Assembly: GCA_024653675.1 (NCBI GenBank)
Contig: JANLIB010000164.1
Location: 1-49,551, forward strand
Direction of reading: 5' to 3'
Source: Gallionella sp.
GTDB taxonomy: Bacteria; Pseudomonadota; Gammaproteobacteria; Burkholderiales; Gallionellaceae
DNA: 49,551 nt
Shown here: positions 1 to 49,551 of the stretch, one piece after another
How positions within the stretch are numbered: position 1 is the stretch's first letter
Layout: every line of letters begins with the position of its first letter
The notes under the pieces: model-generated
Database searches by the model: none
Told to the model about the DNA's origin: nothing
Seen by the model: only the letters and a program-made list of their open reading frames with translations
Position numbers and translations under genes: made by a program

Positions 1-55
1 ATTGAGCTTTCCATAATTTACGACAAATATACTGCTGAACGGCGACATACGAATA

Positions 56-171
56 CTCCCTTCTCCCGCGGGCGGGAGAAGGGCAGGGGATGAGGGGCTG
101 TGGGCACATAAGAACCTTATTTCCGCTCGACACCCCTCACCCCAACCCCTCTCCCGCTTGCGGGAGAGGGG
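56..171. repeat. Inverted doublet of CCCCTCTCCC-N-GGGAGAGGGG hairpin repeats (DUF559-associated family, empty copy)
   Basis: Arm 56-97 (ctcccttctcccgcgggcgggagaagggcaggggatgagggg) and inverted arm 133-171 (cccctcaccccaacccctctcccgcttgcgggagagggg); same arms as those flanking the gene at 44047-44445. Confidence 0.85.
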
Positions 172-240
172 CTCCAAGTGCATCAGGGTGAACTCTGTAA
201 TAAATTAAGGAATACTCAATAATTGGAATAAAATGACCCC

Positions 241-786
241 ATGCCAGAATACCGACGCGCCAACATTCCCGGCGCCACTTACTTCTTCACCGTTATCACA
301 TACCGTCGTCAGGCGCTGCTGACCGACCCGCACTGCCGCGAGTCTTTGCGCAACGCTATCGACAAAGTGCGTTTGAAAATGCCTTTCGAGATTGTTGCAT
401 GGGTGTTAATGCCCGATCACCTGCATGCCGTATGGCAACTTCCGCAAAACGACAGGGATTTTTCGCTGCGCTGCTCTCTCATCAAGCAACACGTCACACG
501 CGATTGTGCGGCGTGGCTCCCACGGCAAAACCTCTCGGCTTCGCGCGATAAGCGGGGTGAAGGCAACTTGTGGCAGCGGCGATTCCGGGAACATCTCATT
601 CGCGATGAAACAGATTTATCACGGCATCTGGATTACATACATTACAACCCGGTCAAACATGATTACGTTTCTAATGCGGCCGATTGGCCTTACTCTACCT
701 TTCATCGTTATGTGAAGGAAGAAACGTACCCGGAAGATTGGGGCGGTATTGTTGAGACAAATGATGGCAAGAGTTTTGGCGGGTGA
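241..786 (+). CDS. REP-associated tyrosine transposase (RAYT, Y1 HUH)
   Basis: YRR..G.TYFFTV N-terminus, MPDHLH HUH motif, WQRRFREHLIRD, YIHYNPVKH, WPYSTF. Confidence 0.92.
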   Translation: MPEYRRANIPGATYFFTVITYRRQALLTDPHCRESLRNAIDKVRLKMPFEIVAWVLMPDHLHAVWQLPQNDRDFSLRCSLIKQHVTRDCAAWLPRQNLSASRDKRGEGNLWQRRFREHLIRDETDLSRHLDYIHYNPVKHDYVSNAADWPYSTFHRYVKEETYPEDWGGIVETNDGKSFGG

Positions 787-789
787 TCT

Positions 790-809
790 GGTGCGCAGGC
801 GCACCCTAC
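790..809 (-). repeat. GTAG-type REP next to RAYT 1
   Basis: Minus strand reads GTAG-GGTGCGC-CT-GCGCACC, 3 bp after the RAYT stop. Confidence 0.8.
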
Positions 810-942
810 CAGGCTGAATTTGCAGGATGACTGAAGAACGTTATAACATGCCTGAACACAATGAACTTATTGGCACCGGATGATGCCTTGCCAACAGGAA
901 CGTGCGGTAACACTTTTGATGCAGGTATTATGGAGAAAGACC

Positions 943-1191
943 ATGACGACTTTGGAAGTAAAATTGAATTTGCCCGACAGCCTGGCGAAAGAGGCAACGC
1001 GTATGGGTTTGCTTAGCCCTGACAGTCTGCAAGCCATGTTGCGCGAAGCAGTTCGCAGCCGTCATATTACGTCGCTTGCCGAAGCACGCCGCAAGATTGC
1101 CGCTGCGGGTATCGCCCCCATGACAATGGAGGAGATTCAGGCAGAGATTGAAACAGACCGCGCCGAGCGGCGCAAACCGGCTCCCAACTGA
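943..1191 (+). CDS. Putative antitoxin paired with a PIN toxin
   Basis: 82 aa (MTTLEVKLNLPDSLAKEA...MTMEEIQAEI); GGAG RBS; TGATG overlap with the PIN gene. Confidence 0.75.
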   Translation: MTTLEVKLNLPDSLAKEATRMGLLSPDSLQAMLREAVRSRHITSLAEARRKIAAAGIAPMTMEEIQAEIETDRAERRKPAPN

Positions 1192-1771
1192 TGTTGTGGG
1201 TGCTCGATACCAATATCGTTGCATCCGGGCTTTTATGGAATGGTACGCCGGCACGTTTGCTGGATGCGGCACAAACAGATGAAGTGGCGCTTTTTACCAG
1301 CCTCATACTGCTGGCAGAGTTGACCCGGATATTGCGTCGCGAGAAGTTCGGCAAAGTGATTGCAGCCAGCGGTTTAACACTTGATGCTTTGGTGCTAGCA
1401 GCCTGTCTGACTTGAAGAATCGAAGCGAAAATTCGGCTGAGCGAGGACAGATTTTGCCGGTTTTGCAGGTCAATAGCCGTTCTATTGACCAAAAAAGTGG
1501 TGAAATATGGACCGCTCAGGCGGATTTGCAGCCGATTTCCTTTAAGTCAGACAGGCTGCTAGGATATGCCGAACTCGCTACGCTCGTAACACCTGTTCCG
1601 ATCGCACCAATGATTCTTGACGACCCTGATGATGATCATGTGCTGGCCTGTGCGCTGACTGCTCAAGCAGATTTGATTGTTTCCGGCGATCGTCACTTAC
1701 TCGGCCTGAAAACCTATCAAGGCATCCGCATCGTGACTGCATCCGAAGCGCTGCAGATCATTACAGCGTAA
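1191..1771 (+). pseudogene. PIN-domain (VapC-like) toxin interrupted by a MITE
   Basis: N-terminus VLDTNIVASGLL; C-terminus DDPDDDHVLACA..ADLIVSGDRHLL; removing 1399-1562 rejoins ...LVL-GYAEL... in frame. Confidence 0.9.
1399..1558. mobile_element. 160-bp MITE with CTAG target duplication
   Basis: TIR cagcctgtctgactt / aagtcagacaggctg; CTAG at 1395-1398 and 1559-1562. Confidence 0.92.
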
Positions 1772-1787
1772 CAATAAAGACCATGCC

Positions 1788-3215
1788 ATGACTGATACCC
1801 GCCTCCTCCCCTATGCCTACGCCCGCGACTTTGCGCTGCTGGCGCAGCGCAATAACGCTTCGGACAGCGCGGTCGAAATCCTGGTTTCGGATGCGACCAG
1901 GACCAGTGCAATCGCGGAAGTGAGCCGCTGTTTCGGGCGCGTCAGGCTGAAATCCCTGCCGCATGCAGAGCTCGAAGCGGCAATCGCCAAAGCCTATGCC
2001 GGTTCGGGCGGCGACGCGGCGCAGGTCATTGACGAGTATGAGTCCGATCTCGACCTGACGAAACTGATGCAGGACATCCCGGCGGTCGAAGACCTGCTGG
2101 CCTCGACCGACGACGCGCCGGTAATCCGCATGATCAACGCGCTGCTGACTCAGGCATTGCGCGAGGGCGCATCCGATATCCATATCGAACCGTTCGAACA
2201 GAATTCCGTGGTGCGCTTTCGCATCGACGGCAGCCTGCGCGATGTGGTCAAGCCGAAGAAGGCGATCCATGCCTCGCTGATCTCGCGCATCAAGATCATG
2301 GCGCAGCTCGACATCGCCGAAAAAAGACTGCCGCAGGATGGCCGCATCACGTTGCGCGTCGGCGGCAAGCCGGTTGATGTGCGGGTTTCCACATTGCCCA
2401 CCGGTCATGGCGAACGCGCGGTGCTGCGCCTTCTGGAAAAGGAATCCGGCAAGCTGGACTTGCAGCATCTGGGCATGAGCAAGGAAGTGCTGGCGCAATT
2501 CGACAAGCTGATCGCACAGCCGCACGGCATCGTGCTGGTGACCGGACCGACCGGTTCCGGCAAGACCACTACGCTGTATGCCGCGCTGACCCGGCTGAAT
2601 ACAACCAGCACCAATATCCTGACGGTGGAAGACCCGATCGAATACGAACTGAACGGCGTCGGCCAGACCCAGGTCAATCCGCGCATCGATATGACGTTCG
2701 CCAAAGCCTTGCGGGCGATTTTGCGGCAGGATCCGGACATCATCATGATCGGCGAGATACGCGACCTGGAAACCGCGCAGATCGCGGTGCAGGCTTCGTT
2801 GACCGGCCATCTGGTGCTGGCGACTTTGCATACCAATGACTCGGCGGCGGCGGTGACGCGCCTGCTCGACATGGGCATCGAGCCGTTCCTGTTGTCGTCG
2901 TCGCTGCTCGGCGTAGTCGCGCAGCGTTTGGTGCGCAAATTATGCCCGCACTGCAAACGGCATGAGGGACAGTTCTGGCATGACACCGGTTGCGACAAGT
3001 GCGGCCACACCGGCTATCAGGGACGTGTCGGCGTGTATGAATTATTGCTGACCACCGAACAGATCCGCGCGCAGATACATAACCGCGCCTCGGAAGCCGA
3101 CATCCGCGCCACCGCGCAGCGTGACGGGATGCGCACGATGCGCGAGGATGGCGAGCGCTGGCTGGCCGATGGCACGACGACACAGGCAGAATTGTTGCGG
3201 GTCACCAAGGACTAA
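1788..3215 (+). CDS. gspE: Type II secretion ATPase GspE
   Basis: ASDIHIEP, RLPQDGRI, Walker A GPTGSGKTT, LRQDPDIIMIGEIRD, CxxC pairs. Confidence 0.96.
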   Translation: MTDTRLLPYAYARDFALLAQRNNASDSAVEILVSDATRTSAIAEVSRCFGRVRLKSLPHAELEAAIAKAYAGSGGDAAQVIDEYESDLDLTKLMQDIPAVEDLLASTDDAPVIRMINALLTQALREGASDIHIEPFEQNSVVRFRIDGSLRDVVKPKKAIHASLISRIKIMAQLDIAEKRLPQDGRITLRVGGKPVDVRVSTLPTGHGERAVLRLLEKESGKLDLQHLGMSKEVLAQFDKLIAQPHGIVLVTGPTGSGKTTTLYAALTRLNTTSTNILTVEDPIEYELNGVGQTQVNPRIDMTFAKALRAILRQDPDIIMIGEIRDLETAQIAVQASLTGHLVLATLHTNDSAAAVTRLLDMGIEPFLLSSSLLGVVAQRLVRKLCPHCKRHEGQFWHDTGCDKCGHTGYQGRVGVYELLLTTEQIRAQIHNRASEADIRATAQRDGMRTMREDGERWLADGTTTQAELLRVTKD

Positions 3216-3260
3216 TTTGCAGGTGCGAATCCTTCCGTACACAATTAAACGGCGCGCCTT

Positions 3261-3373
3261 GCTCCCCCGCAAGCGGGGGAAGGGTCGGGGATGAGGGACG
3301 ATGTGATGCATCAAAACGTGATTATTACTCAACTCCCCTCACCCCTACCCCTCTCCCGCCTGCGGGAGAGGGG
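3261..3373. repeat. Inverted doublet of CCCCTCTCCC hairpin repeats (empty DUF559-type element)
   Basis: Arms 3261-3297 and 3335-3373 in the same arrangement as 56-171. Confidence 0.8.
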
Positions 3374-3386
3374 TTGAACAGCGGAC

Positions 3387-3509
3387 GTAGGGCGGGTCAC
3401 ACCGGTGCCGGGACAAAAGTTTTTCGTACCCGCCGTAACCCACCGGCTTCCGTGCAACCACGGCGGGTCCGAAAAACTTTTGGCCGGGCACCCGTGTGAC
3501 CCGCCCTAC
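3387..3509. repeat. Long GTAG REP doublet (REPIN-like)
   Basis: gtagggcgggtcacac...acccgccgt, then a spacer, then acggcgggt...gtgtgacccgccctac. Confidence 0.85.
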
Positions 3510-3534
3510 ACTAGCTACGATATAAGGACACGTC

Positions 3535-4755
3535 TTGCCAGCATTCAGTTATGAAGCCGTGGACACGACCGGCGCTACCAAAAAAGGCGTAGTCAACGCC
3601 GACAGCGCCCGTGCCGCCCGCGCCGACCTGCGCACGCAAGGTCTGGTGCCGATCGCTGTAGCTGCGATCACGACCCAGCTCGACGAATCCGGACAAACCA
3701 GAACGCGCTCATTCGGCGATCGTCTGTCGACCGTGGAGCTGGCATTGTTCACACGCCAGCTCGCCAGTCTGCTGGAAGCCAGCCTGCCGCTGGAGCAGGC
3801 ATTTTCCGCGTTGCTGGAACAGGCAGAACGCACCTATGTGCGCGACCTGGTCGCTTCGATCCGCTCGGAGGTGATGGGCGGCACGTCGCTGTCCGATGCG
3901 CTGGCCAAACATCCGCGTGACTTTGCCGACATCTATCGCGCGATAGTTTCCTCGGGCGAACAGATCGGACAATTGTCGCGGGTGCTCTCAAGGCTCGCCG
4001 ACTATATCGAGCGGCGCAACGCGCTGGTGCAAAAGGTCAGGCTCGCATTCACCTATCCGGCGATCGTCACGGTGGTGGCATTCCTGATCGTGATCTTTCT
4101 GCTGACCTACGTCGTGCCGCAGATCGTGTCGGTGTTCGCCAACACCAAGCAGAAGCTGCCGTTCCTGACCATGGTGATGCTGGGCGTCTCCGATTTTGTG
4201 CGGTATTACGGCTGGATCGTATTGCTGGCAATCATCGCTCTGGCCTTTGCCTGGCGCCGCGCGCTCAGGAATCCGGCAATCAGGCTGCGCTGGCACACCT
4301 GGCTGTTGAACGCGCCGCTGTATGGCAGATTCGAGCGCAGCCTGAACACCGCGCGCTTTGCCAGCACGCTGGCGATCACCACCGCCTCCGGTGTGCCGAT
4401 ACTGCAAGCGCTGCAAACCAGCCGCGACACCCTGACCAACGTCGCGATGCGCGCGCAAGTCGAAGCGGCGACAGCCAGCGTGCGTGAAGGCGTGAGCCTG
4501 ACGCGCGCATTGTCCGGGCATCCGCATTTCCCTGCGATGATGATCCACATGATCCGCGCCGGCGAAATCACCGGTGAATTGCCGGCAATGCTGGAGCGCG
4601 CCGCCAATGCGCAGGAACAGGATCTGGAACGCCGCGCGATGACCATGGCGGGGTTGCTCGAACCCGCCCTGATACTCGCGATGGGTGTGGTGGTGCTGCT
4701 GATCGTATTGGCGGTGCTGATGCCGATCATCGAGATCAACCAATTGGTACGCTGA
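3535..4755 (+). CDS. gspF: Type II secretion inner membrane protein GspF
   Basis: LFTRQLASLL, AFTYPAIV, GEITGEL, LLEPALIL; follows gspE; TTG start with AAGGA RBS. Confidence 0.95.
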   Translation: MPAFSYEAVDTTGATKKGVVNADSARAARADLRTQGLVPIAVAAITTQLDESGQTRTRSFGDRLSTVELALFTRQLASLLEASLPLEQAFSALLEQAERTYVRDLVASIRSEVMGGTSLSDALAKHPRDFADIYRAIVSSGEQIGQLSRVLSRLADYIERRNALVQKVRLAFTYPAIVTVVAFLIVIFLLTYVVPQIVSVFANTKQKLPFLTMVMLGVSDFVRYYGWIVLLAIIALAFAWRRALRNPAIRLRWHTWLLNAPLYGRFERSLNTARFASTLAITTASGVPILQALQTSRDTLTNVAMRAQVEAATASVREGVSLTRALSGHPHFPAMMIHMIRAGEITGELPAMLERAANAQEQDLERRAMTMAGLLEPALILAMGVVVLLIVLAVLMPIIEINQLVR

Positions 4756-4897
4756 CAGGATGTTGAAAAACTACTGCGCTTGCCAATACTGCGTTAAAAA
4801 TTGGCTCAAAATCCTCATGTACTTTTGTGTACACTCCGGTTCTTCGCCAATTTTCGCCTTGTCTTGGCTGCGCTCGCTACGTTTTTCAACACCCTGT
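4755..4897. mobile_element. ~143-bp MITE
   Basis: TIR acaggatgttgaaaaa / tttttcaacaccctgt; internal inverted symmetry. Confidence 0.8.
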
Positions 4898-4934
4898 TAA
4901 TGGTATATTCTGCCGCCGATGTGAGAGGAATACC

Positions 4935-5342
4935 ATGAAACGCTTGCCACTGATTACAAGTTTCATACTGTTTATCGCGCTGTGCGCATCGGTCGCGTAT
5001 TGGGCGATGCAGTTGTTCAAGCCGCCGCAGCGCGCGGTCGCAGCCGCGCCCCGGACGGCCCAGCCTGCCGTTCGACTCGATGCCGCGGCCAGCCTGTTAG
5101 GCGGGCGTCCGACTACTGCCGTCGCCAGCAATTTTCAGCTTAAGGGCGTAGTGGTCGCCGGTGATCCGTCCGAGAGCGTCGCGATCCTGGCGGCTAACGG
5201 CAAGCCGCCGCAAGCGATCAGAACAGACAAGGAAGTCGTGCCTGGGGTAACAGTCAAGGAAATAAACAGCCGCTATGTGCTGTTGTCGGAAGGCGGCGTA
5301 ATCAAACGTGTTGACTTACCCGAAGATGCAAAGCGCAAATGA
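4935..5342 (+). CDS. T2SS GspC-like protein
   Basis: N-terminal transmembrane helix, FQLKGVVVAG..AIL, EVVPGVTVKEI; GAGG RBS before the ATG at 4935. Confidence 0.75.
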   Translation: MKRLPLITSFILFIALCASVAYWAMQLFKPPQRAVAAAPRTAQPAVRLDAAASLLGGRPTTAVASNFQLKGVVVAGDPSESVAILAANGKPPQAIRTDKEVVPGVTVKEINSRYVLLSEGGVIKRVDLPEDAKRK

Positions 5343-5392
5343 TCCGGAGCGTATCGAACTGTTGTTTTCCTGCGGTGTTGATACAGCAAATG

Positions 5393-5417
5393 AAAAAGCC
5401 GCTTGGAGCGGCTTTTT
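5393..5417. terminator. Bidirectional intrinsic terminator
   Basis: aaaaagccgct-tgg-agcggcttttt. Confidence 0.8.
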
Positions 5418-5490
5418 ACATTCATGTCCGTTGAATTTTGCCGGGAAAAATTGCACGATTGCTATTGAATACCTCGCCACAACACGCATT

Positions 5491-5721
5491 AACCCGGATA
5501 ATCCATTAGAAAAAACTTCGTCATTCCGGCGAAGGCCGGAATCCAGATGATTAATAATTCCCCACGAAAGTGGGACAACATTGTGTTTTTGTCTGCTTTG
5601 CAGAGTAATTTTTATGACTGGATTCCGGCCTTCGCCGGATAACCAGCGACTTGACCGCTTGCGGGCTTAGTCGAATGGCTAGTTGTTTCATCAATGACGG
5701 GCTAATGGATTATCTCGGATT
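5491..5721. mobile_element. Composite MITE containing a GTCATTCCGGC palindrome pair
   Basis: TIR aacccggataatccattag / ctaatggattatctcggatt; inner cgtcattccggcgaaggccggaatccag ... ctggattccggccttcgccgg[insert]aatgacg. Confidence 0.8.
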
Positions 5722-5789
5722 AACACACGATGCCATCAGTTGGCTTGCAAGCTGTTGCCCCCATAGTCATCCCCTCCCGGTGATACTGC

Positions 5790-6107
5790 CTATGCGGCCA
5801 ACAATTCAGCCTTTATCGGCTTGATTCGTGCCAATTTCTCCGGCCTTTGCTCGACTTCCCACAGATCCACGGCCTGCTGCATGCGCAACCAGCTTTCCGG
5901 CGTGGTGTTAAGCAGCTTGGCGATTCGCGCCGCCATCTCTGGAGTCAAGGCGCGCTTTTCGTGCAGCAGATCGGAAACTGTCAGGCGGGATACACCAAGC
6001 CTCTGCGCAAACTCGGTCTGGGTCATTTCGAGGGCAGGCAGTACGTCCTCGCGCAGGATGGCGCCAGGATGCGTCGGGCGGCGCTTCGGGTCTCGTAGGG
6101 TCTTCAT
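5790..6107 (-). CDS. higA: HigA-family antitoxin (HTH)
   Basis: PTHPGAILRE, TQTEFAQRLGVSRLTVS, TPESWLRMQ. Confidence 0.92.
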   Translation of the reverse strand: MKTLRDPKRRPTHPGAILREDVLPALEMTQTEFAQRLGVSRLTVSDLLHEKRALTPEMAARIAKLLNTTPESWLRMQQAVDLWEVEQRPEKLARIKPIKAELLAA

Positions 6108-6385
6108 CAGTGATAATCCTCCAAATTAACATCGATGGCATCTTTGCCGTCGAATCGAAAAGTGATGCGCCAGTTGCCGGTCACCGTCACGGCATAGGTT
6201 CCCTTGCAGCTCCCCGTTAGCGGGTGAAATTTGTATCCGGGAATGTTCATGTCCTCCGGCCTCACGATGGTATCAAGCCGGTCAAGCATCCGTTCAGTTC
6301 GCACCTCAGTCTTGGCGATGATTCCCCGGTGGTCGCCCTTCTTGAAGAACCGCTCAAGACCTTTGTGTTTGAATGTTCGAATCAT
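6107..6385 (-). CDS. higB: HigB (RelE/ParE-like) toxin
   Basis: MIRTFKHKGLERFF, GYKFHPL.G, VTGNWRITFRF, LEDYH; lies upstream of higA. Confidence 0.92.
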   Translation of the reverse strand: MIRTFKHKGLERFFKKGDHRGIIAKTEVRTERMLDRLDTIVRPEDMNIPGYKFHPLTGSCKGTYAVTVTGNWRITFRFDGKDAIDVNLEDYH

Positions 6386-6391
6386 GGCGAT

Positions 6392-6431
6392 ATGTAATTA
6401 ATTAGAATGCATTGTAATTAGTACAATTACA
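6392..6431. promoter_or_regulatory. Probable higBA operator palindrome
   Basis: ttgtaatt-agtac-aattacaa plus a second tgtaatta copy just upstream of higB. Confidence 0.5.
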
Positions 6432-6435
6432 AATG

Positions 6436-6836
6436 TCAAACGGCTTTAGCTGGCAGCGAAACCACTTCTGCCCCGGCCTTCAACTTGTCCAGGTAGTCCG
6501 CCCATAGCTGCATCATCTTCCGGCGCTCGACAAGGTGAGCAGCGCGTTTGTATGCGCGTCCGTTCGGATCGCGCACGGCATGGGCAAATGATGTTCGATG
6601 AAGTCCGGGCGCACCTGTTGTTCCCCCCTTTGAAAAGGGGGCATGTGGGAATTCGAGACGCGCCGAATATGTAAATCCCCCTCGATCCCCCTTTTCACCC
6701 GCAAGGGGTACGCCGGTGGGTGCCCCGCTGCTGCGCAGCGACCCTCCCGCAGTCAAAGGGGGAAGCGGCACGGTGATGCGTCATACTGCGAATTGTTCAG
6801 AAGCATGTTCTTTATTGCGGTATCGGTTAGCGACAT
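6436..6836 (-). pseudogene. Internally deleted P4-like tyrosine integrase remnant
   Basis: Start at 6836 reads MSLTDTAIKN; C-terminal RPDFIEHHL / AHAVRDPNGRAY..RRKMMQLWADYLD with a frameshift; the middle is replaced by repeats. Confidence 0.8.
6623..6764. repeat. CCCCCTTT-N-AAAGGGGG hairpin doublet with a nested insert
   Basis: cccccctttgaaaaggggg..ggga and aatccccctcgatcccccttt[insert]caaaggggga. Confidence 0.7.
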
Positions 6837-6922
6837 GGGGGTAACTCCTTCACGCTATGTGCGTGTTACCCCGCAAGTTACCCCCGGATATCAATAGACG
6901 GGACAGGGCTACCCAAGACAAC

Positions 6923-6959
6923 AAAAAGCCCGCAATGCGTTTATTCATGCGGGCTTTCT
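6923..6959. terminator. Terminator-like hairpin downstream of the tRNA
   Basis: aaaaagcccgca...tgcgggctttct. Confidence 0.6.
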
Positions 6960-6991
6960 GGACTTGCTTGAACTGCTTTGTACTGTCTATA

Positions 6992-7068
6992 TGGTAGGCA
7001 CGATTGGACTCGAACCAACGACCCCTTGGATGTCGACCAAGTGCTCTAACCAGCTGAGCTACGCGCCT
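6992..7068 (-). tRNA. tRNA-Val (GAC)
   Basis: AGGCGCG acceptor stem, TAGCTCAGCTGGTTAGAGC D arm, CTTGG-TCGACAT-CCAAG anticodon arm, GTTCGAGTC T loop, CCA end; 77 nt. Confidence 0.95.
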
Positions 7069-7084
7069 GTTTTTGAGACCGCGC

Positions 7085-7113
7085 ATTGTAGCCGAAAGCC
7101 CGGCGCGCTTCAA
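7085..7113 (-). promoter_or_regulatory. Sigma70 promoter for the tRNA
   Basis: TTGAAG-17 bp-TACAAT followed by a GC-rich discriminator. Confidence 0.65.
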
Positions 7114-7125
7114 ATAGAAACGCGC

Positions 7126-8505
7126 TTAATAATTGCCTGACGCCAGATTGTCGAAACGCGTGTATTCGCCGCGGAAAGCGAGCGGCACCATGCCGATCGG
7201 GCCATTGCGCTGTTTGCCGATGATGATCTCGGCCTTGCCTTTATCGGGCGAGTTCTCGTTATAGATTTCATCGCGGTAGATGAACAGGATCAAGTCTGCA
7301 TCCTGTTCGATCGCTCCGCTTTCACGCAGATCGGACATCACCGGGCGTTTGTTGGGGCGTTGCTCTAAACTGCGGTTCAACTGCGACAGCGCGATCACCG
7401 GCACATGCAATTCCTTCGACAAGGCCTTTAAGGAGCGGGAAATTTCCGAGATTTCCGTGGCGCGGTTCTCGCTGGCCTTGCCCGCAGCCGAACTCATCAA
7501 TTGCAGATAGTCCACCACGATGAGTCCCAGATTATGCTGGCGATGCAGGCGGCGCGACCGCGCGCGCACTTCCAGGGCGGACAGCGCGCCGCTTTCGTCG
7601 ATGAAAATCGGCGCGTCATTCAGCTTGCCAAGCGCGTGCGTCAGCCTCCCCCAGTCGTCATCCTTCAGACGTCCGGTGCGTAATGCCTGCTGGTCGAGCT
7701 TGCCGACCGAGCCGAGCATGCGCATCGCCAGCTGCGATGCGCCCATTTCCATGCTGAAAATTGCCACCGGCAGTTTGCTGTCCAGCGCTACATTCTCGGC
7801 GATGTTGATTGCGAAAGCAGTCTTACCCATGCTCGGACGTCCGGCGATGATAATCAGTTCGCCGGACTGCAAGCCGGAGGTCTTGCGGTCCAGATCGGTG
7901 AAGCCGGTCGCGGTTCCGGTGATGTCGCTGGGGTTGTCGCTTCCATACAGTGTCTCGATGCGCTCCACCGCCTGAGTCAACAGCGGCGGCATGGCGATAA
8001 AGCCTTGCTGGCCGCGCGAACCTGCCTCGGCGATCTCCAGAACTTTTCTTTCCGCCTCGTCGAGCAATTGCGCGGCATCGCGCCCGGAAGGATTGTAGGA
8101 GCTGCTGGCGATATCGGTGCCGACTTCCGCAAGCTTGCGCATGATGGAACGCTCGCGCACGATCTCGCCATAGCGGCGGATGTTGGCAGCCGACGGCACG
8201 TTCTGCGCCAGGCTGCCCAGATAGGGCAATCCGCCCACCTTGTCCAGTTCGCCGGCGATCTCGAGCGCCTCGGCCACGGTGATCACGTCCACGGGTTTCA
8301 TCTGCTCGCTCAGGCGCACGATCTGGCTGAAGATCAGCCGGTGTTCCTGACGGTAGAAGTCTTCGCCGGTCACCAGGTCGACGATGCGGTCCAGCGCGCC
8401 GGCTTCAAGCAGCAAGCCTCCCAGCACCGATTGCTCGGCCTCGACCGAATGCGGCGGCAGTTTTATTTGTTCGAGTTGCGCGTCCGCGTGGGTGAAATTT
8501 TGCAT
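7126..8505 (-). CDS. dnaB: Replicative DNA helicase
   Basis: PPHSVEAEQSVLG, GRPSMGKT, DYLQL, DLRESGAIEQDAD, KQRNGP. Confidence 0.98.
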   Translation of the reverse strand: MQNFTHADAQLEQIKLPPHSVEAEQSVLGGLLLEAGALDRIVDLVTGEDFYRQEHRLIFSQIVRLSEQMKPVDVITVAEALEIAGELDKVGGLPYLGSLAQNVPSAANIRRYGEIVRERSIMRKLAEVGTDIASSSYNPSGRDAAQLLDEAERKVLEIAEAGSRGQQGFIAMPPLLTQAVERIETLYGSDNPSDITGTATGFTDLDRKTSGLQSGELIIIAGRPSMGKTAFAINIAENVALDSKLPVAIFSMEMGASQLAMRMLGSVGKLDQQALRTGRLKDDDWGRLTHALGKLNDAPIFIDESGALSALEVRARSRRLHRQHNLGLIVVDYLQLMSSAAGKASENRATEISEISRSLKALSKELHVPVIALSQLNRSLEQRPNKRPVMSDLRESGAIEQDADLILFIYRDEIYNENSPDKGKAEIIIGKQRNGPIGMVPLAFRGEYTRFDNLASGNY

Positions 8506-8565
8506 AGGATTGTTATCGTTCGGGAGCGATTAAGCGGAGGGTATTTTACCTTGTTGCAGGAATAT

Positions 8566-8654
8566 GCAGGGGCGCGATTTATATCGAAGAGATTCTTGTG
8601 CCCTGCGGGTATCGCGCCCCAATGTAAAAAGGGCGCGATAAATCGCGCCCCTAC
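8566..8654. repeat. GTAGGGGCGCGAT-family REP doublet; one loop carries a 30-bp insert
   Basis: gcaggggcgcgattt[8581-8610]atcgcgccc ... gggcgcgataaatcgcgcccctac. Confidence 0.85.
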
Positions 8655-8689
8655 AAAACATCTTTGTATTTCCTTGATACGGCGGAGAA

Positions 8690-9139
8690 TTATTGCTCGC
8701 CGAGCACCGAAACCGTGATCCCCGCCACCACGTCGGTATGCAGAGCGATGTCGAGATGGTGATCGCCGATCTGCTTGAGGTGGCCTTCAGGCATGCGCAC
8801 TTGCGCCTTCTCGACTTCAAAGCCTTGCTGAGCCAGCGCGGCTACGATGTCGGCATTGGTGACGGAGCCGAACAGCTTGCCGTCCACGCCGGCCTTTTGC
8901 ACGATCTGCAAAGTCAGGCCGGCAAGTTTCTCGCCGCGCGCCTGCGCTTCAGCCAGCTTGACCTTGTCGGCTGCTTCCAGTTCACCGCGGCGCACTTCGA
9001 ACTCGGCCATGTTGGCATCGGTCGCACGCTTGGCCTTGCCTTGCGGAATCAGGAAGTTGCGCGCAAAACCGTTCTTGACCTTGACTACCTGGCCCAATTG
9101 GCCGACGTTGGTCACTTTTTCCATCAATATTACTTGCAT
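8690..9139 (-). CDS. rplI: 50S ribosomal protein L9
   Basis: [36 protein letters not shown]. Confidence 0.98.
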
Positions 9140-9150
9140 GTCCGGACTCC

Positions 9151-9426
9151 TCAGTGCAGATCAGTGTAGGGCATCAGGGCCAGGAAGCGCGCGCGTTTCA
9201 CGGCGGTGCTCAATTGACGCTGAAAATGCGTGCGGGTGCCGGTGATGCGTGCCGGGATCAGCTTGCCGTTTTCGGAGATGAATTCCTTGAGGATGTTCAC
9301 ATCCTTGTAATCCACCTCGGCGATCTTGTCGACCGTAAAGCGGCAGAACTTGCGGCGCTTGAACAGATTATTGCGCGATGAGCGCTTGTTTTTGTCATCT
9401 TTCTTTTTGTCTGATGGACGAGCCAT
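9151..9426 (-). CDS. rpsR: 30S ribosomal protein S18
   Basis: [33 protein letters not shown]. Confidence 0.98.
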
Positions 9427-9474
9427 GATATTTCCTTATTCCTGAATTATTTCGTTGACATCAATGCCGGGAGA

Positions 9475-9882
9475 TCAAGCTGCGGCGGCTGCTTCGGGCA
9501 CTGCCGCGACTGCGCCCTGAGGTGGGGCAACCAAGCCGCCTTCGGGCGGCACGGAGCGGGATTTTTCTTCCTTCATCATCGCGGACGGTTCGGTGACGGC
9601 AGCCTTGGTCTTGACGGTCAGGTGACGCAACACCGCGTCATTGAAGCGGAACGCGTGCTCCAGCTCGTCCAGCGTTTCCTGGTTGCATTGGATGTTCATC
9701 AGCACGTAATGCGCCTTGTGGATTTTCTGGATAGGGTAAGCCAGCTGGCGGCGGCCCCAGTCTTCCAGACGGTGGATCAAACCACCCTTGGAAGTAACCA
9801 GTGTGCGATAGCGCTCGATCATCGCGGGCACCTGCTCGCTTTGATCGGGATGCACAATAAATATGATTTCGTAGTGTCGCAT
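9475..9882 (-). CDS. rpsF: 30S ribosomal protein S6
   Basis: [37 protein letters not shown]; AAGGAG RBS. Confidence 0.98.
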
Positions 9883-9969
9883 TAACTTCTCCTTATGGTT
9901 AAGCCCCCCGCTTGCGGTGCGGTGGAGCAAGGTATGTGAAAACCGGATATCAGTCTCACAGGGGCGCGC

Positions 9970-9997
9970 ATTATAGCGAAACGGGCTTGCAGGTCAA
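9970..9997 (-). promoter_or_regulatory. Sigma70 promoter of the rpsF operon
   Basis: TTGACC-16 bp-TATAAT then a GCGCGCCCC discriminator. Confidence 0.65.
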
Positions 9998-10786
9998 GGT
10001 GTTTGATGCGCCGCGGCGCTGCCGCACCGCTTCGAACAGGCAGATCGCAGCCGCCGCAGCGGCATTCAGCGACTCGACCTTACCCGGCATCGGAATGGTG
10101 ATCTGCCGTGTGGCGAGATTCAGCAATTCGTCTGACAGCCCGCCCCCTTCGTTGCCGATCATAAACGCGATATTACCGCGCAGGTCGCAGTCATACAGGC
10201 TGTGCGTAGCTTGCAAACTGGCTGCCAGCAGCATACCGGGGAATGTCTTCGCCACGTCCGGCAAGTCCTGCCGCTCGTGGATATCCAGCGCAAAATGACC
10301 GCCCATCGCGGCGCGCAGCACTTTGGGCGACCACGCGTCGGCGCAGCCTTTGGACAGAAACACCGCGTCGCATCCCGCCGCTGCCGCCGAACGCAGTATC
10401 GAGCCGAGATTACCGGGGTCCTGGATATCCTCCAGCAACAACGCAAAATTACTGTCAGCAGATGAAACAGCCGGCTGAGGTAAATCTACCAGCGCGAGGA
10501 TGCCGGTGGGTGTTTTCAGTTCGCTGAGTTCTGCGAACAATTTGTCATCCAGTTGTGTGACCGGCACATTATTTATGCGTAGCAACAATCCGGCGATTTC
10601 GTCGTCGTGCAACGCCGCTGCGTTCAGCAAAATGTGCTGTGGCATCACTCCGGCATCCAGATACGCCGCCAGCAAATGCGCGCCATCCAGCAGGGTCTGA
10701 TTGGCTTTGCCGCGTTGCCGGGCCGAACCGGCGAGCTTGATAAGTTCCCTGAAGAAAGGATTATCGCGTGATCGGATCAGTTTCAT
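9971..10786 (-). CDS. TrmH/SpoU-family RNA methyltransferase
   Basis: [39 protein letters not shown]. Confidence 0.93.
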
Positions 10787-11385
10787 GCCTTGACGTCCTT
10801 CGGGTCTGTAGGGGCGCGATTCATCGCGCCCTGGTTTACCGCGACATCCGGGTTTTCACTGTCAATTGCCCACTGCGCCGGGTTATTGGCGATGTATTCG
10901 CGGATTTCCTGCAACGAGGATTCGTTGCGGATGACATGTTCATAGTAATTTCGCTGCCAAATTGATAGCCCCTTCGTGCCCAGTAATTGGTTGACGCTGT
11001 GCGTACAACGCGCTTTGAATGCCCGGACGATTTCACCCAACGTAGGGGCGCGATTCATCGCGCCCAGGTTTGCCGCGCCATCATCATTGGACGCGATGAA
11101 TCGCGCCCCTGCGGTATTCAACAAGATGATGCCATGAATATGATTTGGCATTACAACGAAGGAATCCAATTCGATGCATGAATAATGCTCAGGCAACGCA
11201 TCCCAGATGTTCTGCGCCAAGCGCCCGGCTTCGTTCAACTGCACAACATCGCCCGCCAACGCGCCAAACAAACATTTCCGTTCTTGCGTACATAGAGTTA
11301 TGAAGTATGCACCGGCCTGCGAATAATCGTAGTTGCGTAACCGGACGGAACGACGATGGTGGATGTCGGGATTGAATGTCGACAT
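10783..11385 (-). CDS. RAYT-like transposase (HHRRSVRL subgroup) with REPs inside its ORF
   Basis: HHRRSVRLRNYDYSQAGAYFITLCT, VVMPNHIHGII, WQRNYYEHVIR, YIANNP; the GARFIA and GAMNRAPT peptides are REP translations. Confidence 0.9.
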   Translation of the reverse strand: MSTFNPDIHHRRSVRLRNYDYSQAGAYFITLCTQERKCLFGALAGDVVQLNEAGRLAQNIWDALPEHYSCIELDSFVVMPNHIHGIILLNTAGARFIASNDDGAANLGAMNRAPTLGEIVRAFKARCTHSVNQLLGTKGLSIWQRNYYEHVIRNESSLQEIREYIANNPAQWAIDSENPDVAVNQGAMNRAPTDPKDVKA

Positions 11386-11400
11386 ATTAGATCGCAAACC

Positions 11401-11497
11401 GGGCGCGATAAATCGCGCCCCTACGGGATGTTCTGGTTTCCGCATTGTAGGGGCGCGATTCATCGCGCCCTGATCCGCTGGTTAATCACGCCCCTAC
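11401..11497. repeat. Cluster of GTAGGGGCGCGA REPs upstream of RAYT 2
   Basis: gggcgcgataaatcgcgccccctac, gtaggggcgcgattcatcgcgccc, cgcccctac. Confidence 0.85.
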
Positions 11498-12172
11498 ATT
11501 TGCATTTGTATCCTGTTCCAGCAGTACGCCGATCTCTTCCAGCGGCGGCAGTTCCTGCAACGCGCGCAGATTGAGGTCGTCGAGCAGTTGTTTGGTAGTG
11601 GCGAACAATTCCGGCTTGCCCGGCGTATCGCGGGTGCCGACCACTTCCACCCAGCCGCGCGCTTCCAGTGTCTTGAGGATTTGCGAGGATACCGCCACAC
11701 CGCGTATTTCTTCGATGTCGCCGCGCGTGACGGGTTGGTGGTAGGCGATGATCGCCAAGGTCTCCAGCACTGCGCGGGAGTAGCGCGGCGGTTTCTGCGG
11801 ATTGAGCCTGTCCAGATACGCCTGCATCTCCGGTTTGGCGCGGAACCGCCAACCGCTCGCCACCTGGCTTAATTCAACGCCGCGCTCTTGCCAGTCCTGC
11901 GCGAGTTCTTCGAGCAGCCCTTCGATCTGGCGATTGTCCAATGGCACATCGCTGAGTTTTTTCAATTCAACCAGCGACAGCGGTTCGGATGTGGTCAATA
12001 GCGCGGCTTCGATCACGCGCTTGAGTTGCCGGGTATCGGCCAGCACCACTTCAGATGCGTGTGCTTCCCCTTCTCCCCACTTCGACAAACTCAGGGCAGA
12101 AGTCTCTTCCGCAAGGGAAGAGGTGACTGCCGGCGGCTCACCCGGCAGTAATGGATCGGCTTGTACGGACAT
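11486..12172 (-). CDS. scpB: SMC-Scp complex subunit ScpB
   Basis: [40 protein letters not shown]. Confidence 0.95.
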
Positions 12173-12944
12173 AGATGCTCCCTAATGTTTCACTTTGCTG
12201 GATTTCGACCAGGTATTCCTTGGCCAGTTCGAGGACGGCGATGAAGGTGACCACCAGTTTTGCAATTCCGCCATCCACATCGAACAGCTTGTCGAAGGAG
12301 ACGAATTCACCGCCTTGCAGACAGCGCAGGATGCGCGCCATCTGCTCGCGCACCGAAAGTTGTTCGCGGCGCACCTTGTGATGCGTGTTCAATTTTGCGC
12401 GCGCCAACAGTCCCAGCCAGGCCTGGCGCAGATCTTCCACGCTGACTTCCGGCAGTCGTTCCTTCACGGTGCGCTCGATCAATACCTGCACGATTTCGAA
12501 ATCGCGTCCGGCCTGCGGGAGTTCGTTGAGTTTTTGCGCGGCCAGTTTCATCTGCTCGTATTCCAGCAGGCGGCGCATCAATTCTGCGCGCGGGTCTTCG
12601 CCGCCTTCTTCGCTGGCTTTGGGCGGACGCGGCAGCAGCATGCGCGATTTGATCTCGATCAGCACCGCCGCCATCAGCAGATACTCCGCCGCCAGCTCCA
12701 GACGATGCTGTTGCATCAGCTCGATGTAAGTCATGTATTGCCGGGTCAATTGCGCCATCGAAATATCCAGCACATCGAGGTTGTGCTTGCGGATCAGGTA
12801 CAGCAACAGATCCAGCGGCCCCTGAAAGGTTTCCAGCACCAGTTCCAGCGCGTCCGGCGGGATGTACAGATCCTGCGGAAATTCCAGCAATGGTTCGCCG
12901 TGGATGCGGGCGATGGCATGAGGCGCGGGTTGGTGATCGTTCAT
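12138..12944 (-). CDS. scpA: Segregation and condensation protein ScpA
   Basis: [42 protein letters not shown]. Confidence 0.95.
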
Positions 12945-13162
12945 CGTTCAAACTCCGCACGCGGAAGACCAGATTGGCGAATGATGGAAAGCAAAGTACC
13001 GATGCGTATCTCGGCATGATTAGGAACCGGAACGGTAATCGTGGTGGTATCGAGTTTCTTCTGCATCACAATATGACTGCCGCGCTGCCTAACATCTACA
13101 AAGCCATGCAGCGAGAGAATGGCGCACACTGCCTTGCCGGAAAGTACGGCAAGTTTAGGCAA
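12941..13162 (-). CDS. hicA: HicA-family toxin
   Basis: GF..VRQRGSH, VPVPNHAEIRIGTLLSIIRQSGL. Confidence 0.9.
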   Translation of the reverse strand: MPKLAVLSGKAVCAILSLHGFVDVRQRGSHIVMQKKLDTTTITVPVPNHAEIRIGTLLSIIRQSGLPRAEFER

Positions 13163-13376
13163 CCGCGACCTCTAAGCGCGTCACATATACTTCATTGTGC
13201 AAACGTCCATGAATCTCTTCCGGAGCGGCGCATTCCAAAAACAATTCGACCGCCTCGCGCAAATTGCTGCGAGCCTGGTCAACACTATCACCCTGACTCG
13301 CGACATCCAGTTCCGGGCAAAGTGCCGCATACCCATCGCCATCGCGCTCAATGATTGCCGTAAATTGGTAATTCAT
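13155..13376 (-). CDS. hicB: Short HicB-family antitoxin
   Basis: YAALCPELDVASQGDSVDQARSNLREAVELFLE; GAGG RBS before the ATG at 13376. Confidence 0.88.
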   Translation of the reverse strand: MNYQFTAIIERDGDGYAALCPELDVASQGDSVDQARSNLREAVELFLECAAPEEIHGRLHNEVYVTRLEVAVA

Positions 13377-13399
13377 ATCTATCCTCTCGCATGCATGGG

Positions 13400-14602
13400 T
13401 CAAGTATAACTCAGCCCCATCGCCTCGCGCACGTCGCGCATGGTCTCGGCGGCGAGTTTGCGCGCCTTTTCGCAGCCGTCGGCGATGATGTTGCGCACCA
13501 GCGCCGGGTCGTCCAGGTAGAGCTGCGCGCGTTCACGCATCGGGCGTTGTTCTTCGAGCACCGCATCGATCACCGGCTGTTTGCACTCGATGCAGCCTAT
13601 GCCCGCGCTCTTGCAGCCTTTTATCACCCATTGTTTCGTATCTTCGCCGGAATATACCTGGTGCAGCGGCCACACCGGGCACTTGCCGGGATCGCCGGGA
13701 TCGCTGCGGCGGATGCGCGCCGGGTCGGTCGGCATGGTGCGGATCTTCTTGCTGACACTTGCCTCGTCTTCGCGCAAGCTGATGGTGTTGTTGTATGACT
13801 TGGACATTTTCTGCCCGTCCAGTCCGGGCATCTTCGACGAGGCGGTAAGCATCGCTCGCGGCTCGGACAGTATCATTTTGCCGCTGCCTTCCAGATAACC
13901 GAACAAACGCTCGCGGTCGCCGTGGCTCAGGCTCTGCTGCTCGTTCAGCAATGATTGGGCTGATTGCAGCGCATCGTTGTCGCCCTGTTCCTGATAGCGC
14001 AAGCGCAGCTCGGAATACAGCCTGGATTTTTTGCTGCCAAGTTTCTTTACCGCAGCTCCGGCCTTTTCCTCAAAACCCGGTTCGCGCCCATAGATATGAT
14101 TGAAACGGCGCGCGATCTCGCGGGTGAATTCGACGTGCGGCACCTGGTCTTCGCCGACCGGCACCTGCGTGGCGCGGTAAATCAGGATATCCGCGCTTTG
14201 CAGCAACGGATAACCGAGAAAACCATAAGTGCTCAGGTCTTTTTCAGAAAGCTTTTCCTGCTGGTCCTTGTAAGTCGGCACACGCTCCAGCCAGCCCAGC
14301 GGCGTGATCATCGACAGCAGCAGATGCAACTCGGCGTGTTCCGGCACCCTGGATTGAATGAACAGCGTGGTGCGCGCGGGATCGACCCCGGCGGCCAGCC
14401 AATCCACCACCATGTCCCACACATTCTGTTCGATGATATGCGGCGTGTCGTAATGCGTGGTCAGCGCGTGCCAGTCGGCCACAAAGAACAGGCATTCATA
14501 TTGGCTCTGCATCTGCACCCAGTTCTTCAGCACCCCGTGGTAATGTCCCAGATGCAAATTTCCGGTGGGGCGCATTCCCGATAACACACGTTCGATGAAC
14601 AT
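13400..14602 (-). CDS. trpS: Tryptophan-tRNA ligase
   Basis: SGMRPTG.LHLGH, VPVGEDQ, KMSKS. Confidence 0.97.
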   Translation of the reverse strand: MFIERVLSGMRPTGNLHLGHYHGVLKNWVQMQSQYECLFFVADWHALTTHYDTPHIIEQNVWDMVVDWLAAGVDPARTTLFIQSRVPEHAELHLLLSMITPLGWLERVPTYKDQQEKLSEKDLSTYGFLGYPLLQSADILIYRATQVPVGEDQVPHVEFTREIARRFNHIYGREPGFEEKAGAAVKKLGSKKSRLYSELRLRYQEQGDNDALQSAQSLLNEQQSLSHGDRERLFGYLEGSGKMILSEPRAMLTASSKMPGLDGQKMSKSYNNTISLREDEASVSKKIRTMPTDPARIRRSDPGDPGKCPVWPLHQVYSGEDTKQWVIKGCKSAGIGCIECKQPVIDAVLEEQRPMRERAQLYLDDPALVRNIIADGCEKARKLAAETMRDVREAMGLSYT

Positions 14603-14610
14603 AATTCTGT

Positions 14611-15258
14611 TTATAGCCCAAAAATGAGTTCAAGCATGCCTGTCACCATGCTTACCAGCGGCCATAATATCAGCCCCAGCAAATTTGTCATAAGCAGGAA
14701 GATCAGGATGAAGATGCCATACGGTTCGATCTTCGCCAGCTGGAACGCCTGCCGGTGCGGCAACAGGCTTACGGCAACGCGTCCGCCATCCAGCGGCGGC
14801 AACGGGATCAGGTTCAGCACCATCAATATTACGTTGATCTGGATCCCGATCTGCGCCATGCCTTGCAACGGCATGGAAAAATAACTGCCCTGCATCTCCA
14901 TCCCCAGCCTGGCGAGCATGGCCCAACCCAGCGCCATGACCAGATTCGAGGCCGGTCCGGCGACCGCCACCCACAGCATGTCCTTCTTGGGATTGCGCAA
15001 CGCGGAGAAATTCACCGGCACCGGTTTGGCCCAGCCGAACAGGATGCCGCCCAGCGCCAGGGTCAGCAGCGGCAGCAGTATCGTGCCGACCGGATCGATA
15101 TGGCGCATCGGGTTCAGACTGATGCGCCCCTGCTGAAAAGCGGTCATATCGCCAAAATGCCGCGCCACATAGCCATGCGCCGCCTCATGCAGGGTAATGG
15201 CAAAAAGTATCGGGATTGCCGCAAGCGCGATGGTCTGTATCAGTTGTTCTATTTGCAT
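14611..15258 (-). CDS. Site-2 protease family (M50) protein
   Basis: HEAAH, AGPASN, NLIPLPPLDG. Confidence 0.92.
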   Translation of the reverse strand: MQIEQLIQTIALAAIPILFAITLHEAAHGYVARHFGDMTAFQQGRISLNPMRHIDPVGTILLPLLTLALGGILFGWAKPVPVNFSALRNPKKDMLWVAVAGPASNLVMALGWAMLARLGMEMQGSYFSMPLQGMAQIGIQINVILMVLNLIPLPPLDGGRVAVSLLPHRQAFQLAKIEPYGIFILIFLLMTNLLGLILWPLVSMVTGMLELIFGL

Positions 15259-15317
15259 TTATTTTCCGATTCCATAATTTTGCGTAGGTTTGCGGGTCAC
15301 ACCCGCCATTCCGATAA

Positions 15318-15950
15318 CTACGTTTCTTCGATTCCGAAAGGTGCGATGTCGCCTTTGCCGCGCCTTACCAGCACCGGCGCATCTCCGGTCAGGTCGATCA
15401 CAGTAGTGAAATCCAGCCCTACCGCGCCGCCGTCGATCACCAGGTCTACTTCCTTTTCGAGCAATTCGCGAATGTTTCCGGCATCATTCAGCGGCATTTC
15501 TTCATCCGGCAGGATCAGCGTGGTGCTCAGCAGCGGCTCGCCCAATTCCCTCAGCAGCGCCAGCGCCACCGGATGATCGGGGATGCGCATGCCTATCGTG
15601 CTGCGCTTGGGATGCTGCAGGCGCTTCGGCACTTCTTTGGTCGCTTCCAGGATAAAGGTGTAGCTGCCCGGCGTGTTGTTTTTCAGCAGGCGGAACTGCA
15701 CGTTGTCCACGCGCGCGTAGCGCGAGATTTCGGATAAATCGCGGCACATCAGCGTCATGTGATGATGCTCATCCAGCTTGCGTATCCGTCGGATGCGCGC
15801 CACGGCGTCTTTGTCGTCCAGATGACAGCCCAGCGCATAACAGGAATCGGTGGGGTATACCACGATGCCGCCTCCGCGCAGGACATTCGCCGCCTGATGG
15901 ATCAGGCGCGGGTTTGGGTTGTCGGGGTGAATGGTGAAGAATTGGGACAT
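15318..15950 (-). CDS. yciO: Sua5/YciO family protein
   Basis: MSQFFTIHPDNP, YPTDSCYALGC, PGSYTFIL. Confidence 0.9.
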   Translation of the reverse strand: MSQFFTIHPDNPNPRLIHQAANVLRGGGIVVYPTDSCYALGCHLDDKDAVARIRRIRKLDEHHHMTLMCRDLSEISRYARVDNVQFRLLKNNTPGSYTFILEATKEVPKRLQHPKRSTIGMRIPDHPVALALLRELGEPLLSTTLILPDEEMPLNDAGNIRELLEKEVDLVIDGGAVGLDFTTVIDLTGDAPVLVRRGKGDIAPFGIEET

Positions 15951-15956
15951 GTTTAG

Positions 15957-16874
15957 CTACCCTCTCCCGCAAGCGGGAGAGGGGCTGGGGGTGAGGGTCT
16001 CTATTTTGGAATTTAACCCGTTCAATGAAAACGCTTCCCAAACCGGCCTGCAGCCCAGCGGGAAATCCGGCAGCCGCCCCATGTCGCGGTAGCTCTCGCC
16101 CGGCCCGTGAAAATCCGAACCGCACGAACACAGCAAATTGAATTCTTCGGCATAACGCGCAAACTCGGCATACTGTTCCGGCGTGTGGCTGCCGGAAATA
16201 ACCTCTATCGCCCGCCCGCCGCATGCGATGAACTCGGCGAGCAATTCGCGCATGGTCTTGTTGCCCATGCCGCCGCGCCCGGACATATAGCGACCGGGAT
16301 GCGCCAGCACTGCCACGCCGCCGCTGCCGCGTATCCATTCCACCGCATCTTCCAGCATCGCCCATTTATGCGGCACATATCCCGGCTTGCCCTTCACCAG
16401 ATACCGGTTGAACACGCTCTTCACGTCCTTGCATTGCCCGGACTCCACCAGGAAGCGCGCGAAGTGGGTGCGGCTTATCAAGTTGGGATTATCCGCATAA
16501 CGATATGCGCCTTCCAGCGCGCCGGCTATGCCGGACTTGGCTAATTCATCGGCCATTTTTTTCGCGCGTTCGCTGCGTCCGCTGCGCACGCTGCGCAGGC
16601 CTTCGACCAACGGCGGATAATCCGGAGAAATATTCAGACCGACGATGTGCAGGGTATGAGTGCGCCACGACACGGATATCTCCGCGCCGTTGATGAAAGC
16701 CATGCCGTGCCGTGCCGCTGCGGCGCGCGCCTCGTCCAGGCCATCGACGTCATCGTGATCGGTCAGCGCCAACACCTTCACACCGCGCACGGCCGCGCGA
16801 TCCACCAGTTCGGCAGGGGTAAGCGTGCCGTCGGAAATATTGGAATGGCAATGCAGGTCGTAATCCAGCATCAA
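15957..16874 (-). CDS. PHP-domain phosphoesterase (YciV/TrpH-like)
   Basis: DLHCHS..SDG, LTDHD, LAHP, GSDFHG; the C-terminal tail is encoded by a hairpin repeat. Confidence 0.92.
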   Translation of the reverse strand: MMLDYDLHCHSNISDGTLTPAELVDRAAVRGVKVLALTDHDDVDGLDEARAAAARHGMAFINGAEISVSWRTHTLHIVGLNISPDYPPLVEGLRSVRSGRSERAKKMADELAKSGIAGALEGAYRYADNPNLISRTHFARFLVESGQCKDVKSVFNRYLVKGKPGYVPHKWAMLEDAVEWIRGSGGVAVLAHPGRYMSGRGGMGNKTMRELLAEFIACGGRAIEVISGSHTPEQYAEFARYAEEFNLLCSCGSDFHGPGESYRDMGRLPDFPLGCRPVWEAFSLNGLNSKIETLTPSPSPACGRG

Positions 16875-17179
16875 ATTCCGCCGCTGCCTTTCTTCATGAC
16901 CTTCCCCTCTTCGGCGCGCTTGCGGCGCAACTCCATGGGATCGGCGATCAACGGGCGATAGATCTCGATGCGATCCCTGTCGCGCAGCACCGCATCTGCT
17001 CTGGTCAGCTTGCCGAATATTCCCAGCTTGTTGACGGCCAGGTCGATCTCGGGATGCTTGTCGAGCACCCCGCTGAACTTGATGGCATCGGCCACTGTCG
17101 TCCCTTCCGGCACTTGCCGCGTAAACAGAATCTGTTCATTGGGCAGGGCGTACACAACCTCTACTCTGATGTCGCTCAT
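16871..17179 (-). CDS. ratB: RnfH/RatB family protein
   Basis: VEVVYALP, GIFGK, DRIEIYRPLIADP. Confidence 0.88.
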   Translation of the reverse strand: MSDIRVEVVYALPNEQILFTRQVPEGTTVADAIKFSGVLDKHPEIDLAVNKLGIFGKLTRADAVLRDRDRIEIYRPLIADPMELRRKRAEEGKVMKKGSGGI

Positions 17180-17613
17180 GTGTTCGTATAGACCTCTTCT
17201 GCGCGGCGGATAAATGCATCCACGAAATTATTGGCTATGTAATGAAACACCGGCCCGACCAGTTTTTCCAGCAACTTGCTGGAAAACTCGTAGTGCAGGC
17301 GGAACTCTATTTTACAGGCAGATGGGTTCAACGGTATGAATCTCCAGTCACCGTCCAGATGTCTGAACGGCCCATCCAGCAGAGTAAGGTCTATACGGTG
17401 CGGCGGTGTGCGCTCGTTCCTGGTGGTGAAACTCTGTCTGATATGGTGATAATTGATATGCACCGTGGCATGCACCGTCGTGCCATCCGGTCCGGAGACG
17501 CTGGCCCCGCCGCACCAGGGAAGAAACTGCGGGTATTCCTCCACGCGATCCACCAGATTGAACATCTGTTCGGCGCTGTAAGGAACCAGCACTGATTTTT
17601 CTACTAGCGCCAT
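17176..17613 (-). CDS. ratA: RatA (START-domain) protein
   Basis: SAEQMFNLV..VEEYPQFLPWC, GPFRHLDG.W.F; divergent from smpB. Confidence 0.92.
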   Translation of the reverse strand: MALVEKSVLVPYSAEQMFNLVDRVEEYPQFLPWCGGASVSGPDGTTVHATVHINYHHIRQSFTTRNERTPPHRIDLTLLDGPFRHLDGDWRFIPLNPSACKIEFRLHYEFSSKLLEKLVGPVFHYIANNFVDAFIRRAEEVYTNT

Positions 17614-17676
17614 TGCTTGTCAAAGTTGCAATTCCAAAGGCTGGTAGAATAGCCGAACACACCGCAAAGCACACTA

Positions 17677-17949
17677 GGAACCTCTGATTAAACCCACCAT
17701 GAACCGCGTTACTGCCAAATTTGTGATGGATGCTAGAAGCGAGCCGCGTCGAATAGCCGTAGCATATTCGCAAGGCGAGCGACAACGCAGACGCACAAAT
17801 TTGGCGCAACCAGTAAAGGCACTTCCTTTGCGGGCGGTCTGCGGCGTCATGCTCCTAGCGAAGGGGATGGCCATTCGCGTCGTCGCCTTCCTTGCATCCC
17901 ATCCCGCAAAGGCAAGTGCGCGGTCATGCTGGGTTTAATCAGAGGTTCC
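17677..17949. mobile_element. 273-bp MITE in the smpB leader
   Basis: Perfect 19-bp TIR ggaacctctgattaaaccc / gggtttaatcagaggttcc. Confidence 0.9.
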
Positions 17950-17951
17950 AA

Positions 17952-18404
17952 ATGAGTATTATCCAGAACAAAAAGGCTTACCACGAATACTTCATCGAGG
18001 ATAAATATGAAGCGGGCATCATGCTGGAAGGCTGGGAAGTCAAGGCTATCCGCGCCGGGCGCGCGCAACTCAAGGAAGCTTACGTCATAGTCAAGGATAG
18101 CGAGCTGTATCTGATCGGCTCGCACATCAGCCCGTTGCTCAACGCCTCCACGCACGTCCATCCAGACCCGGTGCGCACCCGCAAACTGCTGCTGCACAAA
18201 ACCGAGATCGACAGGATCATCGGCAAAGTACAACGCGCCGGCTACACCCTGATGCCGCTGGACATGCACTACAAGGCTGGCCGCGTCAAACTGGAAATCG
18301 GTCTTGCCAAGGGAAAGAAGCAACATGACAAGCGCGCAACCGAGAAAGAACGGGCTGGCAAAATGGAAGCGCAACAGGCGATGAAAAAATTACGGCGCGG
18401 GTAA
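17952..18404 (+). CDS. smpB: SsrA-binding protein
   Basis: [34 protein letters not shown]. Confidence 0.97.
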
Positions 18405-18420
18405 CCATATCCGCATGGCT

Positions 18421-18493
18421 GTAGGGACGCGATTCATCGCGCCCTGATTTTTCGTTGCAACAGAGTAAAGGGCGCGATGAATCGCGCCCCTAC
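18421..18493. repeat. GTAGGGGCGCGA REP doublet
   Basis: gtagggacgcgattcatcgcgccc ... gggcgcgatgaatcgcgcccctac. Confidence 0.88.
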
Positions 18494-18530
18494 AATCGCG
18501 AACCACGCCCAAGGGAAAGTAGCCACTGCT

Positions 18531-19046
18531 ATGACCGCCGACAACAAACCACAAACCGCCTATCTCGCCGGAGGCTGCTTCTGGGGCATGGAAGAACTTG
18601 CGCGCCAGATCCCCGGCGTACTGGAGACCGAAGCCGGTTATACCGGCGGCAACACACCGGATGCACGCTACGAGCAGGTAAAGACCGGCGACACCGGCCA
18701 TGCCGAATCGCTGAAAGTCGTGTTCGACCCGCAACAACTCAGTTACCGCCATCTGCTGTTCGAATTCTTCCGCATGCACGACCCGACCTCGCGCAACCGC
18801 CAGGGCAACGACATCGGCACGCAATACCGCTCGGCGATCTTTTATGTCAGCGAAGAACAGAAACGCATCGCCGAAGAAGTCATCCAGACCGTGGATGCCT
18901 CAGGCGACTGGAAGGCCACAGTCGTCACCGAAGTCGTGCCGTTCAAGGAGTTCTACCGCGCCGAGGAATATCATCAGAAATATCTGGTCAAGAATCGCGG
19001 CGGATATACCTGCCACTACATCAGGCGGATGAAACTGGGAGAGTAG
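18531..19046 (+). CDS. msrA: Peptide-methionine (S)-S-oxide reductase
   Basis: GGCFWG, GYTGG, GHAE, RQGNDIGTQYRSAIF, AEEYHQKY, GYTCH. Confidence 0.95.
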   Translation: MTADNKPQTAYLAGGCFWGMEELARQIPGVLETEAGYTGGNTPDARYEQVKTGDTGHAESLKVVFDPQQLSYRHLLFEFFRMHDPTSRNRQGNDIGTQYRSAIFYVSEEQKRIAEEVIQTVDASGDWKATVVTEVVPFKEFYRAEEYHQKYLVKNRGGYTCHYIRRMKLGE

Positions 19047-19130
19047 ATTTATGTCGCTATGTATAACGTTAGACATGAGGCGGCGAGGCGCGCTAGAATT
19101 ACCTTATTAGTTTTGAATGGAGTTTAAGTC

Positions 19131-19358
19131 ATGAACACACAACTCTTACAACAAGCCAGTGTGCTCGACACTGACGAGCAGATTGAACTGGTTGAGGCCA
19201 TCTGGGACGGCATCGTTAGTCGGGGTGCCGTACCCTCGTTGACAGAAGCGCAGAAAACAGAACTCGACCGCCGCCTCGCAGACCATCTTGCCAACCCAAA
19301 CGATGTGATTCCATGGAGTGAAGTTAAAGCTGCCGCTCTTGCCAAAATCAGGCAATGA
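19131..19358 (+). CDS. Addiction-module antitoxin (integron cassette 1)
   Basis: ELVEAIWDGI, LTEAQKTELDRRLADH, IPWSEVK. Confidence 0.85.
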   Translation: MNTQLLQQASVLDTDEQIELVEAIWDGIVSRGAVPSLTEAQKTELDRRLADHLANPNDVIPWSEVKAAALAKIRQ

Positions 19359-19651
19359 ACCTGCCCGTTTCTTTTCATCGTGCCGCAAGCACAGAGTTCA
19401 TCGAAGCAAGTGCATGGTATGAAAGCAAGCGACTTGGCCTTGCTCTTGAGTTCATGGCCGAGATTGACCGTTGCGTATCGCGGGCATCTGAACACCCTCT
19501 CCAGTTTGCCGTTGTTCGCGAGGACATTCGGCGTGTCGTCGCCAATCGTTTTCCATACAGCGTTTATTTTCGTGCGGAGCAACATCGCATTGTTGTTTTG
19601 GCGGTATTTCATGGCAGCAGAGACCCTGCCATTTGGCAGGGCAGAGCCTAA
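19355..19651 (+). CDS. RelE/ParE-family toxin (integron cassette 1)
   Basis: AWYESKRLGL..EF, RFPYSVYF, VLAVFHGSRDP. Confidence 0.88.
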   Translation: MNLPVSFHRAASTEFIEASAWYESKRLGLALEFMAEIDRCVSRASEHPLQFAVVREDIRRVVANRFPYSVYFRAEQHRIVVLAVFHGSRDPAIWQGRA

Positions 19652-19705
19652 TCCTTCGCTCAAACGGGACGCAAAAGCGCGCCGCCCATTACCTTTACAT
19701 TAGCG
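19646..19705 (+). mobile_element. Integron attC site (degenerate core)
   Basis: GCCTAAT-ccttcgctcaaacgggacgc...gcccattacctttac-ATTAGCG, starting at the toxin stop. Confidence 0.7.
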
Positions 19706-19733
19706 GATAGAAAATGCAATACGCGCATAGGCC

Positions 19734-20351
19734 ATGAAAATTCCGAAGCATCGTGAACAATCGCTGAAAGTGTTAGCTCACTTGGCACAATGGGATTTCC
19801 CGCCAGAGGTGCAGCAGCGAATTGGTGCTCTCGGCATAGTTTGGGGCGTGTTTGAGACGAACCTAGAAAACACATTATGGGCGCTTCGTGATGAGCAGGT
19901 AGTGGGCATCCGTCCGTCTACCGACAAGACGTCAATAAGCCAATGGATCGATGCCTTGGCAGAAGACTCGCCAAAGCTCAACACTGAAGAGCAAGACGTT
20001 CTGCGCTCGGCTTCCACTGCCGCAAAGGATCTGATGGAATACCGACATGCACTCGTACACGGATCGCTAATTCCATTTCAGACAATACCAACTTTCATTC
20101 GTAACCCAACATGGAATGGAGAGAAACGAAAACGACCGACAAGTGACGCTCACGTAGACGAGAACTTGCTCGATATGGCGATCGACGCTACGTGGATTCT
20201 TTGTAGAGTTGTTTTTGCTGCCAAAGCGGCCTGCTCGGATGCACGCCAAGCTAACACGCTTACGGCGCTGAAGAACGAGGTTTCTCGTGCCAAAAGCGAA
20301 GCCAATGAACTCCGGCACCTGACTGCATTGATGAACCATGAGAAGCACTGA
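19734..20351 (+). CDS. Hypothetical protein (integron cassette 2)
   Basis: 205-aa ORF between two attC sites; family not recognised. Confidence 0.7.
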   Translation: MKIPKHREQSLKVLAHLAQWDFPPEVQQRIGALGIVWGVFETNLENTLWALRDEQVVGIRPSTDKTSISQWIDALAEDSPKLNTEEQDVLRSASTAAKDLMEYRHALVHGSLIPFQTIPTFIRNPTWNGEKRKRPTSDAHVDENLLDMAIDATWILCRVVFAAKAACSDARQANTLTALKNEVSRAKSEANELRHLTALMNHEKH

Positions 20352-20360
20352 TCGTCAGCC

Positions 20361-20434
20361 CGCTAACAACTCCGCGTCGAGCTGACCTCGGGGACGCTGG
20401 CGCGCCCCTCAGCAGCTCACATAGAACGTTAGGT
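20361..20434 (+). mobile_element. Integron attC site
   Basis: CGCTAAC...gagctgacctcggggacgctggcgcgcccctcagcagctc...GTTAGGT. Confidence 0.8.
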
Positions 20435-20665
20435 GTCTGCATGACCATCCCGCAAGATTACCCATCGATATCGTTATTGTTCTTATTAAGACGATCTTTG
20501 AGTTGAGCGGCTGTGTTTTTTCGTCCATAAATTCGTTCCCCCCAAACCAATTGCAACGAAATTTTTATGCGCTGGTACTGGGTGGATTCACATTGCGTGA
20601 ATCAATTGAGTCTCTGGACTTGCCCGGGTTTTCATTATTGGCAGGGCACTTCAGCTCTCTTTGGC

Positions 20666-21361
20666 CTATGGACTACGCTCAACGAAGTACCCTTCGCCGT
20701 AGTCCAGAATGTAGACGTTGCGGAAATTGTTGAGCGAGACATTGCTCAAAGCTGCATTGGCAATGCAAGCGAAAGTCTGCGGGTTAATTGCCTCATGATA
20801 GGTGACGGCATGCACGATCAAGTCGCAGTCGGGTATCCGGTGATCCTGCTTACCTTTCAGGGCATTAATCAGACCTTCCAAGTAAGGACGATCTCGTTCC
20901 TCCGTCGATATGATCTCTTCCCAATTGGAAATCAATCCATCAGAATTCTTGCGGTATGGCCCCCAGCCCGAGCTTTGACCCTCCCGGTTGAGCTTTGCCA
21001 TGTGAAGCTTGTGATCGAAACCCCAGTTCGGATTGTCAGGCGTCCAGATCGGCCCTGCTCGCGTCACTTGCAGCCTACGTGTAGCTTCTCCGACGACTTT
21101 CAGCTCGAAGTCCGCGTCCGCGCCTTCATCGCAGATTTTAAATTGCGCGTCCTCCGCAAGATGAGTCTGCTCTGCGAAATACCGTAGCGGGTAGAGTTCA
21201 TCGTTGCGCAGCTTCATCCAAGGCTGGCGAGCAAGCCTCAGCTCGTCATCGAGTTGTTTGTCCTGTCGGCGCGCCACCAACAAGGCGTCTTCAAAATCTG
21301 CTAGTTCTTTAAGCGAGTACCACGACTGTCGCATGAAAGGGAATATTATCTCAAGCATCAT
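20666..21361 (-). CDS. Hypothetical protein
   Basis: 231-aa ORF with protein-like composition in the lower-GC island; family not recognised. Confidence 0.55.
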   Translation of the reverse strand: MMLEIIFPFMRQSWYSLKELADFEDALLVARRQDKQLDDELRLARQPWMKLRNDELYPLRYFAEQTHLAEDAQFKICDEGADADFELKVVGEATRRLQVTRAGPIWTPDNPNWGFDHKLHMAKLNREGQSSGWGPYRKNSDGLISNWEEIISTEERDRPYLEGLINALKGKQDHRIPDCDLIVHAVTYHEAINPQTFACIANAALSNVSLNNFRNVYILDYGEGYFVERSP

Positions 21362-21500
21362 TGCCCCTACTCTTCTTCGATAATTTTGCCAAGTAGCGTG
21401 CTATTAAACTAGACGGTCTCACCATATGAGCTAGCCCAGCCTTCCCTCTAAGGTACAACTCTTGAAAGAGAATTTAGGTGTTTGGCTGGCTGTTAGTTTC

Positions 21501-22892
21501 CTATGGGATATTAGTGGGGGTGGTTTTGTCTACGGTTGTCCCATCTCCAATTTGGCCATAGTAGTTTCGCCCCCACGCCCACAATGTGCCATCGGTTTTT
21601 ATTGCAATCGTATGATTTTCACCTGCAGAAACTGTGCCCCAATTTGTTATCGAGGCGACCTGGATTGGGAAAGTGCTATTTGTCGTTGTTCCATTGCCAA
21701 GTGGACCGAAATTATTATATCCCCACGCCCATAGAGTGCCATTAGTCTGTACGCCCATAGTATGTCCGCAGCCAGTAGAAATATTGGCCCAATTTGCTGT
21801 GCCAATTTGAGTCGGAGTGGGCTTGTTTATGGTTGTGCCGTCCCCGAGCTGTCCCAAAGAATTATCTCCCCACGCCCATAGTGTGCCATTAGTTTGTATA
21901 CCCAAAGTTTGTGAGCAGCCAGCAGAAATATTGGTCCAATTTGCTGTGCCAATTTGTGTCGGAGTGGGCTTGTTTAAGGTTGTGCCATCCCCGATCTGCC
22001 CACCAGAATTTTCTCCCCACGCCCATAGAGTGCCATCTGAACGTAGAGCAACAGTATGGTTATAACCGGCTGAAACTGCACCCCAATTGTTGGCTACGCC
22101 AATTTGGGTTGGTACGTTTTTGTTGATTATCGTGCCATCGCCTAGTTGGCCAGAGGCATTCAGACCCCACGCCCAAAGAGTGCCATCAGTTTTTATTGCT
22201 ACAGTATGAGAGTAGCCGGCTGATACTGAAGCCCAATTTGTTGCCGATCCAATTTGGCTCACGCTGCCTCTAGCTGAGGTTGATCCATTCCCGAGTTGAC
22301 CACTGTTATTGCCGCCCCATGCCCACAACGTGCCATCAGCTTTTATTGCAACTGTATGAATTCCGCCTGAAGAGACTGATGCCCAGTTTGTCAATAAGCC
22401 AACTTGTACTGGAGAGGTTCTATTCGTTAGCGTGCCATCAACTTGGCCAAACCCATTGTCGCCCCATCCCCATAGTGAGCCATCTGTTTTGATAGCCAAA
22501 CTTTGTTGACTGCCCGCATCGAGATATGCCCAGCTTGGAGCAACAGTAGCTCCACAATTGATCATAATGTTAGTAACGTTAGCATTGTTAACTGTGCCTG
22601 CACCATTTGTGACTGCACATGTTTGCCCACTCGGTTGAGTCAAAACCGTAACCGAATAAGCAGAGCCTGTCGGCAAACTGGTAGGCATGTAAACACTGCC
22701 ATTAGCTGTGACACTCGAATTGTCACCACCATTATTTTGAAGCACCAGCGTGCCAGTTAATCCGGAAATGGTTCCGCCGATTGTGTAGAAAGTTGCAGTA
22801 GTAGTCGGCGAAGTAGCAGGTGTGTTGCCACCACAACTTACTAGAAATAACGAGAGAATTAACGCCAAAGCTGATGCTGAGTTGAAACGCAT
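21501..22892 (-). CDS. RCC1/BLIP-II repeat beta-propeller lipoprotein
   Basis: Lipobox LFLVSC, a small beta-rich domain, then ~7 repeats of W..VSAG..HT.AIKTDGTLWAWG.N..GQLGDGT; AT-rich codon usage. Confidence 0.9.
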   Translation of the reverse strand: MRFNSASALALILSLFLVSCGGNTPATSPTTTATFYTIGGTISGLTGTLVLQNNGGDNSSVTANGSVYMPTSLPTGSAYSVTVLTQPSGQTCAVTNGAGTVNNANVTNIMINCGATVAPSWAYLDAGSQQSLAIKTDGSLWGWGDNGFGQVDGTLTNRTSPVQVGLLTNWASVSSGGIHTVAIKADGTLWAWGGNNSGQLGNGSTSARGSVSQIGSATNWASVSAGYSHTVAIKTDGTLWAWGLNASGQLGDGTIINKNVPTQIGVANNWGAVSAGYNHTVALRSDGTLWAWGENSGGQIGDGTTLNKPTPTQIGTANWTNISAGCSQTLGIQTNGTLWAWGDNSLGQLGDGTTINKPTPTQIGTANWANISTGCGHTMGVQTNGTLWAWGYNNFGPLGNGTTTNSTFPIQVASITNWGTVSAGENHTIAIKTDGTLWAWGRNYYGQIGDGTTVDKTTPTNIP

Positions 22893-23089
22893 GTTGCGCC
22901 CCTTTTTATATGGTCTTGGAAAAGTATCCCCTCATTCCGCAATAACACAAGGGCAATAATGGACAGTCCACAATTATTCTGCTTTGAAAGAATTAAAGAG
23001 CCTAGGCTAATTGATTTCAACCACTGAACATCGACCTAGGTTTTAATTTTACTCCATACCAAAGCGCATCGCTTCATTCCTGAACCACC

Positions 23090-23545
23090 CTACGCCCACC
23101 CCGCCCCGATCACCGCCACGCACACAATCAACAGCCCCAGAGTCAGATTCACCGCGATCAGTTTGCGTATCCTGCCCAGCATCTCTCCCGCTTCTTTCCA
23201 GCGTTGTTTGGAGACATTCAAACTGAGCGGCACATAGCAGCCGAAGTACACATAAATATAGATCGCCATCATCGTCAATCCCGTCGCCAGCATGGCGTGG
23301 ACATGCCATCCCGCGTGCGCGATGCCGCCATAAAGATAGATCATGTAAAAACCGCTGACCAGCAGCACGCCGACCGCGCCCCATACCCAGTTGAAAAAAC
23401 GGAAAAACACCATATCCCACAGGCGCAGCCGGTGCGGCGGTTCAAGCACTTCGACGGCAGCGGGGCGCAACACGACATAGGCGAAGAACATGCCGCCCAC
23501 CCAGATCAGGGCGGCAAGCAGGTGGATGAGTTTGAACAAGGTCAT
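23090..23545 (-). CDS. CopD-like integral membrane protein
   Basis: HLLAALIWVGGMFFA..VLRP; four hydrophobic segments. Confidence 0.75.
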   Translation of the reverse strand: MTLFKLIHLLAALIWVGGMFFAYVVLRPAAVEVLEPPHRLRLWDMVFFRFFNWVWGAVGVLLVSGFYMIYLYGGIAHAGWHVHAMLATGLTMMAIYIYVYFGCYVPLSLNVSKQRWKEAGEMLGRIRKLIAVNLTLGLLIVCVAVIGAGWA

Positions 23546-23573
23546 GGTTTATTATCCTGGAAAAAGCAGTTAT

Positions 23574-23726
23574 CCACGAAAGGCGCGAAAAACACGAAAT
23601 GGGGTAAGTAGGCAATAGCTCGCAAAAATTCAAAGGACTTCATGCCGCAAAGTGATACCTGATGAGTGGGTCGCCGAACCTCAACAACATTTTGCTTTAT
23701 TTCGCGCCTTTCGTGTTTTTCGTGGA
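23574..23726. repeat. Inverted doublet of CCACGAAA(9-mer)x3 repeats
   Basis: ccacgaaaggcgcgaaaaacacgaaa ... tttcgcgcctttcgtgtttttcgtgg; the right arm encodes the rnhB C-terminus. Confidence 0.85.
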
Positions 23727-24293
23727 CAAAAGCTCGCGCACCGGCCTGAAACTTTTGCGATGCACGATCGATACGCCATGCTCGCGCAACGCAGCGAGGT
23801 GCGCGGCGGTGGGATAGCCTTTGTGCTCGGCAAAACCGTAATGCGGATATTGTTCGTGCAGCTCTATCATCAGCGCGTCGCGCGCAGTCTTCGCCAGTAT
23901 CGAAGCGGCGGAAATCGCGGCGACCTTGCTGTCGCCCTTTACGATCGCCTGGCTGGGAATGCCGGTCTGCGGGCAATACAGGCCGTCAACCAGCACTTGC
24001 TGCGGCTGGATCTTCAAAGCCAGAACTGCGCGGCGCATCGCCAGCAGCGAGGCTTGCAGGATATTGAGCCGGTCTATCTCGCCGACTTCGGCGTAGGCCA
24101 CCGCCCATGCCAGCGCGCGTTCGCGAATGATGATCGCCAACCGGTCGCGCTGCGGCGCGGAAAGTTTTTTGGAATCCGCCAAGCCGGCGATCGGGTAGTC
24201 ATCGTCGAGTATCACCGCCGCCGCGCTGACCGGGCCGGCCAGCGGACCGCGCCCGGCCTCGTCCACACCGCAGATGATTAGCGTTGGGCACAT
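23697..24293 (-). CDS. rnhB: Ribonuclease HII
   Basis: [37 protein letters not shown]. Confidence 0.96.
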
Positions 24294-24318
24294 TTGTTTC
24301 CCGTCCCACAAAAACTTG

Positions 24319-24399
24319 TCCACGAAAAACACGAAAAGCACGAAAATTTTTTATGTGCTGCATGTTGGTTAATTTCGTGTTTTTCGTGTTTTTCGTGGA
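24319..24399. repeat. CCACGAAA x3 inverted doublet
   Basis: tccacgaaaaacacgaaaagcacgaaa ... tttcgtgtttttcgtgtttttcgtgga. Confidence 0.85.
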
Positions 24400-24416
24400 C
24401 AGATTGGTTTCCCATT

Positions 24417-25568
24417 TCATCCCTTCAGATACGGCAGGATGGCCGCAGCGGCTTTCTGCGCGGTGTTCTGGCGCAGCGTTCTGTGCAGCCCGGTAAATAT
24501 CTGCTCCAGTTCCATGACCGCATTCTTGTCATTGACCAGGTTGAGCAGCGCCTGCGCGAGATTCTCCGGCGTGGCATCTTCCTGCATCAATTCCGGCACG
24601 ACAAATCGCCCGCTCAGGATGTTGGGCAAGCCGTAATACGGCTGGTAGCCCTTTGGTTTCATCAGGCGCCACGTCAGCGCGTTCATGCGATAGGTGATCA
24701 CCATCGGACGCTTGAGCAGCGCGGCTTCCAGCGTAGCGGTCCCGGAGGCGACCAGCACGCCGTCGGCTGCGATCATCGCATCCTGAGCATGCCCGAACAG
24801 CAAGGTGATCGGCAACTCATAGGCTTCGGAATCACGGATAGCCTGTTCAAATATCCCGCGCGTCTCGCGGCTCACCAGTGGCACCAGGAAGCGCGCTTCA
24901 GGGAATTTTTTCAGGATCAGCCTGGCGGTTTCGATATAGGTGTGCGCCAGGCGTTTGACTTCGCTCTGGCGGCTGCCGGGCAGAAATGCAAATACTTTCG
25001 CTTGCGGCGGAATGCGCATCGTTTCGCGCATCTCGGCGCGTTTCGGCTGCTCCGGCAATATATCGGCGAGCGGATGCCCGACATAATCCACCGGCACGCC
25101 GGCCTGTTGATAGAGTTTGGGCTCATGCGGAAACAGGGCAAGCATATGCGTCACTGCGCGCTTGATCTTGTGGATACGCTCGCCGCGCCATGCCCATATC
25201 GACGGACTGACGTAATGCACGGTGGGAATGCCATGTTGTTTGAGCGCCAGTTCCAGATCGAGATTGAAATCGGGCGCATCCACCGCGATGAACAAGTCCG
25301 GGCGGTGCTCCAGAAAATAGGCGCGCAGTTTGCGGCGTATGCCGGCGATCTCGCGGTAATGGCGCAGCACTTCGATGTAACCGTTCACCGCCAGCTTTTC
25401 CATCGGGAACAACACATCCATTCCCTCAGATTGCATCTTGGGCCCGCCGATGCCCACGAACTTCACATCGGGCCGGGATTCCTTGATTGCAGCCATCAAA
25501 TGGCTGCTGAGCATATCCCCGGACGCTTCGCCCGCGACAATACCTATTGTGATTTTTTTTTGCGGCAT
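24417..25568 (-). CDS. lpxB: Lipid-A-disaccharide synthase
   Basis: AGEASGD, DAPDFN, YVSPSIWAWR, LPGSR, SGTATLE. Confidence 0.97.
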   Translation of the reverse strand: MPQKKITIGIVAGEASGDMLSSHLMAAIKESRPDVKFVGIGGPKMQSEGMDVLFPMEKLAVNGYIEVLRHYREIAGIRRKLRAYFLEHRPDLFIAVDAPDFNLDLELALKQHGIPTVHYVSPSIWAWRGERIHKIKRAVTHMLALFPHEPKLYQQAGVPVDYVGHPLADILPEQPKRAEMRETMRIPPQAKVFAFLPGSRQSEVKRLAHTYIETARLILKKFPEARFLVPLVSRETRGIFEQAIRDSEAYELPITLLFGHAQDAMIAADGVLVASGTATLEAALLKRPMVITYRMNALTWRLMKPKGYQPYYGLPNILSGRFVVPELMQEDATPENLAQALLNLVNDKNAVMELEQIFTGLHRTLRQNTAQKAAAAILPYLKG

Positions 25569-25579
25569 GAAAAAACCTT

Positions 25580-25900
25580 TACCCTGGAAACGGCGATTGA
25601 TCCACGAAAAACACGAAAGACACGAACAAATCGATATGTTGCCGTGATTATTGATCCGGCACGAATAGAAATTACATTCCGTTCGGCCTGAGCCTGTCGA
25701 AGGCCATTAGCCATACATGTTTCGACATAGCCATTCGACTAGGCCATCAAAAGACGATAGCCAAGTCGCTGGTTATCAAGACGAACGGCTTCATACTTTA
25801 TTCGTGCCGAATCTATAAGTTGGCACTTTATCCACCCTACCGAACTCACACCTTTTCGTGCTTTTTGTGTTTTTCGTGGACAAACTGGTTTTTCCAGGTT
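25580..25900. mobile_element. Multiply nested repeat/MITE composite
   Basis: Outer cctggaaa/tttccagg ends; CCACGAAA arms; inner TIR gatccggcacgaata/tattcgtgccgaatc; CCGTTCG..GTCGAAG pair; mini-insert at 25727-25776. Confidence 0.75.
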
Positions 25901-26670
25901 TAACGAATGATGCCGCGTGTTGTGGCGGCGAGAAACTCTACCAGCGGCTGCAGCTCGGCATGTTCAGCCGCTTGCGACCGGATCACTGCTTTAGCTTCCT
26001 CGAAACTGAGGCCGGATTTATACAGGGTCTTGTAGGCGCGCTTAATCGCCATGATCGCCTCACCTGAAAACCCGCGCCGCTTCAAGCCTTCCGAATTGAT
26101 GCCATGCGGCGCGCAGGGATTGCCGGAGGCCATCACATAAGGAGGAACATCCTGCAGCAATACCGTGCTCACGCCGGTCATGATGTGCGCGCCGATCCTG
26201 ACGAACTGGTGCACCCCGGTGAATCCGGCCAATATCGCGTGATCGCCGACCTCGACGTGGCCGGCCAATTGTGTGCAGTTGGCGAGGATGACGTGGTCGC
26301 CCACCTGGCAATCATGCGCGACGTGCACATAGGCCATGACCCAGTTATGGTTGCCCATGCGCGTCACGCCGACATCCTGCGCGGTGCCGATATTGAAAGT
26401 GCAGAATTCGCGAATGGTATTGTGATCGCCGATCTCCAGGCGGGTCGGCTCGTTTTTGTATTTCTTGTCCTGCGGGATCTCGCCCAATGAGCAGAATTGA
26501 AAAATGCGGTTGTGCTGGCCGATGCGCGTGCGTCCGTTGATCACCACATGCGGGCCGATCACCGTGCCGACGCCGATCTCGACGTGTTCGCCGATGATGG
26601 AATAGGCGCCCACCTCGATATCGCCGGCAAGTTTCGCATTCGGGTGAATGATGGCTGTTGGATGAATCAT
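25900..26670 (-). CDS. lpxA: UDP-N-acetylglucosamine O-acyltransferase
   Basis: IHPTAII, hexapeptide repeats, PQDKKY, HVAHDC, GLKRRGF. Confidence 0.97.
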   Translation of the reverse strand: MIHPTAIIHPNAKLAGDIEVGAYSIIGEHVEIGVGTVIGPHVVINGRTRIGQHNRIFQFCSLGEIPQDKKYKNEPTRLEIGDHNTIREFCTFNIGTAQDVGVTRMGNHNWVMAYVHVAHDCQVGDHVILANCTQLAGHVEVGDHAILAGFTGVHQFVRIGAHIMTGVSTVLLQDVPPYVMASGNPCAPHGINSEGLKRRGFSGEAIMAIKRAYKTLYKSGLSFEEAKAVIRSQAAEHAELQPLVEFLAATTRGIIR

Positions 26671-26682
26671 CAAGAACTTGTC

Positions 26683-27132
26683 CTATACCACCGTCTTGAC
26701 TGTGCACATCAGTTCCGCCTCGGCGGCCAACTTGCCATCCACTTCGGCAGTCGCACTGAACTTGAACAGGCCGCGCTTGCTGCGCAACAGGGTGACCTTG
26801 ATGATCAATTGGTCGCCGGGGCCGACCGGTTGCCTGAAGCGCGCGCCGTCTATGCCGGCAAAGTAATACACCGATTTTTTGTCGGCTCCCGCTCCCATGG
26901 ACTTGAACGACAGCAGCGCGGCGGCTTGCGCCATGGCCTCGACGACCAGCACGCCGGGCATCACCGGATGATGCGGGTAATGTCCCGGGAAGAAAGGCTC
27001 GTTGATGGTCACGTTTTTCAGCGCTACGATGCTCTTGTCGGGTTCCATGGACAGCACGCGGTCTATCAGCAGGAACGGATAGCGGTGCGGCAGCAGTTCG
27101 ATAATCTCGTTGATATCCATTTGTATACTCAT
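26683..27132 (-). CDS. fabZ: 3-hydroxyacyl-ACP dehydratase
   Basis: [36 protein letters not shown]. Confidence 0.97.
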
Positions 27133-28196
27133 CAGACTTTCCTTTTCTCCGGCTCCCTTGAAGGCGCCTGTTTTAATGATTCGATTTGCTGTTCCAATGC
27201 CTTGATGCGCCTGGCCAATTCGTCCAGATGGCGCAGGTGCACGGCGTTTTTGCGCCAGTCTTTGGTCGCCGCAAACGGAAATATCCCCGAGTATGAACCG
27301 GGTTCGCGGATGGATTTGCCGATCAGCGTGAACGCGGCGATCTCCACATGATCCGCTATTTGCAGATGCCCCAGAATGCCGGCGCTGCCGCCTATCCTGC
27401 AATAGCTGCCGATGGTAGTGCTGCCGGCGATGCCGACACAACCGGCGATGGCGGTATGCGCGCCGATGCGCACGTTGTGCGCGATCTGTATCTGGTTATC
27501 CAGTTTTACCCCATCCTCGATCACCGTGTCATCCAGCGCGCCGCGGTCTATGGTGGTGTTTGCGCCTATCTCCACGTCATTGCCGATTACCACCCGTCCG
27601 ATCTGCGGAATCTTGATCCAGCGCCCCTGATCCATCGCGATGCCGAAACCATCGGCGCCGATCACCGCGCCCGAATGCGCGATCAGGTCATCGCCTATCA
27701 CACAGTCGTGATAGATCACCACACGCGGGTACAGGCGCGCGCGGCTGCCGATGACGGCATTCGCGCCGATACTGCATCCCTCGCCGATCACGCTGTGCGC
27801 GCCTATCGTTGCGCCTTCGCCGATCACCGCGGTCGCGGCGATGCTGGCCGTCCTGTCGATTTTTGCGCCTGTGCCGACGACCGCGCCGGGATGCACTCCC
27901 GGCCTGGCTTCCGGCAGGGGGTTGAGCAGCGCGGAGACTTTGGCGAAATAGGCATAGGGATTATCTGAAATGATGCGCGGCAAATCGGTCGCATCCGCAT
28001 CACCCTCGGCAAGAATCACCGCGCCCGCCCGGGTGCCTGCAAGCTGCGCGCGATATTTGCTGTTGGCAAGAAAGCTGATCTGTGATGAATTGGCGGTTTC
28101 CAGCGTTGCGATCTGCGAGATGCGCACTTCGGCATCGCCCATTACGCGCCCGCCCAGCTGCGCCGCGATCTCGGATAACCGGTAGGAGACAGTCAT
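27132..28196 (-). CDS. lpxD: UDP-3-O-acylglucosamine N-acyltransferase
   Basis: Hexapeptide repeats, [25 protein letters not shown]; ATG at 28196 (the longer ORF runs into a MITE). Confidence 0.96.
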
Positions 28197-28202
28197 GCCA
28201 TC

Positions 28203-28442
28203 AACCTGGAAACCTCGGTTGGACGGGGTGGAGTGTGCGGTTATGGGGGTGCAGGGCAAGGCGCAACGACGCGGAATGGCCGTTCCATTCCAAGGAGTTG
28301 CAACGCCGCCATGCGCCGCCAGAACCGCGCAATCCGCCACGTAGCGCGCTCACCCGATTGGTGAAACGGTTGAACAACAAAAAGGGCAATTTGGTCATTG
28401 CATTATGCGCGCAAGTAAGCGGTCAACTGAGGTTTCCAGGTT
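28203..28442. mobile_element. 240-bp MITE between skp and lpxD
   Basis: TIR aacctggaaacctcggttg / caactgaggtttccaggtt. Confidence 0.85.
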
Positions 28443-28452
28443 CAATGCTCTC

Positions 28453-28992
28453 TTACTTGACGACTGTGTTGCCGGTACTGGTTTCGCTCTCGCCGCCGTG
28501 CGTGCCGGTGGATAGATGCTGGATCACCATGTCGGTGATGTCTATCCTGGGATTGCGATACACCGCTTCCTGCAGGATCAGGTCGTATTTTTCAGCATCG
28601 GCGATCGCCTGTATCGCCTTGTTGGCCTGCTCCAGCACCATGGCCAGTTCTTCGTTCTTGCGCAGATTCAGGTCTTCGCGAAACTCGCGCTGCATGCGTT
28701 GCAGGTTCACATTCAAGGCTGACAATTCGCGCTCCTTGTTGCGCCTGTCGGCCTCAGACAGTTTCCCATCTTCCTTTTCCACCTCGGCCTGCAATTCCCT
28801 GGCCTGTTTCATCAGCTTCTTGATCTCCAGATCGCGCCCGGAAAATTCCTTTTCGATCTTCTTCTCTGCCTTGATCGCGGGTTCGGACTCGCGCAACACG
28901 CGTTCGGTATCCACCACGCCCACTTTGAAATCCGCAGCCTGGACCACGCCGGCGCTCAGCAACAGAGCCAACATAATAATCATCGTTTTCAT
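28453..28992 (-). CDS. skp: Periplasmic chaperone Skp/OmpH
   Basis: Signal peptide, KVGVVDTERVLRES, REFREDLNLRKNEE, YDLIL, IDIT. Confidence 0.93.
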   Translation of the reverse strand: MKTMIIMLALLLSAGVVQAADFKVGVVDTERVLRESEPAIKAEKKIEKEFSGRDLEIKKLMKQARELQAEVEKEDGKLSEADRRNKERELSALNVNLQRMQREFREDLNLRKNEELAMVLEQANKAIQAIADAEKYDLILQEAVYRNPRIDITDMVIQHLSTGTHGGESETSTGNTVVK

Positions 28993-29017
28993 TGCCTGCT
29001 CCTTACACATCATAAAA

Positions 29018-29072
29018 CGTAGCTTGTAGCTCGTAGCTTGTAGCCAAGCGGGTTTGCTACCGGCTACACGCT
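29018..29072. repeat. Heptamer tandem repeats in inverted arrangement
   Basis: cgtagct-tgtagct-cgtagct-tgtagcc ... gctaccg-gctacac-gct. Confidence 0.7.
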
Positions 29073-29074
29073 GA

Positions 29075-31366
29075 TCAGAACATCGAACCCAAAGTAAACT
29101 GGAATCTCTGCAACTTGTCTTCCGGCTGCTTATCAATCGGCACCGCATAACTGAATTTAAGCGGCCCTACCGGCGACAACCAGGTAAAAGCCACACCGCT
29201 AGAATAACGCAAACCGGCGCTTCCCGGCAGATCCCCCGGCCCATAAACCGCGCCCGCATCAACAAACCCGCTCAAACGCACGGATTTTTCCTTGCCCATA
29301 CCCGGGAATGGCATCATCAGCTCCACCCCGCCGACCACGCGTTTGGTGCCGCCCAATACCGCACCCGTCGCATCGCGCGGGCCGAGGGAATTGGCCTCAT
29401 AACCGCGCACCGAGCCGCTGCCGCCGGCATAAAAATTCTTGAAGAACGGCAATGGCCTGCCGTCATAGCCGCCTGCGATACCGGCCTCGCCACTCAGCAG
29501 CAACGTAAGATCGCCTTTCACCGGATAAAACAACTGATGCTGATAATTCGCTTTATAGTAGCGTATCTCATACACCGGCAAGGCAATTTCGGTAAAAGCG
29601 CGCTGCACCGTTCCTTCGGTAGTATAGATTGCACTGTCGCGGGTGTCCCTGCTCCAGCCTATCGTTCCCAGCCAGGTGCTGTTTGTATTTCCGAATGTAC
29701 CGATATAATCCAGCAACCTCGTGGGGCTGGTTGAAAACAACCCCAACTCGGTCCTTTCGATCGCCAGGCCATAGCTGATGCCGGTATCTTCTCCTATAGG
29801 CACCCCGAAACGCACGCCAGCTCCCAACGTGTGGGACGAGTATTGGCTGACCGCGGTGCTTTGCGAATCGGTGTTGCGCTTGTATACGTCAAAACCGCGG
29901 CTCACGCCATCATCGGTGAAATAGGGATTGGTGTGGGAAATCGAGTAGACCTGGTTAACCTTTCCAGTGTTGACCTGGGTGGAAAGCTGATTGCCGCTGC
30001 CGAACAGATTTGCCTGAGTCACTCCCGCGCTCAGCACAAGACCCTCGCCGCTATTGAATCCCGCTCCGACGGAGATGTTGCCGGTCGATTTCTCCTTGAC
30101 TGCAATATTGACATCCATCTGGTCCGCCACGCCCTGCACCTGCGGAGTCTCGATATTCACCTCTGAAAAGAAATCCAGCCTGTCCACGCGCTGCTTTGAC
30201 TTCTTGATCTTGGCCACATCGAACCACCCGCCCTCGATCTGGCGGAATTCGCGGCGTATCACTTCATCGCGAGTCTTGTTGTTCCCCGATACGTTGATGC
30301 GGCGGATATACACGCGCTGGCCGGGATCCACAACAAAGTTGAACGAGACCTTGTGATGTTCCTTGTCGATCTCGGGTATCGCATTCACATTGGCAAAAGC
30401 ATAGCCCTCCTCGCCAAGCCGCTCGCCGATCTTCTGGCTGGTTCCGGTCAATGCCTTGCGTGAAAAAGTGTCGCCCGGTTTCACCTGCACGAGTTTCTCG
30501 ATCTCGGCTTTGGGGACCAGCATCTCACCGGAAACGCTCACCTTCTCCACGGTATATTTCGCACCCTCGGTGAGGTTGACCGTGATGTAGATATCCTTCT
30601 TGTCCGGGGTTATCGAAACCTGGGTGGAATCGATATTGAATTCCAGATAGCCGTTGTCCATATAGAATGAGCGCAGCGCTTCCAGGTCAGCCGACAGTTT
30701 TTGCTTGGAGTACTGGTCCCTGCTGCTGAACCAGCTGAACCACCCTGGGATGCCGAGATCCATCAGATCCAGCAACTCGTCTTCTTTGTAGTCACGGTTG
30801 CCGACCAGGTTGATCTGCTTGATTTTGGAGACTTCGCCCTCAACCACGTTGAACACGACGCTGACCCGATTGCGCTCAAGCTCGGTGACGGTGGTCGTAA
30901 CCGAGACGCCATATTTGCCGCGAGCGACGTACTGGCGCTTCAGCTCCTGGGTGGCCTTGTCCAGCGCGCCCTTGTCGAAAATCCGCGCCTCGGCCAGACC
31001 CGCATATTTCATGCTCTCCTTAAGCTGGTCCTTGGGGAAGTCCTTGGCTCCATTGATCTCGATGCTCGCGATCGAAGGGCGCTCGTGCACCTGCACGATC
31101 AATACCCCGTGATCGACCTTCAGCTTTACATCCTTGAAAAATCCGGTGGCATACAAGGCGTGAATCGCGGCAGCGGACTGCTGGTCGTCCATGGTGTCGC
31201 CGACCTTGACGGGCAAATAGCTGAAAACCGTGCCGGCCTCGGTGCGCTGTATGCCCTCGACACGAATATCCTTGACGGTAAACGGCTGGATTGCCCATGC
31301 GGAAGAAATCCAGGCGGCAGACATACAGAGCAGGAATTTCAATCTCCCCGGCTTTTTATTATTCAT
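29075..31366 (-). CDS. bamA: Outer membrane protein assembly factor BamA
   Basis: POTRA repeats, VRGYEANSLGP, SPVGPL, C-terminal FQFTLGSMF. Confidence 0.97.
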   Translation of the reverse strand: MNNKKPGRLKFLLCMSAAWISSAWAIQPFTVKDIRVEGIQRTEAGTVFSYLPVKVGDTMDDQQSAAAIHALYATGFFKDVKLKVDHGVLIVQVHERPSIASIEINGAKDFPKDQLKESMKYAGLAEARIFDKGALDKATQELKRQYVARGKYGVSVTTTVTELERNRVSVVFNVVEGEVSKIKQINLVGNRDYKEDELLDLMDLGIPGWFSWFSSRDQYSKQKLSADLEALRSFYMDNGYLEFNIDSTQVSITPDKKDIYITVNLTEGAKYTVEKVSVSGEMLVPKAEIEKLVQVKPGDTFSRKALTGTSQKIGERLGEEGYAFANVNAIPEIDKEHHKVSFNFVVDPGQRVYIRRINVSGNNKTRDEVIRREFRQIEGGWFDVAKIKKSKQRVDRLDFFSEVNIETPQVQGVADQMDVNIAVKEKSTGNISVGAGFNSGEGLVLSAGVTQANLFGSGNQLSTQVNTGKVNQVYSISHTNPYFTDDGVSRGFDVYKRNTDSQSTAVSQYSSHTLGAGVRFGVPIGEDTGISYGLAIERTELGLFSTSPTRLLDYIGTFGNTNSTWLGTIGWSRDTRDSAIYTTEGTVQRAFTEIALPVYEIRYYKANYQHQLFYPVKGDLTLLLSGEAGIAGGYDGRPLPFFKNFYAGGSGSVRGYEANSLGPRDATGAVLGGTKRVVGGVELMMPFPGMGKEKSVRLSGFVDAGAVYGPGDLPGSAGLRYSSGVAFTWLSPVGPLKFSYAVPIDKQPEDKLQRFQFTLGSMF

Positions 31367-31369
31367 TAT

Positions 31370-32725
31370 TTAACCTGAAACAAGACGGCTTATATCGTTG
31401 TAAATGGCGAATACCATCAGCGTGCCGAGCAGTGCGATGCCGATCTTCTGGCCTATTTCCCATGCCTGCTCGGAGACCGGGCTGCCCTTGAGCAATTCCG
31501 CGACATAATACAGCAAGTGCCCCCCATCCAATAACGGAACAGGCAGCAAATTCAGCACTCCCAGGCTGATGCTGATCAATGCAAGAAAGCTCAGATAAGC
31601 CGCCAGACCTATTTTTGCGGATTGCCCGGCGTAATCGGCGATGGTGATCGGGCCGCTCAGATTTTTCACCGATATTTCACCAAGCACCATCTTGCCCAGC
31701 ATTTTCAGGCTGACCGCAGAAGTTTCCCAGGTTTTGCGCAGCGAATGCGCCAATGCTTCGACCGGGCCGTACTTCACCTCGATAAGCATCGCCTGCCATG
31801 CGGCTTGATCCACTTTTGGCGCCGCGCCAATCTTGCCCACCATCTTGCCATTTTCGGCAACGGCCTGCGGAACAACCGGTACGTTCAACGTCATCTCGCC
31901 GCGCCGGATATCGAACTGAACAGCTTGATCGGGATGCGTCCGCACCGCTTCGACCAGATCGCTCCAGCGCTGCATCGCCACCCCATTGGCGCGCAGGATA
32001 TGATCGCCTTCCTGCAAGCCGGCACGCTTAGCCACGCTATCCTCTACGATCTTGCCGATGATGGGCAGAACGACCGGCTGGCGCAAATGCAATCCCAATT
32101 TATCAAAGAACTCGCCATCCAGATCCTTTGCCTCCACAGCGCTGATGTCCAGCCTGTGGAAAAGCGTCTCGCCCTGCGCGCTGCGCGCCTCTATCGTCAC
32201 CTCATCCTGGCGAAGCGTCAGGTCCAGCAACTGCCAGCGCAATTCCTGCCAGCTCGGAATCACTTCGCCATTGATGCTGAGCAGGGTTTCGTCCGGCCGC
32301 ATCTGCGCAGAGGCTGCCGGAGTGCCCGGCGGCACGTCGCCCAGCACCGGCTTCAATCCCGGCACGCCATAGACGAACAATGCCCAATACAACACGATGG
32401 CCAGCAGGAAATTCGCCAACGGACCGGCCGCCACGATCGCCATGCGCTGCAACACAGGCTTGCGATTGAAGGCGTATGGAATATCTTCCGGCGCAACCTC
32501 TTCCTCGCGCTCGTCCACCATCTTGACGTAGCCGCCCAGCGGGATCGCGGAGATCACCCACTCGGTGCCGCTGCCGGCAAAACGTTTGCTGTAGATCACT
32601 TTGCCGAAACCCACCGAAAAACGCAGCACTTTCACGTCAAAACGGCGCGCCACCCAATAGTGCCCAAGTTCATGGAACACCACCAGCAGCGCGATCGCGC
32701 CGGCAAATGCGAGTAAAGTAATCAT
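31370..32725 (-). CDS. rseP: RIP metalloprotease RseP
   Basis: HELGH, IPLGGYVKM, two PDZ domains, NLLPVPLLDGGH. Confidence 0.97.
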   Translation of the reverse strand: MITLLAFAGAIALLVVFHELGHYWVARRFDVKVLRFSVGFGKVIYSKRFAGSGTEWVISAIPLGGYVKMVDEREEEVAPEDIPYAFNRKPVLQRMAIVAAGPLANFLLAIVLYWALFVYGVPGLKPVLGDVPPGTPAASAQMRPDETLLSINGEVIPSWQELRWQLLDLTLRQDEVTIEARSAQGETLFHRLDISAVEAKDLDGEFFDKLGLHLRQPVVLPIIGKIVEDSVAKRAGLQEGDHILRANGVAMQRWSDLVEAVRTHPDQAVQFDIRRGEMTLNVPVVPQAVAENGKMVGKIGAAPKVDQAAWQAMLIEVKYGPVEALAHSLRKTWETSAVSLKMLGKMVLGEISVKNLSGPITIADYAGQSAKIGLAAYLSFLALISISLGVLNLLPVPLLDGGHLLYYVAELLKGSPVSEQAWEIGQKIGIALLGTLMVFAIYNDISRLVSG

Positions 32726-32744
32726 TCTAAAAACCTCAATTCAA

Positions 32745-32813
32745 GCCACAGAGTACACAGAGTGCACAGAGAATGCGCTGGTTATTTTCTGTGCACTCTG
32801 CGATCTCTGTGGC
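32745..32813. repeat. CCACAGAG(9-mer)x3 inverted doublet
   Basis: gccacagagtacacagagtgcacagaga ... tctgtgcactctgcgatctctgtggc. Confidence 0.8.
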
Positions 32814-32824
32814 ACAAGTTTTAT

Positions 32825-32954
32825 GGAAGCGCTGAACAAGTCCGTTCGCCCTGAGCTTGTCGAAGGGTCGTTGAACTAACACATTGAATGTAAATCGTCC
32901 TCCATTCATGGTTCGACAAGCTCACCACGAACGGAGGACTTGTTCAGCGTTTCC
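32825..32954. mobile_element. MITE shell carrying a CCGTTCG/GTCGAAG palindrome pair
   Basis: TIR ggaagcgctgaacaagtc / gacttgttcagcgtttcc around ccgttcgccctgagcttgtcgaaggg ... ttcgacaagctcaccacgaacgg. Confidence 0.82.
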
Positions 32955-32964
32955 TTATTGTGGT

Positions 32965-34146
32965 TCATCTTGAAAATTTGCTAATTTGTCGTTGTGCGGC
33001 GCGGCGCGCCCCGGCATCGGCATCAAGCACATCATCCAGACTGTTGACAGCGCCAATCTGCGAGGAGTTCAACACGGCTTCGATCACGCGCGGGATGGAA
33101 GGGAACGCAATTTGCCTGTCGAGAAAAGCGGCTACCGCCACTTCGTTCGCGGCATTCAAAATTGCAGGAGCAGTCCCTGCCAAGCGCAGCGCCTGGTAGG
33201 CCAGCGCAAGACAGGGAAAGCGCTCAAAGTCGGGCGCGGTGAAATTCAGCGTCGCCACCTTGAACAGATCCAGCGCCGCCACCCCGGAATCGATGCGCTC
33301 CGGATAAGCCAGCCCGTAGGCGATCGGCGTGCGCATGTCGGGGTTGCCGAGCTGCGCCAGCACCGAGCCGTCCACATATTCGACCAGCGAATGGATTACG
33401 CTCTGCGGATGCACCACCACCTGAATGTCGTCGGCAGCAGCGTTGAACAACCAGTGCGCCTCGATGACCTCCAGCCCCTTGTTCATCATGCTGGCCGAGT
33501 CCACCGATATCTTGCGCCCCATCACCCAGTTAGGGTGCGCGCAAGCCTGCTCCGGCGTAACGTTCAGAAGCTCACTCAACGGCGTATCGCGGAACGGACC
33601 GCCCGACGCGGTAAGTAAAATGCGGCGCACCCCATTGCCGGCCAGATCGCCGTCATAGCCGCGCGGCAAAGCCTGGAATATCGCATTATGCTCGCTGTCT
33701 ACCGGCAGCAGCACAGCGCCGCTGGCGCGCACCGCATCCATGAACACATTGCCCGCCATTACCAGCGTCTCTTTGTTCGCCAGCAATATTTTCTTGCCCG
33801 CATGCGCCGCTGCCAGCGTGGGCCGCAGTCCCGCCGCGCCGACGATGGCTGCCATCACTGCGTCCGCCTCAGGCAATGTCGCGACCTGCTCCAGCGCGGT
33901 AATTCCGCACAGCACTTCAGTGCTCAAACCCGCTTCACGCACACGCTGCCGCAACTGCGCTGCGGCATCCTCATCCAGCAACACCGCATAGCGCGGCTTG
34001 AATTGCCGGCATTGCCGGAGCAGCAGATCGGCCTGGCTGTTTGCCGTCAGTGCAACGACCTGAAATTTATCGGGATGGCGCGCCACCACGTCCAGCGTGC
34101 TGGTGCCGATACTGCCGGTGGAACCGAGAATGGTGATTCGCTGCAT
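32965..34146 (-). CDS. dxr: 1-deoxy-D-xylulose-5-phosphate reductoisomerase
   Basis: [39 protein letters not shown]. Confidence 0.98.
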
Positions 34147-34152
34147 GATTTT

Positions 34153-34977
34153 TTATTTTATCTGTTGCAGCAGGATCACCAGCGCGGCGAGCGGCAAGGT
34201 CGAGGTCAATGCATCGATGCGATCCAGCAATCCGCCGTGCCCCGGCAGCAGCGCGCCGCTGTCCTTTACCCCGGCCTGGCGCTTGATGGCCGACTCGAAC
34301 AAATCGCCGATCACCGCCAGCCCCACCCACCACCATGAGGCCAGCAACAGGATAGGCAGCGCTTCGCGCCGGTCAGAATCGGGACTGAAGCTCCACACCA
34401 GCGCCACATAAACCGTTACCCCCAGCATCGCGCCGACGACTCCTTCCCATGTCTTGCCGGGGCTGATGCTGGGAGCGAGTTTATTTTTGCCGAATCTCCG
34501 TCCGGCAAAATAAGCCGAAATGTCAGCGACCCATACCAGACCCATCACAAACAATAATATCCACGGGCTGATGACACGCAGATCCAGCATCGCCAGGCCG
34601 GTGGGTATCAGAACCGCCCAGCCGGTCAGCGCCATCAGCAGCGGATGGCGAACCTTCCAGCCTGCTATCAGCCAGCTCGGCACAATGATCAGCCACAGCA
34701 AGGCCGATACGGCATAGACCGCCAGATGAATATAAACCTGCTGCGCTTCGGTGGCGCCGGCATCCGTCCACAGCAACCCCAGCATCAACAACAGAGTCAG
34801 CCCCCAGTAGATATTCGCCTTCCCGCTGTTCAACCCGGACAAGCGTGACCACTCAACGGCTCCCTGCATTACCATCACCACAACCAGCGCTGCCCACGCG
34901 GCAGACGGCAGCGCAAACAACGCCGCCAGCAGCAATGCCAGCAAAATGACTGCGGTGATCACCCGCGACCTAAGCAT
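34153..34977 (-). CDS. cdsA: Phosphatidate cytidylyltransferase
   Basis: [35 protein letters not shown]. Confidence 0.96.
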
Positions 34978-35761
34978 CGGCTTGACCTACCGGCTGCCCA
35001 TCGGCCGGTTGTTCACTGGTCAGTTGTTCGCTGGTACGGCCAAAACGCCGCTCGCGCTTCTGGTAGGAGGCGATCGCTTTTTCCAGTTCGCCAAAACCAA
35101 AGGCCGGCCAGAGTGTGCCGGTAAAATACAATTCGGTGTAAGCCAACTGCCACAACATGAAATTGCTGATGCGCTGCTCGCCGCCGGTACGGATGAACAG
35201 ATCCGGTTCGGGCGCGTCGCTCATCGAGAGATAGGGTTGCAGGTCTTCCTCGGTGAAAGTCTGCGCGAGTTGCGGACGATCCTTGAGCATCGCTTTCACC
35301 GCCTGCATCACATCCCAGCGCCCGCCATAATTCGCGGCAACGGTCAGTGTCAGCGCGGTATTTTTCGCGGTAAGCTGCTCGGCTTCCTGCATGGTCTGCC
35401 TGAGCTCGTTGTCGAAGCGGCTGCGGTCGCCGATGATTTTCAGGCGGATGTTGTTCTCGTGCAGCTTCGCGACTTCGCGCTCGAGCATTTTCAGGAACAA
35501 TGTCATCAGGAAGGAGACTTCGTCGGCAGGACGCCGCCAGTTCTCGCTGCTGAATGCGAACACCGTCAGGTATTCCACCCCCAGCTTGCGGCAGGCCTTC
35601 ACCACCTCGCGCAACACCTCCACCCCGCGCTGATGCCCGGCCACGCGCGGCATGAAACGCTTTTTTGCCCAGCGCCCATTGCCATCCATGATGATGGCGA
35701 TATGACGCGGTACCGCAGGAGCGTCGGGGATAATGCGGGTGGAGCTTTGAAATAGCGACAT
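34970..35761 (-). CDS. uppS: Undecaprenyl diphosphate synthase
   Basis: [33 protein letters not shown]. Confidence 0.97.
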
Positions 35762-35762
35762 G

Positions 35763-35860
35763 ATCAGATGACAGGGGGCAGAAGACAGAGGACAGATAGT
35801 GGACGCGTGGACATATTGATGTTTTTTCTGTCTTCTGTCTTCTGTCCTCTGTCTTCTGAT
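35763..35860. repeat. Heptamer (AGACAGA/TCTGTC) tandem arrays in inverted arrangement
   Basis: cagatga-caggggg-cagaaga-cagagga-caga ... tctgtct-tctgtct-tctgtcc-tctgtct-tctga. Confidence 0.8.
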
Positions 35861-35861
35861 G

Positions 35862-36419
35862 TCAGACCGCCATCAGATCAGCTTCTTTGGCAGCCAGCGC
35901 CTTGTCGATCTCGGCGACAAAACGGTCGGTCAATTTCTGGATTTCATCCTGTGTGCGGCGCTCCTCGTCTTCCGCGATCTCTTTACTTTTGAGCGCGTCT
36001 TTGAGCGTGTTATTGGCGTCACGGCGAATGTTGCGCACCGCCACCTTGGCGGTCTCGCCCTCGGTTTTGATCACCTTGATCAGATCGCGGCGGCGTTCTT
36101 CGGTCAGCATCGGCATCGGCACACGTATCATATCGCCGCTGGTGGCGGGATTCAGCCCCAGGTCGGAATCGCGGATCGCGCGCTCCACCGGCCCGACCAT
36201 GTTCTTTTCCCACGGCTGCACACCGATGGTGCGCGCATCGATCAGAGTGACGTTGGCCACCTGCGTGATCAGAGTCGGGTTGCCGTAGTATTCTACCGTC
36301 ACATGATCCAGCAAACCGGTATGCGCGCGTCCGGTTCGCACTTTGCCCAGGTCCGCCTTCAACGCATCCAGCGACTTGTTCATCTTTTGTTCAGTGGTTT
36401 TTTTAATGTCAGCAATCAC
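35862..36419 (-). CDS. frr: Ribosome recycling factor
   Basis: [30 protein letters not shown]. Confidence 0.97.
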
Positions 36420-36455
36420 GGTTTAACTCCTGAATCAATCTAAAAGCACAGACGG

Positions 36456-36735
36456 TCCACGAAAAACACGAAAGGCACGAAACAAAACAATAGCTTGAAT
36501 CTGTATATGGCACCTCAAAAAATTCGTCACACCGGCAAAGGCCGGTGTCCAGCCTATTGAAAATACTGGATTCCGGCCTTCGCCGGAATGACGAAATCTG
36601 AATTTTTAGAGGTGCCCTATAGTAATTCACCTATCTAATATCGATTTACGGCATGGAATCTTTTGAACTTTTGCGCGCATTCCGCCTGGCGGCAAAATGC
36701 TTACCCCATTTCGTGCCTTTCGTGTTTTTCGTGGA
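36456..36735. mobile_element. Nested composite: CCACGAAA doublet enclosing a MITE (36508-36617) that encloses a GTCATTCCGG pair
   Basis: Inner TIR ggcacctcaaaaaattc / gaatttttagaggtgcc flanked by TATA. Confidence 0.8.
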
Positions 36736-36753
36736 CAGCTTCTTTCTTCAAGA

Positions 36754-37473
36754 TCAAACAACACGCACCAATGTCCCCTCGCCTTCGCCCATCACCACGC
36801 GCTTCAGCGCGCCTGGCTTGAAAATACTGAATACGATGATCGGCAGTTTCTGGTCGCGGCACAATGTCAATGCCGTCGCATCCATCACCTTGAGATTCTT
36901 GCTGATCGCCTCGTCAAAGCTGAGGCTCTGGTAGCGGATGGCTTCGGGATCCTTCTTCGGGTCGGCGGTATAAACACCGTCAACCTTGGTCGCCTTGATT
37001 ACCACCTCGGCGGACATCTCCACGCCGCGCAATGCGGCGGCGGTGTCGGTGGTGAAGAACGGGCTGCCGATGCCCGCCGCAAAGATCACCACCTTGCCGT
37101 CTTCCAGATAACGCATGGCCTTGCCGCGAATGAACGGCTCGGCGACCTGCTCCAGGCTCAGCGCAGACTGCACGCGGCAATCCAGCCCGGCGCGCTTCAT
37201 CGCGTCCTGCAACGCCATCGCATTCATCACCGTAGCCAGCATGCCCATGTAATCGGCGGTCGCCCTGTCCATCCCCGCCGCAGCCGGAGCCACGCCGCGA
37301 AAGATGTTGCCGCCGCCGATCACGATCGCCACTTGCACGCCCATCTCGACCACCTCGGCAATCTCGGCCACGATGCGCGCGATCACCTCGCGATTGATGC
37401 CATAGCTGTCGTCGCCCATCAGGGCTTCGCCGCTGAGCTTGAGCAGGATACGCTTGTAGGCGGGTGCGCTCAT
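36754..37473 (-). CDS. pyrH: UMP kinase
   Basis: [32 protein letters not shown]. Confidence 0.98.
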
Positions 37474-37478
37474 GGATA

Positions 37479-38393
37479 TCAGACCTTTGCGGCCGCTGCG
37501 GCGGCAGCCACTTCGGCTGCGTAATCTTCGACCTTCTTCTCGATACCCTCGCCCACCACAAACATCCGGAATGCCGTGACGGATGCGCCCTTGCTTTTCA
37601 GCAACTGCTCGACGGTCTGCTTGCCGTCCTCGGCCTTGACGAACACCTGGCCGAGCAACGTGACTTCCTTGAGGAACTTCTGCACCGTGCCGTCGGCGAT
37701 CTTTTCCAGCATCGCATCGGCCTTGCCGGCCTCGCGCGCCTTTTCGATCGCGATACGGCGTTCGGTCTCGATGTCCGCCGGATTCACGCCGGAGGCATCG
37801 ATCGATTTGGGTTTGCTGGCGGCAATGTGCATCGAAAGGTCGCGTCCCAGCGCTGCATCGCCGCCGGTGTAATCCAGCAACACACCGATCTTGCTGCCGT
37901 GCAGATAGCTGGACAGCTTGCCGGTGCTGGTCGCATAGCGCTCGAAACGGCGGATGCTGACGTTCTCGCCGAGCTTCATGATCAGCGCCTTGCGGGTTTC
38001 CTCCACGCTGGCCGAACTCATACTACCCGCGCCATTGGCTATCGCCATGCCGGACAGCGCGGCGATGTCGGCGGGGTCTTTCTTTGCCACGGTCTCGGCG
38101 GTATTTTTTGCGAATGCGACAAAGTCCTCGTTCTTGGCGACAAAATCGGTCTCGCAGTTCACTTCCACCACTGCACCGGTCTTGCCGTCAGGCGCGATGA
38201 ATGCGCTGACCACACCCTCGGCGGTCACACGGCTGGCCGCTTTGCTGGCCTTGGCTCCGCTCTTGATGCGCAACTGCTCTTCAGCCGCTTTCAAATCACC
38301 TTTGGATTCGACCAGCGCCTTTTTGCATTCCATCATGCCGAGACCCGTCATCTCGCGCAGTTCCTTGACCATACTTGCAGTGACTTCTGACAT
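37479..38393 (-). CDS. tsf: Elongation factor Ts
   Basis: [43 protein letters not shown]. Confidence 0.98.
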
Positions 38394-38451
38394 CTTCTAC
38401 TCCGTAAAATATACGATAAAATTTTTGTAATCCAGATTGTCTCTGAATTTC

Positions 38452-38641
38452 GTAGGGTGGATAAAGGCACAATGTGCCGTATCCACCGTTGCGCATGGTG
38501 GATACATGCTGCGCACTTTATCCACCCTACCTCACTCATTCTCCCGTAGGAGCCCGATTTATCGGGCGATTGCTCTTCGCATGACGATCGCGCAACACCC
38601 AAAGGGTGCAAGAACCTCTTCGAGGTAAATTGCGCTCCTAC
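38452..38641. repeat. Two adjacent GTAG REP doublets
   Basis: gtagggtggataaag...ctttatccaccctac (38452-38530) and gtaggagcccgat...gcgctcctac (38546-38641). Confidence 0.85.
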
Positions 38642-38656
38642 AGGGCAACTACCACG

Positions 38657-40330
38657 TTAATCGGTCACCGCACCCTTGCTGGCTGATGACACCTGCTTGG
38701 CGTATTTCGCCAGCACGCCGCGCGTATAGCGGGGCTTGGGCGGCTGCCAGGCGGCGCGGCGCCGTTGCAGCTCGGCATCGTCAACGTTCAGTTGCAGCAA
38801 ACGTGCATCGGCATCGATGGTGATGGAATCACCTTCCTTCACCAGCGCGATATTTCCTCCCACAGCGGCTTCCGGCGCGACATGGCCGACCACCATGCCA
38901 TAAGTGCCGCCCGAAAAACGTCCGTCGGTGATCAGCCCGACCGAATCGCCCAGACCTTCGCCGATGATCGCCGAGGTGGGCGATAACATCTCGCGCATGC
39001 CCGGTCCGCCCTTGGGGCCTTCATAACGGATCACCACGACATCACCCGCTTTTATCTTGCGCGCGAGGATCGCTTCCATGCACGCCTCTTCCGAATCGAA
39101 CACCCGTGCCGGCCCGGTGATCTTTGCCAGCTTGACGCCGGTGATCTTCGCCACCGCGCCTTCCTGCGCGAGGTTGCCCTTGAGGATGGCCAGATGCCCC
39201 TGCGCATAAATCGGATTGCTCCACGGACGTATCACATCCTGATCATTGCGCGGCTCGGACGGCACATCCTTTAAAACTTCTGCGACGGTCTGACCGGTGA
39301 TGGTGAGCGCATCGCCGTGCAGCACACCGTGCGCGAGCAATATCTTCATCACCTGCGGAATGCCGCCGGCCTGGTGCAGATCGGTGGCGACATAACGGCC
39401 GGACGGCTTCAGATCGCACAGCACCGGCACGCGCGCGCGTATGGTTTCGATGTCGTCGATGCTGAGCGGCACCTCTGCGGCATGGGCAATGGCGAGCATG
39501 TGCAACACCGCGTTGGTGGAGCCGCCCACCGCCATGGTCACCGCGATCGCATTTTCAAACGCCTTGCGCGTCAATATCTGGCGCGGCAGGATCTGCTTCC
39601 TGATCGCGTTCACCAGAACTATGGCGGATTGCGCGGTGCTCTCCGCTTTTTCACCATCCTCCGTCGCCATCGTGGAGGAGTACATCAGGCTCATGCCCAT
39701 CGCCTCGATGATCGAAGACATCGTGTTCGCGGTATACATGCCGCCGCATGAACCCGCGCCGGGACAGGCATGGCGCTCGATCTCCAGCAGCTCGGTTTCA
39801 TCTATCTTGTGCGCGGTGTATTGCCCCACCGCCTCGAACGCGCTCACGATGGTGAGATCGCGGTCCTTGTAGTGGCCGGGCTTGATGGTGCCGCCGTAAA
39901 CGAAGATAGCCGGGATGTTCAGGCGCGCCATCGCGATCAACGCGCCCGGCATGTTCTTGTCGCAACCGCCGATGGCGATCACGCCGTCCATGCTCTGGCC
40001 GTTGCACACGACCTCGATGGAATCGGCGATCACCTCGCGCGACACCAGCGAACATTTCATGCCCTCGGTGCCCATCGAGATGCCGTCCGATATCGTGATC
40101 GTGCCGAACATCTGCGGCATGGCTCCGGCCTTTTTCAACGCGGCTTCGGCACGCGCGGCCAATTCGCCGATGCCGATATTGCATGGCGTGATGGTGCTGT
40201 GCGCGTTCGCGACGCCGACGATGGGCTTGTCGAAATCCTTGTCGCCGAATCCGACCGCGCGAAGCATGGCGCGGTTGGGCGAGCGTTGCACACCCTGGGT
40301 GACGATCTTGCTTCTGCGGTTGTCAGACAT
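38657..40330 (-). CDS. ilvD: Dihydroxy-acid dehydratase
   Basis: [50 protein letters not shown]. Confidence 0.97.
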
Positions 40331-40359
40331 GGTAATTACTCAATTAAAAAGGCCAGTTG

Positions 40360-40386
40360 TAAAAAAAGGGGCTCGCGCCCCTTTGT
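40360..40386 (-). terminator. Intrinsic terminator after rpsB
   Basis: Minus strand aaaggggcgcgagccccttttttt. Confidence 0.7.
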
Positions 40387-40402
40387 GCACGCTATTAAAA
40401 AC

Positions 40403-41164
40403 TCATGCCGCCTGTTCGGAAGGCAAGTCGGATTCGTTCGGCATATCCGATTGTCCTGCAACCTGCTCGACCAACTCGTTCATGGCCTGGGCACGTCCTT
40501 CCAGCACCGCGTCGGCGATAGCGCGTGCATACAAACGTATCGCCTGCGTGGAGTCGTCGTTGCCGGGAATGATGTAGTCCACGCCGAGCGGCGAATTGTT
40601 GGTGTCGACGATGCCGATCACGGGAATACCCAGTTTTTGCGCTTCAACAATGGCGCCCTTCTGGTAGCCCACGTCGATCACGAACAGCGCGGCCGGCAAG
40701 CCTTGCATGTCCTTGATGCCGCCCAGGCTGCGATTCAGCTTGTCCAGTTCGCGCTTCATCATCAGCGCTTCTTTCTTGGAGATTTTTTCATTCGCGCCAT
40801 CGGCAGTCATCTGCTCCAGCTCGCGCAGGCGCTTGATGGATTCCTGCACGGTCTTGTAATTGGTCAGCATGCCGCCCAGCCAGCGGTGATTCACAAACGG
40901 CGATTCCGCGCGCACCGCTTCTTCCTGCAGAATGTCGCGCGCCTGACGCTTGGTCGCCACGAACAGGATGGTGCCTTTTTTCGCGGACAGTTTGCGCACG
41001 AACTTCTCCGCCTCGGCAAACATCGCGACGGTTTTTTCCAGGTTGATGATGTGGATCTTGTTGCGATGGCCAAAGATGTACGGCGCCATCTTGGGATTCC
41101 AGAAACGGGTCTGGTGGCCGAAATGAACTCCGGCTTCCAGCATTTGACGCATTGATACAGACAT
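40403..41164 (-). CDS. rpsB: 30S ribosomal protein S2
   Basis: [34 protein letters not shown]. Confidence 0.98.
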
Positions 41165-41341
41165 GATTACTCCAATCGTTAAGGGTTATGACTACCGCTC
41201 GCCAGCCTGACTCATATTGAACACCTATGAGCACCCCAACATGTGCGAACGGGAAATTTGCTCCGGTCTATTCCGAAGCGGCGCGCATTCTATCACCAAT
41301 GCGGCATTTTGCTCAACTTAAACTGACACTTAAATATCGAT

Positions 41342-41513
41342 GACGCTAAAAATTCAGAGTACGCCCAAATGCAAGGCGTGGAAAAAATTTGCGAGCATCC
41401 GCTACACGGATTGCCTGCTTACCCCACTTCGCAGCGCCGCATATGGTTGATATGTAAGCAAGAAATTTTTTTCACAACGCAGCAGTTGGGATGTAATCTG
41501 GATTTTGAGTTAC
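41342..41513. mobile_element. Degenerate ~170-bp MITE-like inverted element
   Basis: gacgctaaaaattcagagtacgcccaaatgcaaggcg ... caacgcagcagttgggatgtaatctggattttgagttac; supplies the permease stop codon. Confidence 0.6.
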
Positions 41514-44050
41514 TCGCGCAATATCGCCAGCGGCGGCAGCACGGACAAGCGGCGCGTGCCCAGCCATCCGGCCAGCGCAACCGTTGCGATGCCGCCCAGC
41601 ACGCCGATCGGCCAGATCACGGCGCTGGATTGATAGGGTATTTCCAGGACGAAACGCGCCAGCACCCAGCCGAGCAGCACTGCGCCCGCCGCCGCAAACA
41701 GCCCGCTCAAGCCGCCCAGCACGGTGAATTCGGCAAGGTGCAGACGGCGCAGGTAGCGCCCGTCCGCACCCAGCGTGCGCAGCACCGCCGCTTCGAAGGT
41801 GCGCTCGTCCTGCGTGGCGAGCAGCGCGGCGTACAGCACCGCGAAGCCGGACAGCAGCGTGAACAGGAACACCGCGCCCATCACCTGCGTGATCTGGTCC
41901 ATGATGTGGCGCACCTGGGCGATGATCGCGCCGGTGTCGATCACCAGCACGTTCGGGAACTCCCGCGCCAGCGCATCGCCCGCGCGCACCTTGTCCGGCG
42001 GCAGGTAGAAGCTGGTGAGATAGCTGGCCGGAAAATCGCTGAGCAGTTCCGGCGTGGCGATCACGAAGAAATTCGCCCGCATCGAATCCCATTGCACCTT
42101 GCGCAGACTGGTCACGCGCGCGGTAAAGGGCGTAGCCCCCACATCGTAGGTGAGCATATCGCCGAGATAGATGCCCAGCGTCCGGGCGATGCCCTCCTCG
42201 ACCGACAACTCGCCGCCATTCAGTCCTCCGTCCTCAGTCCTCAGTCCTCTGACCTGCCACCACTCCCCCTGCACCAGTTCGTTCCACTCCGGCATCCGCT
42301 CCATATAGGAAAGATTGAACTCGCGCTCCACCAGCCCGCGCGCCCGCGGCTCCGGATAACTGTCGCCATTGACGGGAATATCGTTGATCGCGACCAGCCG
42401 GCCGCGCACCATCGGCTGCAATTGCGGCGGCGGCAACCGTTCGCGCGCAAAGAAATCCAGCACCGGCTGCATCTGATCGGGCTGGATGTTCACGACGAAG
42501 CGGTTCGGCGCATCGGGCGGCAACTTGTCCTGCCAGCCCTGCAGCAGATCGCCGCGCACCAGTGTCAGCAGCAGCAAGGCCATGCCGCCCAGCGCCAATG
42601 CGACGACCTGCAGCGCGTTGTTGCGCACATGTCTTACCAGATTGTTAAGCGCATGCCGCCAATGCGATGCCAGATCCGGGACGTAACGCCCCAGCCCTCG
42701 TAATACCAGTCCGCGCAATATCAGCCAGGCCAACCCGCCGAACACGGCCAGCCCCGCCAGCAAGCCGGCCAGCACCGCAAAACCCAGCTCCAGCGAACCC
42801 GCGTGCCACAGGAACAGCGCCGCCAGCACCAGCACGGCCAGGCCATAGGCCAGCAGGATATTCGGCTGTGGCGCACCCAGCTCGCGGCGCAACACGCGCA
42901 GCGGCGATACCTTGCGCAGTTGCAGCAGCGGCAGGAACGCAAAGCCGAGCAGCAAGGCAAATCCGCTGGCTGCCGCCTTGATCGCGGGCAGCACGCCGGG
43001 CTGAGGCAACGCCGAATCGCGCATGACTTCGACGAAGGAGATCAAGACTGCCTGCGTGGCATAGCCCAGCGCGCAGCCCAGCAGCACCGCGAACAGACCA
43101 AGCATCAGGAACTGGTACAGGAACAAACGCAGCACCTGCCCCTGCTGCGCGCCGAGACAGCGCATCACCGCGCAAGTATCCAGATGGCGCTGCACGAAAC
43201 GCCGCGCAGCCAGCAGGATAGCCGCGCCCGCAAGGATCGCGGCGGTCAGCGCGGCGAGCCCGAGAAAATGCTCGGCGCGTTCCAGCGCACTGCGTATCTC
43301 GGGCCGCGCATCGCGCACGTCCTCCAGCCGCTCGTTGCCGGACAGCTTCGCCTTCAACTCGTCGCGCAGTGCAGCGACCTGCGCCGCCTCGCCCGCGACC
43401 ATCAGGCGATAAGTGATGCGGCTGCCTTCCTGCTGCAAGCCGGTCGCGGCGAGGTCTTGCACGTTCATCAGCACGCGCGGCGCGAAACTGGAAAAGCCGA
43501 CGGACTGGTCGATGTCCTTCACGATGCGCGCCGCCACGACGAAACGCTGCGTGCCGATATTCACCTCATCGCCGACACGCACTTCGAGACGGCGCAGCAA
43601 GCGATCGTCCGCCCACACTGTGCCGGGCGCGGGGATACCGCCACTACTCCCCTCTCCCGCAAGCGGGAGAGGGGCCGGGGGAGAGGGAGGATCGATCACG
43701 ATCTTCCCGCGCAACGGATATCCCGCCTCCACCGCCTGTATCTCGGAGAGCAGCGTCTGTTCGCGGAACGACACCATGCTCAGGAAGCTGCGGCTCTCGA
43801 CAGTTTGCAAGCCGCGCGCCTGTGCGCTGTTGCGGTAAACCGACGGCAGCGGGCGCGTCGAAGTAATGCGCAAATCCGCCCCGATCAAACTGGTCGCCTC
43901 CTGCTGCAATGCCTGCCGCACCCGGTCGGCGAACAGCCCGACCGTGGCGAGGCTGCCCACCGCCAGCACCAGCGCCAGCAACAGCACGCGCCACTCACCG
44001 GCGCGCCAGTCGCGGCGAAGAAGATTGAGGGACAGGCGGAGGAGGTTCAT
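41510..44050 (-). CDS. ABC transporter permease (YbbP/FtsX-like)
   Basis: LRRDWRAGE, GADLRI, YPLRG, PNRFVVNIQPDQ, REFNLS, LRTLGA; carries two in-frame repeat insertions. Confidence 0.92.
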   Translation of the reverse strand: MNLLRLSLNLLRRDWRAGEWRVLLLALVLAVGSLATVGLFADRVRQALQQEATSLIGADLRITSTRPLPSVYRNSAQARGLQTVESRSFLSMVSFREQTLLSEIQAVEAGYPLRGKIVIDPPSPPAPLPLAGEGSSGGIPAPGTVWADDRLLRRLEVRVGDEVNIGTQRFVVAARIVKDIDQSVGFSSFAPRVLMNVQDLAATGLQQEGSRITYRLMVAGEAAQVAALRDELKAKLSGNERLEDVRDARPEIRSALERAEHFLGLAALTAAILAGAAILLAARRFVQRHLDTCAVMRCLGAQQGQVLRLFLYQFLMLGLFAVLLGCALGYATQAVLISFVEVMRDSALPQPGVLPAIKAAASGFALLLGFAFLPLLQLRKVSPLRVLRRELGAPQPNILLAYGLAVLVLAALFLWHAGSLELGFAVLAGLLAGLAVFGGLAWLILRGLVLRGLGRYVPDLASHWRHALNNLVRHVRNNALQVVALALGGMALLLLTLVRGDLLQGWQDKLPPDAPNRFVVNIQPDQMQPVLDFFARERLPPPQLQPMVRGRLVAINDIPVNGDSYPEPRARGLVEREFNLSYMERMPEWNELVQGEWWQVRGLRTEDGGLNGGELSVEEGIARTLGIYLGDMLTYDVGATPFTARVTSLRKVQWDSMRANFFVIATPELLSDFPASYLTSFYLPPDKVRAGDALAREFPNVLVIDTGAIIAQVRHIMDQITQVMGAVFLFTLLSGFAVLYAALLATQDERTFEAAVLRTLGADGRYLRRLHLAEFTVLGGLSGLFAAAGAVLLGWVLARFVLEIPYQSSAVIWPIGVLGGIATVALAGWLGTRRLSVLPPLAILRE

Positions 44051-44445
44051 ACCTCTTCCCCTCTCACACTTGTGGGAGAGGGGTTAGGGGAGAGGGTCTC
44101 TGCGGATATAGCCTCGCCGGTGAGCGCCAGCCGTATCTGCTCCAACACACCTTCCGTTTCATTCATCAGTTCGTTATTCCAAAAACGCAACACTGTAAAA
44201 CCTTGGCTGCGCAACCATGAATCTCGCTCATGGTCGTACACCATACTTTCTGCGTGCTGCCCGCCATCCAGTTCGATGATCAGCTTCTCTTCCAGACAAA
44301 TAAAATCCACCACATAACGGCCTATAGGTTTTTGCCGCTTGAATTTTCTGCCCATAAAGCGATGAGCGCGCAAGTGATACCACAGCTTTTGTTCCGCATC
44401 GGTCAGGTTGCGGCGTAAAGTTTTGGCGTTATCCAGCAGGCTCAT
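44047..44445 (-). CDS. DUF559 / Vsr-like PD-(D/E)XK endonuclease
   Basis: AKTLRRNLTDAEQKLW..LR, KFKRQKPIGRYVVDFICLEEKLIIELDGGQH, DHERDSWLRSQGFTVLRFWNNE. Confidence 0.92.
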   Translation of the reverse strand: MSLLDNAKTLRRNLTDAEQKLWYHLRAHRFMGRKFKRQKPIGRYVVDFICLEEKLIIELDGGQHAESMVYDHERDSWLRSQGFTVLRFWNNELMNETEGVLEQIRLALTGEAISAETLSPNPSPTSVRGEEV

Positions 44446-44490
44446 GCTCGCCCTCTCCCCTGCCCCTCTCCCACAAGTGTGAGAGGGGAA
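44056..44490. mobile_element. DUF559 cassette bounded by ~41-bp hairpin inverted repeats
   Basis: 44056-44097 and 44450-44490 are near-perfect reverse complements. Confidence 0.8.
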
Positions 44491-44494
44491 ATGC

Positions 44495-44564
44495 ACAGCA
44501 CGCGCCACTCCCCGGCGCGCCAGTCGCGGCGGAGCAGGTTGAGGGAAAGGTGGAGAAAATTCAT
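44495..44564 (-). pseudogene. Orphan duplicate of the first 70 bp of the permease gene
   Basis: 61/70 identical to 43981-44050; reads MNFLHLSLNLLRRDWRAGEWRVL. Confidence 0.9.
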
Positions 44565-44574
44565 TTTCCAATCA

Positions 44575-45240
44575 CTATTCCACCCGCCCTGCGACAAGAC
44601 GCAACTGCTTTCTGCATCTTCGCGCCAGCGCTTCGTCGTGAGTGACGAGTATCAGCGTGGTGCCCTGCGCGCGGTTCAGTTCCAGCATCAGTTCGATGAT
44701 CTGGCTACCAGTGGCGGCGTCGAGGTTGCCGGTGGGTTCGTCGGCGAACAGGATCTTCGGCTGGGTGACAAAGGCGCGGGCCAGTGCGACGCGCTGCTGC
44801 TCGCCACCGGAGAGATGCTTGGGCAGGTGGTGCACGCGGGCGCTCAAGCCGACCTGGCGCAAGGATACCTCGGCGCGGGCATACGCATCGGCAGCGCCGC
44901 GCAGTTCCAGCGGCAGCATCACGTTCTCCAGCGCGGAAAGCGCGGGCAGCAACTGGAACGACTGGAACACGAAGCCCGCCAGTTCGCCGCGCAGCCTGGC
45001 GCGCCCATCCTCGTCCAGCGCGAACAGGTCCATGCCATTCAGCAACACACTGCCGCTGCTCGGCACGTCCAGCCCGGCGAGCAGGCCGAGCAGGGTAGAC
45101 TTGCCGGAACCGGATGCGCCGAGAATCGCCAGGCTCTCGCCCGCCTCGACCGCAAAACTTGCGTGGTGCAAGATGGTCAGTGGTTGGTCGCCGCTAAGCA
45201 CTTGCTTAGTAAGTTCAACTGCCTGCACAATCGCTGCCAT
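44575..45240 (-). CDS. ABC transporter ATP-binding protein (YbbA-like)
   Basis: GASGSGKST, GFVFQSFQL, LSGGEQQRVALARA, FADEPTGNLD. Confidence 0.95.
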   Translation of the reverse strand: MAAIVQAVELTKQVLSGDQPLTILHHASFAVEAGESLAILGASGSGKSTLLGLLAGLDVPSSGSVLLNGMDLFALDEDGRARLRGELAGFVFQSFQLLPALSALENVMLPLELRGAADAYARAEVSLRQVGLSARVHHLPKHLSGGEQQRVALARAFVTQPKILFADEPTGNLDAATGSQIIELMLELNRAQGTTLILVTHDEALARRCRKQLRLVAGRVE

Positions 45241-45928
45241 GAAAACTTTATCCCTCAGAGTTATCTTGCTGGTCGCCGCACTGCTGCTGCCGCATTCCAC
45301 CTATGCGGCAAAAAACATTTTGGTGTTTGGCGACAGTCTATCAGCCGGGTATGGCATCGCAATTGAAAAAAGCTGGGCATATCTGCTGCAACAGGAACTG
45401 ACGCGCACGCAGTCCGGCTTCAGCATCGTGAACGCCAGCATCAGCGGCGAGACCACGGTGGGCGGCAGGCAGCGCATCGCAAAGGTATTGAAACTGCACC
45501 GCCCGGCTGTCGTGATCGTGGCGCTAGGCGCGAACGACGGGCTGCGCGGTTACAAGCCAGCGGATATTGAAGCAAATCTCGGTGCGATCATCACACAGGC
45601 GCAGCGCGCCGGCGCCAGTGTGCTGCTGGCAGGCATGGAGCTTCCGCCGAATTACGGCTCAAGCTACACCGGAAAATTCCGTGATCTCTACCGGCGCCTT
45701 GCGGAAAAACATCGGGTCAAGCTGTTGCCGTTCCTGCTGGAGGATGTGGCCGCAGATCAATTCCAGCCCGACAACCTGCATCCCGTTGCCGGTGCGCAGG
45801 CGCATATCATGCGCACCGTGATGCAGGCACTCAAACCTCTTCTAAATAAAGAACAAATCAGCGTAGCGAGACCCCGTTCCGCTCTGAGAACCCTATCGCG
45901 CCCATCACCCCCGCGCCAAGTTTTTTAG
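45239..45928 (+). CDS. tesA: GDSL arylesterase / thioesterase I
   Basis: Signal peptide, FGDSLSAGYG, NASISGETT, LGANDGLRG, D.LHP; head-to-head with the ABC ATPase. Confidence 0.88.
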   Translation: MKTLSLRVILLVAALLLPHSTYAAKNILVFGDSLSAGYGIAIEKSWAYLLQQELTRTQSGFSIVNASISGETTVGGRQRIAKVLKLHRPAVVIVALGANDGLRGYKPADIEANLGAIITQAQRAGASVLLAGMELPPNYGSSYTGKFRDLYRRLAEKHRVKLLPFLLEDVAADQFQPDNLHPVAGAQAHIMRTVMQALKPLLNKEQISVARPRSALRTLSRPSPPRQVF

Positions 45929-46805
45929 CCAGGCGATCCGCAAAGTTTTCCCTGGCGGTGAAATCCACTATTTTCTCCGCCTTGACGACATCGCGCGCAA
46001 CTGATTCCAGCGTGCCATATCCATCCGCAAGACCCATCTCCACGCTATTCTGACCGTTCCAGATCAGACCGCTGAACGTGTCCGGCGTCTCCTTCAGGCG
46101 CTTGCCGCGCCCTTGCCTGACCACCTCGATGAATTGCTGATGGATTTGCGTGAGCATCTGCTTGACGTATTCCTGGTGCGCCGGATTAGCCGGCGAGAAC
46201 GGATCGAGAAAACCCTTGTTCGTGCCGGCGGTGATCAGGCGGCGCTCCACGCCGAGCTTGGACATAGTTCCGGTAAAACCGAAGCCATCCATCAGCACGC
46301 CGATGGAACCGATCAGGCTGGCCTTGTCCACAAAGATCTTGTCCGCTGCCGCTGCGACGTAATAGCCGCCGGAGGCGCAGATGTCATCCACTACCACATA
46401 CAGCGGAATCTTCGGATGCTGCGCGCGCAGACGGCGGATCTCGTCGTTGATCTGTCCGGCTTGCACCGGGCTGCCGCCGGGGCTGTTGATGCGCAGGATC
46501 ACGCCCTGCGTGTTCTTGTCGCTGAACGCATCCTGCAGGCTGGGAATCAGATTGTCGGCGCTCGCCGCGCTATCCGCAGCAATCACGCCCTGCATATCCA
46601 CCAGCGCGGTGTGTTTGCCGACGCTCAGAGCGGATTCACCATGACCCAGCCAGCCCATGAAAATGAACAGGATGATGAACAGATAGCCGAACGTCAGCAC
46701 CTTGAAGAATATCCCCCAGTGCCGCGCGCGGCGCTGTTCCTGCAAGGCCGACATCGCCAGCTTTTCCAATACGCCGCGTTCCCAGTTGTTGTTTTGGTCT
46801 GACAT
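45858..46805 (-). CDS. S49 (SppA-like) peptidase
   Basis: LRINSPGGSP, CASGGYY, GSIGV. Confidence 0.93.
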   Translation of the reverse strand: MSDQNNNWERGVLEKLAMSALQEQRRARHWGIFFKVLTFGYLFIILFIFMGWLGHGESALSVGKHTALVDMQGVIAADSAASADNLIPSLQDAFSDKNTQGVILRINSPGGSPVQAGQINDEIRRLRAQHPKIPLYVVVDDICASGGYYVAAAADKIFVDKASLIGSIGVLMDGFGFTGTMSKLGVERRLITAGTNKGFLDPFSPANPAHQEYVKQMLTQIHQQFIEVVRQGRGKRLKETPDTFSGLIWNGQNSVEMGLADGYGTLESVARDVVKAEKIVDFTARENFADRLAKKLGAGVMGAIGFSERNGVSLR

Positions 46806-46843
46806 TGCGACTCCTTAAAATTTATTCGAGCAACCTATGACCC

Positions 46844-47014
46844 CGTCATTCCGGCGCAGGCCGGAATCCAGGCAATCAAACAAACTTCCCCGCAGCGCGG
46901 GGACAAAATCAACATCATGTTAATAAACCCATCTGGATTCCGGCCTTCGCCGGATAACCAGCGACTTGACCGCTTGCGGGCTTAGTCGAATGGCTAGTTG
47001 TCTCATCAATGACG
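46844..47014. repeat. GTCATTCCGGC palindrome doublet with mini-insert
   Basis: Near-copy of 5519-5699, including the insert ataaccagcgactt...agtcgaatggcta. Confidence 0.85.
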
Positions 47015-47027
47015 TACTTAAAGTTTA

Positions 47028-47684
47028 TTACGCATTCGCCCTGAACCACGCGCGCAATTCCGCAAAATCCTCCACCAGCGCGAGCGGATTCAACTCCAGC
47101 AACTGCCCCGGCGGATGCGCGCCGTGCCCCACCGCCACCACATCCACCTTGGCATTCTGCGCCATCTGCATATCGTGGGTGGTATCGCCCACCATCAGGG
47201 TGCGTCCGTTACTGACCCCCAGTTCGTCCATCAGTTCAAGCAGCATCGCCGGATCGGGCTTGGAAAGAGTCTGGTCCGCCGTGCGCGTCGCATGAAAAAA
47301 ACCTTTCATGCCGGAGGATTCCATCGCCCGGCTCAAACCCGCGTTGCTCTTGCCGGTCGCCACGCCCAGCCGGTAACCGGCGTCGTGCAGTTCCGCTATC
47401 GTCTCGCGCGCGCCCTCGAACAACGGAATGTTCTCATCCTGCGCCAGAAAATGATGGCGATAACGCGCCACCAGATCGGGGTACATCGCCACCGGCAGAT
47501 CGGGCACAGCATAGCGCAACGCCTGCTCCAGACCCAGACCGATCACATGACGCGCGGTTTCATCATCGGGAACGGTCAACCCCAGATCGCGGCACGCAGC
47601 CTGTATCGAGCCGGAGATCACCGCAGTCGAATCCATCACCGTGCCATCCCAGTCGAACACGATCAAATCGTAACGTTTACTCAT
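47028..47684 (-). CDS. HAD-IA family phosphatase
   Basis: FDWDGT, VATGK, SKPDP, MVGDTTHD. Confidence 0.93.
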   Translation of the reverse strand: MSKRYDLIVFDWDGTVMDSTAVISGSIQAACRDLGLTVPDDETARHVIGLGLEQALRYAVPDLPVAMYPDLVARYRHHFLAQDENIPLFEGARETIAELHDAGYRLGVATGKSNAGLSRAMESSGMKGFFHATRTADQTLSKPDPAMLLELMDELGVSNGRTLMVGDTTHDMQMAQNAKVDVVAVGHGAHPPGQLLELNPLALVEDFAELRAWFRANA

Positions 47685-47762
47685 TCGCTTCAGCGCAGAA
47701 AAATGGGCGTGGATATTACCACCTTCGGGCTCCCCACCCAAAACCTGTGACACAATGCGCGC

Positions 47763-48938
47763 ATGCGAAAATCCCAGAACACCCTATGGTTGCTGTATTG
47801 CCGCCCCGGCTTCGAGCAGGATTGCGCGCAGGAAGCGCTGCGCCAGGCGAAGCAACAAAAGCCCATCATTGGTATTGAACAACCCGGTGTCATCGCCGAT
47901 AGCGGCTATGTTGTAGTCGCGCTCAACGATCAAACGCTGTCCTGTCGTGAACTGATCTTCACACGCCAGTTGATCCGCTTGCATCACAGCATCGCCACGC
48001 TGCCGGAGCGCGACCGCCTGACACCCATCCTTGATGCCATCGCTACCCTGCCCGGAACATTCGGCACGCTGTGGCTGGAGGTGCCCGACACCAACGAGGG
48101 CAAGCTGCTGACTACCTTTACGCGACGTTTTCAGCCGTTACTGGAGAGCGCGTTGCGCGAGCAGGGGCGCTTGCTGGATGAAACAATAAACACCGTTCGT
48201 GCTGAGCCTGTCGAAGCATCCCTTTTACACCCTTCGACAAGCTCAGGGCGAACGGAGGAAATTTCACCACGCCGAAACAATCATCTGCCGCGCCTGCACA
48301 TCTTCTTCCCCGGCAAATCATCCGCGCTGATCGGCACCAGCGACCCGCACAACAGCGCAGCGACTATCATGGGCATAGCCCGCCAGTCCATGCCCGCCGA
48401 AGCGCCGAGCCGCTCCACGATGAAACTGGCCGAAGCGATCGAGGTATTCATGGATCGCAGCGAACAGACCCGCTTGCTGCGGCAAGGCATGACAGCCGTC
48501 GATCTCGGCGCGGCGCCGGGCGGCTGGACCTGGCAACTGGTCAAGCGCGGCATCCGCGTCACCGCGGTGGACAACGGCCCGATGAAGGGCGCGCTGGACA
48601 ATCATCCGCTGGCGCAACATCCCCTTGTACAACATCTTCGGCAGGACGGCCTCAAGTACGCGCCGCGCAAAGCGGTGGACTGGCTGGTGTGCGACATGGT
48701 GGAGCAGCCCTCCAAAGTCGCCACGCTGATCGGCGCATGGTTCGCGGCGGGCTGGTGCAAGCACGCCATCTTCAATCTGAAACTTCCGATGAAAAAACGC
48801 ATCGACGCGCTGGACAGCGCATTGGGCGGCATCCGCAAACGGCTGGACGAGGAAGGTATCAATTACCGGATGATGGCGAAACAGCTTTATCACGACCGGG
48901 AGGAAGTCACGGTGTTTTTGACGAAGACCAAGGGTTGA
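47763..48938 (+). CDS. rlmM: 23S rRNA (C2498-2'-O)-methyltransferase RlmM
   Basis: LLYCRPGFE, APSRSTMKLAEA, AVDLGAAPGGWT, WLVCDMVE, FNLKLPMKK, QLYHDREEVT. Confidence 0.93.
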   Translation: MRKSQNTLWLLYCRPGFEQDCAQEALRQAKQQKPIIGIEQPGVIADSGYVVVALNDQTLSCRELIFTRQLIRLHHSIATLPERDRLTPILDAIATLPGTFGTLWLEVPDTNEGKLLTTFTRRFQPLLESALREQGRLLDETINTVRAEPVEASLLHPSTSSGRTEEISPRRNNHLPRLHIFFPGKSSALIGTSDPHNSAATIMGIARQSMPAEAPSRSTMKLAEAIEVFMDRSEQTRLLRQGMTAVDLGAAPGGWTWQLVKRGIRVTAVDNGPMKGALDNHPLAQHPLVQHLRQDGLKYAPRKAVDWLVCDMVEQPSKVATLIGAWFAAGWCKHAIFNLKLPMKKRIDALDSALGGIRKRLDEEGINYRMMAKQLYHDREEVTVFLTKTKG

Positions 48939-48957
48939 GGGTTAAAAGAATGATGGC

Positions 48958-49038
48958 GATGGGTAGCTGCGCTCAACCCATCCTACGAACTACGAACCTC
49001 ATATGCGTAGGATGGGTTGAGCGCAGCGATACCCATCG
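48958..49038. repeat. GTAGGATGGG REP pair downstream of RAYT 3
   Basis: gatgggtagctgcgctcaacccatcctac and gtaggatgggttgagcgcagcgatacccatc. Confidence 0.85.
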
Positions 49039-49067
49039 ATAAATACCCATCAATCAAACACGCCCTT

Positions 49068-49551
49068 TTACCCTCCATAATCCAATTCCACACCCACATC
49101 GCCCGCCCAATCCTTCGGCACAATACCGGCTTGCACGTAACGATGAAACGACGAATGCGACCACTCTGCAACACGCGACACCAAGCCGTGCTTGACCGGA
49201 TTGATATGGATGTAATCGACATGCCGTGAAAAATCCGCCTCGTCGCGGATGAGATGTTCCCAATATCGCCGCTGCCATACTCCACGCTCGCCTTTGATTT
49301 GCCGGCTCTTGGAGCGACGCTCGCCATGCGGCAAGCCACGCGAGAAGACCGTTTTGATTAGCTTCCAGCGTAGCGCGAAATCGCTGTCTCCGGCAGGCAA
49401 CGTCCAGATGGCGTGAAGGTGATCCGGCAATACCACAATGGCGTCCACGATGAAGGGATGTCGCTCACGGGTATATTCAAAAGCGCTGCGCAACAATGCG
49501 ATGTGATCGGTTAGTAAGGATTGCGAGCGGTCGGCAAGATTCACCGTGAAG
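49068..49551 (-). CDS. RAYT transposase (5' end outside the window)
   Basis: FTVNL, VVLPDHLH, WQRRYWEHLIRD, YIHINPVKHG, WSHSSF. Confidence 0.9.
   Translation of the reverse strand, partial: FTVNLADRSQSLLTDHIALLRSAFEYTRERHPFIVDAIVVLPDHLHAIWTLPAGDSDFALRWKLIKTVFSRGLPHGERRSKSRQIKGERGVWQRRYWEHLIRDEADFSRHVDYIHINPVKHGLVSRVAEWSHSSFHRYVQAGIVPKDWAGDVGVELDYGG

What the first reader, a model, noticed from the sequence alone, without database searches (positions are those of the whole stretch)
44047..44490. DUF559 endonuclease bracketed by hairpin inverted repeats, with empty copies elsewhere: a RAYT/REPIN-like system built on a Vsr-like nuclease
Seen: the DUF559 gene lies between two ~41-bp near-perfect inverted repeats (44056-44097 and 44450-44490). 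Each is a CCCCTCTCCC..GGGAGAGGGG hairpin plus a C/G-rich tail, and both share the same private CACAAGTGTG variant. The nuclease C-terminus (TLSPNPSPTSVRGEE) is read from the repeat. The same two arms in the same orientation, with only ~35 bp between them, occur at 56-171 and 3261-3373. Single arms occur at 15960-15998, 43647-43687 and (degenerate) 12066-12124. Known: RAYT genes are flanked by REPs in this arrangement, and REPINs are their empty doublets. Inferred: DUF559 is the autonomous partner that spreads or maintains this non-GTAG repeat family. No transposase motif is present.
Basis: partly seen in the sequence, partly recalled or inferred. Interest (0 to 1): 0.88.

Follow-up and report, generated by a model that had tools for sequence, protein, structure and literature searches.

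The report
DUF559 nuclease framed by BoxC repeats
A small gene for a predicted DNA-cutting enzyme sits exactly between two inverted copies of a long-known but unexplained folding DNA repeat (BoxC/triplex motif), and each branch of this enzyme family comes with its own version of the repeat, so the enzyme is likely the repeat family's missing partner, although it is not shown to move the repeats itself.

Summary
The frame is real: a 132-aa DUF559 gene lies between tails-inward inverted arms (39 of 41 bp paired). The arms belong to the published BoxC/PIT/TM intrastrand-triplex repeat family, for which I found no partner gene in print. The pairing is general: both arms flank 55 of 78 and 20 of 29 relatives, against 0.02-0.07 arms per same-sized window elsewhere. 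In 81 genomes of the genus, DUF559 clades carry clade-specific arms, occupy 34 sites, and predict which arm type is abundant genome-wide (13/13 vs 7/68; 7/8 vs 6/73). RAYTs are not framed by these arms (0 of 20). The protein has a Vsr-like fold, near-invariant active-site residues and dN/dS 0.05-0.10. Corrections: this cassette's loop variant occurs only in its own two arms; the 'empty' doublets resemble other DUF559 cassettes, and one rides inside a 222-bp MITE; the ybbA-ybbP junction is a general cargo hotspot with no empty-doublet allele. Best reading: a third nuclease-plus-cognate-repeat system beside RAYT/REP and Ssn/NTS; cutting and mobility are untested. The scan noted this system on other DNA before (32 findings).

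The parts
44050..44445 (-). DUF559 Vsr-like endonuclease gene, 132 aa (stop codon 44047-44049); last 15 residues are encoded by the left arm; stop overlaps the ybbP start (ATGA)
   Evidence: Pfam PF04480 E 5.8e-46; PDB 3HRL E 3.4e-35; AF2 pLDDT 88, Z 17.4 to 3HRL, 13.1 to I-Bth0305I, 10.8 to Vsr; dN/dS 0.05-0.10
44056..44096 (+). Left (3') arm: hairpin 44058-44083 plus mirror-repeat purine tail 44086-44096; BoxC/TM triplex-type unit
   Evidence: fits the TM(ECO) consensus with one substitution and a 4-nt linker, not the strict consensus
44451..44490 (-). Right (5') arm: hairpin 44463-44488 plus tail 44451-44461; the G-rich tail ends 5 nt before the DUF559 ATG and could serve as its ribosome-binding site (inferred)
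44496..44564 (-). Diverged second copy of the first 23 codons of ybbP; reads on through the arm as a 40-codon leader whose stop overlaps the DUF559 start (ATGA)
   Evidence: sequence; same layout in L032-L037 and L058, and with a RAYT cassette in the closest relative L113
41510..44050 (-). ybbP-like ABC permease, downstream flank
   Evidence: NCBIfam NF041854 E 6.8e-147, below the curated cut-off
44575..45300 (-). ybbA-like ABC ATPase, upstream flank
   Evidence: NCBIfam NF007879 E 6.7e-81, below the curated cut-off
43650..43687 (+). Single arm, in frame inside a permissive loop of ybbP that different repeats have entered independently in relatives
59..170 (.). Tails-inward doublet with a 37-bp spacer, inside a 222-bp MITE (window 1-222)
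3262..3372 (.). Tails-inward doublet between gspE and gspF; absent from the same gap in two close relatives, which hold GTAG REPs there
15960..15997 (+). Single arm at the 3' end of a PHP-domain gene; absent in 4 of 4 relatives aligned
12066..12124 (+). Degenerate arm (tail and hairpin split by a piece of another repeat) at the scpB 5' end; a cleaner unit sits at the same place in G024

Best explanation
The gene and its two arms form a three-part cassette, and the DUF559 protein is likely the cognate nuclease of the BoxC/triplex-motif repeats that frame it. Shown: the frame, its recurrence across bacteria, the clade-by-clade match between protein and arm type, 34 different insertion sites in one genus, a Vsr-like fold with conserved catalytic residues, and purifying selection. 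Inferred: the protein binds the arm when it is single-stranded and folded (hairpin plus mirror-repeat third strand) and nicks at or beside it. Host repair and recombination, not the protein, would then do the joining, so arms and doublets are copied to new sites in genomes that carry the matching enzyme and decay slowly after it is lost. Whole cassettes also travel passively, by recombination between conserved flanks at hotspots (this locus) and inside MITEs. This particular copy is an old resident, not the source of this genome's scattered arms.
For: Both arms in 55 of 78 GTDB relatives (upstream arm, which was not in the query, 60 of 78) vs 0.022 per 160 bp elsewhere in the same loci; 20 of 29 in an even draw across the phylum vs 0.068 per 170 bp; weak helicase-type hits have none (4 of 4). 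All 4 DUF559 genes of this genome touch an arm, 3 of 4 on both sides. 74 genus cassettes in 7 clades occupy 34 sites, none shared between clades, each clade with its own arm type. Arm type vs clade in 81 genomes: type V >=4 copies in 13/13 clade-K genomes vs 7/68; type II in 7/8 clade-F vs 6/73; type I >=10 in 21/29 vs 14/52; all 12 genomes with no type-I arm lack DUF559. On a ybbA tree of 70 genomes, with own arms subtracted, independent pairs go the same way 6.3 vs 0.1 (K/V, median p 0.03) and 5.5 vs 0.2 (I/I, p 0.06); mismatched pairs show nothing. Tail is a better mirror than direct copy of the purine arm in 97 vs 9 of 156 arms, the geometry of the published triplex. E18, E58, H64, D71 in 78/78 and D47, D60 in 77/78 genus proteins; only 2 of 79 cores have a stop. 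E. coli ycjD also ends in a BoxC unit. Precedent: Ssn/NTS.
Against: No biochemistry. The fold has no strand-joining chemistry. The private loop variant of this cassette has no scattered copies and the doublets match other cassettes better. No target duplication could be assigned to any arm or bare cassette (relatives were too diverged). The clearest recent multi-site copies (G056, G089) sit inside a MITE with 21-bp terminal repeats and 9-bp target duplications. 5 genomes without DUF559 hold 15-23 type-I arms (66-91% complete), 7 non-K genomes hold type V, and G024 has 22 type-II arms without clade F. RAYT count also correlates with type-I count (rho 0.48; partial 0.46 vs 0.52), and type I is also raised with clades F and K (p 0.01, 0.04). 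F/II independent pairs are too few (2.2 vs 0.2, p 0.5). The only DUF559 protein with genetics, Caulobacter VsrA, was interpreted as a T:G mismatch repair enzyme.
Confidence: 0.6

Rival explanations
1. Permissive partner: the nuclease recognises the arms but serves the host, cutting or resolving the folded structure (for example at stalled forks or in incoming ssDNA, as SsnA does). Repeats accumulate where it is present but are spread by other means.
For: Strong purifying selection and long residence at fixed sites; translational coupling into the ybbA-ybbP operon (sequence); SsnA modulates transformation rather than transposing (abstract); PIT elements block polymerase in vitro. Fits every correlation as well as the best explanation does.
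Against: Does not by itself explain why the gene is framed by its own substrate on both sides at 34 sites, or why it enters host genes in frame.
Confidence: 0.17
2. Passenger: DUF559 is a Vsr-like mismatch-repair nuclease unrelated to the repeats in function. It was captured between two arms, and the unit spreads by recombination at hotspots and inside MITEs, seeding arms of its own type as deletion products.
For: Caulobacter VsrA genetics; Vsr fold; the junction also holds toxin-antitoxin pairs, a RAYT and a GIY-YIG cassette in relatives; MITE carriage with deletion derivatives.
Against: At least five distinct arm types each stay with one protein clade across many sites; genome-wide counts of up to 109 arms follow the clade; mirror geometry is kept as the sequence changes; no cytosine methyltransferase gene flanks this copy.
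Confidence: 0.13
3. The repeats are mobilised in trans by a RAYT or a DDE transposase, and DUF559 is cargo between two such ends.
For: A RAYT lies 70 bp from the 56-171 doublet; RAYT number correlates with type-I arms; MITEs do carry doublets and cassettes.
Against: 0 of 20 RAYT loci from repeat-rich genomes have an arm and 19 of 20 have GTAG REPs; the window RAYT has its own GTAG REP and the doublet beside it belongs to a MITE; RAYT independent pairs 4.1 vs 1.4, median p 0.45; most arms are not inside MITE shells.
Confidence: 0.05
4. The target is RNA: the protein binds or cuts the transcribed arm, as Vsr-like RAP domains act on RNA.
For: RAP-type mitoribosomal proteins score Z 9.6-10.9; the arms overlap start and stop signals.
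Against: The purine-motif triplex is stated not to form in RNA; arms show no strand bias relative to genes in E. coli; metal-binding residues match DNA nucleases.
Confidence: 0.05

Closest known systems
BoxC / PIT / TM(ECO) intrastrand triplex repeats (Holder et al. 2015, PMC4666352; read: passages, Table 1 section, first part of Discussion)
   Same: Hairpin plus mirror purine tail; singles and inverted doublets; 26 strict and 119 relaxed consensus matches in this genome; E. coli ycjD ends in such a unit.
   Different: That paper found no associated mobile element or flanking gene function and never mentions ycjD or an endonuclease. The window's arms miss the strict consensus by one base and a 4-nt linker.
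Ssn/NTS (SRM) system (Chenal et al. 2025, PMC11893778; read: abstract, passages, section 8)
   Same: Small single-domain non-transposase nuclease gene flanked by its own hairpin repeats, which are scattered in many copies; subfamilies with their own repeat variants.
   Different: GIY-YIG fold vs Vsr-like PD-(D/E)XK fold; simple hairpin vs triplex motif; Ssn activity is demonstrated, DUF559 activity is not; the paper does not mention DUF559.
RAYT/REP/REPIN (REPtron); general features recalled, and as cited in PMC11893778
   Same: Gene between inverted cognate repeats, gene-less doublets, type-specific co-occurrence.
   Different: No HUH/Y1 domain, no GTAG tag, no strand-transfer chemistry; RAYTs of this genus have separate GTAG REPs.
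Vsr and Caulobacter VsrA (CCNA_02930; PMC12907096; read: passages, first part of Discussion)
   Same: Fold (Z 10.8 to Vsr); E18/D47/D60/H64/D71 match the spacing of VsrA E73/D102/D115/H119/D124 (inferred from spacing); VsrA contains DUF559 and causes an SOS response in vivo.
   Different: Not beside a cytosine methyltransferase; framed by repeats; whether vsrA is framed was not checked.
I-Bth0305I / EDxHD homing endonucleases (PMC3239194; read: passages)
   Same: Second-best solved structure (Z 13.1, rmsd 2.3 over 92 residues); shows that this fold serves selfish elements.
   Different: No N-terminal DNA-binding domain, no intron or intein; the filled allele keeps the whole ybbP sequence.

Membership tests
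BoxC/PIT/TM repeats | Strict TM(ECO) consensus of Holder et al. | tested here: not met
   0 strict matches in the window, 26 in the genome
BoxC/PIT/TM repeats | Consensus with one substitution and a 3-5 nt linker; mirror-repeat third strand | tested here: met
   6 window arms match, including both cassette arms; mirror score 1.0 for both
BoxC/PIT/TM repeats | Forms a triplex as ssDNA in vitro | not testable with these tools
   shown for E. coli copies by CD/NMR
RAYT/REPIN system | HUH/Y1 transposase gene | tested here: not met
   Pfam/NCBIfam give DUF559 only; fold is Vsr-like
RAYT/REPIN system | Repeats tagged with GTAG/CGTC | tested here: not met
   arms carry no such tag; genus RAYTs have GTAG REPs
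RAYT/REPIN system | Gene framed by inverted cognate repeats; gene-less doublets; type-specific co-occurrence | tested here: met
   12 tails-in and 13 tails-out short doublets in this genome
Ssn/SRM system | GIY-YIG (cd10448) domain | tested here: not met
Ssn/SRM system | Site-specific ssDNA cleavage beside the cognate repeat | not testable with these tools
   needs purified protein
Vsr (VSP repair) | Vsr fold and catalytic residues | tested here: met
   Z 10.8, rmsd 2.5 over 104 residues; residues near-invariant in 78 proteins
Vsr (VSP repair) | Gene linked to a cytosine methyltransferase | tested here: not met
   flanks are ybbA and ybbP; 34 varied sites in the genus
Vsr (VSP repair) | Nicks T:G mismatches | not testable with these tools
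   needs an assay
EDxHD homing endonucleases | N-terminal NUMOD/HTH DNA-binding domain, in an intron or intein | tested here: not met
   132-aa single domain, free-standing gene
Insertion sequence | Transposase gene | tested here: not met
Insertion sequence | Target-site duplication at the arms | tested here: inconclusive
   none assignable, relatives too diverged; 9-bp duplications seen only around a carrier MITE

The most novel reading that the evidence does not exclude
DUF559 proteins are structure- and sequence-specific nucleases for intrastrand DNA triplexes, and the arm-gene-arm cassette is the autonomous form of a transposase-free class of selfish element. Its nicks, finished by host repair, generate the BoxC/PIT/TM repeats of E. 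coli and many other bacteria and insert the cassette in frame into host proteins, with a family-wide code of protein clade to triplex variant.
Probability: 0.3. Interest if true: 0.9.

Novelty: new variant of a known kind. Interest (0 to 1): 0.7.

Why it matters
BoxC/PIT/TM repeats have been known since the 1990s, form stable triplexes in vitro and mark unstable sites, but have no known origin or binding partner. A candidate enzyme, with a copy in E. coli K-12 (ycjD) and a solved homologue (3HRL), makes the question directly testable. It would add a third nuclease chemistry (PD-(D/E)XK) to the gene-between-its-own-repeats design of RAYT/REP and Ssn/NTS, give a function to a large unknown-function family, offer another reading of the Caulobacter VsrA phenotype, and could yield a set of ~105-residue nucleases with distinct specificities for folded ssDNA.

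Tried and rejected
Single-sequence structure prediction was poor (pLDDT 51); replaced by a 60-row alignment model. The careful protein tree did not finish; the quick tree was used, with 105 columns, 30 of 76 branches open and two long rows, so only clades with support 90 or more or a clear shared motif were used. Search for target duplications at single arms and doublets against close relatives failed because the sites are diverged or hold other repeats. Looked for an empty-doublet allele at ybbA-ybbP: none in 70 loci, though 29 were unresolved because ybbP lay beyond the fetched stretch. Rejected: that this cassette is the parent of the window's doublets; that the adjacent RAYT is the partner; that the ybbP 5' duplication is a target duplication made by this cassette (6 of 8 differing codons are synonymous, and the same duplication accompanies a RAYT cassette in L113); classical homing (the filled allele keeps the full ybbP sequence). 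Type-III/IV arms (clades S, Q) were not counted genome-wide. Literature: DUF559+repeat, 18 papers; DUF559, 25 papers, 22 listed; ycjD or boxC, 40 of 257 listed, none with both; triplex+YcjD, 0; Vsr-like+flanked+inverted repeats+mobile element, 0; two searches gave no DUF559 link in titles or abstracts. Subscription journals are mostly outside the library, and no supplements were opened; the Ssn and TM supplements could bear on prior notice. Caulobacter vsrA flanks could not be fetched.
Full report
Observation. The DUF559 gene (Pfam E 5.8e-46) runs 44445 to 44047 on the minus strand. The listed 174-aa ORF begins at an upstream TTG; relatives start at the ATG at 44445. The arms pair over 28 bp (44056-44083 with 44463-44490) and 11 bp (44086-44096 with 44451-44461), with tails toward the gene. 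The last 15 residues come from the left arm. The core 10-mer occurs 20 times in the window against 2.33 expected, and 179 tail-plus-hairpin units occur in the genome against 0 in a 1-Mb Markov control.

What the repeat is. It is the BoxC/PIT/TM intrastrand-triplex motif. Holder et al. (PMC4666352; passages, Table 1 section and part of the Discussion read) give the consensus, show a triplex in vitro, and report no associated mobile element or flanking gene function. The genome has 26 strict and 119 relaxed matches; the cassette arms fit the relaxed form only. Across 156 distinct arms from genus and phylum cassettes the tail is a better mirror than direct copy of the purine strand in 97 cases and the reverse in 9, so the triplex geometry is what is kept as the sequence changes.

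The pairing is general. All 4 DUF559 genes of this genome touch an arm, 3 on both sides. Of 80 GTDB loci, 78 had enough flank: 60 have an upstream unit, 69 a downstream unit, 55 both and 74 either, against 45 units in 320,944 more distant bases. The query included the repeat-encoded tail, which favours the downstream arm; the upstream count is free of that. My automatic orientation call gave tails-inward on both sides in 40 of 78. An even draw of 150 genomes of the phylum found DUF559 in 33; of 29 loci examined, 25 had an upstream hairpin, 24 a downstream one and 20 both, against 0.068 per 170 bp. Four weak helicase-type hits had none. E. coli K-12 ycjD ends in a BoxC-like unit with a second one 160 bp on, but has none upstream.

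Clade-specific arms. In 81 genomes of the genus (closest named records are Gallionella), 49 have DUF559. A quick tree of 79 proteins separates clades, each with its own arm type. The 74 cassettes assigned to 7 clades occupy 34 sites, none shared between clades. I then counted three arm types genome-wide. Type V reaches 4 or more copies in 13 of 13 clade-K genomes and 7 of 68 others; type II in 7 of 8 clade-F genomes and 6 of 73 others; type I reaches 10 in 21 of 29 vs 14 of 52. Type II vs K, type V vs I and both vs S/Q show nothing, but type I is also raised with F and K (p 0.01, 0.04). All 12 genomes without type-I arms lack DUF559, while 5 incomplete genomes without it have 15-23. These counts include each cassette's own arms, and kin are not independent. 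On a ybbA tree of 70 genomes, with two own arms subtracted, independent pairs go the same way 6.3 vs 0.1 for K/V (median p 0.03), 5.5 vs 0.2 for I/I (p 0.06) and 2.2 vs 0.2 for F/II (too few); five mismatched pairings give p 0.5-1. The tree rests on one gene beside a recombining hotspot, and most genomes are MAGs.

RAYT as rival. A RAYT lies at 241-786, 70 bp from the first doublet, and RAYT number correlates with type-I arms (rho 0.48). But 0 of 20 RAYT loci chosen mostly from repeat-rich genomes have an arm, while 19 have GTAG REPs, and independent pairs give 4.1 vs 1.4, p 0.45. I read the correlation as a general load of small repeats.

The protein. The alignment-based model (pLDDT 88) matches the Neisseria DUF559 structure 3HRL (Z 17.4), the homing endonuclease I-Bth0305I (Z 13.1) and Vsr (Z 10.8). 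E18, E58, H64 and D71 are present in 78 of 78 genus proteins, D47 and D60 in 77; 2 of 79 cores have a stop; dN/dS to 7 near relatives is 0.05-0.10 at dS 1.0-1.4 (one further pair saturated). E18/D47/D60/H64 have the same spacing as the proposed active site of Caulobacter VsrA (inferred from spacing). VsrA is a DUF559 protein that causes an SOS response in a methyltransferase mutant and was interpreted as a mismatch-repair enzyme (PMC12907096). That shows likely nuclease activity in vivo and is the main published rival.

This locus. The ybbA-ybbP junction is a cargo hotspot. Of 70 genus loci, 19 have the genes abutting, 8 hold the cassette or a remnant, 14 hold other cargo and 29 were unresolved; none of the 62 non-DUF559 loci showed an arm by my pattern, though L117 has a decayed one by eye. 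Other cargo includes toxin-antitoxin pairs, a RAYT with REPs and a GIY-YIG gene with its own repeats. So arms arrived with the gene; the gene did not enter a resident doublet. Upstream lies a diverged copy of the first 23 ybbP codons, also seen in 7 relatives and with a RAYT cassette in the closest relative. Six of 8 differing codons are synonymous, which points to recombination between alleles rather than a decayed target duplication. That copy reads on to a stop overlapping the DUF559 start, and the DUF559 stop overlaps the ybbP start, so the cassette is likely neutral for the operon (sequence; inference). Cassette dS is about twice that of ybbA for four of the same genome pairs (1.0-1.4 vs 0.44-0.77), consistent with long residence and exchange. 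Two loop variants assort as AA, AB, BB and BA among these alleles, so the shared 'private' loop likely reflects conversion between arms.

The 'empty copies'. The cassette's loop variant occurs only in its two arms. For 0 of 26 doublet arms was the window cassette the best match; most match a clade inserted in frame in a methylase gene in other genomes. The 56-171 doublet is inside a 222-bp TA-flanked MITE with 18 left and 16 right ends in the genome, whose shell holds other repeats elsewhere. In G056 another MITE, with 21-bp terminal repeats and 9-bp target duplications, carries a filled cassette and derivatives with one fused, tail-less hairpin. That product is expected from recombination between the two hairpins, which are also direct repeats because they are palindromic; the reciprocal product would be a circle with gene, tails and one hairpin (inference, untested).

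Mechanism and verdict. The best reading is a cognate nuclease-repeat pair. The nearest working model is Ssn/NTS (PMC11893778; abstract, passages and section 8 read): a small non-transposase nuclease framed by its own repeats that cuts beside them in ssDNA only. The system works like RAYT/REP and Ssn/NTS in layout and co-variation but is a member of neither. Recognition and cutting of the arm are inferred (0.6 as driver, 0.17 as permissive partner); autonomy is not shown, and this copy is not the source of the genome's scattered arms. My searches found no paper linking DUF559 or ycjD to these repeats. The scan's own notes record the same system in 32 findings on other DNA; I had identified BoxC before reading them, and they are not independent support. 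New here are the clade-by-arm-type test with independent pairs, the direct RAYT control, and the evidence that hotspots and MITEs account for part of the movement.

Noticed in passing
window 1-222: A 222-bp TA-flanked, imperfectly palindromic MITE with 18 left and 16 right ends in the genome, mostly at contig breaks; the same shell holds a BoxC doublet here and other repeat families on C199 and C285. Its transposase was not sought.
   Followed up: partly
window 241-786 and about 790-810: RAYT gene (NF047646 E 9.3e-57) with a GTAG-type REP at its 3' end; the MITE sits where its 5' REP would be. A second RAYT is cut by the window end at 49095-49550.
   Followed up: partly
window 44496-44564; L032-L037, L058, L113: Duplicated ybbP start in front of different cassettes (DUF559 or RAYT) at the ybbA-ybbP hotspot; may be a general way in which small cassettes enter an operon without breaking it.
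   Followed up: partly
G000:C234 5001-8207 (L198): A DUF559 cassette and four tails-out doublets of one private variant all lie within or beside one 1562-codon HrpA-like frame; in-frame cassettes also occur in MetRS and methylase genes of relatives.
   Followed up: partly
L124 (G053), just after ybbA: A 96-aa GIY-YIG gene framed by its own palindromic repeats, probably an Ssn/SRM unit, at the same hotspot.
   Followed up: no
L199-L218 (G056): A MITE with 21-bp terminal repeats and 9-bp target duplications that carries varied contents: a DUF559 cassette, its deletion derivatives, and unrelated palindromes.
   Followed up: partly
window 43650-43687; L034, L038, L041, L113, L114, L133, L134, L138: One loop of YbbP has taken in-frame repeat insertions of different types independently, growing from 27 to 36-65 residues.
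   Followed up: partly
L031 1830-1970 and 2255-2305 (E. coli K-12): ycjD is followed by a partial duplicate of its own 3' end and a second BoxC, and preceded by a long perfect hairpin instead of an arm; a paper reports that ycjD stands where eefRABCD is in other lineages.
   Followed up: no
G000 genome-wide: A third arm type (type III, at least a dozen copies) is present although no DUF559 of the matching clade was found in this assembly; likely left over after loss, or unassembled.
   Followed up: no

What the first reader, a model, noticed from the sequence alone, without database searches (positions are those of the whole stretch)
43981..44564. The nuclease cassette brought its own replacement 5' end of the host gene (70-bp diverged, mostly synonymous duplication)
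Seen: 44495-44564 repeats 43981-44050, the first 70 bp of the permease, at 61/70 identity (MNFLHLSLNLLRRDWRAGEWRVL versus MNLLRLSLNLLRRDWRAGEWRVL). Six of the nine differences are synonymous third-position changes. The differences cluster near the ATG, and only one falls in the distal ~37 bp. The orphan copy sits 10 bp after the ATPase stop, where the original start belongs, and breaks off 4 bp from the repeat arm. Inferred: this is not a decayed ordinary target-site duplication. Both copies evolved as coding DNA, so one is a foreign allele. That fits single-crossover or break-repair integration of [cassette + first 70 bp of the permease] from another lineage, a homing-like entry that restores the target gene.
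Basis: partly seen in the sequence, partly recalled or inferred. Interest (0 to 1): 0.85.

Follow-up and report, generated by a model that had tools for sequence, protein, structure and literature searches.

The report
Duplicated gene start marks cassette stacking
A 70-base spare copy of a transporter gene's start sits in front of a small inserted nuclease gene, and the same join recurs in several related species; it is likely a scar of ordinary host recombination, not of the nuclease, and likely now serves as a docking arm for further insertions and as a short translated link into the inserted gene.

Summary
Observation confirmed: 44495-44564 repeats the first 70 bp of a ybbP-like permease at 61/70. 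It is not an assembly chimera: the same stub-hairpin-DUF559 join occurs in 7 genomes of the genus and in unrelated public contigs. The ybbA-ybbP gap is a variable slot, empty in 34 of 94 genomes; 17 of 96 upstream segments carry a ybbP start stub, also before REP-transposase (RAYT) and toxin-antitoxin cassettes. About 14 other genes in this genome have end copies, on the outer side. So the foreign-allele reading is supported (96/140 differences at third positions), but nuclease-driven homing is not. Best reading: one homology-anchored insertion joined at a microhomology, then spread between species by host recombination. Closest known: insertion with long target duplication, and minimal mobile elements. 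Two additions: the stub is an open 40-codon frame ending on the DUF559 start, with the frame kept across indels; sister RAYT cassettes join their targets at a constant AG. This scan noted similar stubs on other DNA (15 findings).

The parts
44575..45240 (-). ybbA-like ABC ATPase; upstream flank of the variable slot
   Evidence: Pfam ABC_tran; best NCBIfam hit YbbA, below its cut-off
44495..44564 (-). Stub: orphan copy of the first 70 bp of the permease, at the native start position
   Evidence: nearly the same stop-to-ATG spacer in sister genome G024
44442..44564 (-). 40-codon open frame from the stub ATG through the left hairpin; its stop overlaps the DUF559 ATG (ATGA)
44496..44507 (-). Candidate microhomology at the joint: permease nt 58-69 resembles the last codons of ybbA
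   Evidence: best match of the ybbA end among the first 300 nt of ybbP at three window sizes; post hoc
44451..44490 (-). Left REP-like hairpin with purine-rich tail
   Evidence: 73 matches to this hairpin pattern in the genome
44047..44445 (-). DUF559 endonuclease-like gene, 132 aa; C-terminus runs through the right hairpin and its stop overlaps the permease ATG
   Evidence: Pfam PF04480 E=2.6e-46; PDB 3hrl 'endonuclease-like protein'; overlap in 12 of 13 alleles
44056..44096 (-). Right REP-like hairpin, inverted relative to the left one
   Evidence: 28-bp arms 100% complementary
43981..44050 (-). Functional first 70 bp of the permease
41510..44050 (-). ybbP-like FtsX permease, 846 aa; downstream flank
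   Evidence: Pfam FtsX, MacB_PCD; best NCBIfam hit YbbP, below its cut-off

Best explanation
The 70-bp copy is a leftover start of the permease gene whose join to the hairpin-DUF559 cassette is shared by several species of the genus; it likely arose once by host recombination that used ybbP as the homologous anchor and joined the other end at a short microhomology, and it likely spread between species by homologous recombination without needing the nuclease. SHOWN: variable slot; one shared join in different upstream contexts; scatter on the host tree; same architecture with nuclease-free cargo and at other genes; stub frame ending on the DUF559 start. INFERRED step 1: a donor with ybbA-hairpin-DUF559-hairpin-ybbP was joined through its ybbA end to nt 58-69 of a recipient ybbP, leaving the recipient's start in place. 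INFERRED step 2: the stub and the true start are both recombination arms, so a new cassette can stack in front instead of replacing the resident one. INFERRED step 3: the stub stays open and in frame because ribosomes entering at the old start relay to DUF559 and on to ybbP in a tightly coupled operon. Linear double crossover and single crossover of a circle give the same product and are not separated here.
For: Slot: of 94 genomes with both flanks in the fetched stretch, 34 empty, 2 with 41-300 bp, 58 with >300 bp; cargo includes DUF559, RAYT, GIY-YIG, ParE/MazF/PIN pairs, PilZ, GFA. Same +69/70 join in 7 genomes, two with a 15-bp internal deletion, and in 7 of the 16 best metagenome loci as full stubs. 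On the ybbA+ybbP tree the 5 placeable carriers need 5 changes, at least 4 forced by well-supported branches. Stacking: the DNA in front of a stub lies in front of the working ybbP start in other genomes (G150 vs G157 88.5% over 322 bp up to the ATG; also G031/G166, G118/G141, G034/G088, G114/G142). Microhomology ranks first of about 290 positions; G108's ybbA end matches 10 of 11 nt. Genome-wide: of 1344 genes, 10 have 3' copies, all downstream; 7 have 5' copies upstream (5 after curation); internal windows give 0, 2 and 3; none inverted. No integrase family among the insert proteins scanned. Relay: stub stop lies -12 to +4 nt from the DUF559 start in 13 of 13 alleles with an intact ATG; 6 of 7 length classes share one frame. 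Empty alleles have a gap of -5 to +25 nt (34 genomes).
Against: The spacer between microhomology and hairpin differs (8 nt in stub alleles, 9-13 nt in 5 stub-less alleles), so the exact donor was not seen. ybbP beyond nt 70 follows the host clade in G000, so donor tracts must be short, which fits a circle at least as well. The DUF559 tree is unresolved: one origin is neither shown nor rejected (p-AU 0.24). Competence is not established: ComEC and DprA families present, ComEA-type HHH_3 not found, and E. coli also has the first two. Relay: all three frames read through the left hairpin; coding deletions between repeated codons tend to be in frame anyway; G132's stub has a nonsense codon; 0 of 4 other 5' stubs in this genome are tightly coupled. 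Alleles are related, so p-values overstate.
Confidence: 0.7

Rival explanations
1. Circle route: the cassette loops out between stub and true start as a ~514-bp circle and re-enters other cells' ybbP starts by one crossover inside the 70 bp. It is a specific sub-route of the best explanation.
For: Predicts a conserved join, any upstream context, and host-type ybbP beyond nt 70, all seen. G114's 81-bp stub is 100% identical to its gene. In E. coli, recircularised donor DNA gave 109-950 bp duplications by single crossover (PMC3240628, passages).
Against: Only 70 bp at 87% identity is available for pairing. No 'goes back' joint is listed in 8 public runs, but these are contigs of relatives and the tables were cut, so this is weak. 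No transfer route for a non-replicating circle is evident.
Confidence: 0.25
2. DUF559 acts as a free-standing homing endonuclease: it cuts empty alleles near the ybbP start and repair copies the cassette in.
For: Intact endonuclease-like protein; spreads between species at one site; one unrelated DUF559-hairpin locus has a 72-bp duplicated gene junction (L313).
Against: Occupied alleles keep a normal ybbP start with no shared protective change (largest frequency gap 0.25, 12 vs 98 alleles). Six genomes carry DUF559 at this slot with no stub. 0 of 17 other-locus DUF559 cassettes in the genus, and none of the 3 other copies in this genome, show a flanking gene-end duplication. Nuclease-free cassettes have the same stubs.
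Confidence: 0.07
3. One ancient exact duplication, inherited vertically, decaying in place and lost in most lineages.
For: Stubs do decay: 13 of 345 stub codons give amino acids never seen in working genes, against 15 of 2288 singletons in working genes; remnants in G035 and L259.
Against: Carriers fall in three separated clades with empty or other-cargo sisters; DUF559 identity exceeds flank identity; 96/140 third-position differences against about 50% expected; most stubs are not closest to their own gene.
Confidence: 0.07
4. Chimeric assembly of two strains.
For: The genome is in 307 contigs with 2% contamination; no run of the same strain was found.
Against: Same join in 6 other genomes. 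Single contigs span DUF559 start, hairpin, whole stub and ATPase end without gaps in runs X4 and X5 (possibly one data set); X1 and X8 span the hairpin-stub join.
Confidence: 0.01

Closest known systems
Insertion with long target duplication (Furuta, Abe, Kobayashi 2010, PMC2853133; passages read)
   Same: Nuclease gene inserted without integrase, flanked by a >30-bp imperfect direct repeat that is single in the empty allele; mostly seen in naturally competent species.
   Different: Described for restriction-modification genes and tentatively tied to their DNA breakage. Here the cargo is DUF559, RAYT or toxin-antitoxin pairs, the repeat is always a gene end on the outer side, one join is shared across species, and cassettes stack.
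Minimal mobile elements of Neisseria (as described in PMC1797815; passages) and toxin-antitoxin islets between core genes (PMC13617665; passages)
   Same: [quoted passage not shown]
   Different: The passages read describe no duplicated gene ends; the stub adds a second arm that turns replacement into stacking.
Orphan-module arrays by homology-facilitated illegitimate recombination (Vibrio cholerae T6SS, PMC5361080; passages)
   Same: One end anchored by homology, the other joined illegitimately; successive insertions leave displaced orphan pieces.
   Different: There whole immunity genes are displaced in a conflict locus; here 35-370 bp ends of housekeeping genes.
Single-crossover insertion-duplication of recircularised DNA in E. 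coli (PMC3240628; passages)
   Same: Experimentally gives partial duplication (109-950 bp) of the anchor gene around foreign DNA.
   Different: Plasmid conjugation in the laboratory; no circle is shown here.
REPtrons / REP-associated tyrosine transposase (PMC8266576; passages)
   Same: Single nuclease gene between inverted hairpins; the sister cassette at this slot is a true RAYT (NF047646 above cut-off).
   Different: The window's cassette encodes DUF559, not a HUH transposase, and its hairpins lack the GTAG tag.

Membership tests
Insertion with long target duplication (Furuta 2010 criteria) | Direct repeat >30 bp flanking the insert, single in an empty allele | tested here: met
   70 bp; 34 empty alleles in the genus
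Insertion with long target duplication (Furuta 2010 criteria) | Insert <20 kb with no integrase or transposase | tested here: met
   444-bp insert, one DUF559 gene
Insertion with long target duplication (Furuta 2010 criteria) | Cargo includes restriction and modification genes | tested here: not met
   no methyltransferase; works like this class but is not one of its RM cases
Minimal mobile element | Alternative small cassettes at one syntenic site between conserved genes | tested here: met
Minimal mobile element | Horizontal exchange, incongruent with host tree | tested here: met
Minimal mobile element | Host is naturally transformable (feature recalled, from no call) | tested here: inconclusive
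   ComEC and DprA found, HHH_3 not found
Free-standing homing endonuclease | Occupied allele differs at the target so that it resists cleavage (feature recalled) | tested here: not met
   no diagnostic base in ybbP 1-120; ybbA side not tested
Free-standing homing endonuclease | Site-specific cleavage of the empty allele | not testable with these tools
   needs biochemistry
Integrase-driven element restoring its target gene | Encodes a site-specific recombinase; near-identical att core | tested here: not met
   no recombinase; copies 87% identical; break points vary between cassette types
REPtron (RAYT) | HUH tyrosine transposase with GTAG-tagged REPs | tested here: not met
   DUF559 here; met for the sister cassette in G024
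Homology-facilitated illegitimate recombination product | Microhomology at the non-homologous joint | tested here: inconclusive
   top-ranked match at nt 69, but spacer differs and donor not seen

The most novel reading that the evidence does not exclude
Gene-end stubs are working parts of an integrase-free cassette-stacking system, not dead scars. The stub is a second recombination arm that lets cassettes pile up, and selection keeps it as a translated relay peptide that carries ribosomes through the hairpin to the cargo nuclease and the host gene. In the sister RAYT cassettes the transposase itself makes the non-homologous joint, by cutting at CT (AG on the coding strand in 4 of 4 checkable targets), while host recombination makes the other end. 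That would be a genomic record of how REPtrons move between species.
Probability: 0.3. Interest if true: 0.72.

Novelty: new variant of a known kind. Interest (0 to 1): 0.45.

Why it matters
How small islets with no mobility genes (toxin-antitoxin pairs, REP-nuclease cassettes) enter tight operons without breaking them is only partly explained. This locus gives a genus-wide series of empty, single and stacked states, with break points readable to the base, and the same polarity at about 14 other genes of one genome. Two ideas become directly testable: that a leftover gene start is kept to preserve translational coupling, and that RAYT makes one-ended joints, whose dissemination mechanism PMC8266576 calls unresolved. 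As a class the scar is known, so the interest is moderate.

Tried and rejected
Assigning host versus donor copy: 70 bp is too short and alleles too alike. Clustering of differences near the ATG as evidence: matches background. DUF559 tree: no supported branches. Duplication as a DUF559 signature: 0 of 17 genus loci (1.5-kb flanks; one 32-bp repeat in L219 not examined further) and 1 clear unrelated case among 80 metagenome loci, 50 with >300 nt on both sides. Beyond the genus: no nearby second copy among the other 59 matching genomes of 301 searched, but only 2 candidates were scored per genome and sensitivity is low. radA-like 3' end across the genus: second copies in 4 of 100 matching genomes including this one, so ybbP is the hotter slot. 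Runs of the same strain: none held half the words. Literature: DUF559 with REP/palindrome and with endonuclease/inverted repeat/mobile listed no paper on such cassettes; PMC3733652 has no 'DUF' passage; translational coupling with target duplication and REP with coupling listed nothing on a relay stub. The library lacks most subscription papers, so absence in print is not shown. No supplements were read. No structure or complex prediction was run.

Full report
OBSERVATION. The repeat is real: 43981-44050 and 44495-44564, 61 of 70 identical, 514 bp apart (self-BLAST E=1.8e-15). On the minus strand the order is a ybbA-like ABC ATPase (45240-44575), 10 bp, the stub, 4 bp, a hairpin, DUF559 (44445-44047), an inverted hairpin, and a ybbP-like FtsX permease (44050-41510). 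Seven of nine differences are at third positions and six codons differ synonymously. Alone this rejects neutral decay (p=0.008) but not a duplicate with one copy under selection (p=0.09). The clustering near the ATG matches background: 10% of 357 comparable pairs of working alleles show it.

NOT A CHIMERA. The same stub-hairpin join occurs in G031, G150, G089, G075, G145 and G177, the last two with a 15-bp internal deletion; G035 has a remnant seen by eye. Among the 16 best metagenome loci, 7 carry a full stub, 2 a partial one, 1 a remnant and 6 none; some may be the same organisms as the genomes. Single contigs in runs X4 and X5 (possibly one data set) span DUF559 start, hairpin, stub and ATPase end without gaps, at about 88-89% identity; X1 and X8 span the hairpin-stub join. 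No run of this strain was found.

A VARIABLE SLOT. 138 of 156 genomes of the genus match the ybbP start. I fetched loci for the listed strong matches, giving 129 genomes with a start; 94 had ybbA within the fetched stretch. Of those, 34 are empty (gap -5 to +25 nt), 2 have 41-300 bp and 58 have more. Cargo includes DUF559, RAYT, GIY-YIG, ParE, MazEF and PIN pairs, PilZ and GFA genes, and many unknowns (86 proteins scanned). A profile of ybbP starts finds a stub in 17 of 96 upstream segments (E<=1.2e-5; next hit 0.47): 7 with the DUF559-type join, 6 more before RAYT, 4 before toxin-antitoxin cassettes. Six genomes have DUF559 here with no stub.

FOREIGN ALLELES AND SPREAD. Over 16 stub/gene pairs (G102, which lacks its ATG, left out), 96 of 140 differences are at third positions, close to the 75% between working alleles. 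Only 3 of 16 stubs rank their own gene first. Stubs also decay: 13 of 345 codons give amino acids never seen in working genes. On a 99-genome ybbA+ybbP tree, the 5 placeable DUF559-join carriers need 5 changes and fall in three clades (bootstrap not fully converged). This genome's sister G024 has a RAYT cassette instead. DUF559 is 87% identical to G089's while ybbA and ybbP are 78% and 68%. ybbP beyond nt 70 follows the host clade, so donor tracts are short. Host and donor copies could not be told apart.

STACKING. DNA upstream of a stub lies upstream of the working start in other genomes: G150 and G157 are 88.5% identical over 322 bp right up to the ATG, with similar cases for G031, G118, G034, G114 and G083. 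Stubs are therefore former working starts, and cassettes were added one after another.

ORIGIN OF THE JOIN. The last 10-14 coding bases of ybbA in five stub-less DUF559 alleles match ybbP best at position 69 of its first 300 nt, at three window sizes. That is where the stub ends. The spacer to the hairpin is 8 nt in stub alleles and 9-13 nt in the candidate donors, so this is suggestive only.

THE NUCLEASE IS NOT NEEDED. Nuclease-free cassettes have the same stubs. None of 17 other-locus DUF559 cassettes in the genus, nor the 3 other copies in this genome, has a flanking gene-end duplication; one unrelated metagenome locus does. No base in ybbP 1-120 marks occupied alleles. In this genome, of 1344 predicted genes, 10 have a 3'-end copy, always downstream. 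Nine have a 5'-window copy, 7 upstream; I discount 2 of these as a paralogue motif and a repeat, leaving 5 including ybbP. Three internal control windows give 0, 2 and 3 genes, and no copy is inverted; 75 of 119 differences are at third positions. The enclosed genes are mostly small toxin-antitoxin-like pairs, with no integrase family among those scanned. ComEC and DprA families are present and HHH_3 was not found, so transformation is plausible but unproven.

THE STUB IS OPEN. From its ATG the stub runs 40 codons through the hairpin and stops overlapping the DUF559 ATG; DUF559's stop overlaps the ybbP ATG in 12 of 13 alleles. In 13 of 13 alleles with an intact ATG the stub stops -12 to +4 nt from the DUF559 start. 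Distances of 95, 104, 119, 158, 173 and 224 nt share one frame; the 117 class has an earlier stop. RAYT stubs show the same: seven distances in one frame, six ending 13 nt before the RAYT start. Against: all three frames pass the left hairpin, coding deletions favour multiples of three, G132 has a nonsense codon, and 0 of 4 other 5' stubs in this genome are tightly coupled. I infer, without expression data, selection to keep translation linked across the insert.

COMPARISON. The architecture matches insertion with long target duplication (PMC2853133, passages) except that the cargo is not a restriction-modification pair. It matches minimal mobile elements (PMC1797815, passages) and toxin-antitoxin islets (PMC13617665, passages) in slot behaviour. 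Orphan stacking by homology-facilitated illegitimate recombination (PMC5361080, passages) and single crossover of recircularised DNA (PMC3240628, passages) are the two candidate routes; they give the same product here. PMC8266576 (passages) supplies the CT cleavage rule for REP transposases. My searches found no paper on DUF559-hairpin cassettes or relay stubs, in a library that lacks most subscription papers; no supplements were read. This scan has noted stub-cassette-replacement scars in other genomes; those notes agree but are unchecked and are not used as support.

VERDICT. Observation confirmed; interpretation partly supported. A recombination scar of a known kind, shared and reused across a genus, with two untested extras (translated relay, constant RAYT joint). 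New variant of a known kind; interest 0.45.

Noticed in passing
L031 (G024), L065 (G118), L046 (G099), L080 (G074), L085 (G075), L234 (G029): RAYT cassettes join their left target at a constant AG followed by TTYC-GTAG; the AG is present in the target in 4 of 4 checkable cases (ybbP nt 98, a cargo gene, a DUF559 hairpin tail, a 20-bp remnant of another gene's start). AG is CT on the other strand, the cleavage dinucleotide of REP transposases in PMC8266576. 0 of 8 same-family repeats in this genome have this context. Post hoc, small n.
   Followed up: partly
7 RAYT stub alleles (L031, L044, L045, L065, L072, L077, L085): Stub-ATG to RAYT-start distances 151, 157, 166, 190, 226, 226, 229 are all 1 mod 3; 6 of 7 stubs read through the repeats to a stop 13 nt before the RAYT start.
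   Followed up: partly
G000 contigs C125, C209, C198, C43, C241, C109, C188, C248, C227, C128, C233, C305, C168, C165 (L144-L159): End copies of housekeeping genes (MFS, DegS-like, FolD, RadA, UvrB, DinG-like and others) bracket small cassettes, many toxin-antitoxin-like (ParE, Phd-ParE, MNT-HepT, DUF433-DUF5615, DUF4160-DUF2442, AAA_14-DUF4143).
   Followed up: partly
window 43648-43687: A hairpin repeat of the same family lies in frame inside the ybbP coding sequence; a related contig has other letters there.
   Followed up: no
L162 (G000 C234) 4117-8805: A DUF559 domain and several copies of a ~110-bp hairpin repeat lie inside one 1562-codon open frame; similar long frames in other genomes.
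   Followed up: no
L313 284-355 and 916-987: Unrelated metagenome contig: DUF559 between hairpins with a 72-bp duplication covering the end of one gene and the start of the next.
   Followed up: partly
L100 (G114) and L088 (G102): The same addiction-module/ParE cassette has an 81-bp stub 100% identical to its gene in G114 and an eroded 35-bp stub in G102; recent gene conversion or assembly smoothing in G114 is possible.
   Followed up: no
L035 1634-2071 (G155): Cargo gene in the slot with a Pfam NarE family hit (E=2e-9).
   Followed up: no
window 49068-49551, 241-786, 10783-11463: Three RAYT-like genes in this window; the first passes the NCBIfam REP-transposase cut-off.
   Followed up: no
G071 C124, G160 C30, G007 C10 (L132, L137, L138): ybbP start copies on a different contig from the main gene; fetched but not analysed.
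   Followed up: no
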